Assembly (NCBI GenBank): GCA_964016885.1 | Contig: OZ024740.1 | Location: 403,310,001 to 403,374,000 of the forward strand | Direction of reading: 5' to 3' | From: Eledone cirrhosa | Taxonomy: Eukaryota | Length of the DNA: 64,000 nt | Part shown: in pieces, positions 1 to 64,000 of the stretch | How the letters are laid out: each line of letters opens with the position of its first letter | Numbering within the stretch: the first letter of the stretch is position 1 | Position numbers and translations under genes: made by a program | Notes under the pieces: model-generated | Seen by the model: only the letters and a program-made list of their open reading frames with translations | What the model was told of the DNA's origin: nothing | Database searches by the model: none

Positions 1-295
1 TCTCTCTCTCTCTCTCTCTCTCCTTCACACCCTCCCCTCTCTCGCTCACTCTCTCTATCCTTCACTGTTCCCCCATCTCTCTCTCTCTCTCTCTCTCCCT
101 CTCTCGCTCATTCTCTCTATCCCTCACTGTTCCTCCTCTTTCTCTCACCCTCTCTCTATCCCTTCCTGTCTCCCTCCTCTCTCTCTCTCCCTCACTGTCT
201 CCTCTCTCTCTCTCTATCTATCTATCTCTCTCTCTCTCTCTAGCCCTCACTGTCTCTCCTCTCTCGCTCATTCTCTTTATCCCCCTCTCTCTATC
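1..295. repeat. (CT)n-rich degenerate microsatellite
   Basis: Runs of tctctc with a recurring ccctcactgt motif. Confidence 0.9.
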
Positions 296-529
296 CTAAA
301 TTTTTCATATACTTCGTACGAGCATTTATGTAGTTTGCACTAGAATTTTTGTATCGTAGCGGCACGCTTAGAGATAGTATTAGTATTCATTTTCGGGATT
401 CTGAATTATTATTTCGTATTAGTTTATTTTTTTAACTGGGTGGTTGCTGGCCTTGTGCCTAGGGTAGAAACAATTATTTCGTATTAGTTTCGGAATTCTG
501 AATTATTATTTCGTGGTAGTTTCTTTAGT

Positions 530-1178
530 ATTTTGACCCCCCACTTGTTGACCAGTCACCGTAAGATATACTCGGTTCATTACTACTAACTCTTAAAATG
601 GTCTCACTACAATTCCGTCCCACCTAGTAAACTTTTCTATAGTTTAGCAGTACCAGTGAGAGACTTGATGATTATGGTTAGGGAATAGTAACCAGAAATT
701 GTTTTTTTATATTTTTAACATTCTTGGTATTCTTCTATATATTTACTCCATACTTGACTTACTTATTGTTTCGACTTCCTCCTCCTCCCCCTCCCTAGTA
801 TACTTGCTTGACCTCCTGCCCTGCTGTAGTTGGCACTATCAACGCACGACTGGGTTTCCTCCACTCCCTCTCCCTCTTTCTTCTAATGGCAGGTTCAGCT
901 ACCCTTTCCTTCCACAAATTGCCATGATAGAATTATGTGTCCCAACAACAAACTTTTGACCAATCCTTGAGACAATCACTTTTACCATATATGGAATTAT
1001 CCCCTGAGAAGCTCGGCTATTCATATACCAGGATAAAAATGTTCATTTAGTCCAGAATTAGCCGTCGAAACGGCTTGAGCTCAGCCGTCGGGGTCCTACT
1101 CGTTCCTCTTACCCACTCTACTACTCTAAGTACTTTGGTGCGTTATGGTCCACCTGGTTCCTTACCACATTTCCTTCG

Positions 1179-1180
<2 letters not shown>
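530..1180 (+). mobile_element. PLE-type pseudo-LTR fragment (family X) with degenerate type I hammerhead at ~1001-1093, ending at (TA)n
   Basis: ccc-CTGAGAA-(cggcta...tagccg stem II)-GAAA-cgg...ccg-TC-ggg. The same 3' sequence recurs at 17425-17606 and 57390-57490. The 5' boundary is approximate. Confidence 0.55.
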
Positions 1181-1208
<28 letters not shown>

Positions 1209-1210
<2 letters not shown>

Positions 1211-1809
1211 AAAATCACTGACGAAGGACTATTTTTATCATATGTAACACATGTGCAACCACGCAGTATTCTTCTTTCTTCTCATGTTTTTTATATATAT
1301 TTACCTCGGCTGCGTTTGTCTGTTTCTCTCTTACTGCTTCCCCACTCTCTCTGTTTCTCTCACCTTCTTTCGCACCCTCTGTCAGTTACACTTTCTCTCG
1401 ACTGACCTCTTCCTCACACTTCCACTCACTCACTCTCTGTTTCTCCCCTTCTCACTTCCTCCGTTTGGCTTGTGTGGGTCTCTTCTTGCTCACATCTCAC
1501 ACACATCAACACGGTCTGTACCTCTCTCACTCATGAAATCCACCCGGCTTATGCTGACCGGACAACCATGTTGCTTGTTTATTTTCCTATCTTCGGTTTG
1601 CTTTTATCCTTCTATGTTGTTTACTTGTCCCCCTCGCCTTACGCGAATTCTGGTCCCAATAACTTTTTTTAGTTATTGCTCACACCAACCTGAGGTATCT
1701 GATTTTTAATGCGATAAAATACCAATGATGGTTGGAAAATCACTGACGAAGGACTATTTTTATCATATGTAACCCATGTGCAAACCACGCAGTATTCTTC
1801 TTTCTTCTC

Positions 1810-1815
<6 letters not shown>
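1209..1815 (+). mobile_element. Partial tandem (525-bp period) of the permuted-hammerhead/K-turn repeat family between (TA)n arrays
   Basis: ggaaaatcactgacgaaggact occurs at 1209 and 1734. Homologous to 57530-58300 and, more distantly, to the minus strand of 48035-48976. Confidence 0.8.
1653..1754 (+). ncRNA. Permuted hammerhead-like motif, copy A (G12->A, probably inactive)
   Basis: ggtat-C-tgatttt...gcgat-AAA-atacc-aatgat-ggttgg-aaaatca-CTGACGA-aggac. Confidence 0.6.
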
Positions 1816-1876
<61 letters not shown>

Positions 1877-1881
<5 letters not shown>

Positions 1882-4132
1882 GAAGAGAGAAGAAACATTT
1901 AGATATAATTAGTAATAAAATGTATCATACCTAAACTGTTCCTAAATTCCTCGACTACGTAGTTTCGTGGCATAAACAAAAACAATATATCAAAGATATA
2001 GAGTCCTTGCGAGGTCTGCCGACTTATCAAGAGGATACCTCATTTTACTAGTCTCAAGAACGCGTCTACACGACGTGAGAAAGAATCCCAAAAGGCAGAG
2101 GGGGAGACAGTCACGCGATATAACGGTCGAGAAACAGAGCTAAGCCTCTTATAACCACGAAGAAAATACCACGGAGGCGGAGGGGGTATTCATATCGAGG
2201 CCGTAGAAGAGGTAGTGAAGAAGGCGAGAAGTATGAGTAATGGAAGCTTTCCAGTTGTCCCCACACTTCAAAGATTGCTCGACCAGAGGGAGTTATTAAT
2301 ATATTTAGAAACACACAGATACATGCGGACACACACATATATACATGAATGCATCCGCACCCAACTGTGAGTTAAGGGTGCCAACTTCACCGATGTTGCT
2401 CAATGAATGACTGGGACAGACTAATTCAGTTTGAACCAGACTGAACCAGTATCAGAGTTAAAAATACATTATGAAGAGAGAAGAAACATTTAGATATAAT
2501 TAGTAATAAAATGTATCATACCTAAACTGTTCCTAAATTCCTCGACTACGTAGTTTCGTGGCATAAACAAAAACAATATATCAAAGATATAGAGTCCTTG
2601 CGAGGTCTGCCGACTTATCAAGAGGATACCTCATTTTACTAGTCTCAAGAACGCGTCTACACGACGTGAGAAAGAATCCCAAAAGGCGGAGGGGGAGACA
2701 GTCACGCGATATAACGGTCGAGAAACAGAGCTAAGCCTCTTATAACCACGAAGAAAATACCACGGAGGCGGAGGGGGTATTCATATCGAGGCCGTAGAAG
2801 AGGTAGTGAAGAAGGCGAGAAGTATGAGTAATGGAAGCTTTCCAGTTGTCCCCACACTTCAAAGATTGCTCGACCAGAGGGAGTTATTAATATATTTAGA
2901 AACACACAGATACATGCGGACACACACATATATACATGAATGCATCCGCACCCAACTGTGAGTTAAGGGTGCCAACTTCACCGATGTTGCTCAATGAATG
3001 ACTGGGACAGACTAATTCAGTTTGAACCAGACTGAACCAGTATCAGAGTTAAAAATACATTATGAAGAGAGAAGAAACATTTAGATATAATTAGTAATAA
3101 AATGTATCATACCTAAACTGTTCCTAAATTCCTCGACTACGTAGTTTCGTGGCATAAACAAAAACAATATATCAAAGATATAGAGTCCTTGCGAGGTCTG
3201 CCGACTTATCAAGAGGATACCTCATTTTACTAGTCTCAAGAACGCGTCTACACGACGTGAGAAAGAATCCCAAAAGGCGGAGGGGGAGACAGTCACGCGA
3301 TATAACGGTCGAGAAACAGAGCTAAGCCTCTTATAACCACGAAGAAAATACCACGGAGGCGGAGGGGGTATTCATATCGAGGCCGTAGAAGAGGTAGTGA
3401 AGAAGGCGAGAAGTATGAGTAATGGAAGCTTTCCAGTTGTCCCCACACTTCAAAGATTGCTCGACCAGAGGGAGTTATTAATATATTTAGAAACACACAG
3501 ATACATGCGGACACACACATATATACATGAATGCATCCGCACCCAACTGTGAGTTAAGGGTGCCAACTTCACCGATGTTGCTCAATGAATGACTGGGACA
3601 GACTAATTCAGTTTGAACCAGACTGAACCAGTATCAGAGTTAAAAATACATTATGAAGAGAGAAGAAACATTTAGATATAATTAGTAATAAAATGTATCA
3701 TACCTAAACTGTTCCTAAATTCCTCGACTACGTAGTTTCGTGGCATAAACAAAAACAATATATCAAAGATATAGAGTCCTTGCGAGGTCTGCCGACTTAT
3801 CAAGAGGATACCTCATTTTACTAGTCTCAAGAACGCGTCTACACGACGTGAGAAAGAATCCCAAAAGGCGGAGGGGGAGACAGTCACGCGATATAACGGT
3901 CGAGAAACAGAGCTAAGCCTCTTATAACCACGAAGAAAATACCACGGAGGCGGAGGGGGTATTCATATCGAGGCCGTAGAAGAGGTAGTGAAGAAGGCGA
4001 GAAGTATGAGTAATGGAAGCTTTCCAGTTGTCCCCACACTTCAAAGATTGCTCGACCAGAGGGAGTTATTAATATATTTAGAAACACACAGATACATGCG
4101 GACACACACATATATACATGAATGCATCCGCA
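1877..4132 (-). repeat. 3.8 near-identical tandem copies of a 591-bp unit, each with a type I hammerhead (retrozyme/pLTR concatemer)
   Basis: Unit starts at 1878, 2469, 3060 and 3651; flanked by (TA)n on both sides; only one substitution noticed between units. Confidence 0.95.
1948..2035 (-). ncRNA. Type I hammerhead ribozyme, U3-A8 core variant (also 2539-2626, 3130-3217, 3721-3808)
   Basis: Minus strand: tcctc-TTGATAA-gtcggca...tgccac-GAAA-ctacgtag-TC-gagga. 5-bp stem I, palindromic stem III, GUC cleavage triplet. Confidence 0.85.
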
Positions 4133-4185
4133 TATATATATATAGATAAATATACACCGGTGTATATGATTGTGTATAGAAGATT

Positions 4186-4464
4186 ATATTAATAAGAGGA
4201 ATTCTAACTTTGTCTGATTTACTCGTTTTATTTACAATCCTTTAAAATTTATAATGGTATTATAATGAATAATTGCATTTGAAAATTGCAAACTTGACTG
4301 TCACCACACATTATGAACCTGAAGATTGCGAAAGCATGAAAGTACTTGTTCAATTAACACTTAACATTTAATATTCTATCATACTATTTCATTATAATAC
4401 CATTATAAATTTTAAAGGATTGTAAATAAAACGAGTAAATCAGACAAAGTTGGAATTCCTCTTA

Positions 4465-4470
<6 letters not shown>
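4186..4470 (+). mobile_element. Fold-back PLE-type terminus: ~83-bp inverted arms (4186-4268 / 4388-4470) enclosing a minimal hammerhead
   Basis: The arms are reverse complements; the element ends in (TA)n. Confidence 0.8.
4314..4352 (+). ncRNA. Minimal type I hammerhead ribozyme
   Basis: tgaac-CTGAAGA-t-tgc-gaaa-gca-t-GAAA-gtac-TT-gttca. Confidence 0.85.
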
Positions 4471-4523
<53 letters not shown>

Positions 4524-4527
4524 TATT

Positions 4528-4561
<34 letters not shown>

Positions 4562-4564
4562 CAC

Positions 4565-4630
<66 letters not shown>

Positions 4631-6389
4631 TTATATATATGGGGTTGGGGAAATATACATATACATTTTCAATGGTTTGAAGGAAGTATCAGTGCCCTTC
4701 GCCGAACCTTAAAGACTATTGAGATCGACGTAATTACCTTCCCTCTTGAACGGTTTCAATTAGACTGCTCTTGTAAAAACAATATGAGCAAGTGGTAATT
4801 CCAGTGGGACGTTTCGATTGCCCATTGAATCCAAATCATTTATCTAAAGCCCTTTTCCTCAGAAATAGGTTATTGTTTCTGTTTAACATTTTTTCTGGTT
4901 AATATCAAACATCATCCAATGGAAACATGACAATGTAGTTTCATGATACAATCAGAGACGTCGTTTGCCTTTAAAATGTGAGGGGGCAAACCAACATTTG
5001 TGTTAGTATTGCTTATGGTGCCTTGCCCGGACCCTATCACATAAGTAAAATTTGACGCTAATTAAATTTTATATATTCAAATGAAGTTTGGATATTAAAA
5101 AATAAGCTTAAAAAGAATTTATTATATCAAATAAACAAAAAATAAAGGCCCTTGGATACAATTATTATACAAACGAACCAAATAAACGCACCTATATATC
5201 TACATATTACTTACCCTTCGGTAAAACAACAACTTTTACAATTTTTTCAAATATTAAGACTGAAAATCTCTGATGAACTTTCATGAAGATAATAGATCCG
5301 GAAGCATAGCTAAAACAGGCATGTTAGTTACCAGGCGTTATCTTTAGAACGAGCTAGAATATACATCTTCTCTAAAATAATTTACCTACTACAAAATACA
5401 CATATAAGCTACATTAGAGAATTGATGTGATATCTTGTGTGGTGACCGCCTCAATAATGTGAAACCTTTTAGTTGGCATCTAAAAGAAGAATTATCCGAC
5501 TAATTGTCATAATTTAACTGTTTAACACAGTATTAGCAGACGATAAACATTAGCAGACGATAAACATTAGCCCGTCTACTCGTTAAATCCTCTGTCAGTC
5601 TTTCTATATGTTACAATAATTTCTGATGAAATCGCCTGCTCTGTATCTGAATCACTAAACCCTGTACTTCGCCTTAATATTTTTTCTTCGGGAATACAAA
5701 ACACCCTATAAGTTTTCTTTCCAGGATATTCGCTACAGAAAGCAGTTATAGTTAAACCATTATTCCACTGATCTCACAAGTTTCGAAATATTGCAAAAGC
5801 AATTAGTGAGCGCAATTCTTGGACTAAGTAAAGTATATGTTTTTTGTGTACTTCGGTTGAAAGAAAACTGGTTTTCGATTTTCGTCAGAACTGCCGGTTA
5901 CTCATCCAATGTATTTATGAGTGGCGAGGAGGGGTTATAGATGTGGAATAAAAGGCTGAGAAACGATAGAGATATTAATATGGAATAAATTTCATGGTGG
6001 GGCGAAACATGAAAGCAGAAAATGGTTCAGGAATAGCAAAACCAAGAGGAAAAAATAAATAACATAAACACGGGAAATTTCTTCAGCTATCGACTAGTTA
6101 CCAACGTGATTTTGTCACTGTCCCAGAGGATTTCTACTTTCAGCAGTCATCCTATGATGATCCTACTTTCAGGAATGCAGTCTTTTAAGGGCATATTCCA
6201 TCTGCATAATTATTTTAAAATTTTTTCAAACATTTTCTTGGCTTTTTATACGTTTTTAAGCGTTTGAAACTGAATATTTATTCCATCGATACTCCCGGTC
6301 TCTCACTTGTGTGGGTTCGATTATATGGCAAATATATTTTCATCTGATAAATATACATACCATGCATATAGATGAATACATACATACAT

Positions 6390-6735
6390 GATGGCTGCCC
6401 CCTCGTTATCGAGTATGGCCATTGCAAGATATACCATTATTAGTAATTATTAATTAATTCCATCGTGCAATGCCTGTATGCAAAGATTTTTTTAAAGTGA
6501 AGAAAGACTGTGCACTGAGCCAATCCCACTCTCTGAGCTACAGTAGATATAACCCGAAAAATAGAAAAGATCAACATCATCGGTAACTACTGAGCCGCAG
6601 GTTTTATATCGGAGTTATCCCAGTTTCCTGAGTTGCTTTCTCCTAGAAGAATGCCCTAACAAAGGCTGGAGTCCTTTACTCCCAGTGGTTTAACCACGAG
6701 ATCGGGTAGCCAGTCCGACTATCTCTATGTCCCCG
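6390..6735 (-). mobile_element. Diverged relative of the ~580-bp (TACA)n-embedded non-autonomous element
   Basis: Shares atggctgcc, cgagta, caatgcctgt, agccaatcccactctct, tctcctagaa and acaaaggct with 8515-9092. Confidence 0.55.
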
Positions 6736-7049
6736 CGCATATACATACACATCCATATGTACATGTGTATACAGATATTTACACATTTTTGGATGGCCGT
6801 TGATTCTTATGAGTTCTTCCGCCCTTTCTCATACATACATACATACATACATACATACATACATACATACATACATACATACATACATACATGCTTATAT
6901 ATACGTATGTGTGCATGAAATGGTCCGTCATTCGTTTCGATCAACTGAAGAGCCAGGGCGTAAAATAAATCTAGAAGTAGATGAGTGTTTCATAGACCTT
7001 ATACCCTTAAACTTGCTTCAAGAGAAATTCGGCGTGACACATTGTATGA

Positions 7050-7190
7050 AGGCGTGTGGCTGAGTGGTTAGACAATCATTTCGCAGTCGTGAGTTTGCGA
7101 GTTCGATTCCCAGACCGGGCGATCCGTTATGCCCTTGAACAAGACATTTTATTTCACGTTGCTCCTTCTACCTGGAGTTGCGACCGATAG
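7050..7190 (+). mobile_element. tRNA-derived SINE (diverged)
   Basis: A-box tggctgagtgg and B-box gttcgattcc, followed by cccttgaacaagaca. Confidence 0.6.
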
Positions 7191-7289
7191 ATAGTATTAG
7201 CAATTGGAAAGACCAATGGAAACATTGTTTCCTCGGTCCGATTTTTTTTACATTGTATGACAAGATTGACATTTTTAAATAGAGGCAGA

Positions 7290-7445
7290 GTTCATCTGAC
7301 AGCTTCAGTCTATCAAATTTCACTCACAATGCTTGTATTGCACCGATGCTATTGTAGATGACACTTGCCCAAGATTTCACGCAATAGGGTTGAACACGGT
7401 ACCTTATGCTTGCGAAACGAACTTCTTAACCACTCGGACATGTTT
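7290..7445 (-). mobile_element. tRNA-derived SINE remnant
   Basis: Minus strand ccgagtggttaagaag...gttcaaccc...ttgggcaagtgtc. Confidence 0.5.
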
Positions 7446-7551
7446 CACTAATATACATACATGCGTGCATACATACATAAATACATACATACATACATAC
7501 ATACATACATACATACATACATACATACATACATACATACATACATACATA

Positions 7552-8080
7552 CAGCTGTTCAAAGATGTCATCGCGGTACTATCTGCCTATGAGGCATGAT
7601 GTAGTGGCCAAAACAATGTACAATGCAATCCGTAGAAAAGATAGCCCCCGATAATAAACACATTAAAAGCAATGTGGAAGACATACATATACATAATATG
7701 AAAGAGTACTGGTGGAATATTCCAGTAAAAACCCCAATAAAATGCAAGCATAACAGACCAGGTATAATGATATGGGACAGGGAAAAGAAGGTATACACAG
7801 TAGTGAAAGTTAGCTGCCAAGCAGATGCCAATATAATATCAAAGAATATCTATGCAGAACTAATGAGAAATCTGCAGATACTCCACCCTGATTATACCTT
7901 CAGATTTATGCCTGTGATTATTGGGGCACTGGGATATGTTAGTAACTGCCTCAATACAAATCTTGAGAAGCTGGGCTTCACAGAAACAGAAAGAAGACAA
8001 CTAGTTAGGAAATTACAAGTACAATCCATTAATGGAACAGTAAAAATATGAAAACATACCAAACATGTTGCATCTAATAA
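7552..8080 (+). pseudogene. 3' fragment of an R4/Dong-like non-LTR retrotransposon (restriction-like endonuclease domain)
   Basis: SCSKMSSRYYLPMRHDVVAK, then (frameshift) WWNIPVKT..HNRPGIMIWD..VSC.ADANI..Y.EL..FMPVIIGALG; starts directly after (TACA)n. Confidence 0.8.
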
Positions 8081-8514
8081 CTGCATATACACATGTACAG
8101 ATACATAGCGTATACACATGCACACATACAACTCAAAGCATACACATCCACACATACAATAACATCCATACCTACACACATGCATGCAGACATGCAGACA
8201 TATCTAGCTAGGTGATGTTATCTAAATTCCAATTAGAAAGTCTTGTAACTATGTTAGAATCCGACTAACTCTATTGGTAAAAATTTGTGAAATTATAAAA
8301 CCAGAAGAAAATACTTACATACATAAAAAGTATAACTGAAATGGATTTGCAGCTTCCTAATTCATAGACTACAAATGGCCGCGATATCTGACACCATCAA
8401 AATTTGTAAAACATTCTTGCAATTGAAGGGATAACAATTTCTTTTCTTTTACAACATTGTCACCAGGTCAAAATGTACTCGAAATTAAGAAAAAGAGAGG
8501 CATACATACATACA

Positions 8515-9092
8515 TGGTGGCTGCCAACTCGTTTTCGAGTACGGCCACTACTTTATATCCATGTAGGAGAACCCCTACCGATGCGCTGAACGAGTGTGAC
8601 ATTTTAGTCCAGCCAGCGACTTGAAAACTCTGGTACAAACACTACAGATGTGACAATTATTGACACATAGTGCTGGGCCCATGGTACCATGTGACGACAA
8701 GTGCAGAGAGATCTCCAGATATAAAGCAATGCCTGTGCCGTGAAGCTTTTATAATGAGCAAAGGCACTGCACAAAGCCAGTCCCACTCTCTTAACCAAGA
8801 TGATATTTACCAAAAAGAAGAACAATTCAAAATCATTGGATACCATCAGGGTTGCAGGTGTTATATCAGAGTTTTCCTTCTCCTAGAATTCTGACTTGAC
8901 AAAGGCTAAGGGGTCATCTCTGCCGGTGATTTTGGATGGCAATTGACTCTTAAGAGCTCCTTTGCCCTTTGACAGGTTTTGTTTTTAGTCCTGAAGGATG
9001 TCCAAAGTCACCCTCCTCACCAAGAAACCTTGGTGGGGTTGCCAGTTTAGTCGCCAACGACCCGACCATGGGACAGGTTGTACTGGGATACA
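8515..9092 (-). mobile_element. ~580-bp non-autonomous retroelement (probably RTE-derived) embedded in (TACA)n, copy 1
   Basis: Three highly similar copies (8515-9092, 9200-9778, 34745-35312). The motif ggagaaggaaaactctga resembles RTE 5' regions, from memory. Confidence 0.7.
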
Positions 9093-9199
9093 TGTTACAT
9101 ACATACATACGTACATACATACATACATACATACATACATACATACATACATACATACATACATACATACATACATACATACATACATACATACATAAA

Positions 9200-9778
9200 T
9201 GGTGGCTGCCAACTCGTTTTCGAGTACGGCCACTACTTTATATCCATGTAGGAGAACCCCTACCGATGCGCTGAACAAGTGTGACTTTTTAGTCCAGCCA
9301 GCGACTTAAAAACTCTGGTACAAACACTACACTTGTGACAATTATTGACACATAGTGCTGGGCCCATGGTACCATGTGGTGACAAGTGCAGAGAGATCTC
9401 CAGATACAAAGCAATGCCTGTGCCGTGAAGCTTTTATAGTGAGCAAAGGCACTGCACAAAGCCAGTCCCACTCTCTTAACCAAGATGATATTTACCATAA
9501 AGAAGAACAAATCGACATCATTGGATACCATCAGGGTCGCAGGTGTTTTTCAGAGTTTTCCTTCTCCTAGAATTATGCCTTGACAAAGGCTAAGGGGTCA
9601 TCTCTCCCGGTGATTTTGGATGGCCATTGACTCTTAAGGGTTCCTTTGCCCTTTGACAGGTTTTGTTTTTAGCCCTGCAGGATGTCCAAAGTCACCCTCC
9701 TCACCAAGAAACCTTGGTGCGGTTGCCAGTTTAGTCGCCAACGACCCGACCATGGGACAGGTTGTACTGGGATAGATG
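9200..9778 (-). mobile_element. Same element, copy 2
   Basis: Direct repeat of 8515-9092, separated from it by (TACA)n. Confidence 0.7.
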
Positions 9779-9939
9779 TTACCAGTAGCACCAACTGGTG
9801 ACCTGATATATAAATACATACATGCATACATATAAATATATACATACATATATAAATACGTAGTACTCTTTCCTCTCTCATTCTTACCGTCTACATTTTT
9901 ATCATACAACTTGGTTATTTCATTACGCATGCGCGCGTT

Positions 9940-10008
<69 letters not shown>

Positions 10009-10167
10009 ACGATACCTGTTTATTGTCACATATTTGTGCGTGGTCGATTTTGTCACTTTCTCTATCAATAATTCACCATTCTATCTTGCTCTTTTCTCTC
10101 TTTCTGTCACAATCACATTTACATACAGAAAAATATACATACATTTACAAACGTACAAACACACCAC

Positions 10168-10229
<62 letters not shown>

Positions 10230-10370
10230 TTCATACATGCATACACACAGAGTTACATGTCAACGCAATCATACGCACACCGACAAACAACCGTATATTT
10301 ACTAATACATGAACACACTTACATGAACACATACATACACTCATACAAATATATATAAATACACACACAC

Positions 10371-10685
10371 AAGCCTCAACCTGGTGCAGTCTGCGACTAA
10401 CCCAGGTTCTGCTGCACGACAGGCTGAAGGGCCAAACTCCTCAAATACCGGTCGCTCTCCGACAGGTTTGCGGTCGTACCTCTGGCAGTGGAGACTTCTG
10501 GTGCCCTCGGCCCCAGGGCTACCTCCTTACTCACCACCATAGGTGCTGAGCTGGCCAGCCGCAGGTGTGAGCCCCGCGAGTTGGGGTGGCTTTTCCAACG
10601 CGTCTCCCTTGCCGTCCTCCGGGGAAATGCCTTCTCCATTCTGTCTGCCGGGGCTGTGAGTGGGCCCCATCGCGTACCGTTGTAG
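10371..10685 (+). pseudogene. 3' fragment of a CRE-clade non-LTR retrotransposon (RLE domain)
   Basis: PGSAARQAE / KLLKYRSLSDRFAVVPLAVETSGALG...E.RE..WLFQRVSLAVLRGNAFSIL. Confidence 0.8.
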
Positions 10686-11107
10686 TTGTAGAAGAAACAA
10701 GAAGACAACAACAAAGATAAAATACATACAAACACTCACACCCGCTCACATACACACACACACACACAAAGTTACATGTCAACGCAATCATACTCACACC
10801 GACAAACAGCCGTATATTTACTAATATATGAACACATACATACACTCAAACAAATATATATAAATACACAAACACAAAAGATATAAATACATACAAACAC
10901 ACCACACACGTACACACAAATAGATATAAATACAGGCACACACATACACATACAAGCAATCTAAAATGTGCTGTTAAGCAAGTCGATAGTCGTGCAAGTA
11001 CAATAGATCGGTTCAAATCATTTGGTCTTACGCCGCGGTCGATATACACTAAACGCATCGGTAGATTTTATTGACAGTTCGCAGAAGCCAATCTGAATGC
11101 ATTATAA

Positions 11108-11325
11108 AAACAACAACAACAACAGCAGCAGCAGCATCAACAACAACAACAACACCAACAACAACAACAACAACAAAAACTACATCAACAACAAAAAACA
11201 CCAGCAACAACCGCAGCAGCAGTAGTAGCAACAAAAACAACAAAAACACCGACAAAAACTACAACAACAACATCAACAACAGCAACCACAACAACGATAA
11301 GAACAGCAGTAGTGACAACAACAGC

Positions 11326-11380
<55 letters not shown>

Positions 11381-11430
11381 GCAGCAGCAGCAACAACAGC
11401 TACAGCAACAATGATAAGAACAGCAGCAGC

Positions 11431-11474
<44 letters not shown>

Positions 11475-11610
11475 GAAAAACTACATCACATCAACAACAG
11501 CAACCACAACAACAATGATAAGAACAGCAGTAGCGGCAACAACAACAACAACAATAACAACAATAACAGCAATATATTCAACAAGAACAACAAGATCAAC
11601 TGTAACAACA
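11108..11610. repeat. (CAA)n/(CAG)n low-complexity tract
   Basis: Trinucleotide runs. Confidence 0.9.
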
Positions 11611-11844
11611 ATATAGGAATCAACATAAACAGCCACATTGCATTCCTATGACATTATTATCGCGAATGAAAGCAAAAGGAACATTAGTGTTAGCAACACA
11701 TTCAAATTCGTCGACAGGAACATCCGAAATCCCTGTGAATAGATGTCCAAAACTTAGAATAGTGAAAGGGAGAGAAAGAGTTGTAAAGGTGTAGCTATAT
11801 CAGATTGAATACAAATGATATAGGTATACATTCTCACACAGATA

Positions 11845-14000
<2,156 letters not shown>

Positions 14001-14715
14001 ATATACATACATATATACATATATATTATGATAATAATGATAATCGTAATAACAACAAACAATAAGACAGTGATAATAAGGGTTTAGATCGATATCCAGT
14101 GATATTTGGAACACACACATAGAATTAATTGTAAGACAACATTCCCAGCCTGAAGTCTAAGCTATGTGAACAGTGTAATTATTGTATAGACTGATCAACA
14201 TATGAAACCGTTAAAGTACTCAAAATGTCATTAATTGAAACAACCAGTATCCACATAGTTTAGCATACAGAATCCGACTGAATACAAAAATCCACGTCTA
14301 AGCTGTTATAGTAATTATGGGAGAGGTCTTCTATATCATGAACTGATCCAAGACAAAGTGTGGATTGCTTTCTCTTGTTTGCTTCACCCTATCTGAATAT
14401 CACCAAAGGAAGTTTTGGTCTTAGAATTGTCAGGATAGTCTCAGTTGACTGAATGTGTTCTCACTCGTGACATTCAGATTGTAGATTATTTGTATGTATA
14501 CACTTTATGCAAAGCGGTCCCCATATACATTTTCGTTTCGCATAATTCATATCCCTTTTCCTATATATAGGACCATAAACATATTTCAGTATTTTAGATC
14601 AGCTCAGACAATAGGAATTATCTCCCTTGAAAGCTTTTCATAACCTGAACAATCTTCGCAGAGGAGGTTTCCCTGTTGACATTGCATTTAGAGCTTTCTG
14701 TTATGTACACAAACA

Positions 14716-14934
14716 GGGCGGTGGATTGGCAGTATCGGTAGAGTCGGACACTATCCTTTGCAGCATAGAGTTACGGTCCTTTACGGTCTGAGTTCAAATC
14801 CCACCGAGGTTAACTTTGCCTTTCATCCTTACGGGATCGATAAAATAAAGTTCCAGTCCCGCACTGGGCACGATTTTATCGACTTTACCCTCCCCACAAA
14901 TTACTGGCCTTGTGACTATACTAGAAATCATTAT
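14716..14934 (+). mobile_element. tRNA-headed SINE with Meta-domain-like core and (ATT)n tail
   Basis: tggcagtatcggtaga (A box), gagttcaaatccc (B box), gcctttcatccttacgggatcgataaaataaagt core, ctggccttgtg...agaaatcattat end. Confidence 0.85.
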
Positions 14935-16004
14935 GTACACGAACTGAATAAAAACAGTTCGTAACATAACTATACAGACGATGAATTATAGAGGCGTTAC
15001 TTATATTATGACACAGCGTACAGATGTCGTGTATAACCAAACAACGTTCAAATGCCATAAACAAAACAAACCCATGACTGATGATGTATAACTTTGGCTG
15101 CATACATCACACTCGCCAATATAAAGTCAACAACATTTCAACAGAAGTTATGAAACCTTTCAACGAACCTAAGTTGGTCAATTTAAGACCGTGTGTTAAT
15201 ATGTATTCGAGTGTAAGTGTGTGTGTTCATGTGTATGTTCGTGTGTGTGTGTGTGTGTGTATTTAAGCAGTGAAAGAATGAACCGCGGATATCAATATGG
15301 TGAGACAATTGGTCGCTACTTGAAATGCTACTTGTATTTACAATTGATAACGTCAGTTGAGTAAGTTAGTATCAAACATATTAATTAAATTGCAATAAGT
15401 CCGACTGCTCTTCTGAATATTGCATTAAGTGAAGGAGAAAATCATTACCGATTATCTCTTCACACTGTTCAATATTATCAAAGTCTTGCGTGTAATCAGA
15501 TCTATCTATCGATTTTATTACAGTTGTTGCAGAGGACGGTAGTAGAGATATTAGTTACATAATTAAGAAGGTGGTTATATTAGTAGATTTTTGTTGGTGA
15601 TGTGCATTATTATCTCATGTTAGTATTAAATAACTGACATTGCTAGGATAATAATATGAACCTCAGTTAACACAAACCTAATCTACAGCAGAGATCGATA
15701 CTTAATATTGCTCTAAGATAGACAGGTAGATTGACGCTGATGAAAACATGTTTCAACGAGTGTTGCAACATGACTTGCGATTCTTAACAAATAAGGTATT
15801 AGAAAATAAAATACTTGGTAGTATCTCATTATGTTTTCGATAATGTAAAACAATTTAAACATTGATTAATTCGTATCATTATCAGATACATTGTCAATTA
15901 CAGTGAAATAGAGATCAGGTCATAGATGTGTGATGAAACACTTTAATATGAAATAATATATATTATTATTTCAAAATAATAATTTCTTTCTTTATGGTTT
16001 CTAA

Positions 16005-16210
16005 TGTGGGCACAAGATCAGTAATATTATGGGAAGGGAAGATCGATTAGATCGATCCTCGATACATGATAAGTATTTTATTTTATCTGCCTACCCCGGA
16101 AGGATGCAAGGTAAAGATGACTTCGGCTTGATTTGAACTTTGAACTTAAAGGGCTGCAGTCAAATGCTACAAAGTATTTTGTTCGGCGCTAATGATTCTG
16201 CCAATCCAAT
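16005..16210 (-). mobile_element. Diverged SINE of the same superfamily
   Basis: ccccggaaggatgcaaggtaaag...gatttgaact...attctgccaatcca. Confidence 0.6.
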
Positions 16211-16549
16211 GACTACAACGGTGCTGTGTGGGATTAAGAGGTTACAATATGTCCACCGAGCAACTGATTTATTCCCAACACAATATTCTAATTAAATCAC
16301 TTGCCAACCAATTATAATTCTATATAAATTCAATGTTTTTCTATAAGCAATGTTTTCAGGTTATCACTTCTTGCTTGTGGAGATTTACATTTCACTAGAT
16401 TAAGAGAAAGATTTACTCACTAATGCGACATCGTAAAAATTGTATCCAAATCTCACTTTTAATCACATCTTTAAAAAGTAGAAGATACATTGAAAAATGT
16501 AGTCCCTGATAAAGTTCTTTCTATTGAAAAAAGAAAAGAAGGCTACGAT

Positions 16550-16733
16550 CAATACCGGCTTTACCATTGTACTTAGGGTTGCTTAAGCACAGGGCCCCGT
16601 TGGCCAGGAGAGGGGGCGGAGGTCATCTCCCTGCCAAAAATATTTGTTGCCGGGCCTACATCCTTCAGGGCCCAAGTAAAGGGGCTCATAACTTAACTAG
16701 CACAGGACCTCATTTGTCCTAAATCCGACACTG
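16550..16733. mobile_element. hAT-like MITE (184 bp)
   Basis: Imperfect TIRs caataccggcttta / taaatccgacactg; 8-bp TSD gctacgat / gctacgaa. Confidence 0.7.
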
Positions 16734-17182
16734 GCTACGAACATGATTAGAACGGCATTGATCTTAGGTCTGCTCGATCAGATCTGACATGGAAATAAAA
16801 AAAAACAGTAGGCTTTGATTTTTGTTTATATAGCATGATAGGCTTTCACGAAATTGAAACTTCTTCAAAATAGAATGTCTAATGCAATAAGAGTAATGAG
16901 TAACTGAAAATATAAAGGGACATCAGAATTATAGCCACTACATCATATCCGACACTCTAACTATTCCACCAAACAACCACTTTGGAGTGATACTTTATTT
17001 ATCGACACCAGAAAGAAAGGAAAGGGTGACATAGGCAGGAATTTACCTCATAACGCAAAATGGTAAGAAAAAATTGAAAAGCGTCTAATCCGATAGAGTA
17101 ACAGCCCTGCCACTTCATCGACTGTTGGTGCCAGTCACGAATTGGGATGTTAAATATTTCACAGGCACTAGTAAATTCAACC

Positions 17183-17248
17183 TATGTGTGAATCTACTAT
17201 ATATGGTTACCTAGCATTTTTTTGCATGTACAAAACTTCTTACGCTAT

Positions 17249-17346
<98 letters not shown>

Positions 17347-17411
17347 ATAGCGTAAAAGTTTTGTATATGCAAAAATATTCTCGGTAACCATATATAGTAG
17401 ATTCATACATA
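17183..17411. repeat. ~70-bp inverted arms flanking a (TG)n tract
   Basis: tgaatctactatatatggttacc...tacgctattata / tataatagcgta...ggtaaccatatatagtagattca. Confidence 0.85.
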
Positions 17412-17424
17412 TATATATATATAT

Positions 17425-17603
17425 CAAAGAGGATGTGGTAAGATACCAGGCAAACCATAACGCACCAGATTACTCAATACTTATGGTAGTAGAGTAGATA
17501 ATAGGAAAAGAGTCAGGACCCTGACGGCTGAGCTCCGGCCGTTTCGACAGCTAGATCTAGCTGTCGAAACTGGGAGCTCAGCCGTCGGGGTCCTGACTCT
17601 TTT

Positions 17604-17606
<3 letters not shown>
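17425..17606 (-). mobile_element. Family X terminus with fold-back hairpin (centre ~17555)
   Basis: ggaaaagagtcaggaccc...gtttcgacagctagatctagctgtcgaaac...gggtcctgactcttttcc. Confidence 0.75.
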
Positions 17607-17694
<88 letters not shown>

Positions 17695-17944
17695 CAAAAT
17701 GTTAATAAATGAAAAATATTCTCATAATCAAAATATATATTTTATTATACATATTTCAAAGGTACAATGGTGTTTAAGTACGTTTTCATCAGACAAAATA
17801 TAAGATTTGATATGTGACATACCGCTACGGTTTTGATTATTCAATTCCAATATTAAACACTCCAGGAAAATCTCTTGTCGAGTGCTTCTAATCTATTGTA
17901 AAATTGTATTCGTTGATTATTCAACGAACCATATTCATCTTTGG

Positions 17945-18018
<74 letters not shown>

Positions 18019-18039
18019 GCGAGAAATATATATATATAT

Positions 18040-18167
18040 GCGAGAAAAACCATAAGCCCTCCATCTCAATTCGAATTTTGAAAAGCATAAGAGCTACGAA
18101 ACCGGTAACGGAACCAAATAAATATTCTTAAAAAGACTCCAGTTACATTTTAGATTTCATCTTTTTT

Positions 18168-18172
<5 letters not shown>
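18040..18172 (+). mobile_element. Family Y pLTR fragment with decayed U3-A8 hammerhead (18075-18112)
   Basis: TTGAAAA-gcataagagctac-GAAA-ccgg-TA; homologous to 51831-51973 and 55461-55668. Confidence 0.7.
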
Positions 18173-18219
<47 letters not shown>

Positions 18220-18320
18220 GCCAAAAAGTAAGTATTTTTACTCTGGAGTTTCGCCTTTTTATGACTGGATCATATATATATATATGTGTGTGTAGATAGA
18301 TAGATAGACACACGCATTCA

Positions 18321-18380
<60 letters not shown>

Positions 18381-18386
<6 letters not shown>

Positions 18387-18790
18387 TAAACGGCAAAGAA
18401 AATGCTGACAAATTGTTCACAGTGAAAAATAGTTTAATTAGGAATAAGTGAGAATTAGTAATAGTATTGGTTAGTATTCAGTTTTGGTTTTAAGTTTTAC
18501 CGGTTGCGCATTTCTAATGCTTTTTAAAAATAATTTTGAGATAGAGCGTCCGTGATGTTTGCTATAATTTTGAGATAGAGCGTCCGTGATGTTTGCTCTG
18601 ATCTGAGCAAACATCACGGACGCTCTATCTCAAAATTATTTTTGAAAAGCATTAGAAATGCGCAACCGGTAAAACTTAAAACCAAAACTGAATACTAACC
18701 AATACTATTACTAATTCTCACTTATTCCTAATTAAACTATTTTTCACTGTGAACAATTTGTCAGCATTTTCTTTTCCGTTTACCAATATA
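18381..18790. mobile_element. 410-bp palindrome between (TA)n arrays, with a ~35-bp tandem duplication at the apex and a hammerhead-like motif at 18639-18674
   Basis: The arms are reverse-complementary; ttt-TTGAAAA-gcat-tagaa-atgc-GCAA-ccgg-TA-aaa. Confidence 0.85.
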
Positions 18791-18821
18791 TCATAACTTG
18801 TGTGTTACACCTCTATTCTTT

Positions 18822-20017
<1,196 letters not shown>

Positions 20018-20040
20018 TTTTCAATTTGTCAAACTATCTA

Positions 20041-20148
20041 ACGTCGAGGTCAACTTTGCCTTTCATCCTTACGGGGTCGATAAAATAAAGTACCAGTAAT
20101 GTACTGGGTAATTGGCTGGCCTTGTGCCAAAAGTAGAAACAGTTATTA
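20041..20148 (+). mobile_element. 5'-truncated SINE
   Basis: gcctttcatccttacggggtcgataaaataaagtaccagt core and 3' end. Confidence 0.8.
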
Positions 20149-20639
20149 CTCTAAGGTGACACAGCCTTATCGAGTGCTTTGCTGCACATTCCTAATTGTA
20201 TATCGTTAGCTTGGCCACAGCCAAAACTTCGATTTTACTAAACTTCCATTTATATATATATCAGAGAGAGAGAGAGAGGGGGAGATGTTTATCTGGAGGT
20301 GTCTATGTCGATTATGTAGTGTACTTTCTGTCATTGATTGAGCATTGTTTTCCAGCTTTACATTAGAAATACATGGTTCTCGTTCGTTAGGAGAAGCTAA
20401 GGCGGTTTCTTTTGTTGTCGTGAAGTTTTTCATTTTCCGCTCGAATACGGCTATTATTATTATTCATAAACATACTTCTCATTGAACTCATTTACAGGAA
20501 ATAGCCAGTTACATGACCATGCATGTTAGAAAAGCAAAACAACCATTTAGTCGTAGTTTCTGTTGATCACTTGAATCCATATATTTATATGTACATACAT
20601 ATATATATATATACAACCATATATAATTATTATTATTGT

Positions 20640-23170
20640 TGTTGTTGTTGTTGCCGTGGCAAATAAAAATAAATAATTATTATTCCACCACCATAACAAC
20701 AATAAACCGGATGGAAAAAATAATTACACCATTTAGAAAACAACAAAAATGTTCTCGGTCATCACAAACACAAATAAAAAAGAAATATTTGTATTGTCCC
20801 TGGAAAACAAACACGTAAAATAAGAAGGCGGGAAGGCAGCAGTAATGGTGCAACTCGAAATAATAGTAGAAAAGGTTAAAAAATGACATTTTACCGAACT
20901 GTGTGCCTACTGACCAGGCAACCCGAACCCTGCTACAGTTACTCAAGTGGAAACGGCTCTGAAAGAGGTACTGATCGATGTCGCTAACATTCAAAGAGCA
21001 AGGCAGTTTGCCAGCGTCAACATCCTCTTTAAAAGCGAAGAGCTTACACAAAAACACACGGGGATCCCCCCCCCCCCCCTACCTGTGTGGCTGAGAAATT
21101 TATACTCTATCCAACCTATCTCTCAAGGAGGACTGTCAGTTTGAGAATACTAGGTATTCCGCCAGGCATGAACATCTAGTGTATTGTGGGCTGCTTTGTC
21201 CTTGGATATCTGGACACACTCCTCGACGTTAAAAGCAGCGAAATGAAAAATTGTGGTTCACCCTGAAAAGGACAATTAGAGTAGAATTGATAAGGTTTAG
21301 CAAAGGACTAGCGACAGAGAAAGCTAGACTAGAGGACAAACTTGTAAGAAAGTTAGAATAGGCCATTGAAGAAAACATCGGAGCCGACGTGATTACAGCG
21401 AGATTGGATTAATGCGAAGCACGAAGGCCGCGTTGTCAGAGCTTGCTCTTAGACATGAGGGGATGAAAGCCGTTCGATAGACCCGACTAGCGGATGCACG
21501 CCGTGGCAACAAAGTTGGTGAGAAAGGGCCTGAAAGGTTATCCTCTCTCATCTCTGTTGTATGTATTGACTGTCAAGCCACTACTATACAAATAGGAGAA
21601 TGTAGAAGATCAGCATATAACAATGATGTCACCGTAGTGGTGTCGAGCAGCAATCATATTGAGTTGATCGGCACTGCTTTCGGAGAATCCGAAGCGATAA
21701 CAGCAGCAACAATAAACCAGTAAAATTCAGTGAGAGTGCAGCTCGGTACCTGGAGTGGCAAGTCCATGCCGTCCAAATATGTTGTCGGGCGCTGGACCGA
21801 CAGACCGGTTAAAGTGATCGGCGTCAAGTTTAGTCCAGACCTCTAAATAGACAAAAACTGGGACGAGATAATGAGCTGGGTAGCTACTCTCAACCAGAAA
21901 TGGGCCGAGAGTAAGTTATCCCCCGAAAAGTCGAACAGAGGTTGCGAACGTATACATCGCGTTTGTCATCTACTACCCACTAACTGTCATGCCTTGTCCT
22001 TGTCTACGCCTGACTGCACTGGAGTGTTTTCTCTTTCAATTTTTGTGGCAGAGACCAATGGTCAGGTGGTCCATTTGCTATCAACACCCGTTAAGTGGAG
22101 GACTAGGCACACCGTGGCTGATGATGCGAAAACATGCGCTCAGACTATGTCATCTCCAGCTTTACCTCGACGGTGAACAGGTGTGTTCACCGTTTGCTAG
22201 GCACATGTAGCCACAGCTCGTCTCTTTGACAGAGCTGCAGTCCTGGGTCAAGCGAAGACCAAGACGGAGCGAGTGCTTTGAATCTGGAATATCTCCAAGC
22301 ACTCACAGCCTTCAGCCAATCGGACAGTGCGATCGGTTGAAACTCCACCTTAGATTTCTATAGAGATTTAGTGGCAGTTAAATACTACTACGTTCTTTGG
22401 GAGACTCTTGGGGTCAACGAAAATCAACTAGCCACTCTTTTCCAGAGAATTTTCCGTCCATGGTCCATGGATAACTTCCAAAAATCCCTGACCTGGCAGT
22501 GCTGTCGAGGAGTTTTGTCAGTTCGAGATAAGCTCTATAGGTATGGAAGTGCCATCAGCCGGGCCTATCCTACATACACTCATCGAGTATCTGAGTATTT
22601 CTGACCTGTGGGTTTATGTCGAACACCTGCTGCTACATATAGAACGGATCTGGCTATCAACTGAGTCCATTGTGTAGATCGCCTCGCCGTCTTTCTTTAG
22701 AGGGGAAGGACAGACAGTTTTTATCTGCCTCGTAGCTATGGCAAAAGAGCTTGTATGGTGGACGCGCTTGAAATGTTTAAGGATAAGCACTTTCCTCTTC
22801 GATGAAGCCTTAATTAACCTTTCCAGGTTTCACCTGAAGCCAAAAGTCAGGGTGAAGGGGAAACTGTTGCCTTGAAACCAGCTTGTTGAAAGGCGGGTGA
22901 GAGATTCGAGCAGCATGGGCTTTCTCTGAGTATACGCCTGTAAATTGGAGAACATCTATGATAGCGGTTAAGGTTACCTTGGCTTTTTGTGGGCTTTCTT
23001 CAAGAGTCACTCTTGGAGGTATCCCCAATTTTGGGAAGTTGTTATATTATATTTTTAAATATTTATTTTTTCTTCTTTATAAACCTTTCTCTCGCACAAA
23101 AAAAAACACACTGTACCTTCCTGTGCCGTCCTTAATGAAAGCCATATGTGGATAATAATGAAACGATTAA
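20640..23170 (+). mobile_element. Degraded, internally deleted L1/Tx1-clade LINE
   Basis: Colinear similarity to ORF2 of 24635-30714 (gcacgaaggc, tgtatgtattgact, PWLMMRKHALRL, MDNFQKSL.WQC) with many stops and frameshifts. Confidence 0.85.
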
Positions 23171-23185
23171 TATTATTTTTATTTT

Positions 23186-23594
23186 GGGGCGGTGGATTGG
23201 CAGTATCGGTAGAGGGTCGGACGCCATGCTTTCCAGCATAGTTACGTCCCTTTACGATCTGAGTTCAAATCCCGCCGAGGTTGACTTTGCCTTTCATCCT
23301 TACGGGGTCGATAAAATAAAGTACCAGTAATGCACTGGGTAGTTGCTGGCCTTGTGCCTAAAGTAGAAACAATTATTATTTTTATTGGATTGGCAGTATC
23401 GGTAGAGCGTCGGACAATATGCTTAGCGGCATGTAATTACGTCCCTTTAAGTTCTGAGTTCAAATCTCGCTTAGGTTAGCTTTGCCTTTCATTCTTACGG
23501 GTTCGATAAAATAATGAACCAGTAACGCACTAGGGTTGATTTAATCGACTTTCCCCTCCCCCAAATTGCTGGCCTTGTGTCTAAAGTAGAAATC

Positions 23595-23621
<27 letters not shown>
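23186..23621 (+). mobile_element. Two head-to-tail SINEs (23186-23380, 23386-23621)
   Basis: A/B boxes, core and (ATT)n tails. Confidence 0.85.
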
Positions 23622-23622
<1 letters not shown>

Positions 23623-23625
<3 letters not shown>

Positions 23626-24634
23626 GGAATGTCTCCAGGCGCTCACTGTCCTCTCCCAGCTGGGCACCAGTATCGGTGGAACATCTACCTCGGCGTTCTA
23701 TAGAGGACTAGTGGAGGGGAAGAGCGACGACATTCTCGGAGAGATCCTGGGCGTCGAAGAAGATCGGCTGTTTGCTCTCTTCCGGAGAACTTTCAGCCCA
23801 GGGCCTATGGATAACTTCCAAAAATCCCTGGCCTGGCAGTGCTACCGGGGAGCGCTGCCGGTTCGAGATAAGCTCTACAGGCACGGAAGTGCCGTCAGCC
23901 GAGCCTGTCCGAGATGCGCGCAGAGCGACGAAACCGTTGTGCACGCACTCGTTCAGTGCCCGAGCATTGCTGACTTGTGGAGCTATGTCGAACAGTTGCG
24001 GTCACGTGTGGGACTGATCCGGCTGTCGACTGAGTCCATTGTGCAGATGGTCTCGCCGTCTTCCTTCGGGGAGGAAGGGCAGGCGGTTTTCATCTGCCTG
24101 GTGGCCATGGCGAAAGAGATTGTGTGGTGGACAAGGTTAAAAGGGTTAAAGACAGACACTTTCCTCTTCGGCGAATCCCTAATTAACTTTTTCAAGTTTC
24201 ACTTGAAGAGGAAAATCAGGGTCGAGAGGCAAGTGCTGCCTTCTAGCAAGTTTGTTGAAAGGTGGGTGAATGTAGCGAGAATGGTCCGAGTGAACGGGAC
24301 CACTCTGAATATACGTCTGTAGTTTGAGAGATGGAAAAATTGAGGCGCTTACCCTGTGGTCAGGGTGGCCGTGGTCTTTTGTGTGGTTTTCGCCACGAGT
24401 AACCCTCGGAGGCTTCCCCCCTATTGGGGAATTTTTAATTGTTTCAATTTTCATTTTTATTGTTTATATATATATATGTTTCTATGTCCTTTTTTTTCTT
24501 TTCTTATATAAATAATAAAAATATTTACACGCACAAAACCCACATCGTACCGTCCTGTGCCGTCTGTAATGTTTTTCTTGATGTCAGCCCTTGTGGCCAA
24601 TAAAGAAATCATTATTATTATTATTATTATTATT
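23623..24634 (+). mobile_element. 5'-truncated L1/Tx1 LINE (ORF2 C-terminal cysteine-rich domain, 3'UTR, (ATT)n tail)
   Basis: ORF 23711-24322 with CPRC..DETVVHALVQC, homologous to 29764-30417; ends aataaagaaatc(att)n. Confidence 0.9.
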
Positions 24635-25046
24635 GAATGCTATGGTTGACGGAGGCTCGGCTCTGTAAGGTATTGTAAATTTTGACCGCTATAACAATTG
24701 TAAATTGTTTAAAACTTTAACCAACTTGTAGACAAAAGCGCCCTCCTCCTCGTGAGAGAGGTCTTTCTGCCCGTTATTTGGCCCTTCGGGGTTAAATAAC
24801 TGCTTATTGGGGTTTTGTGCCCAATATTTATTTTAAACAAAAAAACAACATGGCTACGAAAAAGAATTTTCATAGGTCACTCCTACTCATTCCGTCTTCT
24901 TCTTCCTCAATTGTCACTACAGCAGAGAGAAGATTGTCTCTCTCCCTCCCTTCTTTAAATATGTCTCTCTCTCCCTCCCTTCTCTTTCGCAAGCGACGAC
25001 AGAAAAGAAAAGTCTCGTGCAAAGCGTGCAAGATTTCTCCACGACG

Positions 25047-26962
25047 ATGACGACAACGACGACGAAACAGGTGTGCGGGAAATACGAAAACCCATTTCAT
25101 TCGTCTGACGTCAGGAATAATAGCAGTAGCAGCCGTAATAACAACAGCAACAGTGACAATGAAAACAACGGTAGCAGCCGCAACAGCATCAACAGCAGCA
25201 TAAACAACAACAGCATTAGCAGTAGCAACAACAACAACCACAGCAACAGCGGCGGCGGCAGTAGTCGTAGTACCTGCAGCAACAACAAAAGTAACAGCAG
25301 CTCTGACGACAACAACAACAACAGCAGCAAAGAAAAACCAATCTCGTTTGCAGGTATCGCGAAGAACCTGGAAACCATCCTCATAACAAATGAGGAATTA
25401 GAGGAAGCGAAGAAGATGGTGACAAAAACTGGACACCGAGCAATCTGCAAAGCAGCGGAAAAATGTTTCGAAACCCAACAGCACTGTACGGTCACGTACC
25501 GTACAGTAAGTACAAAATCCCGTAGGTTTGAAAGAGCCACAGAGGCTCAAATACAAAAAGCCTTGGGGTCTGTGTGGCAGCGGAAAACGCACATCACCCG
25601 AGGCAAGAAATATGCCACCGTAGACGTACTTTTTGCCACACCCCAGGAGGCAAAGGCCCAATCCTTAGTGACCCTAAGGAGCGAGGAAATGGTGTTGGTA
25701 CCCTCCTACTGCGGGCAAAAAATTGTGAGGGTCAAACTGATCCACGCCCCCCCCCCCCCCCCCGGATGGCTCCTTCTTGGCTGGCCGCGTCTGTCCTCGT
25801 CGGAATCGAGGACAAAACAACTGTACTGCAAGTACAGAAAAAAGTAAGAGAAGATTGGGTCGGCACCTCCATTGAGATGTTAAACCAAACCAACCAGGAG
25901 TGCATCGAAGCTATCCCGGATGTGATAGACTTCGATAACGGCACTCAACTGCCCATAAGTGTTGAGGGCAAACGCCCGAAATGCTTTCGCTGTGGATCGA
26001 AGACTCACCTCAGGGCCTTCTGCAACGAGAAGACCCTGAGAAAGGAGAAAAACCCCCTCCTTCCGAAACCGGCTCCACGGCTACCAGCAACAGCACAAGC
26101 GGCAACCAGGAACGATAGGTCCGTGGCACCCATACCCACGCCACGGAAATCAAAAACAGCAGCAGCAGTGGAAGTATTAACAACAACAACAGCAATACCA
26201 AATGCAGCTGCAACAGAGACTCCAGTGCAAACATCACCAACAACAACAAGTGAAAGAGTGGAGCTGGTACCCCTCCCCGACCTCACAGAATCAGACATGG
26301 AGTGTGAGGTGGGAGAGGGATGGCAAAAGGTCGTAAGAAAGCACAAACGCAGAAGCAGCGCATCGTCGCCTTTGAAAAGGGAGGAAAGAAATGAAAAAAG
26401 GGTAAAGTCTACTACAAAGAGACTCACAGCAGCAACACCACCAACACCATCACCACCCACACTAGCACCACCATCACCACCGGCGACAACCCCACCGCCA
26501 ACAACACCTTCAACATCACCACCACAAGCACCAACATCGCAAACACAACAACAAAACACACACACCCAGCAACAATGACAAGAAAATAGCAGAACCACAC
26601 CCCACCCCCAGAAAAACAAATGCACGGCAATAAATACACACAACAAGAAACTAATGACTTACATAATTGAACACACAGACATTTCACAACACGACTACAT
26701 AATACCAGCACCAATCAAAACGCCAACTAACATAAGACTGCTAAAAATAGCACAGAAACAATACACAAACATTAAAACGAAATTCCCCAACGCAGTTGGT
26801 GATTTCAGAGACCTAGGAGGAACTATCAACCGAAGAGTATATTCGGACATACTCATAGAAGAGCCGACGACAAGCCGAAGGGACGATTCAACGGTCCCTT
26901 CACCAGACGATCAAGGGAAAAGGGATGGAAAAACCATCCCTCCTCTACAAAAAGTAATGTAA
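25047..26962 (+). pseudogene. LINE ORF1 (gag-like, CCHC knuckle CFRCGSKTHLRAFC) with a frameshift in poly-C at ~25750-25763 and an in-frame TGA at 26576-26578
   Basis: ORF 25017-25847 joins 25574-26578 across the C run; 26654-26962 is in the same frame with no other stop between. Confidence 0.8.
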
Positions 26963-26997
26963 GTGGTCTTTCCCATCTTTTCCACTCTATTTTAAAC

Positions 26998-29900
26998 ATG
27001 ACCTCACTCAGAATAGGCAGCATAAATGCGCATGGCTTGGGGTCGTCATGGAAGCAGGGTCACCTGCTCAACGACCTCAGGTCACTAAACATAGATGTAG
27101 TGGCCATCAGCGAGACCAGAATCTCCGAAGCACGGGCCTTCACACCGATCTTCGGCGGCTACGATGTGTACGCATCTCCCAGCCGTCCTGGATCGGGGGG
27201 AGGAGTTGCTGTGCTTTTTCGGAGAGGTTTGGATCTCGCCATACGGGCCATCTTCCTGGACCCAGAGGGTAAGTTGGTGGTGCTGGATGTGACCAGCGGA
27301 GACGGGCAAGCTTTCAGGCTAGTGGCCGTCTATGCCCCGACAGGAGCAGGGCGGCCTGATTTCTTCCGGCGTCTGGAGACCTTTCTTGGAACGTCCCGCT
27401 CTTTAGTGTTAGTGGGCGACTGGAACGGGATCTTAGATGCACGCTGGGACTGTGTGGGATTAGCGGATAGGGGTGGAGGGTGCAAGAGCCTCACCAACCT
27501 GCTCAGGCGTTTTGAACTGTCTGACAGGTACCCATTGGATTTCCCGAATGTGCCGATGTGGACTTGGACAAATCGCATAGGGTCATCCAGATCATATCTA
27601 GATAGAGTATTTTGTAGGGAAATAGATAAGTCTAGCATAGGCTGTCCACAATTCAAGATAGTCAGCTACACGGACCACAAATTCGTGATCTGTGTGCTTG
27701 ACTTAGATAGGCTTCATACACGAGGACCCGGCTACTGGAAGCTAAACGCGTCCTTACCAGCGCGCAAGGCCTACAGAGACCGGATTAGCGAACTAGTTAA
27801 GCGGGCGTTGACGGGGGCCATCGTCAACAACAAGTGGTGGTTTGCTCTGAAAAGAGCGATTAGAATAGAATCCATTAGGTTTAATAAGGCTTTAGCAATA
27901 GAGAAAAATAGAGCAGAGGGAGAACTAGTTAGACAATTAGACGAGGCGCTTAGCGAAGGCATTGCGACCGACGTGCTTGCGGCGAAATTGGCCCTTGACC
28001 AATTCTTCAATGCAAAGCACGAAGGCTGCGTTGTCAGAGCAAGGGTGCGTGCTCTCAGACACGAGGGGACGAAAGCCGTTCAATGGGCCCGAGTGGCGGA
28101 GGCGCGTCGTGGCAACAAAGCCACGATCCGGTCTTTGGTGGACCACGACGGGCGCATGCTACTCGATCCCGGGCAAATGTGTGAAGCTTTTCAGCGATAC
28201 TTCGCTCAGCTGTTCGGGGGCAGCGGTGGGCCGGGTCGAGGGATGGACTTTAGTGTCTACCTCGACGGACTGCCGCGGCTCTCGGCCACTGAGGCGAAGT
28301 GTTGCGAAAAGCCGATAACAGCCGCTGAAGTAAGGGAGGCAATGACTGGCTGCACAAGGGGTAAATCGCCTGGTTTGGATGGTCTACCCTATGAACTTTA
28401 CGTACAGATGCCAGACTTGTTCGGAGGCCTCTTGGCGGACGTCTACTGCAACTGGCAACAGAACGGGAGAATTCCCAGTTCTGTGAACCGAGGAGCGGTG
28501 GCACTGCTGAGAAAGGATCCGAACAAGGGGGATAACATAGATAATTTCCGGCCTATAACTCTGCTAAACACAGAGTTCAAGATTTTGGCCAAGGTGCTAG
28601 CAAAGAGGTTGGCGCTTGTCGTTGGTGGTCTGGTGGGAGAGGCGCAGACATGCGCCATTCCCGACAGATCCATCCACGACAACCTCCACCTCATGCGATA
28701 CATCGTAGAGAGGGTAGCTAGGGAACATGGCACGGGTGGGTCCTTGATCAATTTAGATCAGTCGAAAGCTTTCGATAGGGTCGACCATCGTTACCTAGCG
28801 GCAGTCCTGAGGGCGGCTGGCTTTGGGCCCGTCTTCAGAGGCTGGATCGCTGCCATGCACAGCGACATCTGCTCTGTGGTGAGAGTGAACGGTCACCTGT
28901 CGGAACCGTTCAACATCATGCGCTCGGTCCGCCAAGGATGTCCCCTCTCGTCCCTCTTGTATGTATTGACTCTCGAGCCATTACTGCACAAACTGGAGAC
29001 GTTGAGGGGCGTCCCGCGCGAACTAGGATGCGGAAGATCCGTGTCAGCATATGCGGACGATGTCACCGTAGTGGTGTCGAACGCCAAACACATCGAGGCG
29101 ATCGGCACTGCACTAAGAGAATACGAAGCGGTGACAGGAGCAATGATCAACCAGGAAAAGCCAGTGGGCCTGCAGCTCGGCAGCTGGAGAGGCAGGTCCA
29201 TGCCGTCCAACAGCGTCGTCGGACGCTGGACGGACGGACCGGTTAAATTGCTAGGGGTCTGGTTCGGTCCGGACCTCCAGACAGACAAAAACTGGGACGA
29301 GGTGACAAGCAGGGTGGCTTCTCTCACCCAGAAATGGGCGGAGAGGAAGCTATCGCTGAAAGGTCGAGCGGAGTTGGCTAACGCGTACATCGCGTCTGTC
29401 ATATGCTACCGCCTGACTGTCGTACCTTGTCCTAAGCCTCGACTGACTGCGCTGGAGCGTTTGCTCTTTCGCTTTTTGTGGAAGGGACGCGCTCCGATGG
29501 TCAGGCGGTCCATCTGTTGTCAACACCCGCTACGTGGAGGGCTGGGCATGCCGTGGCTGATGATGCGCAGGCACGCGCTCAGGCTACGACATCTCCACCT
29601 CTTCCTCGACGGTGATCAGGTGTGGTCGCCGTTTGCTAGACACGTATTTCCCCAGCTCGTTTCCTTGACGGAGCTGCAGTCCTGGGTCAAGCGAAGACCG
29701 AGAGGGAGCGCCTGGAGACTGGAATGTCTTCAGGCGCTCACAGCCCTCGACTAATCGGGCAATGTGATCGGTGGAAACTCCACCTCGGCGTTCTATAGAG
29801 GATTAGTGGAGGGGAAGAGCGACGACGTACTTGGGGAAACTCTAGGCGTCGACGAAAATCAACTAGCCAATCTCTTCGGAAGAACTTTCGGGCCAGGGCC

Positions 29901-30417
29901 TATGGACAACTTCCAGAAATCTCTGGCCTGGCAGTGCTACCGAGGAGCCTTGCCAGTTCGGGATAAACTCTACAGGCATGGAGGTGCCGTCAGCCGGACA
30001 TGTCCGAGATGCGCGCAGGGCGACGAAACCGTCCTGCACGCACTCGTCCAGTGTCCGAAAATTGCTGACTTGTGGGTTTATGTCGAACACCTGCTGTCGC
30101 GTGTAGGATGGATCTGGCTATCATCTGAGTCCTTCGTGAGGATTGCCCCGCCCTCCTCCTTTAGCCGGGAAGGGCAGGCAGTTTTTATCTGTCTGGTGGC
30201 CATGGCGAAAGAGATAGTATGGTGGACACGTTTGAAAGGGCTGAAGACGAGCACTTACCTCTTCGGTGATGCTCTGATTGACTTTTTCAAATTTCATTTG
30301 AAAAGGAAAATCAGAGTAGAGAGGGAAGTGCTCTCTTCCCAGCATTTTGTTGAAAGATGGGTGAGAGAAGCAAGAATGGCCCGAGTGAATGGGCCTACTC
30401 TGAGTATATATCTGTAA
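26998..30417 (+). pseudogene. LINE ORF2: AP endonuclease + reverse transcriptase + C-terminal Cys-rich domain; single premature TAA at 29752-29754
   Basis: SINAHGL, SETR, VYAP, GDWN, YLDRV, TDH (APE); KSPGLDG, NFRPITLLN, DQSKAFDRV, RQGCPLS, YADD (RT); 29764-30417 continues in the same frame. Confidence 0.95.
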
Positions 30418-30667
30418 ATTAAAGGTGGAAAACTGGGAGAGGGCACTTGCCTTGGTGGTCAGGGTCACTGTGGCCTTTTACTGGGCTTTCTCCACAAATG
30501 TCCCTCCGAAGTCTCCCCCCTATTGGGGAATATTTCATTGTTATTTTTTTGTTACATCCTCTGTTTTTGTTTTTTACACGCAGAAATGCCCATTTGTACC
30601 GTACTGTATTGTCCTGCACTGTCCTTAATGTCTACTTTATGTAAACCCTTGTGGTTAATAAAGAAAA

Positions 30668-30701
<34 letters not shown>

Positions 30702-30717
30702 ATTATTATTATTATAA

Positions 30718-30938
30718 GGGCGGTAGATTGGCAGTATCGGTAGAGAGTCGGACACCATGCTTTGCAGCATAGAGTTACGGGCCTTTATGATCTGAGTTCA
30801 AATTCTGCCGAGGTTTGCCTTTCATCCTTACGGGGTCGATAAAATAAAGTACCAGTCACGTACTGGGGTCGATTTAATCGACTTTCTCCTCCCCCAAAAT
30901 TGCTGGCCTTGTGCCTATATAAGAAACCATTATTATTG
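30718..30938 (+). mobile_element. tRNA-headed SINE directly after the LINE (ATT)n tail
   Basis: Same family as 14716-14934. Confidence 0.9.
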
Positions 30939-31177
30939 ATAGGTCTGACTCATGTTACTCTGGAGTTTCGTCTGTGCATTCATAGAGTCCTCGAACAAGG
31001 ACTCTGACTTGGCCTTAATAGAACATTAATCTCTACTATAGCACAGAGTACTCTTCTCACGACCGTCACCTCATAGGGGATACATGTGTATGTCTGTGTG
31101 TGTGTGTGTTTAAAGATAGAGAGGAGAAGATAAATATATAGATAGATACAGACATTAAGGCACATACCATAGATATC

Positions 31178-33232
31178 TTTCTTTATTTGCCACAGGGGCG
31201 TACAAAAATGGGACTTTACAAGACGTGGCGGCGGGGGTTTTATATAAAATCTTTAACAATGATAAATAACAATAAACTATATAAAAATAAAACAATTGAA
31301 ATCCCCATTAAGGGGGGGGGGGGGCGGGGGGTAACACTAGTGCGGGGTTGTTTTACACCCCGTGGATAGAACAACCCTCAACACCAGGAGCACGTTTTGT
31401 AGGTGTTCCCGTCTTCCCTCTGTTTATCTTCCTCAACCTACAGGTTTATATACAGAGAAAGCCCATTCACCCACCGTTCAGCGAATTTACTGGGGTGTAG
31501 CACCTCTCTCTCCACTCTCACCTTCTTTCTGAAGTGCTACTTAAAGAAGGGGATGAGTTTTTGTCCGGAGAGAAAGGTGCTTGCCCTCAGTCCTTTTAAC
31601 CTCGTCCACCATATTACCTTTTTCGCCATAGCCACCAGACAGAGGAAGACCGCCTCTCTTTCGTTCTTAGAGAAAGGCGGCGGGGTGATCCTCACGATGG
31701 ACTCGGCTGACAACTGGATACGTCCTACACGTGACAGTAGCTATTCGACATAATTCCACAGGTCGGTCACCCCTGAGCACTGAACAATTACGTGCGGAAC
31801 GGTTTCGATGTCCTGCTCGCATCTTGGACAGGTCCTTTTGGTAGGATCTCTGCCAGGGCGTCCGTGCCTGTAAATTTTATCTCGAACTGGTAGAGCTGCT
31901 CAGTAGCACTACTAGGCCAGAGACCGCTGGAAGTTGTCCATAGGCCCTGGACGGAAAGTCCTCCCGAACAGACTGATCAGTTCGTCTTCCTCGATGCCTA
32001 GAGTTTCCCCGAGAACGTCGTCGCACTTATCCTCCACTAATCCCCTTTAGAATGTCGAAGTGGAGTCTCCGCTGATTACCGTTTCCGCTTGGTAGAGCGC
32101 TGTGAGCGCCTGAAGGCACTCGAGGTGCCATGCGCCCATTTTCGGTCTTCGCTTGACCTAGGACTGCAGCTCTGTTAGTGAGACGAGTTGTGGAAGAGCT
32201 CGCCTCACAAACGACAGCCACCCCGGTTCGCCGGTCAGGAACACCTGGAGATGGCGTAGCCTCAGCACGTGTTTGCGCATCATCAGCCACGGCATGCTCA
32301 GCCCTCCGTTAGAAGGGTGTTGACAGCAGATGGATCGTCTCACCAAAGGAGCCTATTTCTTCCAGAGGAACATGAAGAGTAGGCGTTCCATTTTGGTAAG
32401 GTATTCGCGGGGACAAGGCACGACTGTCAAGCAGTAGTAGATGACGGATGCTATGTAAGTGTTCGCCACCTCCGCTCGACCTTTCAAGGAGAGTTTGCAC
32501 TCAGCCCACTTCTGGGTGAGTGCAAACACCTTCGCCGTGACCTCGTTCCAGTTCTTGTCCACCTGGAGGTCTGGACCAAACCAGACCCCGAGCAATTTCA
32601 CCAGTCCTTCCGTCCAGCGTCCAACGACACTGGCGGAAAGCATGGGTTTGCCTCTCTATGTGCCGAGTTGCAAACCGACAGACTTGTTTGGGTTTAGTCT
32701 TGCTGCTATCAACGTTTCGTATTCCTGTATTAGGTTGCCGATTACTCCGATGTCCGAGGTTTTCGACACCATTACGGTTATGTCGTCGGCATAGGCCCAC
32801 GCTGCTTTCCGCAGTTCGATCGGGATGTCCTGCAACAGGTCCAACTTCCGCAGTAATAGCTCGAGAGTCAGTACATACAGAATGGAGGAGAGAGGGCACC
32901 CCTGAAAGATGGAACGCGTGATTTGGAATGGATCCGATAGGTATCCATTCACCTTGACTGCCGAGCAGATGCTGGTGTGCATGGCAGCGATCCAGCCTCT
33001 GCGGACGGGACCGAAGCCGGCCGCCTTGAGAACCGCTTCCAAGTATTGATGGTCGACCCTATAGCCTTAGACTGATCTAAATTGATCAGAGCCCCACCGA
33101 AGTCAGGTTTACACCCTACCCTCTCTATGATGTTTCGCATGAGGTTGAGGTTGTCGCGTATGGACGTGGTCGGGATTGCACGCGTTTGCGCTTCCCCTAC
33201 CAGGTTCTCGACGACAAGCGCCAGCCTCGCTG
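31178..33232 (-). mobile_element. 5'-truncated, degraded L1/Tx1 LINE of a related subfamily
   Basis: Minus-strand ORFs with INLDQSKA, QGCPLS, YADD, LLGVWFGPDL and PWLMMRKH; 3' end tgtggcaaataaagaaa. Confidence 0.9.
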
Positions 33233-33367
33233 CTTACAGATAGATAGATTGTGACTTTTTTTTTATGCGAAAGAGAAATGACTGGAATGATAAAGAAACG
33301 AACAGGAAAAAAAGAACAAACATGCAGTCGTATAGATCGCGAGAGAATATATGTATATATATGTGGG

Positions 33368-33374
33368 GGAGAGA

Positions 33375-33444
<70 letters not shown>

Positions 33445-33497
33445 AAAGAAAGAAAGAGAAAAGAAAGAAAAAGAAAGAAAAGAAAAGAAACAAAGAT

Positions 33498-33564
<67 letters not shown>

Positions 33565-33575
33565 ACAAAAGAAAG

Positions 33576-33638
<63 letters not shown>

Positions 33639-33689
33639 AAAGAAAGAAAGAAAAGAAAGAAAAGAAAGAAAAGAAAAAGAAGCAAAGAT

Positions 33690-33720
<31 letters not shown>

Positions 33721-34030
33721 ACAAAAGAAAGAGAAAGAAAGAAAGAAAAGAAAGAAAGGAAGGAAGAAAGAAAGAAAAAAAAAAGAGAGAAAGAAAGAAA
33801 AAAGAAAAAGAAACAAGTAAAGAAAAGAAAAAGAAACAAAGATAGAAATAAATAAAGAAAGAAAGAAAGAAAAAAGAAAAAGAAAGAGAAAAGAAAGAAA
33901 AGGAAAGAAAAAGACAGAAAGAAAAAAGAAAGAGAAAGAAAGAAAAGAAAAGAAAAGAAAAAAGGAAATAAAAGAAATAAAGAAAAGAAAAAGAAAGAAA
34001 AAAGAAAGAAAAGAAAGAAAGAAAAAAAGT
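33368..34030. repeat. (GA)n / (GAAA)n polypurine tract
   Basis: Direct reading. Confidence 0.95.
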
Positions 34031-34744
34031 GAGTGAGTGAGAAAAACACAAAAGATGTAATAGTAGCACAAATAAGCGTTGATAGTTTCTGTTTAAAGAA
34101 AAAGTAGTTTTATAAACAAAAACCACAAAAGGAAATTTTGTTTATGTATCCCCCCCCCCCCCCCCTGTTATTTTTCCCAATACTTCCTATGTAACCTCTC
34201 TACATTTATTTCATTTTTCTTATTATTATAACTATTCCCTTTTATGTTGTATTCTTGTTTTATGTTTCGGCCCTAGTGGCTAATAAAGAATTAATTATTT
34301 TTATTCCTTTGAACACCGTTTCATTTTTCGAAATCTATAATTGTGAGAACGAACCCCAAGCTATGAGGGTTTGGTCAATTTATCTTCCTTGACTCCTGTA
34401 GTTTTTCTGTCATGTTTTTGTTAATGTTTACTTTCGTAACGACCAGCATAATTTCAGAAAGAACAATCAGTTATGGTGGTGAATTATCGACAAATTGTAT
34501 TTCTATATTACAAACGTACTTACATATATCCAGTATGTGTATATATATCTATGTACGCATATTATATACCTGCGTGTATTGTCTTCTAAATAATATGTAG
34601 AACTTCATATCGATTAGATACACAAACACGTGTGTCGGAAGAATGAGTGGGTATATGTATGTATGTATGTAGTATGTATGTATGATTGTATGCATGTATG
34701 CATGTATGCATGTATGCATGTGTGTATGTATGTATGTATGTCTC

Positions 34745-35312
34745 ACAACCTGTCTCATGATCGGGTCGTTGGCGACTAAACTGGCAACCCCACCAAGGTT
34801 TCTTGGTGAGGAGGGTGACTTTGGACATCCTGCAGGACTAAAAACAAAACCTGTCAAAGGGCAAAGGAGCTCTTAAGAGTCAATGGCCATCCAAAATCAC
34901 CGGGAGAGATGACCCCTTAGCCTTTGTCAAGGCATAATTCAAGGAGAAGGAAAACTCTGATATAACACCTGCAACCCTGATGGTATCCAATGATGTTGGC
35001 TTGTTCTTCTTTTTGGTAAATATCATCTTGGTTAAGAGAGTGGGACTGGCTTTGTGCAGTGCCTTTGCTCACTATAAAAGCTTCACGGCACAGGCATTGC
35101 TTTATATCTGGAGATCTCTCTGCACTTGTCATCACATGGTACCATGGGCCCAGCACTATATGTCAATAATAGTCACAAGTGTAGTGTTTGTACCAGAGTT
35201 TTCAAGTCGCTGGCTGGACTAAAAAGTCACACTCGTTCAGCGCATCGGTAGGGGTTCTCCTACATGGATATAAAGTAGTGGCCGTACTCGAAAACGAGTT
35301 GGCAGCCACCAT
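34745..35312 (+). mobile_element. Third copy of the ~580-bp (TGTA)n-embedded element
   Basis: Reverse complement of 8515-9092. Confidence 0.75.
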
Positions 35313-35321
35313 GTATGTATA

Positions 35322-35399
35322 CAGGGCGACCTCAAAAATGTATACACACATTCATTAGAATGCTGTTGAAGTGTGTATACATTTTTGGGGGCCACCCTA
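35322..35399. mobile_element. Tiny Tc1/mariner-like MITE (78 bp)
   Basis: Imperfect TIRs cagggcgacctcaaaaatgtatacaca / tgtgtatacatttttgggggccaccct in a TA context. Confidence 0.6.
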
Positions 35400-35528
35400 T
35401 GTATATATACATATATATACATATATATACATATATATACATATATACATATATATACATATATACATATATACATATATATACATATATACATATATAC
35501 ATATATATACATATATATATATATATAC

Positions 35529-35637
<109 letters not shown>

Positions 35638-36009
35638 TAAAGTTATATAAGTTTGATACCGATCGTAAGCCCGGCGCATTTTGTGTGAAGGAAAAGTGGT
35701 GGGAATCAGCCTCACACCTCAACTCCATGACACTCACATGCACTAACATCATTAATATAAGAACGTCTTTACATACCTAAAATGAAAACAGTGTATGGCC
35801 GTTAAAGAAAAACCTTCCTGATTGTTTCATCATTGTGAATCTATATAGTTTGTAATTCAGGCTGAAGGGTAAAACAAAATGAGTAACGTATAAAAGGATT
35901 TCTATGTAAAAAAATTAATAAGAGATATTAATATTTATTCATCACTAAACGCATTGTTAAACACAGAGTAATAGAATGTATTATACAAATCTCTCGAGTC
36001 GCCTGAATC

Positions 36010-36520
36010 AGATAATATTAAGGCAATTATTTTGGTATGGATTACAACGCTTGGCAGGACCGTTTAAATAGCTGTTTAAAACGGCCAACACGGAATTAGA
36101 AATAGAATCATGGAATGCTCTATAAATTTGACAAAAAGGACGGACATGAAGACCCTAAACAATTCAAGGGACATTACTTTGTTTCCTGGTATTATGAAAT
36201 TATTATCTAAAATCTTTACACACAAGGATTGGCTTACAATTAGTATAAAATCCATGCATTGGTCAAACTAATATTAATAGAGATTTAACTTAAGCTTAAG
36301 CTCTTAAAAATCCCTTTCATAGATAACAAGGCGTCGTTGATGGAGAGATCATTTTGAAAATTCTATTAATCGCTGATAATTTAAGGTAAACTTTAGAATC
36401 TGAGGAAACTAGTGCGTGTCTGCGCAGCAAAAATTAATTAAAAAGAAGAGTTCAAAGAATTTTGAATATATTTCTACCTTGAGGAATACAAATGCTAACC
36501 GTTTGCTGTTACATATGGCA
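36010..36520 (+). pseudogene. Highly decayed LINE RT remnant
   Basis: aaaaaggacgg..gaccctaaacaattcaagggacattactttg..atgaaattattatctaaaatc resembles K.G..DP.N.R.ITL...MKLLSKI. Confidence 0.35.
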
Positions 36521-37227
36521 AATAAATAAATTGATCAGAAAATTGTTCAGTTTAGCTGATATCATTAGAAGCTTCGACAATTATTACAAAATAATTAGTC
36601 ACCTTGACTTCAGCTATTACCTTTGATAGAACCTGAATAATTATTGTATTAGATGATTTTGTATATCAGGGTTGAGTTACGTATCCATTTCCAACACTCA
36701 GAAATAAATGATGCTCCTGTAACACATCATTTTCTGGCAAATATCTTAATAAGTTCTCAAAAATTGCTTTCATTTCTACTTAGAGAACCTAAATCTAGAC
36801 ATTTGCGATTACCACGGAATGTCAATACGCATTTTCTCCGAAAAGAAAACCTCATCTATAATACAAGTTAGAATCATTCTATTTCATTCGTGTTTGCGGT
36901 TGCGAGACCAGCCAAGACATTTATGTCGTTGAACAAACGAAATTTATTAAAGAAAACATTTTCTCCACTTTTTCATTTTTTTTTTGTTTTAAAACAATTT
37001 TTAGATCATTCCCAAAACTCGACCGATTTACTAAATGACAACAAAGAATACAAGGCACAGGGGTTTCTTATGATGCTAAAGCAGCCATTGATTATTTAAT
37101 TCACAGTCACATTTAACATTTTTTACTAAATTAAAGATAAGTAACATCCTGGATCACATTTTACAAGACTGTCAAATTTGTATTTAAACTAATAAGGGCC
37201 TAAATTGGTTAATCAAAATAGAAATAC

Positions 37228-37229
<2 letters not shown>

Positions 37230-37258
<29 letters not shown>

Positions 37259-37860
37259 CTTCTTCTTCTTCTTCTTCTTCTTCTTCTTCGCCCACATATT
37301 CCAGAGGATCGTAAGAGCAGAGTCCTCAAACACTCCTTCTGGCGGGTCCTGTCAGAATCAACCATTTCCAACTGATATGGCTGGATCTCCAAGCAAGACC
37401 AGCTAAGCTTATGGATGTTATCCAACCATCTTGCTAGGGGTTTACCCCTAGGTCTCCTATGGGTTGGTTTTGCCCGTAAAATCTGGCCAGTGATTCTTTC
37501 CTGAGACATTCTAACCACATGCCCATAGTATCGGAGCTGTGATCTCTCAAATCGGAGAAGTAGTGGCTAACGTGGAGCAACTCTGATCTCCGAGCTACGC
37601 ACCTCCAAAAAACACTTCGGAGGGACCCCATTTCGGCTGCTTGTATTCGCGATCGTATTCGTTCAGTCATTACCCAAGAATAATGGCTATAGATAAGGGT
37701 TGGCACGATTACCGAAATGAACAGAGCGAATGCTTAAGCTGGTGCGTTACTGCACCAGCTCCTTTAATTATAATTCTTGCACTTAATTCAGCCTCCTGCC
37801 TTCCATCACTGGTGAATATGGTTCTGAGATACTTAAACTTTTCTACCTGCTTTAGCATAT
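37230..37860 (-). mobile_element. RTE-clade LINE 3' fragment with (AAG)n tail
   Basis: QVEKFKYL; PTLIY..SWVMTERIRSRIQAAEM..LR; GHVVRM..ERI...RRPRGKP..RW. Confidence 0.8.
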
Positions 37861-38085
37861 ACCTTTAGCATTCAAACCGGCCATATTTGGCCAGAATTAT
37901 CTCACTTCTTTCTGTTCAAACCAGCCATAACTGGTCTCTCATACCGACTTTAAGATGTTGTTTTGAAAATAAATAATATCAAAATCTTGTAGATTCGAGA
38001 TTATGTGAGATAATTATTTGAGGTAAAGCCTTTACTATGAAAATACAATAGTATATATAGAATAATGTAAATACTAAAGGGTTAA
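37861..38085. mobile_element. piggyBac-like MITE
   Basis: cctttagcatt ... aatactaaagggttaa inverted ends with TTAA. Confidence 0.5.
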
Positions 38086-38437
38086 TTTAATCATCAACCA
38101 GATTGATCTATCCTCCACACATAGCATCAGTCAGAGCCCCTAACTATAAGCTGTCTATGACAACAAAAACAACGTGTAATGTTAGTTAAGTACTGTGTGT
38201 AAAGCCGGATTCGAACGCAAGGCTGAGAAATAAGAAAAACAGATAAATACAAAGAACAGCTCATTGTATCAATATCAGTGACCAAACTGAGGCAGTTATG
38301 TTAATTAGTTAGCGTGACAAATAATCCGGGAGACGGTTAGTCAAGACTGGCCAACTGGGTTTGGATAATATCCAATGAAATATGAGAACTTTCCTATCTC
38401 TTAGTCTAGTCATCAGACGAAAAGGGCACGATAAGCT

Positions 38438-38544
<107 letters not shown>

Positions 38545-38630
38545 TATATATAAGTGTGGTGAGTGTGAAGTATGTGTTCGTACATGTATGTATGTGTGTA
38601 TTTAGCTATCTATCTACTTCTTTCTTGAAT

Positions 38631-38692
<62 letters not shown>

Positions 38693-38882
38693 CTGTATGT
38701 GTATACAAAAGTATATATATACTTTTCATACTTATCTATCGACAATGCTATATGTCTTGGAATACATAAATATACCAATGAATGTGTGTGTGTATATATA
38801 TATCTGTATCTATGATTTTGTGTGTGTATGAATGCCAACGTACACATATCCACACTAGCGAATTAATACACATATGTATACG

Positions 38883-39275
38883 TATATACCAACATATACA
38901 TAGATATGTATATATGAGTACGTCTGTTATATCTATACATGTGTGTATACATATATACCAACATATACATAGATAGGTCTATATGAGTACGTCTGTTATA
39001 TGTATACATGTGTGTATACATATATACCAACATATACATAGATATGTATATATGAGTACGTCTGTTATATCTATACATGTGTGTATACATATATATCAAC
39101 ATATACATAGATATGTATATATGAGTACGTCTGTTATATCTATACATGTGTGTATACATATATATCAACATATACATAGATATGTCTATATGAGTACGTC
39201 TGTTATATCTATACATGTGTGTATACATATATATCAACATATACATACGTCTGTTATATCTATACATACATGTAT
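38883..39275. repeat. 69-bp minisatellite, ~5.5 copies
   Basis: gagtacgtctgttat at 38916, 38985, 39054, 39123 and 39192. Confidence 0.9.
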
Positions 39276-39408
39276 ATCTCTATTCTTGGCTTCATTGTGA
39301 ACAATGGTTACGATTTATGTTTAGTAGCATCTAGCGATAGACTGACCTACACATACACACTCATATAAACACATACATACTCATGCTTACACATACGTGT
39401 GTATATAT

Positions 39409-39487
<79 letters not shown>

Positions 39488-39523
39488 GTGTGTGTGAGCA
39501 ATATATATATATATATTTATTTA

Positions 39524-39669
<146 letters not shown>

Positions 39670-39734
39670 CATTATTCCTAATTCGATTTGTTTATTTACT
39701 AATGTTTTTGAAAGTAGATATTTTATAAACAACC

Positions 39735-40215
39735 CACCGCAACATCACCACCACCACCACCGCACCACCACCACCACAACCACCCCACCACCACCACCAC
39801 CGCACCACCACCACACCACCACCACCGCACCACCACCACCACCACCACCACTACCACCACACCACCACCAACCATCACCACCACCACCACCACCACCACC
39901 ACACCACCACCATCACCACCACACCACCACCATCACCACCACACCACCACCACCACCACCGCACCACCACCACCACCACCACACCACCACCACAACCACC
40001 ACCACCACCGAACCACCACCACACCACCACCACAACCACCGCCACCACCGAACCACCACCACACCACCACCAACCATCACCACCACCACCACACCACCAT
40101 CACCACCATCACCACCACCACCACCACCACCACCACCGAACCACCACCACACCACCACCAACCATCACCACCACCACACCACCATCACCACCACCACACC
40201 ACCACCACCATCTAC
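39735..40215. repeat. (CAC)n degenerate tract
   Basis: Direct reading. Confidence 0.9.
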
Positions 40216-40588
40216 CTTCGACTACAGCCACCACTCCCACAGTAACCGACCAAACTCAACCTCATGCTGCCGCAATACTTTCACTGCCCTACACTACTCT
40301 ATATACTACAACAAATCAAAATAAAGATAAATAACTAAACCAATAAATGAATAAATAAATAAAATTCCAAGCCAAACAGGTCCCACAACACCACACCACT
40401 AGTATCACCACCATCGGCAATACAATACATGGCATACCACTTCCACTTACTACCCACTCAAACACTAGATGACAGTTCCTATGTTATCATCACAACTCAA
40501 GTTCAAGCGATATCAACAAAACACATGAACACATAGGTAATCACGCTAACACACACACATAGACACAAAGAGAGACACATAATGTATG

Positions 40589-40682
<94 letters not shown>

Positions 40683-40714
40683 CATACATATATATATATG
40701 TATATACATACATA

Positions 40715-40778
<64 letters not shown>

Positions 40779-41008
40779 CATACATATATATACATATATA
40801 TAGGGGTGCGTTTGTGTATGTGTGTGTACAGAAACAAATAAAGCATCAAAAAGTCAAATTATTTGCTTTCAATACTATGAAATATCTCATCACTTTTCCT
40901 TCTTTTTATTTTCCGTTTATTTTTTTGTTTTCTTTTGTTTTTTTTTTGCTTTGTTTTTTAAATTGAAATATTACTGTTATTTGTATTGTTGTTGTTACTT
41001 CTAAACAT

Positions 41009-42747
41009 AACTGTAGTATGTTTATAAGGAATACAACTGTAGTATATCTATAAGGAATACAACTGTAGTATATCTATAAGGAATACAACTGTAGTATATC
41101 TATAAGGAATACAACTGTAGTATGTTTATAAGGAATACAACTGTAGTATGTTTATAAGGAATACAACTGTAGTATATCTATAAGGAATACAACTGTAGTA
41201 TATCTATAAGGAATACAACTGTAGTATATCTATAAGGAATACAACTGTAGTATGTTTATAAGGAATACAACTGTAGTATATCTATAAGGAATACAACTGT
41301 AGTATGTTTATAAGGAATACAACTGTAGTATATCTATAAGGAATACAACTGTAGTATGTTTATAAGGAATACAACTGTAGTATATCTATAAGGAATGCAA
41401 CTGTAGTATGTTTATAAGGAATACAACTGTAGTATGTTTATAAGGAATACAACTGTAGTATATCTATAAGGAATACAACTGTAGTATATCTATAAGGAAT
41501 ACAACTGTAGTATGTTTATAAGGAATACAACTGTAGTATATTTATAAGGAATACAACTGTAGTATATCTATAAGGAATACAACTGTAGTATATCTATAAG
41601 GAATACAACTGTAGTATGTTTATAAGGAATACAACTGTAGTATATCTATAAGGAATACAACTGTAGTATGTTTATAAGGAATACAACTGTAGTATATCTA
41701 TAAGGAATACAACTGTAGTATATCTATAAGGAATACAACTGTAGTATATCTATAAGGAATACAACTGTAGTATGTTTATAAGGAATACAACTGTAGTATA
41801 TCTATAAGGAATACAACTGTAGTATATCTATAAGGAATACAACTGTAGTATATCTATAAGGAATACAACTGTAGTATGTTTATAAGGAATACAACTGTAG
41901 TATATCTATAAGGAATACAACTGTAGTATGTTTATAAGGAATACAACTGTAGTATGTTTATAAGGAATACAACTGTAGTATATCTATAAGGAATACAACT
42001 GTAGTATATCTATAAGGAATACAACTGTAGTATGTTTATAAGGAATACAACTGTAGTATATCTATAAGGAATACAACTGTAGTATATCTATAAGGAATAC
42101 AACTGTAGTATATCTATAAGGAATACAACTATAGTATATCTATAAGGAATACAACTGTAGTATATCTATAAGGAATACAACTGTAGTATACCTATAAGGA
42201 ATACAACTGTAGTATGTTTATAAGGAATACAACTGTAGTATATCTATAAGGAATACAACTGTAGTATATCTATAAGGAATACAACTGTAGTATGTTTATA
42301 AGGAATACAACTGTAGTATATCTATAAGGAATACAACTGTAGTATATCTATAAGGAATACAACTGTAGTATATCTATAAGGAATACAACTGTAGTATGTT
42401 TATAAGGAATACAACTGTAGTATATCTATAAGGAATACAACTGTAGTATATCTATAAGGAATACAACTGTAGTATATCTATAAGGAATACAACTGTAGTA
42501 TGTTTATAAGGAATACAACTGTAGTATATCTATAAGGAATACAACTGTAGTATATCTATAAGGAATACAACTGTAGTATGTTTATAAGGAATACAACTGT
42601 AGTATATCTATAAGGAATACAACTGTAGTATGTTTATAAGGAATACAACTTTAATAGGAATACAACTGTAGTATGTTTATAAGGAATACAACTGTAGTAT
42701 GTTTATAAGGAATACAACTGTAGTATGTTTATAAGGAATACAACTGT
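41009..42747. repeat. 26-bp minisatellite, ~66 copies, two interspersed variants
   Basis: ggaatacaactgtagtat[atc|gtt]tataa. Confidence 0.95.
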
Positions 42748-42875
42748 CACGAAGACATTTAACCATTCACCACTCTTTTAATCTATGTGAACCGATGCAA
42801 ATAAGATACTCAGGGAAATACGGTAGAATCGAGAATCTGAGGAAATTGATAATAGTCAACAAAGGAGAATTCTAA

Positions 42876-43250
42876 TAATTGTTTCTACTTTTGGCACAAA
42901 GCCAGCAAATACCCCAATGCATTACTGGTACTCTATTTTGTTACTGGTATTCTATTCACCCGTAAGGATGAAAGGCAAAGTTAACTCAGACCGTAAAGGG
43001 CTGTAACTCTATGCTGCAAAGTATGGCGTCCAACCCAAATAATCCACCGCCCTAATAATTAGTTCTACTTTTGGTACAAGGCCAGCAATTATCCCAGTGC
43101 ATTACTGGTACTTTATTTTATCGACCCCGTAAGGATGAAAGGCAAAGTTAACCTCGGCGGGATTTGAACTCAGACCGTAAAGGGCTGTAACTCTATGCTG
43201 CAAAGCATGGCGTGCGAACCTCTACCGATACTGCCAATCCACCGCCCTAA
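42876..43250 (-). mobile_element. Two tandem SINEs (42876-43053 internally deleted; 43058-43250)
   Basis: Reverse complement of the 14716 family. Confidence 0.85.
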
Positions 43251-43639
43251 TAATGTTCAATTACTTCTATTGTAAAAACAATCCGACGTTTCGGGTTCTT
43301 CTCTTTCCTCTGCGACTGAAGAAGATTGAGAGAAAGAAAGTGGTCCTGTCACTTTACATAGTGGAGGAATTGAAGTGAAAAAAATGTGAAGTTATATAAG
43401 TCGAGGCATCGTGTCAAAGATGATTTTGGAAAATCAAAGGTCTGGTGGTTGAGCGGAGAAAGCTAGAATTAGAGAAGTAATGTTGAAGGCATGCCATGCC
43501 TGAAACAGGGCAAAGGTAAGGATGGTGTTCAAATCAAGAGAAACAGGAAAAGCAGAATGAAAATGCGACGAGCAAGTAATAGAGCGCCTCACACGCTGCT
43601 AGCCTGACAACGTGTGAGGCTCTTGATGAAGTTTCATTT

Positions 43640-43980
43640 CGCATGAGATGGCTAAACACGTGGAACAACGATTTTGCATCAAATTTTGCCAAAGGACTTA
43701 AAAATCTGAAGCAGAAAAAACTTATGAAATTCAGCAAGCTTTTGGGTGATAATGCCATGGATGTTACTCAAATAAAAGAAATGCACAACAGATTCAAAGA
43801 TGGCCGTACATCAACGGTAAGTGACCAACGTTCTGGGATGCCATTACGAGCCGCAATTCAGTTGTTAACCAAAAAGTGCGGACCCTCATAATCGAGGATT
43901 GTCGTTTGACGGTCTGAGAAATCTGCGACGTGGTTGGGATCAGTAAAAGTTATGCACATGCAATTTTAAAAGAAGCTTTT
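43640..43980 (+). pseudogene. Mariner transposase N-terminal (HTH) fragment
   Basis: EQRFCIKFCQ..GDNAM..TQIKE.HNRFKDGRTS..SDQRSG..VRTLIIEDCRLTV.EI..VGISK, read across frameshifts. Confidence 0.8.
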
Positions 43981-44768
43981 CAGTGCATGGAATCCAGTCC
44001 CCGCTAGCTGTTCCATCTACCGAATTATTATTATTTTTATATGAGTCCCCAGTGTCCGCGCATTGCCTGGAGACTTAGCTGAGAATAGACTCCCTTATGA
44101 CGCAATGAATTCTCGACAGTTAGATTACGTAACTGTCTTTATCCCATTGCAGAAACTAATTAGTTGGAGTGAAAATTTTAGTAACTAAGTTAAATTTTTT
44201 AATTTTTTAAAATTTCTTATTTTACGTCTTTTATATTATTGTTCTGCATCCTCCTGCATTGAACCACCTAGGTACTATGACATAACCTGTGTATTTGCTA
44301 GCATTAGCGTACATCTGTACGCATATGTTAGTAGATATACTAAATTCTCTATATTTATCTCCAAATTACTTATTTGTCGAGCAAACCTGCCAAAACCACT
44401 ACTAATTTATTGGGGTGATAGTAGGCTTCTGTCATCTTACCATCCCACTCCTACCGACTAGCCTCAGTGTTACGTGATTGATTCTTTAGAATCTGCCATT
44501 TGACCAGTGACAGCGAGCTTTTCAGTGCATGGAATCCAGTCCCCGCTAGCTGTTCCATCTACCGAATTATTATTATTTTTATATGAGTCCCCAGTGTCCG
44601 CGCATTGCCTGGAGACTTAGCTGAGAATAGACTCCCTGATGACGCAATGAATTCTCGACAGTTAGATTACGTAACTGTCTTTATCCCATTGCAGAAACTA
44701 ATTAGTTGGAGTGAAAATTTTAGTAAGTAAGTTAATTTTTTTAATTTTTTAAAATTTCTTATTTTACG

Positions 44769-44775
<7 letters not shown>
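43975..44775 (+). mobile_element. 1.5-unit tandem (542-bp period) HHR element ending at (TA)n
   Basis: 43975-44235 is repeated at 44517-44775; each copy has a hammerhead. Confidence 0.9.
44631..44712 (+). ncRNA. Type I hammerhead ribozyme (intact); upstream copy 44089-44170 has CUUAUGA
   Basis: actcc-CTGATGA-c-gcaatg...cattgc-a-GAAA-ctaattag-TT-ggagt. Confidence 0.9.
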
Positions 44776-44845
<70 letters not shown>

Positions 44846-45459
44846 TTTTATGTTATGTTTCATAACAATAACAATAGCAGGAGAGTGAGAAATAGTAATA
44901 ATGGTAATAATATTAACGATAGACAGAACAACAACAACAACCACAATAATAATAATAATAGAAACATTAACTACAGACACAGCAGCAGCGACCACAGTAG
45001 TAATAACGGTAACAATACGAATAACAACAACAACCACAGTGGTAATAATAGTAATAGAAATAATACATGTAGCAACATTAATGATAGAGACAACAAAAAC
45101 AAGAAACATAATGTAACAACCACAATGGCAGAAATAACAGTAACAACAACAATAACGGTGAAGAAAACAACAACAATACATCTAACAATCACAGCAACAA
45201 TACATCTAGCAATCATAACAACAATACATCTAACAATACATCTAGCAATCATAAAAATAATAATAATGCTAATGAGAGGAACAACATCAACTACCATAAT
45301 AACAATAATAGCAACACACACAACTACCCACAGATAAGTCTGGTAGGATGTCAATAGACAGCATGCCGAACTACATCAAGCTATGCAACCCACATCACTA
45401 ACACGAGCGAAATTGCACAGCAAATACATGATGGGAAAGAGAAAATCCTCAACGCTCAC

Positions 45460-47371
45460 ATGATGATGTGGACCGACATCCTAAAGCCAAGCAGACGCAC
45501 TACCAACAACTTCCAGGCGTCTAACAATGGCATACCACCCTTGTATGGGCTCCGCAAAGACCACAAGACAGTCGACGACCCGACAACAGGACCACCAACA
45601 AGACCCGTATGCAGAGCAAATATAGCTAGCAACTACAGGATCTCCTACTTCCTCTCAATGGTTATACGCTCCATAATCAAGATGTCCCCAGATGTATGTG
45701 ACAGTACAGAGGACCTCCTCAGCAGAATCAGTGAGTGCAACAAAAACAGGAACCTATCCAACTGCATAATCGGCAGTATGGATGTGGTATCACTGTACCC
45801 ATCCATTAACATTGATTTGGCTGTGGAAAAATGTGTGGAGATGATCATTGAGAGTGAGGTGGAGTTCTGCGACGTCGACACAGATGAACTGGGCCTCCTA
45901 CTTAGACTTACCTACGACACTGACTACCTAGACAGCCATGACCTTAGACGTTTCTACCCCAGTAGACCCATAAGAGGTAGACCCCCCACCATAACCTCAA
46001 TGGCTAAAAAGACTCCCATGGGAAGGTGGATTGGGTGGATCAAAGCTATACGGACCCCCCAAAACAATGATCAGGTAAGAAAAATGGTCGCACATGCAAT
46101 AGGGGCTAGTATCAAAACTACCCTAAAGGGCCACATATTCAAGTTCAACGAGAAGATCTACACCCAAAATGAGGGAGCAGCCATTGGCGTCAGCATAGCT
46201 GGTGACGTTGTCAACCTTTTCATGGTATGGTGGGAAAGGAGTCTTAAAGATCTCCTTAATGAGAGCTCCATAGACCTTATCATGTACTCTCGTTACGTAG
46301 ATGATATCAATATAGTTATAAGAACATCCCCACACGAGAGCACTAACAAGTTTGATTTAGAACGTAGCACAAGGGAAAGCATCCAGAGTATAACTGTAAC
46401 TATCGACTACCCTTCCAAACACCCTAACAATAGACTACCTGTGTTAGAGACGGGACTTTGGATTAATACTATAGACGAGAGAGCCCAAATTCTCCACTCA
46501 CACTATGCTAAACCCATGGCCTCCAAATACCTGATACTCAAAAACTCAGCAATGTCCAGTAGTGCTAAGTTTAATATTCTGATCGCAGACTTGGTACGAA
46601 TGATGAAGAACGTGTCCCACATGTGCGACCTAACAGAAATGGAAAGACACATCCAACACTTCATCAACCGCATGCAGTTCTCTGGCTACAACCAAAGAGA
46701 CAGAATCAGAATATACGAAGGAGCCACGGAGAAGTATAAGACCCTCATAGAACTGGACATGAAAGGAATTTGCCCATTATACAGGAGCAAATCATGGAAT
46801 AGCTTAGATAGGACTAGACATAAGATAGGGAAAGCCACCTCATCGTACGCAACCAGAGATACCAGAGTGTCATGTTTGTGGACGCTACCCCTGGAGGGAA
46901 ATTAGCTAACCAGTGTAGAAAGGCCCTGAGAAAGACCCACTTAAAGATTAAGGTGGTAGAAAAGCCAGGAACCACCATAAAATCCCTGATCAGCAAAACC
47001 TACCCTTTTAAGAAAACCCACTGTACTAATAGTAAATTTATCATATGTAAAGTAAACCCCCGGATAAACTGTAAAACTAGAAACGTAGTCTATAGCATAA
47101 GATGTACAGAGGGTACTTGCAGAAACATGACAACAACATACATAGGCGAGACAGCTCGTAGCATAGGTGAAAGGATAAACCAACACTGGGGGAACTAAAA
47201 GGACGAAAAAACGGTTCAGTACTATACGAACATGCCAGACAACAACACGACGGTAACATAGACAACATAGAAATTAGAATAATATCTAAAGATAGAAATG
47301 ACCCAGCAGATAGGCAAATCAGAGAGGCCAGTGAAATAGAACTTAGAAGGCCAAAGCTAAACAAAAAATGA
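45460..47371 (+). pseudogene. Penelope-like element ORF: reverse transcriptase + C-terminal GIY-YIG endonuclease, frameshifted
   Basis: PPLYGLRKDHK, PTRPVC, MDVVSLYPSI, FKFNEKIYTQNEGAAIG, RYVDD; then FVDATPGG, Cys-rich linker, VVYSIRC...YIGETARSIGERINQH. Confidence 0.9.
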
Positions 47372-47700
47372 ATGGAATAACAACAACACCCAAACAAACA
47401 ACACTGACCTAAGAGAAGTATAAATAAATAAATAAATAAATAGATAAATAAATAAATACATGCGGAAGCACAATAACAACAAACACATATAAACACACAC
47501 TAATAAAGATAGAATACATTAACCAATACACAGTCAACCAATCACGAACACACATCAAACAAAACATTATACACACACGCAAACGCATGCGCAAAGAAGA
47601 CAAAAAATAAAATAAAATAAAAATAAACAAATAAATAAATATATAAACAGACTAAATAAAGATGGCGTAGAAAATACAATGCAACGGGAGGAAACAATAG

Positions 47701-47745
47701 CACCACTGACGATGTTGCAGATGTGCAACGAAAGAATTTTGATAA
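47701..47745 (+). ncRNA. Decayed minimal hammerhead in the PLE 3' pseudo-LTR
   Basis: CTGACGA-t-gttgca-gatg-tgcaac-GAAA-gaattt; stem I poorly preserved. Confidence 0.6.
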
Positions 47746-47942
47746 ACTATATATATGTGTTTGTATCTATATTGTATCTGTATTTTTGACCGTTGGTCAG
47801 TCAATGGCAACATTGAGGACCGAATAAATTAAATTAACTGATATAAAAGACACAGAAGCGAAAAGCGAAAACCAACCAAACAGTGTGTTCTGTTATTAAT
47901 TGTGGCAATATTACACAAATATGACCCTCCCCAAGTATAACA

Positions 47943-48034
<92 letters not shown>

Positions 48035-48037
<3 letters not shown>

Positions 48038-48976
48038 GAAAAAGTGAGTCCTTCATCAGTGACCCTCCAACCGTCCTCGGCATTTCATCGCTTTAAGGGC
48101 CATATGCCTCAGGTTGGTGCGAACAACGGCTAAAAAAAGTCGTTGGGACACGTAAATAAAGGGGGACGCTAGAGTAACAACAAAAGGGTTTAAGCAACGG
48201 AAAGTGAGTAGAAATAGACAAGTCCCAGATCTCTATGAATATAAACTCTGTGAAATCGTGAACAAGAGACGAAAGACCATCGAACCTGGTAGAAATGTGA
48301 GCAAGGAAAGAATTTCGCCCAAGTTTGACGGGGGGGAAAAAGAGAGAGAGAGAGAAAGAAAAAGGAGAGAAGAGGAAGAAGAAGAAGAAGAAGAAGAAGA
48401 GGATAAGGTGGTCTGGTCTACGAATTCGGTAAACGCAAGTTTTGTGAAGTCGCAGACGAAAGAGAGAGAGAAAAAAATTTCATACCAGCTCGGTCAAGAC
48501 TGCGCGAGAAAAGAATTACACACAGGTCAAACTTGAAGGAGGAGGAGGAAAGAGGAGGAGGAGAGGTAGTGACAGAGAATGAGGGAGTGAAAGTTGAGGA
48601 GAGGGTAACAGAGAGGGAGACGGCTAGAAGTGGTAAAGATACAAGGAACGAAACAGACAGGCAGCATGGAAAAGTAATATGTGTAAATATGATGATAATA
48701 ATGGAGCTGCGGCGTTGCAAATGGGATACATATGAAAAAGTGAGTCCTTCATCAGTGACCCTCCAACCGTCCTCGGCATTTCATCGCTTTAAGGGCCATA
48801 TGCCTCAGGTTGGTGCGAACAACGGCTAAAAAAAGTCGTTGGGACACGTAAATAAAGGGGGACGCTAGAGTAACAACAAAAGGGTTTAAGCAACGGAAAG
48901 TGAGTAGAAATAGACAAGTCCCAGATCTCTATGAATATAAACTCTGTGAAATCGTGAACAAGAGACGAAAGACCAT
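48035..48976 (-). mobile_element. 1.35-unit tandem (696-bp period) of the permuted-hammerhead family, subfamily 2, next to (TA)n
   Basis: 48035-48280 appears identical to 48731-48976. Confidence 0.9.
48048..48149 (-). ncRNA. Permuted hammerhead/K-turn motif, copy D (core intact); copy E at 48744-48845
   Basis: Minus strand: gtcc-caacgac(t7)agccgttg-ttcgca-ccaacc-tga-ggcat-A-tggccct-taaagcgat-GAA-atgcc-gaggac-ggttgg-agggtca-CTGATGA-aggac. Confidence 0.7.
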
Positions 48977-49145
48977 ATATATATATATAGGATAACAAGT
49001 TATCGTTTTAGGTCATCCAGTTCGAGGTTGTGAGTACTCTGTACTATGGATAGTTTTAACGTACGGCGTTGTTTAACTCAACAAGAGGTTTCCTTAGTTA
49101 GGTAGCGAGTTTACGAGAATTCCAATGCAGGTCATTCTTGGAGTA

Positions 49146-49393
49146 ATAATAGTGAAAGAGTGAAGAATAACATGGTCGGTTGTACAAAAAGGGTTTTATT
49201 TACAGTATTAACAATTGTTTCATTGATCAGGTGAGTATAAAGGCCGCTGATGTGTCTCTGATCAAATCATCGAATTCCGATGATTTGATCAGACACATCA
49301 GCGGCCTTTATACTCACCTGATCAATGAAACAATTGTTAATACTGTAAATAAAACCCTTTTTGTACAACCGACCATGTTATTCTTCACTCTTT

Positions 49394-49400
<7 letters not shown>
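49146..49400. mobile_element. 255-bp palindrome folding back at the 5' edge of a hammerhead (49274-49341)
   Basis: att-CCGATGA-t-ttgatcag...ctgatcaa-t-GAAA-caattg-TT-aat; centre ~49274; (TA)n on the right. Confidence 0.85.
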
Positions 49401-49492
<92 letters not shown>

Positions 49493-49495
49493 ATA

Positions 49496-49567
<72 letters not shown>

Positions 49568-49974
49568 AATCGTGGGTGGATTTCCAATGGATATCGGGAG
49601 GTGACGATGGTTAAAAACGATAGTCAATACGTTGGTAGAGTACAGCCATTTTTGTTTTATATCGAAAAGAACTGTTTCATACGGATAGTATCATAAGGGA
49701 AGTCCTTTCCAGATGATTGTATGCGAATGAAACAGTTACTATATAAAATAAAGATGTGTGTGTGTGTGTCTGGCGTGAGAGAGAGTTGAGAGTGAAGTCG
49801 GCATACAGGAAATCATGAAATAAAAGATAAAATTGATAAATGAAGGTGATGAAAGAAACTCTTGTCAAAACCTAACAATACAACACATGGAACTTTATTT
49901 ATTATTCTAGAAGCATCATTAATTTGCGCAAAATTTCCTACCCAATTCCCAATTGCTGACTCGAGGTTTGACTC

Positions 49975-50014
49975 TCAAGACGCCGCTCTGACATCTACAA
50001 AATACATTCCAAGC
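49975..50014 (-). CDS. Candidate terminal coding exon of an unidentified host gene ((R)LGMYFVDVRAAS*)
   Basis: Acceptor ctttcag|; phase-compatible with the exon at 50398-50531. Confidence 0.35.
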
Positions 50015-50397
50015 CTGAAAGCTGGAATTTTACCAGAACTGTTATTGTTTAACATTAAATATATTTTATATCATATTGTTGCTAGTTGTAACATATTTGT
50101 TATTATAAACTCTTGGCATCTGTTTGTTGTTCTTTATATTATTAATGTTGTTTTTCTTGCTATTATTACTGTTTGTAGTTATTATTGTTAATCGTTGGAC
50201 GTTGATTATGTATGTTAGAATTGTATTTCTTTGTTTAACTGTAGATGTTTTTAATATTGTTGTGTTAAATGTAAATATTTATGTATATTTTATTCACAAG
50301 AATTAAATGTTTCTTTTCTTTCTCTATTTTACGTTTTTATCTTCTTTTGCGCAAATTTCATTTTAAAATGTCAGCTCTCTTTTCATAAATTTCTTAC

Positions 50398-50531
50398 CTA
50401 AAATGTCCACTGGGGTTCATTTGATATGCACTTGCAACAGAAGAGAAGAAATTTTGAATCCGCTCCGGGTATTTTCTAAAATGTAGTAATTTATTCTCAG
50501 AATCCACCTTCCGTTGTCTTGTCTCCAGTAT
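50398..50531 (-). CDS. Candidate internal coding exon (ILETRQRKVDSENKLLHFRKYPERIQNFFSSVASAYQMNPSGHF)
   Basis: Branch-like ctaac plus ctctag| acceptor, open frame for 134 nt, strong AG|gtaag donor, non-repetitive context. Confidence 0.4.
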
Positions 50532-50836
50532 CTAGAGACTTTATATAGCAGTTAGGTTAGCCTTATATTAATTTACTAGCTGTGTCACAAGGAAATTTCT
50601 TTCTCAGGGTGTTCATCATCATATGTTTTATTTCTTACTTATATTATTGTTTCAGTTTTTCATGTATTTTTTCATTATTCACATCATTATTTTTATTTAT
50701 TAAATATTGTTTTGCTTGAATATTCTCTACTTATTACTTATTAATCAATCTGTATTCTCCAAAGCGATATAAACTCGTTCTATGTCTCACTTTTTCTAAC
50801 ACACATACACACGCACGCACATACACATGCACGCAC

Positions 50837-50875
<39 letters not shown>

Positions 50876-50953
50876 TATACACACATAAATAAATACAATA
50901 TCTGCATATATATATATGTATATAGATATATATAGATATATATGCATATATAT

Positions 50954-51023
<70 letters not shown>

Positions 51024-51370
51024 ACCTATATATATATGTATATATAAACATATATATATATATATGTACACTTACTTATATAGATATATTTTTGTTATTT
51101 TTTGAAAGATTGATTTGTATTACGCAATAAGAGAATTTTTGTATTTCTGAAAGACAAGGAGATGGAGAAAAGGGTGGGCTGTGTATGTAGGAATGATGCA
51201 GCAATGCCTCAATTTACCAGGAGACAAATAAACGTACAATTAAAGGTGACAATATTTCAAAGAAACAAGCAGACGTATAGCTGCATGCACGCGAGCGCGC
51301 ACACATTCACAGGCACAAACATACACACACACACACGTATATATATATATATATATACACGTACACACAC

Positions 51371-51410
<40 letters not shown>

Positions 51411-51588
51411 TTGTGGGGTGGGGTGACAAGTAAGTATGTTTTGAAACACTTACATGTCAGAAATTTTAGCCTCATCTTTTTCCACTTCGTAAAGGGTTCT
51501 AAAACCCCTATTAAGCTAAAATTTCTTTAGTAAAAAAAGTACGCCGAAATTTTCTATTTCTATTTTATTATATAAATATATATGTGTG

Positions 51589-51650
<62 letters not shown>

Positions 51651-51659
<9 letters not shown>

Positions 51660-51973
51660 TAGGGTTTTTTACAAAATGAAAAATAACCGAGGTGTCCTAC
51701 ACGAGTGAAAGTATAAAGAAAAAAAGATGAAATCGAAAATGCAGCTGGAGTCTTTTTTTTTTAAATATATATTTATTTGGTTCCTTTACCGGTTTCGCAG
51801 TTCTTCTGCAAAAACTTGTGGTTTTTCTCACATGTGAGAAAAACCACAGACCCTCCATCTCAATTCTACTTTTGAAAAGCAGAATAACTGCGAAACCGGT
51901 AAAGGAACCAAATAAATATATATTTTTTTTAAAAAGACTCCAGTTGCATTTTCGATTTCATCTTTTTTCCTTA
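51651..51973. mobile_element. Family Y fold-back insertion between (TA)n arrays; U3-A8 hammerhead at 51869-51904 (+)
   Basis: ctt-TTGAAAA-gcag-aataa-ctgc-GAAA-ccgg-TA-aag; the left arm is the reverse complement of 55508-55668. Confidence 0.85.
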
Positions 51974-52082
51974 TATATATATATATATATATAGTTATGT
52001 AATAAACAAAACAATTACATAACTAAATAGCTCTGTAGCCTACATAGAGCACTCTCCTTATCTTTACCTCTCCTACGGAAAC

Positions 52083-52156
<74 letters not shown>

Positions 52157-52842
52157 GATATCCACGGTAAGTTGTGGGGTCTAATTTGCATGAAGAACTC
52201 AATGTAATCCATATGTTGAAAATGTTGTAGGTTAAAATAAATCCCGGAAAACAATAAAACATTAAAAGGAAAACAGAGTCATGATATAAGTTACATGTAT
52301 AAATAATCAAACTCAGATAAATGTATGTTGACATATAGTCAAAACTCATAAATTTCATAGATCACAAAGTGCCTATACCCACATTATAGATAGAGGTATA
52401 GTTATATTGATACTCAATTAAAAACATACATGCGCATAAATAGATGTAAACATATACATACATCTACATATGTGCACACAATCATATACATACATCTATA
52501 CATACATATATATACACATACACACCTATACACACATATATATATATGTACACATACATACATGTACACACACACATAAACATTCATACACATATACACG
52601 CATATACATATACACACATATATATATATATATATTCTCATATCATACATACATAGATACATATTTACTCATGCAATTACAGGTGGTTGTGTACCTTGTT
52701 GCCCTTAGTTATTAAAGCATAAATCTAAGGAAGCTAAACAATTAAAAGGTAAGAAATAAGCATGAATGCGTATAATTAGGGGAAAGGGATACTAACAAAT
52801 GTTACGTTACATAGAATTATAGTGAGTTGCTATTTAGAATAT

Positions 52843-53243
52843 TTAATTAGGTTTATAGTATTTAAATGTTTTTCGTATACGGTGATTACAAACTATAATC
52901 AGTTCCTGTCTTGTATTCAATAAATCGTCCTTAGATTTAGTAATTTCCAAGATCTTCCCTGAACATAACCTGCATTCTCTCCTGTTCCCAAGATATGGAG
53001 TTCTTTGTAGAATGATGTTCCACGATAGCTTGAAATCTATTTTTTTCTTTTTATGGTTATTTACTGCTTCAGCTAAAGATGTGATGTTAGCTAGTTTAGT
53101 ATTGTTAAAGATACTGGAGTGTGCGTAATATCTTTTCTTAAATGTATTCGATGTAGATCCCATATATGTTTTGTTGGAGTCAGTAGTAGACACAGTGCAT
53201 TTATATATTACATTATTAATCAAACAGTTGCCATTTAATGGGC

Positions 53244-53246
<3 letters not shown>
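52843..53246 (-). pseudogene. PLE GIY-YIG endonuclease C-terminal fragment (second PLE family)
   Basis: CPLNGNCL..NVIYKCTV...YMGST..FKKRY..H...W.I...PY...CRLC...LLN.R.EL...C.H. Confidence 0.85.
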
Positions 53247-53325
<79 letters not shown>

Positions 53326-53395
53326 ATGCCCCTTAAATGTCAACTGTTTGATTAATAATGTAATATATAAATGCACTGTGTCTACTACTGACTCA

Positions 53396-53525
53396 TCATT
53401 TCTGAAGACAGCATATATATGTGAAGGTATGTATATTTCCTCTGATAGTTTCTAATATTTTTACATAGATCTATATGATATACATACCAACACACATATA
53501 TATCCTAGAAACGATCGTAAAATGA
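53396..53525 (+). ncRNA. Type I hammerhead ribozyme with long stem II
   Basis: tcattt-CTGAAGA-c...(atatatatgtg/cacatatatat, ggtatgtatat/atatacatacc)...a-GAAA-cgatcg-TA-aaatga. Confidence 0.85.
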
Positions 53526-53579
53526 TGAATTATTTAATATAAGGAACTTGTTCTTTGTTTTTATTCATTGTTTTTATTA

Positions 53580-53646
<67 letters not shown>

Positions 53647-54509
53647 TATATATTCGAAAACTCAAAAAGGAAAAACGAAAGAAGAGCAATATGATATATA
53701 CTAGTTTAACACTTGATATAGTGGGAAATTAATCTTAACGTTTGGGACGTTAGTCCTTTATCGGAAGATGGAAAGATTATGATTTAAGGTGTATATCTTT
53801 AAATTCATAATCAGAAAGTTGTTGTTGTTTCAAAACACCTTTAGTCGTTGTAACATACTTGACACCATATTCTGTAAATCTATTATGCGGTTGCATACGT
53901 AATGCATATCATCCATTATCCTTAAATGCCTCCTTTTTTTTTTTTTTGAGTGATTTATCATATTTTATGTAAATGTTTATAAATTCAATAAACTTTGATG
54001 ATTCCTATGGTTTGTACTGTCTAACAGCAGATTGTTAAATGAAATAATTTACTGTTAAATGTTCATTTCTATAGGACGAGACAATTGTCAGTAATTGAAT
54101 ATCTTAAACTTTTAAAATTGGTTAGTAACAAGTGCGGTGCCCAAAAAATGGCCTCAGCCGGATGGCTGAAACTGGTAAAAGAGTAAAAGAGTAACTACAT
54201 TATAATTATACATTGGCTCTGTTTGATTCAATTATCATAGCATTGAGCTAAAATACACCTATTTTTTACTCTTATATATATGTATATATATATATGACAA
54301 TACAACAGAACAAATACGAATAAATAAGGAAAATATGTTTATTCAAAAATATAGAGCAGCATTAAATATAGTTTAATATACATTATGTCAACACCATAAC
54401 ATGCTAACCATCCAAACAGACTCATACATACACACACACATAACACCTTCTACTTTAGAAAATAAAAACTAGAGCTAAATAAACCATAACATACGTTAAT
54501 ACTCCAACA

Positions 54510-54900
54510 CCTTAACATGCTAATCCCCCCCACACACACACACACACACACATAATTCCCTTCCCCAGTTCTACTAACGGAATCATTTTCCTACACACAC
54601 ACACAAAAAATATATATATATATATATATTCTCTCCATCTTAACATGCTAACGATACTCCCACACACACACACACATAACTCCCATACACACACACACAT
54701 AACACCCATACACACACACAACTCCCTCCCCCATTTCTACTAATAGAATCATTTCCCACACACAAAATATATATATTCTCTCCATCTTAACATGCTAACC
54801 ATACTCCCACACACACACGCACACACTCACATAACACCCATAGACACACACACACAACTCCCTCCCCCATTTCTACTAATAGAATCATCTTACTACACAC
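54510..54900. repeat. Diverged ~140-bp tandem repeats, ~3 copies
   Basis: cttaacatgctaa and ttctactaa..gaatcat recur. Confidence 0.6.
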
Positions 54901-55460
54901 ACACAAGCACACAAATAAACATACATATCTCTACTTTCTTTATTTCAATAGAAAGTCTGAATTCTGACACTCCAGCGCACCAGCCATATTCACTGTACCA
55001 GAACAATTCTCCCCATCCATTTTTCTTGACCATTTTCTTTTGTTTGGTACAAAATTCTCTAAAAGGCTACAAAGTAAATTCCCAAATACGGGCACGAAAT
55101 TTAATGTACTTGTTCCACGCGACAGTCATAATTTAATTTATAACCAATCAAATTACATTTATTTAAAAAAAGCCTTCGTGAGCCACATTTTTTTAAGTAA
55201 AAAGAAATTCAAACACAAACTGGCGCGAAAGCTGATGTGCTTATTCACGTGACTGCATCAACCAACCAAACTTCACTCATATATGAAAAAACAACCTGAG
55301 CCCCCCTTTGTTTGAAGGCAAATATAATAAGAACTTTGTAACGCGAACTGGCGCGAAATTTATTATACTTATTCACCAACCAAATTACTTCTCTAAAAAC
55401 CTGGCATTTCGAGCCACTTTTTTCCATTTAAAACAGAAGCAACATTCAAAGACCAATTAG

Positions 55461-55766
<306 letters not shown>

Positions 55767-55769
55767 ATG

Positions 55770-55852
<83 letters not shown>

Positions 55853-55855
<3 letters not shown>

Positions 55856-56959
55856 TATGCATGTATGTATACGTACATACATATATGTATACACACGTAC
55901 AGTAGTATGTATATATATACATACATGCACACATATATATATGCACGTATCGGTTTACCGAACATTTATTATAATGCTCGGTTTGTTTGTTTGTAAACAA
56001 ACAAACAGCCCTAATTACGCCGTACAGTGTTTAGGCAACCACGTCACCTTTTTTTTTTTTTTTGTTCAACACTGGCACAGGAACGATTTACTAGTTTCAA
56101 GCTTATTAGCTATCGTCAGCATCGCATACCTACCTGCCAGATGGTTGAATGTCTGAAAGTATATACTTTCCTTATGCATATTAACGGCTAATCAGCCTAA
56201 TTTGCATATCGAGTGAGTTCAGTCGGCCGGGCACACCGAAAACAATAAATGGAATAGAATGAAACGAAATTTCATTTCTCACTCTTAGTACGGCACTTAC
56301 TTAAATGTAAGTATGCATGTATGTATACGTTCATACATATATGTATACAGACGTACAGTAGTATGTATATATATACATACATGCACACATATATATATGC
56401 ACGTATCGGTTTACCGAACATTTATTATAATGCTAGGTTTGTTTGTTTGTAAACAAACAAACAGCCCGAATTACGCCGTACAGTGTTTAGGCAACCACGT
56501 CACCTTTTTGTTCAACACTGACACAGGAATGATGTACTAGTTTCAAGCTTATTAGCTATCGTCAGCATCGTATACCTTCCTGCCAGATGGTTGAACGTCT
56601 GAAAGTATATACTTTCCTTATGCATATTAACGGCTAATCAGCCTAATTTGCATATCGAGTGAGTTCAGTCGGCCGGGCACACCGAAAACGATAAATGGAA
56701 TAGAATAAAACGAAATTTCATTTCTCGCTCTTAGTACGGCACTTACTTAAAGGTAAGTATGCATGTATGTATACGTACATACATATATGTATACAGTCGT
56801 ACAGTAGTATGTATATATATATACATACATGCACACATATATATATGCACGTATCGGTTTACCGAACATTTAATATAATGCTCGGTTTGTTTGTTTGTAA
56901 ATTTAAATAAGTGCTGTACTAAGAGTGAGAAATGAAATGTCGTTCCATTCTATTCCATT

Positions 56960-56962
<3 letters not shown>
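55853..56962 (-). mobile_element. 2.3-unit tandem (~450-bp period) HHR element with a short inverted tail (56918-56962)
   Basis: Units start at 55853, 56309 and 56755; hammerheads at 56084-56124 and 56531-56569. Confidence 0.9.
56531..56569 (-). ncRNA. Minimal type I hammerhead ribozyme
   Basis: Minus strand: gatg-CTGACGA-t-agct-aata-agct-t-GAAA-ctag-TA-catc. Confidence 0.9.
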
Positions 56963-57021
<59 letters not shown>

Positions 57022-57022
57022 T

Positions 57023-57117
<95 letters not shown>

Positions 57118-57238
57118 CGTGTGTGTGTGTGTGCGTGCGTGTGTGTGTGTGTGTGTGTAAGAATATTTTCGAAACAGCGAGTGGATTTGAAATTATTAGA
57201 AATGTAAGCTATCGCCGTATTTTGACTAAAGAAATTAA

Positions 57239-57380
57239 AGAAATTATTTAGCCTGATAGTGGGGTTATGAACCCTCGGAGAAATGGAAAAAGATGAGTAT
57301 TGACGTACATGTACGTCAATACTCATCTTTTTCCATTTCTCCGAGGGTTCTTAACCCCACTATCAGGCTAAATAATTTCT
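57239..57380. repeat. 142-bp near-perfect palindrome ending at TA repeats
   Basis: Centre acgtaca|tgtacgt at 57309/57310. Confidence 0.9.
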
Positions 57381-57493
57381 ATATATATAAAACGAAGGAA
57401 GTGTGGTAAGGAACCAGATGGACCATAACACACCAGAGTACTCGAAACGGCTTGAGCTCCGCCGTCCGTCAGGGACTTGAACATTTTCCTATA

Positions 57494-57524
<31 letters not shown>

Positions 57525-57529
57525 TTTTC

Positions 57530-58300
57530 CTTTCTTCGGTTTGCTTTTATCCTTGTATGTTGTTTACTTGTCTTACTCGCTTTACGCGACTCACTTGTCT
57601 CAATAGCTTTTTTTAGTTATTGCTCGCACCAACCTGAGGTATATGATTTTTAATGCGATGAAATACCAAGGATGGTTGGCAAATCACTGTCGAGGGACTA
57701 ATTTTATAATTTGTAACCCATGTGCAACCACGCAGTATTCCTCTTTCTGCTCATGTTTTTTATACATATTTACCTCGGCTGCGTTTGTCTGTTTCTCTCT
57801 TTCTCTCTTACTGCTCCGCGTTCTCTCTGTTTCTCTCACCTTCTTTCGCCCCCTCTGTCAGTTACACTTTCTCTCGACTGACCTCTTCCTCGCACTTCCA
57901 CTCACTCACTCTCTGTTTCTCCCCTTCTCACTTCCTTCCGTTTCGTTGGTAGTGGGGTTCTTTCTTTCTTTCTCACATCTCACTCACGTCGGACGGTCTG
58001 TATTCTGAACGCTCATGAAATTCACCCAGCTTATGCTGACCAGATAACCATGTTGCTTGTTTTTTTTCCTATCTTCGGTTTGCTTTTATCCTTCTATGTT
58101 GTTTACTTGTCTCACTCGCTTTATGCGACTCACTTGTCCCAATAGCTTTTTTTAGTTATTGCTCGCACCAACCTGAGGTATATGATTTTTAATGCGATGA
58201 AATACCAATGATGGTTGGCAAATCACTGACGAGGGACTAATTTTATAATATGTAACCCATGTGCAACCACGCAGTATTCCTCTTTCTTCTCATGTTTTTT
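57530..58300 (+). mobile_element. 1.4-unit tandem (539-bp period) of the permuted-hammerhead family, subfamily 1
   Basis: 57530-57760 is repeated at 58070-58300; motif copy B at 57597-57698 (CUGUCGA) and copy C at 58136-58237 (intact). Confidence 0.9.
58136..58237 (+). ncRNA. Permuted hammerhead/K-turn motif, copy C (core intact)
   Basis: gtcc-caatagc(t7)agttattg-ctcgca-ccaacc-tga-ggtat-A-tgattt-ttaatgcgat-GAA-atacc-aatgat-ggttgg-c-aaatca-CTGACGA-gggac. Confidence 0.7.
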
Positions 58301-58545
58301 ATATATATATATACATACACACACATACATACATGTGTGTGTATGTTGTTGGACACTTTATAGGAAACTTAATTATAATTAACGTTAACATGGCCTTTTC
58401 TTTTTTCTTTCGCTGCACCATTTGCAGAAAGGAATCCAAGTTCTTGGTAGGCCTAAAAAGCCATGTTCGTGTCTCCCGTGTGTGAGAAAAATGTCAAGAG
58501 ATGGCAATTCTCGAAACCGAGATGCAGCCATTATATATATATAAG

Positions 58546-58735
58546 GGTGGTGGTTTGGCAGTATCGGTAGAGGTTCGGACGCCATACTTTACAGCATAGT
58601 TAGGCCCCTTTACGTTCTGAGTTCAAATCCCGCCAAGGTTAACTTTGCCTTTCATCCTTACGGGGTCGATAAAATAAAGTACCAGTAACGTACTGGGATA
58701 ATTACTGGCCTTGTGCCGAAAGTAGAAACAATTAT
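58546..58735 (+). mobile_element. tRNA-headed SINE
   Basis: Same family as 14716-14934. Confidence 0.9.
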
Positions 58736-58739
58736 ATAT

Positions 58740-59497
58740 CTATCTAATCTATCTAGGGCGGGTAAAATTCCCGAGATCCATGGACGAGTTCTCTCCAGCG
58801 GTCTCTGTCCCTCATTATCGCTGCCATGTCCTGCGTCTCCAACAGACCAGTGTCTGTCCTCAGGGCATCAACATACGTTAACCTTGGTCTTCCTCTTCTA
58901 GTGTGTCCATGTAGGGGCTCCCACAGGAGCACTGAGTGTAATGTCAACTCTGGATGTCGGTGAGCATGTCCAGCTAACCTCAGTCTCCTCTGTGTCACTT
59001 TTGAGCTGACTTTTGGGATGCTCCCATACAGCTCTGAGTTTTTCATCCTCAGTGTATACTGATTAATGTTCAGAGCCATCCTCAGCATTCTCGTGTAGCA
59101 CCCATCCACCATCTGAGTGAGTTTCTTGGTCAGTGTCCAAGTCTCAGACCCGTACAGCAGCACAGACTCCACTACAGCAATGAAGAGGCGGATTTTCAGG
59201 TCTTTACGAAGGTCCGACTTCCACACCGATCTCAAGCTATTTTGGTGACAAATACAGTGAAGGAGGCAGAGGATTTGATGCGGGAGGTTGAGACTGTGTC
59301 GATGAGTGTGGGGCTGAGAATGAATGAGACTAAAACAAAATATCTGATAGAGAATGTTGAGAAGCCAGAGGGGATCACTAATGTAGGCGGGAAGCCGCTA
59401 GAATTGGTTGAGGGCTTCCTGTATTTGGGAGCAAAGATTGGGAATACGGAAGATGATGTGGTTGAGAGGAAGAGCAAAGCCTGGGCGGCGTGCCACA
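58740..59497 (-). mobile_element. 5'-truncated, 5'-inverted RTE-clade LINE with 12-bp TSD
   Basis: Minus ORF LRSVWKS..KIRLF..VESVLLYGSETWTLT..RRLRLAGH; plus-strand segment ..GLRMNETKTK..FLYLG..AWAACH; TSD acaattatatat at 58728-58739 and 59495-59506; (TAGA)n tail. Confidence 0.9.
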
Positions 59498-59499
59498 AT

Positions 59500-59579
<80 letters not shown>

Positions 59580-59635
59580 TGGATGAATTCTATTAAAAAA
59601 ATCAAAATTGAACACAGTCCTACTTTAAAAGTGTT

Positions 59636-60020
59636 TGAAGGATGGTGGATTGGCAGAATCAGTAGAATGTTTGATGAAATAGCATGGTGGTAGTTGTTCT
59701 GGCTTTTATTTTTTATCAACCACGTAATAATGGTTTCTGATTTAGACACAAGGCTTACAATTAGGTGGGAGGGGAAAGTTGATTAAATCGACTCCAGTGC
59801 ATTACTGGTACTTTATTTTATCAACCCCGTAAGATTGAAAAATAAAGCTAACCTCGATGGCATTTGAACTCAGAACGTAAAGAGGTATGCAGTTACGTCC
59901 CTTCACGTTTTGAGTTCATATCCTGTCGAGGTCAACTTTGCCTTTCATCCTTTCGGTGTTGGTAGAAAAAAGGTATCAGTCAAATAGTGGGGTTGATGTA
60001 ATCAATTTTCTGACCTTGTA
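59636..60020. mobile_element. Nested SINE fragments in both orientations
   Basis: Head at 59640 (+), minus-strand copy at 59730-59885, plus-strand core at 59890-60020. Confidence 0.7.
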
Positions 60021-60550
60021 CCTAAATTAGAAACCAATGTATGCTTAAAAGAACACACACACACACATACAACACATACAACACACACACACATACAACA
60101 CACACACACATACAACACACACACACATACAACACACACACACAGACACAAATAAAAATAAGTTTACAGAAGCCTACATGTTGGTTTGCAGATCGATTCT
60201 CGAATGAGGACATTTTTTTCATATCATGCATTCTGTAAGAATGCTATTATGATTAAGCAAGGTCTGAACTTTCGGTTGCTTCTTCTAGGAGTCAGTGCCG
60301 CAGGTGCACATGTACGGAAAAATTAATTACAATTGCACAAACACCCCACAGAAACACATACGCACATAAAGTGTACATACATACATATACATATACATGT
60401 ACACATGCATACATATACATGTACGTATATACATGCATACATATACATGTATATGTATGCATATATGCATATATATATATATATATATAAATGAATTCCG
60501 TCGGAAAGGTCCAGGAAAAAAGAGTGCTCTATGTAGGTTACAGAGCTTAA

Positions 60551-60811
60551 TAGTTATGTAATAAACAACATAAGGCAATTATTTCATTTACCAGTGGTTT
60601 CTTGAAAGTAAACAAATTTTGCTTTCAATCATCAGAATGAAAAAGTCCTGGTGTATTTATTGACATTGGATTTTAAAAATAAAAATATAATCTATATGAA
60701 AATGAGGCTGGAAAAGGAAGAAGGAAAGGAAAAATATACACACATGCACACACACACACACACACAATTACATACACACATATATACATACATATATATA
60801 TACATACATAT

Positions 60812-60843
<32 letters not shown>

Positions 60844-60971
60844 ACATACATACACATATAAATACACGTACAAATACACATACATATACATATACATACA
60901 TACACACATATATATCAACATATCCATACATACACATACACACAACTACACAAACACACACACACACGCAC

Positions 60972-61026
<55 letters not shown>

Positions 61027-61583
61027 TATATATATATATATATATATACATACATACACGTAATCATACATATATACACACGTACATAGACACACATACA
61101 TACACACATATATACACGCATACATACGCATGCACAAATATAGATATATGTACACACAAATAATTATAAGAAAAAATATTATAATAAAAATACCGTCACA
61201 TAAGAATAAAAATAAATGTAAAAATTATTATAAAGTTCACAGCGATACAGGCAACAAATAAATGAACAAACACACGTTGTAAGCAATACACACAATTGCA
61301 CATACACATACATACATAAAAATAAATACATACACACACACACATACATATACATATACACATACATACACATACACCATTATTTGTGTGTGTACATATA
61401 TCACAAATACACAAACACACACACACACATGTATATATATATATATATATATATATACATGTGTGTGTGTGTGTGTGTTTGTGTATTTGTGTGTATGTGT
61501 ATGTATGGATATGTTGATATATATGTGTGTATGTATGTATATGTATATGTATGTGTACGTGTATGTATATGTGTATGTATGTT

Positions 61584-61614
<31 letters not shown>

Positions 61615-61649
61615 ATATGTATGTATGTATATATATGTGTATGTATGTT

Positions 61650-61680
<31 letters not shown>

Positions 61681-61729
61681 ATATGTATGTATGTATATAT
61701 ATGTGTATGTATATATGTGTGTGTATATA

Positions 61730-61804
<75 letters not shown>

Positions 61805-61996
61805 GTGTTTATTTTTCCTTTCCTTCTTCCTTTTCCAGCCTCACTTTCATATAGATTATATTTTTGTTTTTAAAATCCAATGTCAATAAATACACCAGGA
61901 CTTTTTCATTCTGATGATTGAAAGCAAAATTTGTTTGCTTTCAAGAAACCACTGGTAAATGAAATAATTGCCTTATGTTGTTTATTACATAACTAT
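60551..61996. mobile_element. Large inverted repeat (arms ~60551-61010 / ~61407-61996) with an intact hammerhead in each arm
   Basis: Unique parts 60551-60735 and 61810-61996 are reverse complements; the CA/TA-rich interiors also mirror each other. Confidence 0.9.
61904..61964 (+). ncRNA. Type I hammerhead ribozyme (mirror copy at 60582-60642, minus strand)
   Basis: tttcatt-CTGATGA-ttgaaagcaaa-atttg-tttgctttcaa-GAAA-cc-act-gg-TA-aatgaaa. Confidence 0.92.
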
Positions 61997-62052
61997 ATAT
62001 ATATATATATAGTTACGTAATAAACAACATAAGTGGTTTCTTGAAAGCAAAC

Positions 62053-62084
<32 letters not shown>

Positions 62085-62171
62085 GGAGGTGAGTTTTATT
62101 GTAGTACAATAAAGCAATGCAGATATCGGATAAGAAGCACTCTACAGTTTGTAGGACTGGAGTATACATAA

Positions 62172-62636
<465 letters not shown>

Positions 62637-62681
62637 AAAAGGTAAACAGAAATAACAACACAATCGGTACAGTATATGGAT

Positions 62682-62718
<37 letters not shown>

Positions 62719-62744
62719 ATAATAATAAATATATATATATATAT

Positions 62745-63630
62745 ATTTATTAAAATAACAGATTAAAATTTAAGCAAAGAATCGCTGCTTTCACCCTGAA
62801 CGGGATCTTTTGAAACTAAAAAAATCAATCTGTGAACGCAGAAGTAAATATTTTAAAAAACGTTGCAACCGAAGGAGGACAGGAAAACGATACTTTGGTT
62901 CGTGGAAACGTTCCCTGGCAAAGAACGGATAAAGACAAAGATAATATGTCATAATTTGGAGCGGTGAAAACAATTACTGTATACATATAATTATATAAAC
63001 GTACGAACTATACGCGGATATTTTACGTCTTGATGTGGTAGCTAAGTATATGTTATGTTTATACCATTACTTATTTGTATAGGTAAGTATATTTTACCTG
63101 TAGTTTTGTGAAGGTACGTATACTTTCTCGTACGTATATTTGCTTGTATATGTTATGGCGTATATATTATATATACTGGTACATGTGCATATGGTTATGC
63201 GCATACGTGAGTTTTGTGTCTGTGTGAGTATGCGGGTTCGTACGTATGTAGGGTGTGTCTATATGTGTACTTTGTGTTTTGGTTGACGTACGTCTGCGTA
63301 CATATGTGTATTTAGAGGTGGTATGTGTGTGAGCGCGTTTATACGTATTTATGTGTGTATATTTATATACGTTTATATAATTATATGTATACAGTAATTG
63401 TTTTCAACGCTCCAAATTATGACGTATTATCTTTGTCTTTATCCGTTCTTTGCCAGGGAACGTTTCCACGAACCAAAATATCGTCTTCCTGTCTTCCTTC
63501 AGTTGCAACGTTTTTTGAAATATTTACTTCTGCGTTCACAGATTGATTTTTTTTAGTTTCAGTAGATCCCGTTAAGGGTGAAAGCAGTGATTCTTTGCTT
63601 AAACTTTAATCTGTTATTTTAATAAATATT
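62745..63630. mobile_element. ~260-bp diverged inverted arms (62745-63003 / 63367-63628) with a decayed hammerhead at 63555-63605
   Basis: agttt-CAGTAGA-t-ccc-gttaa-ggg-t-GAAA-gca...tgc-TT-aaact. Confidence 0.75.
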
Positions 63631-64000
63631 TGCTCTACGGTTCTTATATATTTTATATATATGTATCCTATCCGAGCCCTCTTTGGGTTTTAGTCTTCAA
63701 ACAGATCTACACAATGATCGCGTCTCGAGCTGTCTGCCGGCGAAACAATTGTAACACACAATAAATTGAGTTCAGATGCATCACCGATTTTTCGTTTTCT
63801 ATTCTCTCTCTATATATATATATATATGTGTATATATATATATATATATTAGCTCTGGACATAGCTATCCACCAGTTAATTTTATTGCTAATTTTTTGTC
63901 GATTCTATTGAGTGATGAATAGCTTTTGTTTTATTTTAACATGTCTATTGAGCACTCTAATTCGATATGTGTATTTCCACATTCACTCGAATTGTTTTCG

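Follow-up and report, generated by a model that had tools for sequence, protein, structure and literature searches.

A non-coding repeat of Penelope-like architecture with a predicted SGC hammerhead core in Eledone cirrhosa, apparently copied in trans from RNA spanning the predicted cut

Main

We describe a non-coding repeat family of Eledone cirrhosa that has the architecture of a Penelope-like element (PLE) and a predicted self-cleaving hammerhead core of type SGC. Its copies appear to be made in trans from RNA that spans the predicted cut, most likely a re-ligated circle, and we put the probability of this reading as a whole at about one half. Three copies (A, B and C; Table 1) lie in the window, by which we mean the whole stretch of 64,000 nucleotides that was analysed (contig OZ024740.1), and the searches beyond it covered the 3.0-Gb genome.

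The three copies belong to one family, have a body that is CT-rich in the RNA sense, and each adjoins (TA)n. A preliminary description had reported insertions with periods of 696, 539 and about 525 bp, flanked by (TA)n and lacking a credible open reading frame, and repeat alignment and the sequence itself bore this out. At these periods, 246 of 246 duplicated bases are identical in copy B and 223 of 232 in copy C (57530-58300), and copy A has 95.9% identity over 97 nt with one indel (BLAST). None of the six stop-to-stop frames across the three copies gave a Pfam match at cut-off. The copies begin at different phases of the unit, as had been noted: counted from the upstream unit's predicted cut, copy B starts at -177, copy A at about +35 and copy C at about -113 to -125, the last being blurred by a T run that places its start at 57518-57530. 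Their 3′ ends lie +64 to +68, +116 and +118 after the predicted cut.

Table 1. Positions of the repeat copies, their predicted ribozyme folds and the neighbouring PLE in the window
Feature	Position	Strand	Details
Copy A, 1.16 units of the 525-bp unit	1209..1815	+	ends at site 2
Copy A, ribozyme fold	1653..1754	+	predicted cut 1699/1700; G12 -> A at 1716
PLE, 5′-truncated and frameshifted copy of a young autonomous element	45358..47942	+	RT, CX4CxxC linker, C-terminal GIY-YIG
(TA)n target of copy B	47943..48037	.	common to the 3′ end of the opposite-strand PLE
Copy B, 1.35 units of the 696-bp non-coding unit	48035..48976	- (RNA sense)	ends at site 1
Copy B, 3′ end at site 1	48035..48040	-	..UUUUCAUA merging into the TA run
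Copy B, type-SGC hammerhead-like fold, 3′ unit	48048..48149	-	core intact; GUCC 48149; block S 48108-48097; predicted cut between 48103 and 48102; G12 at 48086; CUGAUGA 48059-48053
Copy B, presumed kink-turn signature in stem III of the 3′ fold	48072..48112	-	sequence and covarying flanking helices
Copy B, 5′ fold	48744..48845	-	predicted cut between 48799 and 48798; core intact
Copy C, ~1.44 units of the 539-bp unit	57518..58300	+	ends at site 2
Copy C, 5′ ribozyme fold	57597..57698	+	A6 is U (CUGUCGA)
Copy C, 3′ ribozyme fold	58136..58237	+	predicted cut 58182/58183; core intact

Results

A predicted hammerhead with scrambled strand order

Each unit carries the hammerhead strands in the order S (GGYAU-H, the cut, stem I), G (GAAA-URCC) and C (stem I, CUGAYGA). 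Judged by its sequence, this S-G-C order marks a type-SGC, non-circularly permuted hammerhead, the form in which the permuted hammerhead that had been proposed for the family finds support, and we predict that it self-cleaves after H17. Over 17 subfamily variants, 91.7% of 372 cells of the fold are paired, compared with 29-45% in slid controls, and 19 of 22 pairs change compensatorily, among them 6/6 in stem I and 4/5 in stem III. No shuffle attained the fold score, in a test that is inflated by the relatedness of the variants; the evidence for the fold depends mainly on the slid control and on the variety of pair types. H17 was A in 117 and C in 29 of the 146 in-register cases among 196 unfiltered instances, and never G, and U16.1-A15.1 was present in all 17 variants. 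Invariance of the G and C blocks is no evidence, because the search patterns demanded both. Thermodynamic stability was unremarkable (z -0.55 to -2.17, in a nested model only). Two of the five ribozyme folds in the window have a core change, and these are predicted to be inactive: that of copy A through G12A and the 5′ fold of copy C through A6U.

A search of Rfam with 48035-48976 at E up to 10 returned no hammerhead and four weak non-ribozyme matches, and in a scan of the whole window microsatellite and miRNA noise dominated among the 150 of 304 matches listed. Twister, HDV-like and type I-III hammerhead folds were tried by eye on both strands and none fitted; a simple type I scan of the window gave only four short AT-rich matches. 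We also considered pattern matches in viral contigs (at least 120) as relatives and rejected them all as chance, with at most 10 of 15 pairs among the matches listed. Older, diverged non-coding subfamilies (loci L321-L332 and L301-L320) retain the SGC fold with different stems; some of them have no junction hairpin, and one has U for the kink-turn G2n.

Stem II of a single pair, a four-way junction and a kink-turn signature

A contiguous multi-pair stem II was absent between blocks C and G, where we found a single pair, 10.1-11.1. It was formed in 13 of 17 variants, as A-U, U-A, G-C/C-G or wobble depending on the subfamily. Beyond it, one upstream strand binds positions 11.2-11.5 (91% paired) and a second one binds positions 10.2-10.5 (GUCC/GGAC, AUCC/GGAU or UUCC/GGAA), so that the strands leaving stem II pair with separate upstream strands around a hairpin and give a four-way junction. 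Stem III of copy B sets CUGA (48112-48109) opposite a 3-nt bulge, GAG, followed by GA-CG (48078-48072), which we take, by the k-turn consensus, to be a kink-turn signature. The kink-turn continues into a covarying helix, CCAAC/GUUGG, whose end leads to stem I, and five of six pairs in the helix flanking the kink-turn are compensatory. The GA after the 3-nt bulge, which was part of the search patterns, and A1n were present in 17/17 variants, and G2n in 15/17.

Copies end at two fixed sites

The ribozyme-core pattern matched 10,264 times genome-wide and 0 times in the control, and a pattern requiring an intact S block matched 5,605 times and once, respectively. Because full-unit queries favour copies of at least one unit, arms were sampled by position instead, at 97 consecutive loci in the first 68 Mb of one chromosome, the last 34 of which were drawn from the list requiring an intact S block. 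We scored 117 arms in 95 of the 97 loci, the other two having no scored arm; arms shorter than about 50-100 nt are absent from the sample because the G and C blocks were required. Unit lengths in the family range from 514 to 830 bp, and copies are mostly dispersed and shorter than one unit: 68 arms measured <0.95 unit, 15 measured 0.95-1.05, 28 measured 1.05-2 and six were of at least 2 units, with up to 9 (one array was scored as five units in this survey, one more than its actual four). The family had been said always to occur as one-and-a-fraction units, a rule drawn because only three copies were in view; 28 of 117 sampled arms span 1.05-2 units, and the rule does not hold.

The 3′ ends of 111 of the 117 arms fall on either of two sites separated by about 50 nt, site 1 at approximately +61 to +66 and site 2 at approximately +102 to +124 nt past the predicted cut (about 64 and 110), with one subfamily shifted to +82 to +98 and +126 to +135. 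Both end sites are a UA-rich stretch merging into the TA run, and 5′ ends are scattered across the unit. The copies in the window also stop at the two fixed sites, so that random phase at both ends was not borne out. The earlier description of the insertions as circularly permuted thus applies to their 5′ ends and fails at their 3′ ends, and fixed termini, which had been named as an observation that would speak against it, occur at the 3′ end and not at the variable 5′ ends; insertion phase varies because the 5′ ends alone vary. Sixteen loci have two head-to-head arms, with one arm per site in 15 of them (p 2.6e-4 vs 50:50). We considered shared 5′ starts as parent-offspring pairs and rejected this, the starts being hot spots independent of unit number. 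The repeats of subfamily B differ at 21 of 4,524 compared bases; this subfamily is young.

The insertion layout is Penelope-like, with a partial tandem, an inverted 5′-truncated arm, a one-sided tail and a (TA)n target, the layout that the available part of Craig et al. 2021 (PMC8557442) gives for PLEs. Partial tandems, head-to-head arms, the one-sided tail and the (TA)n target all support the earlier proposal of reverse transcription in trans by a PLE. Terminal redundancy might instead have arisen once a monomer had inserted, by slippage or duplication of the local DNA, and arrays do display turnover at the DNA level. The flank, however, is never duplicated, ends always fall at the two sites of the element, and redundant copies grade smoothly into copies shorter than one unit; for single copies of one unit and a fraction, the fixed 3′ ends largely refute slippage, and we regard it as very improbable.

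Traces at the predicted cut

Among the matches listed, 99 copies (of 1,423 genome-wide) were disrupted just upstream of block G, 19 of them by indels and 80 by 5′ junctions. Of these junctions, 8 lie at -19 to -8, 19 at -7 to +4 and 53 at +5 to +16, again among the matches listed; over the same bins and within the same matches listed, inverted junctions number 2, 7 and 10, and non-microsatellite junctions follow the same trend with 4, 11 and 20. Among the matches listed, 5′ ends did not peak at the cut itself, the excess being spread over +5 to +16, and TA/AT microhomology partly explains it. Cleaved RNAs would be expected to produce such a step, to which microhomology or stalling at the fold could contribute.

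These traces bear on whether the fold cuts at all. It might be a recognition structure bound by protein that carries hammerhead letters and does not cut in vivo, the two priming sites being sufficient for insertion. A one-pair stem II would suit such a structure, as would the fact that about nine in ten arms read through the 3′-most cut site, and the available part of Frangieh et al. 2024 (PMC11167929) reports that Poseidon insertion in vitro was not blocked by hammerhead mutants. Against it stand the junction step at the cut, the absence of G at H17 in 146 instances, and the retention of U16.1-A15.1 and 10.1-11.1 in old diverged subfamilies, where block S was unspecified by the pattern. We consider a non-cutting structure unlikely.

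The template apparently spans the predicted cut

Because priming lies 3′ of the ribozyme and most arms read through, the main template was continuous at the cut, either uncut or re-ligated; this supports the earlier claim that the template runs uninterrupted through the ribozyme cut and can be longer than one unit. Repeats within one insertion were closer to each other than to repeats of other insertions in 37 of 41 cases (1.8% vs 3.1%). In 48 multi-unit arms we found 79 variants common to both repeats, 30 private variants and seven position-specific recurrences, two of which stem from one duplicated locus. Of the 23 multi-ribozyme arms, 19 extend well beyond the upstream cut. Closeness within insertions, shared variants and these long arms would favour one template copied twice.

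A less likely alternative is that the template is a linear read-through tandem transcript with an uncut 3′ ribozyme and that DNA-homogenised arrays serve as masters, with no circle. Second-round stops cluster at about +31 to +65 of the upstream unit for either priming site (13 of 46, in a range chosen post hoc), which a linear dimer with its upstream ribozyme folded would explain better than another round on a circle would. In three dimers the start lies no more than 6 nt from the upstream cut, which a sealed circle does not produce, and in long arrays both the variants and the unit lengths alternate, so that these arrays did not all come from a single circle. A multi-copy uncut RNA is also proposed for Poseidon in the available part of PMC11167929, and the available part of Eckert et al. 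2023 (PMC10085705) describes published SGC ribozymes as slow. With a linear tandem, however, lengths can only shrink unless arrays renew them, and most copies are shorter than one unit; inherited position-specific differences between 5′ and 3′ repeats are almost never seen; and one array of 9 units, with five private variants, has clean junctions and an overhang of only 19 nt. Tentatively, we place a circular template somewhat ahead of a linear tandem RNA.

The reverse transcriptase might also mimic a circle by jumping from the 5′ end of a cut monomer, either back to that monomer's own 3′ end or to the 3′ end of a different one. Such jumps could account for the step in junction density at the cut and for 10 of 19 small indels at -8 to +2 (both among the matches listed), for the dimers that start at the cut and for one unit that is chimeric between subfamilies. 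But most internal cut sites are letter-perfect, and the indel excess is weak and located in GG/TATA runs. We consider template jumping improbable.

On the preferred reading of a re-ligated circle copied in trans, read-through transcripts with two ribozymes would be cut to monomers, part of which would then be ligated. A PLE enzyme would nick (TA)n and start cDNA inside the RNA at either UA-rich site, roughly 64 or 110 nt downstream of the cut, a mechanism suggested by the observed end pattern. Priming by both target strands, one site each, would give head-to-head arms and a one-sided tail. Copying halts at variable points, as the 5′ ends show, usually with TA-microhomology joins, and yields 0.1 to several units; the one-and-a-fraction copies are those that went just beyond one round. 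Cut linear RNAs would account for the surplus of short copies starting just 3′ of the cut.

A candidate helper and a possible ancestor

The PLE at 45358 is of Neptune/Nematis type as judged by its CX4CxxC linker alone. A genome search for it gave 21,375 candidates, of which 144 were scored, many with the same score and with open frames of about 1,200 aa. The family (loci L337-L350) is extremely young and abundant, with 4.1-kb tandem units, and an intact 1217-aa open reading frame that contains an Asn-rich insert. It inserts in (TA)n with two 3′ ends about 46-58 nt apart, and all seven scorable inverted pairs in 14 hand-picked regions have one end each; this matching end geometry further supports the claim of mobilisation in trans by a PLE. 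The PLE and the repeat unit share no sequence. From geometry and age, this young C-terminal-endonuclease PLE is likely to be the present helper. The 3′ end of the autonomous PLE has a candidate CUGACGA-hairpin-GAAA core (47706-47733, +) that is conserved in all young copies compared. A second fragment that had been named as a possible source of the enzyme, at 52843, is a 5′-truncated GIY-YIG-like end only (Pfam E 0.12).

The repeat's fold may have come from elsewhere. In the available part of PMC8557442, the 3′ ends of the octopus elements Naiad_Ovul and Naiad_Obim have, by eye, the same fold, kink-turn and hairpin loop, with about 120 nt from cut to end and no 10.1-11.1 pair, and Naiad_Esco has the S-G-C order and no kink-turn; among the other entries available there, the fold was not seen by eye in Naiad_Omin, Adux, Skow-1, Naiad_Mmer or the entry before Naiad_Mmer. 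The repeat's fold likely descends from a Naiad 3′ end. A search of the assembly with three back-translated Naiad motifs, exact patterns that miss decayed or divergent Naiads, gave 0, 0 and 2 matches; both matches were broken, with no ribozyme nearby and no sequence in common with the repeat unit. Judging by these matches, Naiads look dead in the E. cirrhosa assembly. A Naiad-type-core pattern found 12 old non-coding copies, none of which has a PLE open reading frame within 1.5 kb upstream.

The motif of Naiad_Mmer type resembles, by eye, a twister core. It is a different conserved motif, shared by the 3′ ends of Naiad_Mmer and the entry preceding it in the available part of the PMC8557442 supplement. 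As far as these entries go, ribozymes of two or more classes may have been overlooked in Naiads.

Other elements in the window

A further element that targets (TA)n and in which a type I hammerhead was read by eye (CUGAGAA, a long stem II and GAAAC-GGC..GCC-GUC) lies at 1002-1190 (+), with pieces at 17405-17553 (-) and 57380-57470 (-), and its end flanks several SGC-family copies at other loci (L004, L044, L058 and L260). Positions 1873-4523 hold a 591-bp tandem array of about 3.8 units with 99.6-99.9% identity, a TA run at its start and an inverted piece after it, possibly another non-autonomous PLE-type unit. Partial tandems ending in microsatellites occur at 43974-44778 (period 542), 55852-56901 (446) and 8501-9862 (~685); the one with the 542-bp period has CUGAUGA followed by hairpins, with no GAAA. 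Short near-perfect fold-back inserts between TA runs (49146-49402, 57236-57383 and 19399-19710) are likely head-to-head remnants of other PLE families. A 26-bp minisatellite of about 63 copies (95%) occupies 41009-42747.

Discussion

This repeat places non-circularly permuted hammerheads, so far published from anonymous soil RNAs, in an animal genome, where they take a new form that combines a stem II of one pair with a four-way junction and a kink-turn and exists in many natural variants. The repeat also suggests a reason for the earlier scoring of Naiads as hammerhead-less, and it suggests that retrozyme surveys confined to types I-III overlook whole families. A 0.6-kb non-coding unit and an intact young candidate helper in one genome make a small test system, one that bears on whether the partial tandems of PLEs originate in circles, in uncut multimers or in template jumps, and on whether priming by both strands gives rise to the tail.

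A longer account, speculative and as a whole rather unlikely in our view, would make the repeat a Naiad-derived retrozyme: a kink-turn-braced SGC hammerhead that cuts and re-seals circles of 0.5-0.8 kb, that outlived its parent and that is now rolled into (TA)n by a reverse transcriptase of another PLE clade, both strands priming at two sites, with the kink-turn acting as a switch operated by an L7Ae-family protein. If true, natural hammerheads with a kink-turn would have their first example here, and so would SGC ribozymes with a life cycle in a host genome.

Among known systems, the closest in core are the published SGC ribozymes. According to the available part of Eckert et al. 2023 (PMC10085705), these ribozymes (HRIMA-1 and variants) come from soil metatranscriptomes, their cleavage was validated, and none was found in the genomes of known organisms; our literature search, limited to open-access papers, found no other report of the SGC form. 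As far as that paper is available, HRIMA-1 and the repeat share the S-G-C order, CUGANGA, GAAA, a UH site, stems I and III as pseudoknots and a short connection between stem I and the stem II side. Stem II is contiguous over 5-6 bp in the published SGC ribozymes, whereas in the repeat it is one pair that opens into a four-way junction; bracing is by a helix 3′ of block G in the former, and by strands 5′ of block S together with the kink-turn helix in the latter. The repeat has a kink-turn in stem III, and the published forms have none in the available text and supplement ('kink' gave 0 matches). The settings also differ, in that the repeat's SGC sits in an animal retroelement with >10,000 copies and is known here from sequence, whereas the published ones are cleavage-validated.

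Animal non-LTR retrozymes resemble the repeat in having non-coding head-to-tail units with one hammerhead each, a range from monomers to multimers, and a proposed PLE origin or mobilisation; an origin of retrozymes from PLEs is argued in the available part of Li et al. (bioRxiv 10.64898/2026.07.22.740005). They have type I hammerheads, units of about 300 bp and circular RNAs, the last demonstrated in the available part of Cervera and de la Pena 2020 (PMC7229834), whereas the repeat has the SGC form and units of 514-830 bp and is described at the DNA level only. Searches for type I would miss the family because its order is SGC.

The PLEs that carry an endonuclease, Naiad and Poseidon, match the repeat, as far as the sources are available, in their partial tandems, inverted 5′-truncated arm, one-end tail, (TA)n target and two internal starts. 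In the available part of PMC11167929, two internal start sites bound the tail of Poseidon PAc in vitro, and uncut RNA was the main substrate of this one PLE assayed in vitro. The repeat differs in having no open reading frame and in its tail of about 40-55 nt, compared with 30-40 in PLEs. Naiads were reported in the available part of PMC8557442 as lacking canonical hammerheads, with an HHR_half_core for Naiad_Ovul, the element whose 3′ end has the fold described here.

Follow-up and report, generated by a model that had tools for sequence, protein, structure and literature searches.

A kink-turn in the extended stem III of a predicted type-SGC hammerhead ribozyme from an animal chromosomal repeat

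The insertion and its surroundings

The window, by which is meant the whole stretch of 64,000 nucleotides analysed, includes at 57518..58300 (plus strand) an insertion of about 1.5 tandem units of a non-coding repeat of 539 bp with 43% GC, situated between (TA)n tracts. Inside the insertion, the 102 nt at 58136..58237 (plus strand) read as a predicted hammerhead ribozyme of type SGC, with a kink-turn (k-turn) in an extended stem III and with a four-way junction. A reading of the minus strand was rejected; it lacks a hammerhead core.

Several other features surround the insertion. A short interspersed element whose head resembles a tRNA occupies 58530-58740 and was present in many of the fetched loci; we take it to be a SINE. 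A fragment at 58750-59500 (minus strand) presumably represents the reverse transcriptase region of an RTE-type LINE, as judged by eye. At 41009-42747 a 26-bp unit is repeated 63 times, the copies being 95% alike. The GC-richer stretch at 26803-30414 (plus strand), with open frames of 983 and 220 aa, is probably an L1/Tx1-type LINE. At 45358-47900 (plus strand) there is a decayed Penelope-like element. Its 515-aa frame matches RVT_1 weakly (E 4e-5, below cut-off), later frames show motifs like those of GIY-YIG, and near 47706 it has a minimal core that resembles a type I hammerhead.

The kink-turn loop and its copies in the window

Read from the sequence, CCAACC at 58168-58173 pairs with GGUUGG at 58213-58218 to form a 6-bp helix, P1, and GGUAU at 58177-58181 pairs with AUACC at 58202-58206 to form a stem III of 5 bp, the U16.1-A15.1 pair included. 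Between these helices lies an internal loop with UGA (58174-58176) opposite AAU (58207-58209) and GAU (58210-58212). In k-turn numbering the pairs are G.A at 1b.1n, A.G at 2b.2n, U.U at 3b.3n, G-C at 4b.4n and C-G at -1b.-1n, and the loop is AAU. The standard k-turn, in the available text of PMC5061560 and PMC4382518, consists of a canonical helix, a 3-nt bulge, the pairs G.A and A.G, and a second helix. Standard k-turns adopt a kinked shape of about 50 degrees and are bound by proteins of the L7Ae family. The loop matches this pattern in all five full copies in the window, and by its sequence it is a k-turn. The first-pass annotation had claimed that the loop separates the CCAACC/GGUUGG helix from stem III in five copies, which was borne out in all five, and its readings AAU-GA-U, AAG-GA-U and GAG-GA-C came out identical when the copies were read again.

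The copies are named here by the start of helix P1. The 58168 copy (58136..58237, plus strand), the subject of this study, has the k-turn AAU-GA-U, and its upstream tandem neighbour, the 57629 copy (57597..57698, plus strand), has AAG-GA-U and a damaged core (CUGUCGA). In the 1685 copy (1653..1754, plus strand) the k-turn AAU-GA-U is intact while GAAA is damaged and reads AAAA. Two tandem copies on the minus strand belong to a second subfamily with the k-turn GAG-GA-C: the 48813 copy (48744..48845), in which 3b.3n is C.U and the core is intact, and the 48117 copy (48048..48149). A sixth copy at 1208-1292 is truncated and the k-turn motif is absent from it. As the catalytic cores of two of the five full copies (57629 and 1685) are damaged, five copies do not equal five working ribozymes; they are also paralogues of two subfamilies and their evidence is not independent.

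When the letters of the 51-mer from 58168 to 58218 were shuffled, 28 of 20,000 shuffles satisfied a k-turn descriptor requiring 4-bp helices on both sides. RNAfold recovered both helices and the internal loop from the 51-mer (z -2.49), and one of 200 shuffles was equally stable.

Architecture of the predicted ribozyme

The catalytic blocks follow each other in the order S-G-C: the cut-site strand at 58177-58188, GAAA at 58199-58202 and CUGACGA at 58226-58232, the two latter recognised by their sequence. The pairing described below was compared among 37 representatives, picked by eye for diversity out of 109 distinct matches.

The S block begins with the 5' strand of stem III (58177..58181, from G-1n to U16.1), which is the C helix of the k-turn; it is 96.8% paired and shows UA/CG and GC/AU switches. 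Residue 17 at 58182, placed by the hammerhead consensus and by the ends of inverted insertions, is A here and C in other subfamilies. The predicted cut falls between 58182 and 58183, after the triplet AUA, which is present in 25 of the representatives, AUC being present in 11. The rest of the block, UGAUUU at 58183..58188, forms stem I with AAAUCA at 58220..58225, with two-sided change in six of seven pairs and at least seven switches on the tree; also the C-block strand is assigned by covariation.

On the other side of the k-turn, the 5' strand of P1 (58168..58173), the NC-side helix, is 96.8% paired with its covarying partner at 58213..58218, and five of the six pairs show two-sided change, with at least 12 switches on the tree. 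The non-bulged strand of the k-turn comprises 3n U, 2n G and 1n A (58174..58176). The opposite strand starts with UACC of stem III (58203..58206, assigned by covariation, with C-1b at 58206) and continues through the bulge L1-L3, AAU (58207..58209), which takes 13 different triplets among the 37 copies and is always 3 nt long, to 1b G, 2b A and 3b U (58210..58212).

Stem II is reduced to a single covarying pair between residue 10.1 at 58233 and residue 11.1 at 58198, which is paired in 33 of the 37 representatives (A-U 14, G.U 10, U-A 8, G-C 1, unpaired 4), and it opens into a predicted four-way junction of II, Pa, Pb and P0 with one unpaired base at the closure. The strand before the pair, GCGA, assigned by covariation together with residue 11.1 (U) at 58194..58198, joins UCGC upstream of P1 (58163..58166 with 58194-58197) in helix P0. 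The strand after it, GGAC (58234..58237, likewise covarying), joins GUCC at the 5' end (58136..58139) in helix Pa. Between them, Pb (58140..58161) is a hairpin of CAAUAGC and GUUAUUG with a U-rich loop, 90.5% paired and with two-sided change in four of eight pairs. The outer pair of Pa is G-C in 26 and A-U in eight of the 37 representatives, with one switch on the tree. Pa and P0 have the least support among the helices tested, and P0 is the weakest of all, its change from C-G to U-A in five of the 37 being one event of the CpG-decay type.

No helix connecting stems I and II at their distal sides was seen here in that form. Its role appears to fall to P0, Pa and P1, and the four-way junction would occupy the position that the I-II helix has in known SGC ribozymes. 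The first-pass annotation had described a permuted ribozyme in which a k-turn extends stem III, and this part of its account stands, but it had overlooked the helices found in place of most of stem II. A stem II of one pair is atypical for a hammerhead, and judged from sequence the activity of the ribozyme is not assured.

The family in the genome

The genome searched for cores comprised 3.0 Gb in 1,796 contigs and is rich in TA and TG repeats. The pattern GCGATGAAA-N22-30-CTGANGA had 12,131 matches (control 4). A wider pattern, which is blind to the k-turn and keeps the core letters, identified 16,215 S-G-C cores (control 1). All four G/A letters of the k-turn were in register in 14,882 of these 16,215 cores (91.8%), so that a large subfamily without the k-turn motif does not exist among them. 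The loss per site, about 2%, is close to the decay at other invariant sites, which are kept in 70-72 of 72 copies.

These 72 copies come from a sample of 91 distinct copies at loci around matches of the GCGATGAAA pattern, of which 76 were intact upstream and 72 of those had the usual spacing of 23 nt between GAAA and CUGANGA. Both GA steps were kept in 68 of the 72, the four exceptions being three single substitutions and one deletion. Unlike the representatives, about half of which were taken with a pattern that demands GA/GA, the 72-copy sample and the genome counts are k-turn-blind and free of this circularity. The bulge was 3 nt long in all 37 representatives. The first-pass annotation had proposed that the conservation of GA/GA and of bulge length be checked among genomic copies, and had considered that a loop variable across the family would speak against a k-turn; neither GA/GA nor the bulge length proved variable in this way, and its identification of a standard k-turn, with a 3-nt bulge and GA/GA, agrees with a pattern that the family conserves.

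In one diverged copy, L345 (G000 C1:1,483,056), the sequences of stem I and Pa are different, G2n is missing and stem III is weak. This copy may be a product of decay or a member of an older subfamily with a non-standard kink.

Covariation and folding

Seven helices were tested on the 37 representatives. Altogether 90.9% of the cells were paired, while slid controls gave 30-44%, and 21 of the 37 base pairs in these helices showed two-sided change. On the tree of the representatives, two-sided switches numbered at least 12 in P1, seven in stem I, three each in stem III and Pb, two in stem II and one each in Pa and P0, the single compensatory event of P0 being the one of the CpG-decay type. The compensatory changes thus back stems I and III, P1, Pa, Pb and P0. 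The helices flanking the k-turn, each 96.8% paired, vary with compensation, and also the bulge varies: L1 changed nine times, L2 four, L3 three and 3b and 3n five times each. The GA/GA columns had no changes, a count that is partly circular with these representatives. Of the 88 other columns, only ten were unchanged.

RNAalifold recovered nothing beyond P1, stem III and the loop that separates them, and with RNAfold the second subfamily was no stabler than its shuffles (z -0.55); RNAfold cannot represent pseudoknotted helices.

The same data bear on the reading that the GA/GA loop is a product of chance or of hitch-hiking in a young repeat whose hammerhead is inactive. Copies within one subfamily are nearly identical and two of the five cores in the window are damaged, as such a reading would have it, but every helix shows compensation, all neighbours of GA/GA turn over across subfamilies, so few of the other columns are unchanged, and inverted insertions show a step at the predicted cut site (see below). 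We consider this reading very improbable. The k-turn is, by its sequence, real and under constraint.

Inverted insertions and the predicted cut site

Head-to-head inverted insertions were taken as marks of the end points of reverse transcription. Three zones were compared with equal gap windows of 0-30, the anchors differing in copy number: 51 inversions had both arms ending at most 30 nt upstream of GCGAU, the zone that holds the cut site, 34 fell just upstream of CUGANGA and four upstream of P0, before the cut site. A further 15 were found at gaps of 31-61. The inverted insertions thus drop about tenfold across the predicted cut site.

The arms were measured at 50 fetched junctions, made up of 35 of the 50 listed inversions with gaps of 0-30 and the 15 with gaps of 31-61; the other 15 of the 50 listed were, judged by eye, fold-backs at a TTTAAA palindrome and were left out. 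In 12 of the 50 junctions the longer arm reached the cut site and stopped there or a single base further on; it ended at each of the two preceding positions in one. The remaining ends included five at 13-14, none at 15-19, 12 at 20 or beyond and 19 at 8 or below; the script under-called a few arms beginning with a mismatch. The step in the inversion ends fits templates that start at the cut and is indirect evidence for the predicted cleavage. It could also come from stalling of the reverse transcriptase in folded RNA or from AT-rich microhomology.

Folding of the kink-turn with ions or with protein

The folding rules of k-turns allow the family to be compared with k-turns that fold in ions and with those that require protein. 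According to McPhee 2014 (PMC4382518), a Watson-Crick pair at 3b.3n blocks ion-induced folding and 3n=G or 3b=C permits it, while U4 k-turns prefer G-C or G-U at 3b.3n. In Ashraf 2017 (PMC5689011), C-G at -1 aids folding, U:U with G:C at 4b:4n still folds very poorly in ions alone, and U.U together with G-C is the pattern that requires L7Ae. Tertiary contacts can also fold a k-turn without protein, as described in a portion of PMC3651934.

Among the 72 copies, 3b.3n was U.U in 22, U.G in 17, C.U in nine, A.A in eight, A.G in seven, C.C in five, G.A in three and U.C in one; these are counts of related copies, with seven changes of state on the tree, and not of independent events. A Watson-Crick pair at 3b.3n was found in none. 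The permissive letters 3n=G or 3b=C were present in 38, -1b was C in 71 and -1n was G in 70. Since 3b.3n is never Watson-Crick, more than half of the copies are permissive and -1b.-1n is nearly always C-G, the family appears to lean towards protein-free folding, and dependence on a host protein, which the first-pass annotation had thought possible, is less likely across the family. The subfamily of the 58168 copy, with U.U and G-C, would lean towards needing help, which tertiary contacts could also supply. L2 was a purine in all 72 copies, and L3 was U in 56 and G in 14; with U so common at L3, binding of 15.5K is plausible.

These observations are relevant to a protein-gated ribozyme, in which the k-turn stays open until 15.5K/Snu13 (or L30e or SBP2) binds, and cutting and the formation of circles take place only in a host ribonucleoprotein, possibly reached by the box C/D assembly route. 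The 58168 copy, with CUGA and AUGAUGG, U.U and G-C, has the pattern given as requiring L7Ae in the accessible part of PMC5689011, and also the letters at L2 and L3 and the U.U pair in 20 of the 37 representatives agree with gating. Against it are the 38 of 72 copies with 3n=G or 3b=C, the absence of Watson-Crick 3b.3n from all 72, which is opposite to the bias of U4, the C-G pair at -1b.-1n, the G at L3 in 14 of 72, and the ability of tertiary contacts to fold such k-turns (PMC3651934, in the portion available). No Rfam family matched at its cut-off within the window, and the motif area gave eight weak matches far below it, the best C/D-box match scoring 25 bits against a cut-off of 65. Taken together, gating by a protein appears unlikely.

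In the 58168 copy, CUGA agrees with box D in four of four letters and AUGAUGG with box C in six of seven, the latter counted against what we take to be the box C consensus. The likeness to U4 presumably lay in the string CCAAUGA alone. Of the resemblance to a U4 5' stem-loop or a box C/D k-turn pointed out in the first-pass annotation, the box C/D-like letters of the 58168 copy are thus present, but the U4 side fails, the pairs G-C and G-U that U4 prefers at 3b.3n being found in none of the 72 copies. Neither is the element a box C/D snoRNA, as the D-like CUGA precedes the C-like AUGAUGG and U.U occurs in only 22 of 72 copies.

The kink-turn as a probable hinge

The favoured explanation, which we hold to be probable, is that the k-turn is a built-in hinge that lets the SGC hammerhead, with its predicted cut after 58182, fold as one molecule. 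Three helical paths would lead from the core to the outer junction: stem I (6-7 bp), stem II with P0 (1+4) and stem III through the k-turn to P1 (5+3+6). In a hammerhead, stem III leaves the core opposite stems I and II. Both strands at the far end of P1 would enter stem I and P0 through linkers of 0-1 nt. Unbent, P1 would end 14 stacked pairs (about 40 Å) beneath the core, on the same side as stem III, and the kink would return this end to a place beside stems I and II. Because the linkers are this short and the straight path would end on the wrong side, a sharp kink should be needed. The topology thus speaks for the earlier proposal that the kink bends the chain back, as the k-turn sits where the chain must bend to reach stem I and CUGANGA. 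Mg2+ together with contacts around the kink would bring about its folding in most subfamilies. A protein of the L7Ae family, such as 15.5K/Snu13, may stabilise the kink by binding to it, and the U.U subfamilies, among them that of the 58168 copy, are the most plausible candidates for this.

The bend would be unneeded if the ribozyme were assembled from two molecules or from neighbouring units, the C block of one joining the S and G blocks of the next, with the k-turn acting as a protein handle or as end protection. The copies are often tandem, and dimeric cutting is reported for minimal hammerheads of Penelope elements and of salamanders (PMC7229834; also Lunse 2017, by its title). In the family studied here, however, the spacing of 23 nt is kept in 72 of 76 intact copies and P1 stays at six pairs while its sequence turns over, which together fit a geometric constraint within one molecule, and no palindrome suited to dimer exchange was seen. 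Assembly from two units is accordingly quite improbable.

With a hinge in a single molecule, cleavage would release unit RNAs from tandem transcripts, by analogy with retrozymes. After the cut, pairing in stem III, P1, P0 and Pa, together with the k-turn, would keep the 3'-terminal piece of a unit in place, a state that should promote religation to circles. By the same analogy, the circles would be copied back into TA repeats by a Penelope-like element.

The carrier repeat and Penelope-like elements

Units in the genome measure about 445-545, 620-680 or 690-760 bp, are often tandem and share no ORF. At insertions in (TA)n, counted with overlapping loci, the 3' ends concentrate +40-59 and +90-109 from GAAA and the 5' ends are scattered. 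At G000 C2:54,547,000-54,566,400 (L031-L048), the second subfamily forms a tandem array of at least 18 units, each with a length of about 730 bp. As a non-coding, tandem repeat inserted in TA, the carrier resembles a retrozyme. Metazoan non-LTR retrozymes have type I hammerheads in units of 150-450 bp in the available text of PMC7229834, and type I hammerheads also in that of a second source, bioRxiv 10.64898/2026.07.22.740005. The carrier shares with them the non-coding tandem units, the low GC content (43%) and one hammerhead per unit, but its hammerhead is of the order type SGC and not of type I. By analogy it would work like a retrozyme and yet is outside the published definition.

Near some SGC copies there is a Penelope-like family, presumably Neptune-like, with open frames of 1,226-1,261 aa, and a TA target is common to both. 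It was rejected as the carrier: it has a minimal type I hammerhead of its own, and none of six full-length loci includes an SGC core. At the ORF ends of this family an SGC unit was present in one of 30 loci, behind a TA tract, so that the SGC repeat is not continuous with the RT/GIY-YIG ORF, as a pLTR would be, in the one Penelope-like family examined. As a mobiliser of the SGC repeat the family is possible. Near-identical Penelope-like copies with open frames of this length (L161-L166; G000 C2, C3, C4, C11) each have a minimal type I hammerhead in the pLTR; with at least 150 matches at 97-100% they have probably been active recently. Other ORFs upstream of SGC cores were considered as partners and rejected, being scattered and mostly behind microsatellites, and no autonomous partner was found in the loci examined. 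For Naiad elements, a preference for microsatellites and an absence of hammerheads, as judged with standard descriptors, are reported (bioRxiv 10.1101/2021.04.23.441226); a link to Naiad is only a lead.

Another TA-inserted repeat, found in the window at 1000-1180 and 57370-57490 and also at locus L113, includes GAAA, a hairpin of 5 bp and UC, a combination reminiscent of stem III in hammerheads, and no CUGANGA was seen near it. At L113 this repeat is fused directly to an SGC unit and replaces the 5' flank of helix Pa. Outside the genome, the SGC pattern had two matches in metagenomes, both without the helices on reading, and 81 (44 distinct) in viral contigs, none with all three helices paired. 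The element was also present in contigs of two sequencing runs of unrecorded kind, which are silent on its expression or ends.

Comparison with known systems

Type-SGC hammerheads and k-turns are each known kinds, and their union, the four-way junction and the setting in an animal chromosome were not found in print. A literature search of open papers found neither an earlier k-turn hammerhead nor an animal SGC hammerhead, and "kink" and "k-turn" have no occurrences in the text and text supplement of PMC10085705. As far as the search reached, this would be the first natural hammerhead with a k-turn, and it would also be the first non-circularly permuted hammerhead in animal chromosomes. A bolder form of the claim, that a retroelement family of more than 16,000 copies has the first natural hammerhead closed by a k-turn and switched by host 15.5K/Snu13, cuts and circularises RNA only in a snoRNP-like particle, and has similar permuted relatives that are invisible to type I-III descriptors and hide in Penelope-like clades reported without hammerheads, is doubtful. 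Type I-III descriptors and Rfam miss the SGC motif, and the numbers of hammerheads given for animals may have to be revisited, as may the view that certain Penelope-like clades are without them. The subfamilies also form a natural 3b.3n series (U.U, U.G, A.G, C.U, A.A) in which folding rules and any gating by 15.5K could be read as cleavage rate.

The work of Eckert et al. 2023 (PMC10085705) describes 583 SGC ribozymes from metatranscriptomes, with cleavage shown and none from the genome of a known organism. The family shares with HRIMA-1 and its variant the S-G-C order, the conserved CUGANGA, GAAA and UH, the crossing of stems I and III, and a short connection between stem I and the strand that precedes GAAA. 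In the known SGC ribozymes of that work stem II comprises several pairs and a helix connects stem I with stem II, whereas here stem II is one pair and opens into a predicted four-way junction. HRIMA-1 further has a fixed five-pair stem I and is confined to metatranscriptomes; here stem I varies and the ribozyme resides in an animal chromosomal repeat of more than 16,000 copies. A k-turn in an extended stem III is another difference. How stem III, whose far end lies a long way from the I-II contact, is linked to that contact is treated in the same work as an open geometric problem, and the proposed k-turn hinge would be a concrete answer.

The SAM-I riboswitch's k-turn and Kt-7 resemble the one described here in the 3-nt bulge, G.A/A.G, C-G at -1, a non-Watson-Crick 3b.3n that includes A.G, and the predicted architectural role. 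They differ from it in that the present k-turn lies within a predicted self-cleaving ribozyme, takes at least seven states at 3b.3n and mostly has G-C at 4b.4n. With the box C/D k-turn and the U4 5' stem-loop the 58168 copy has in common CUGA, AUGAUGG, U.U, G-C and the loop AAU. Unlike in box C/D RNAs, the D-like box comes before the C-like one, the boxes are not kept across subfamilies and there is no guide or snoRNA match; unlike in U4, G-C at 3b.3n was never found (0/72). Metazoan non-LTR retrozymes, in the available text of PMC7229834, have non-coding tandem units with one hammerhead each, a GC content under 45% and copy numbers in the thousands; they occur alongside Penelope-like elements and show tandem and inverted insertions, all as in the carrier repeat. 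The carrier differs from them in its type-SGC hammerhead within units of 445-760 bp.
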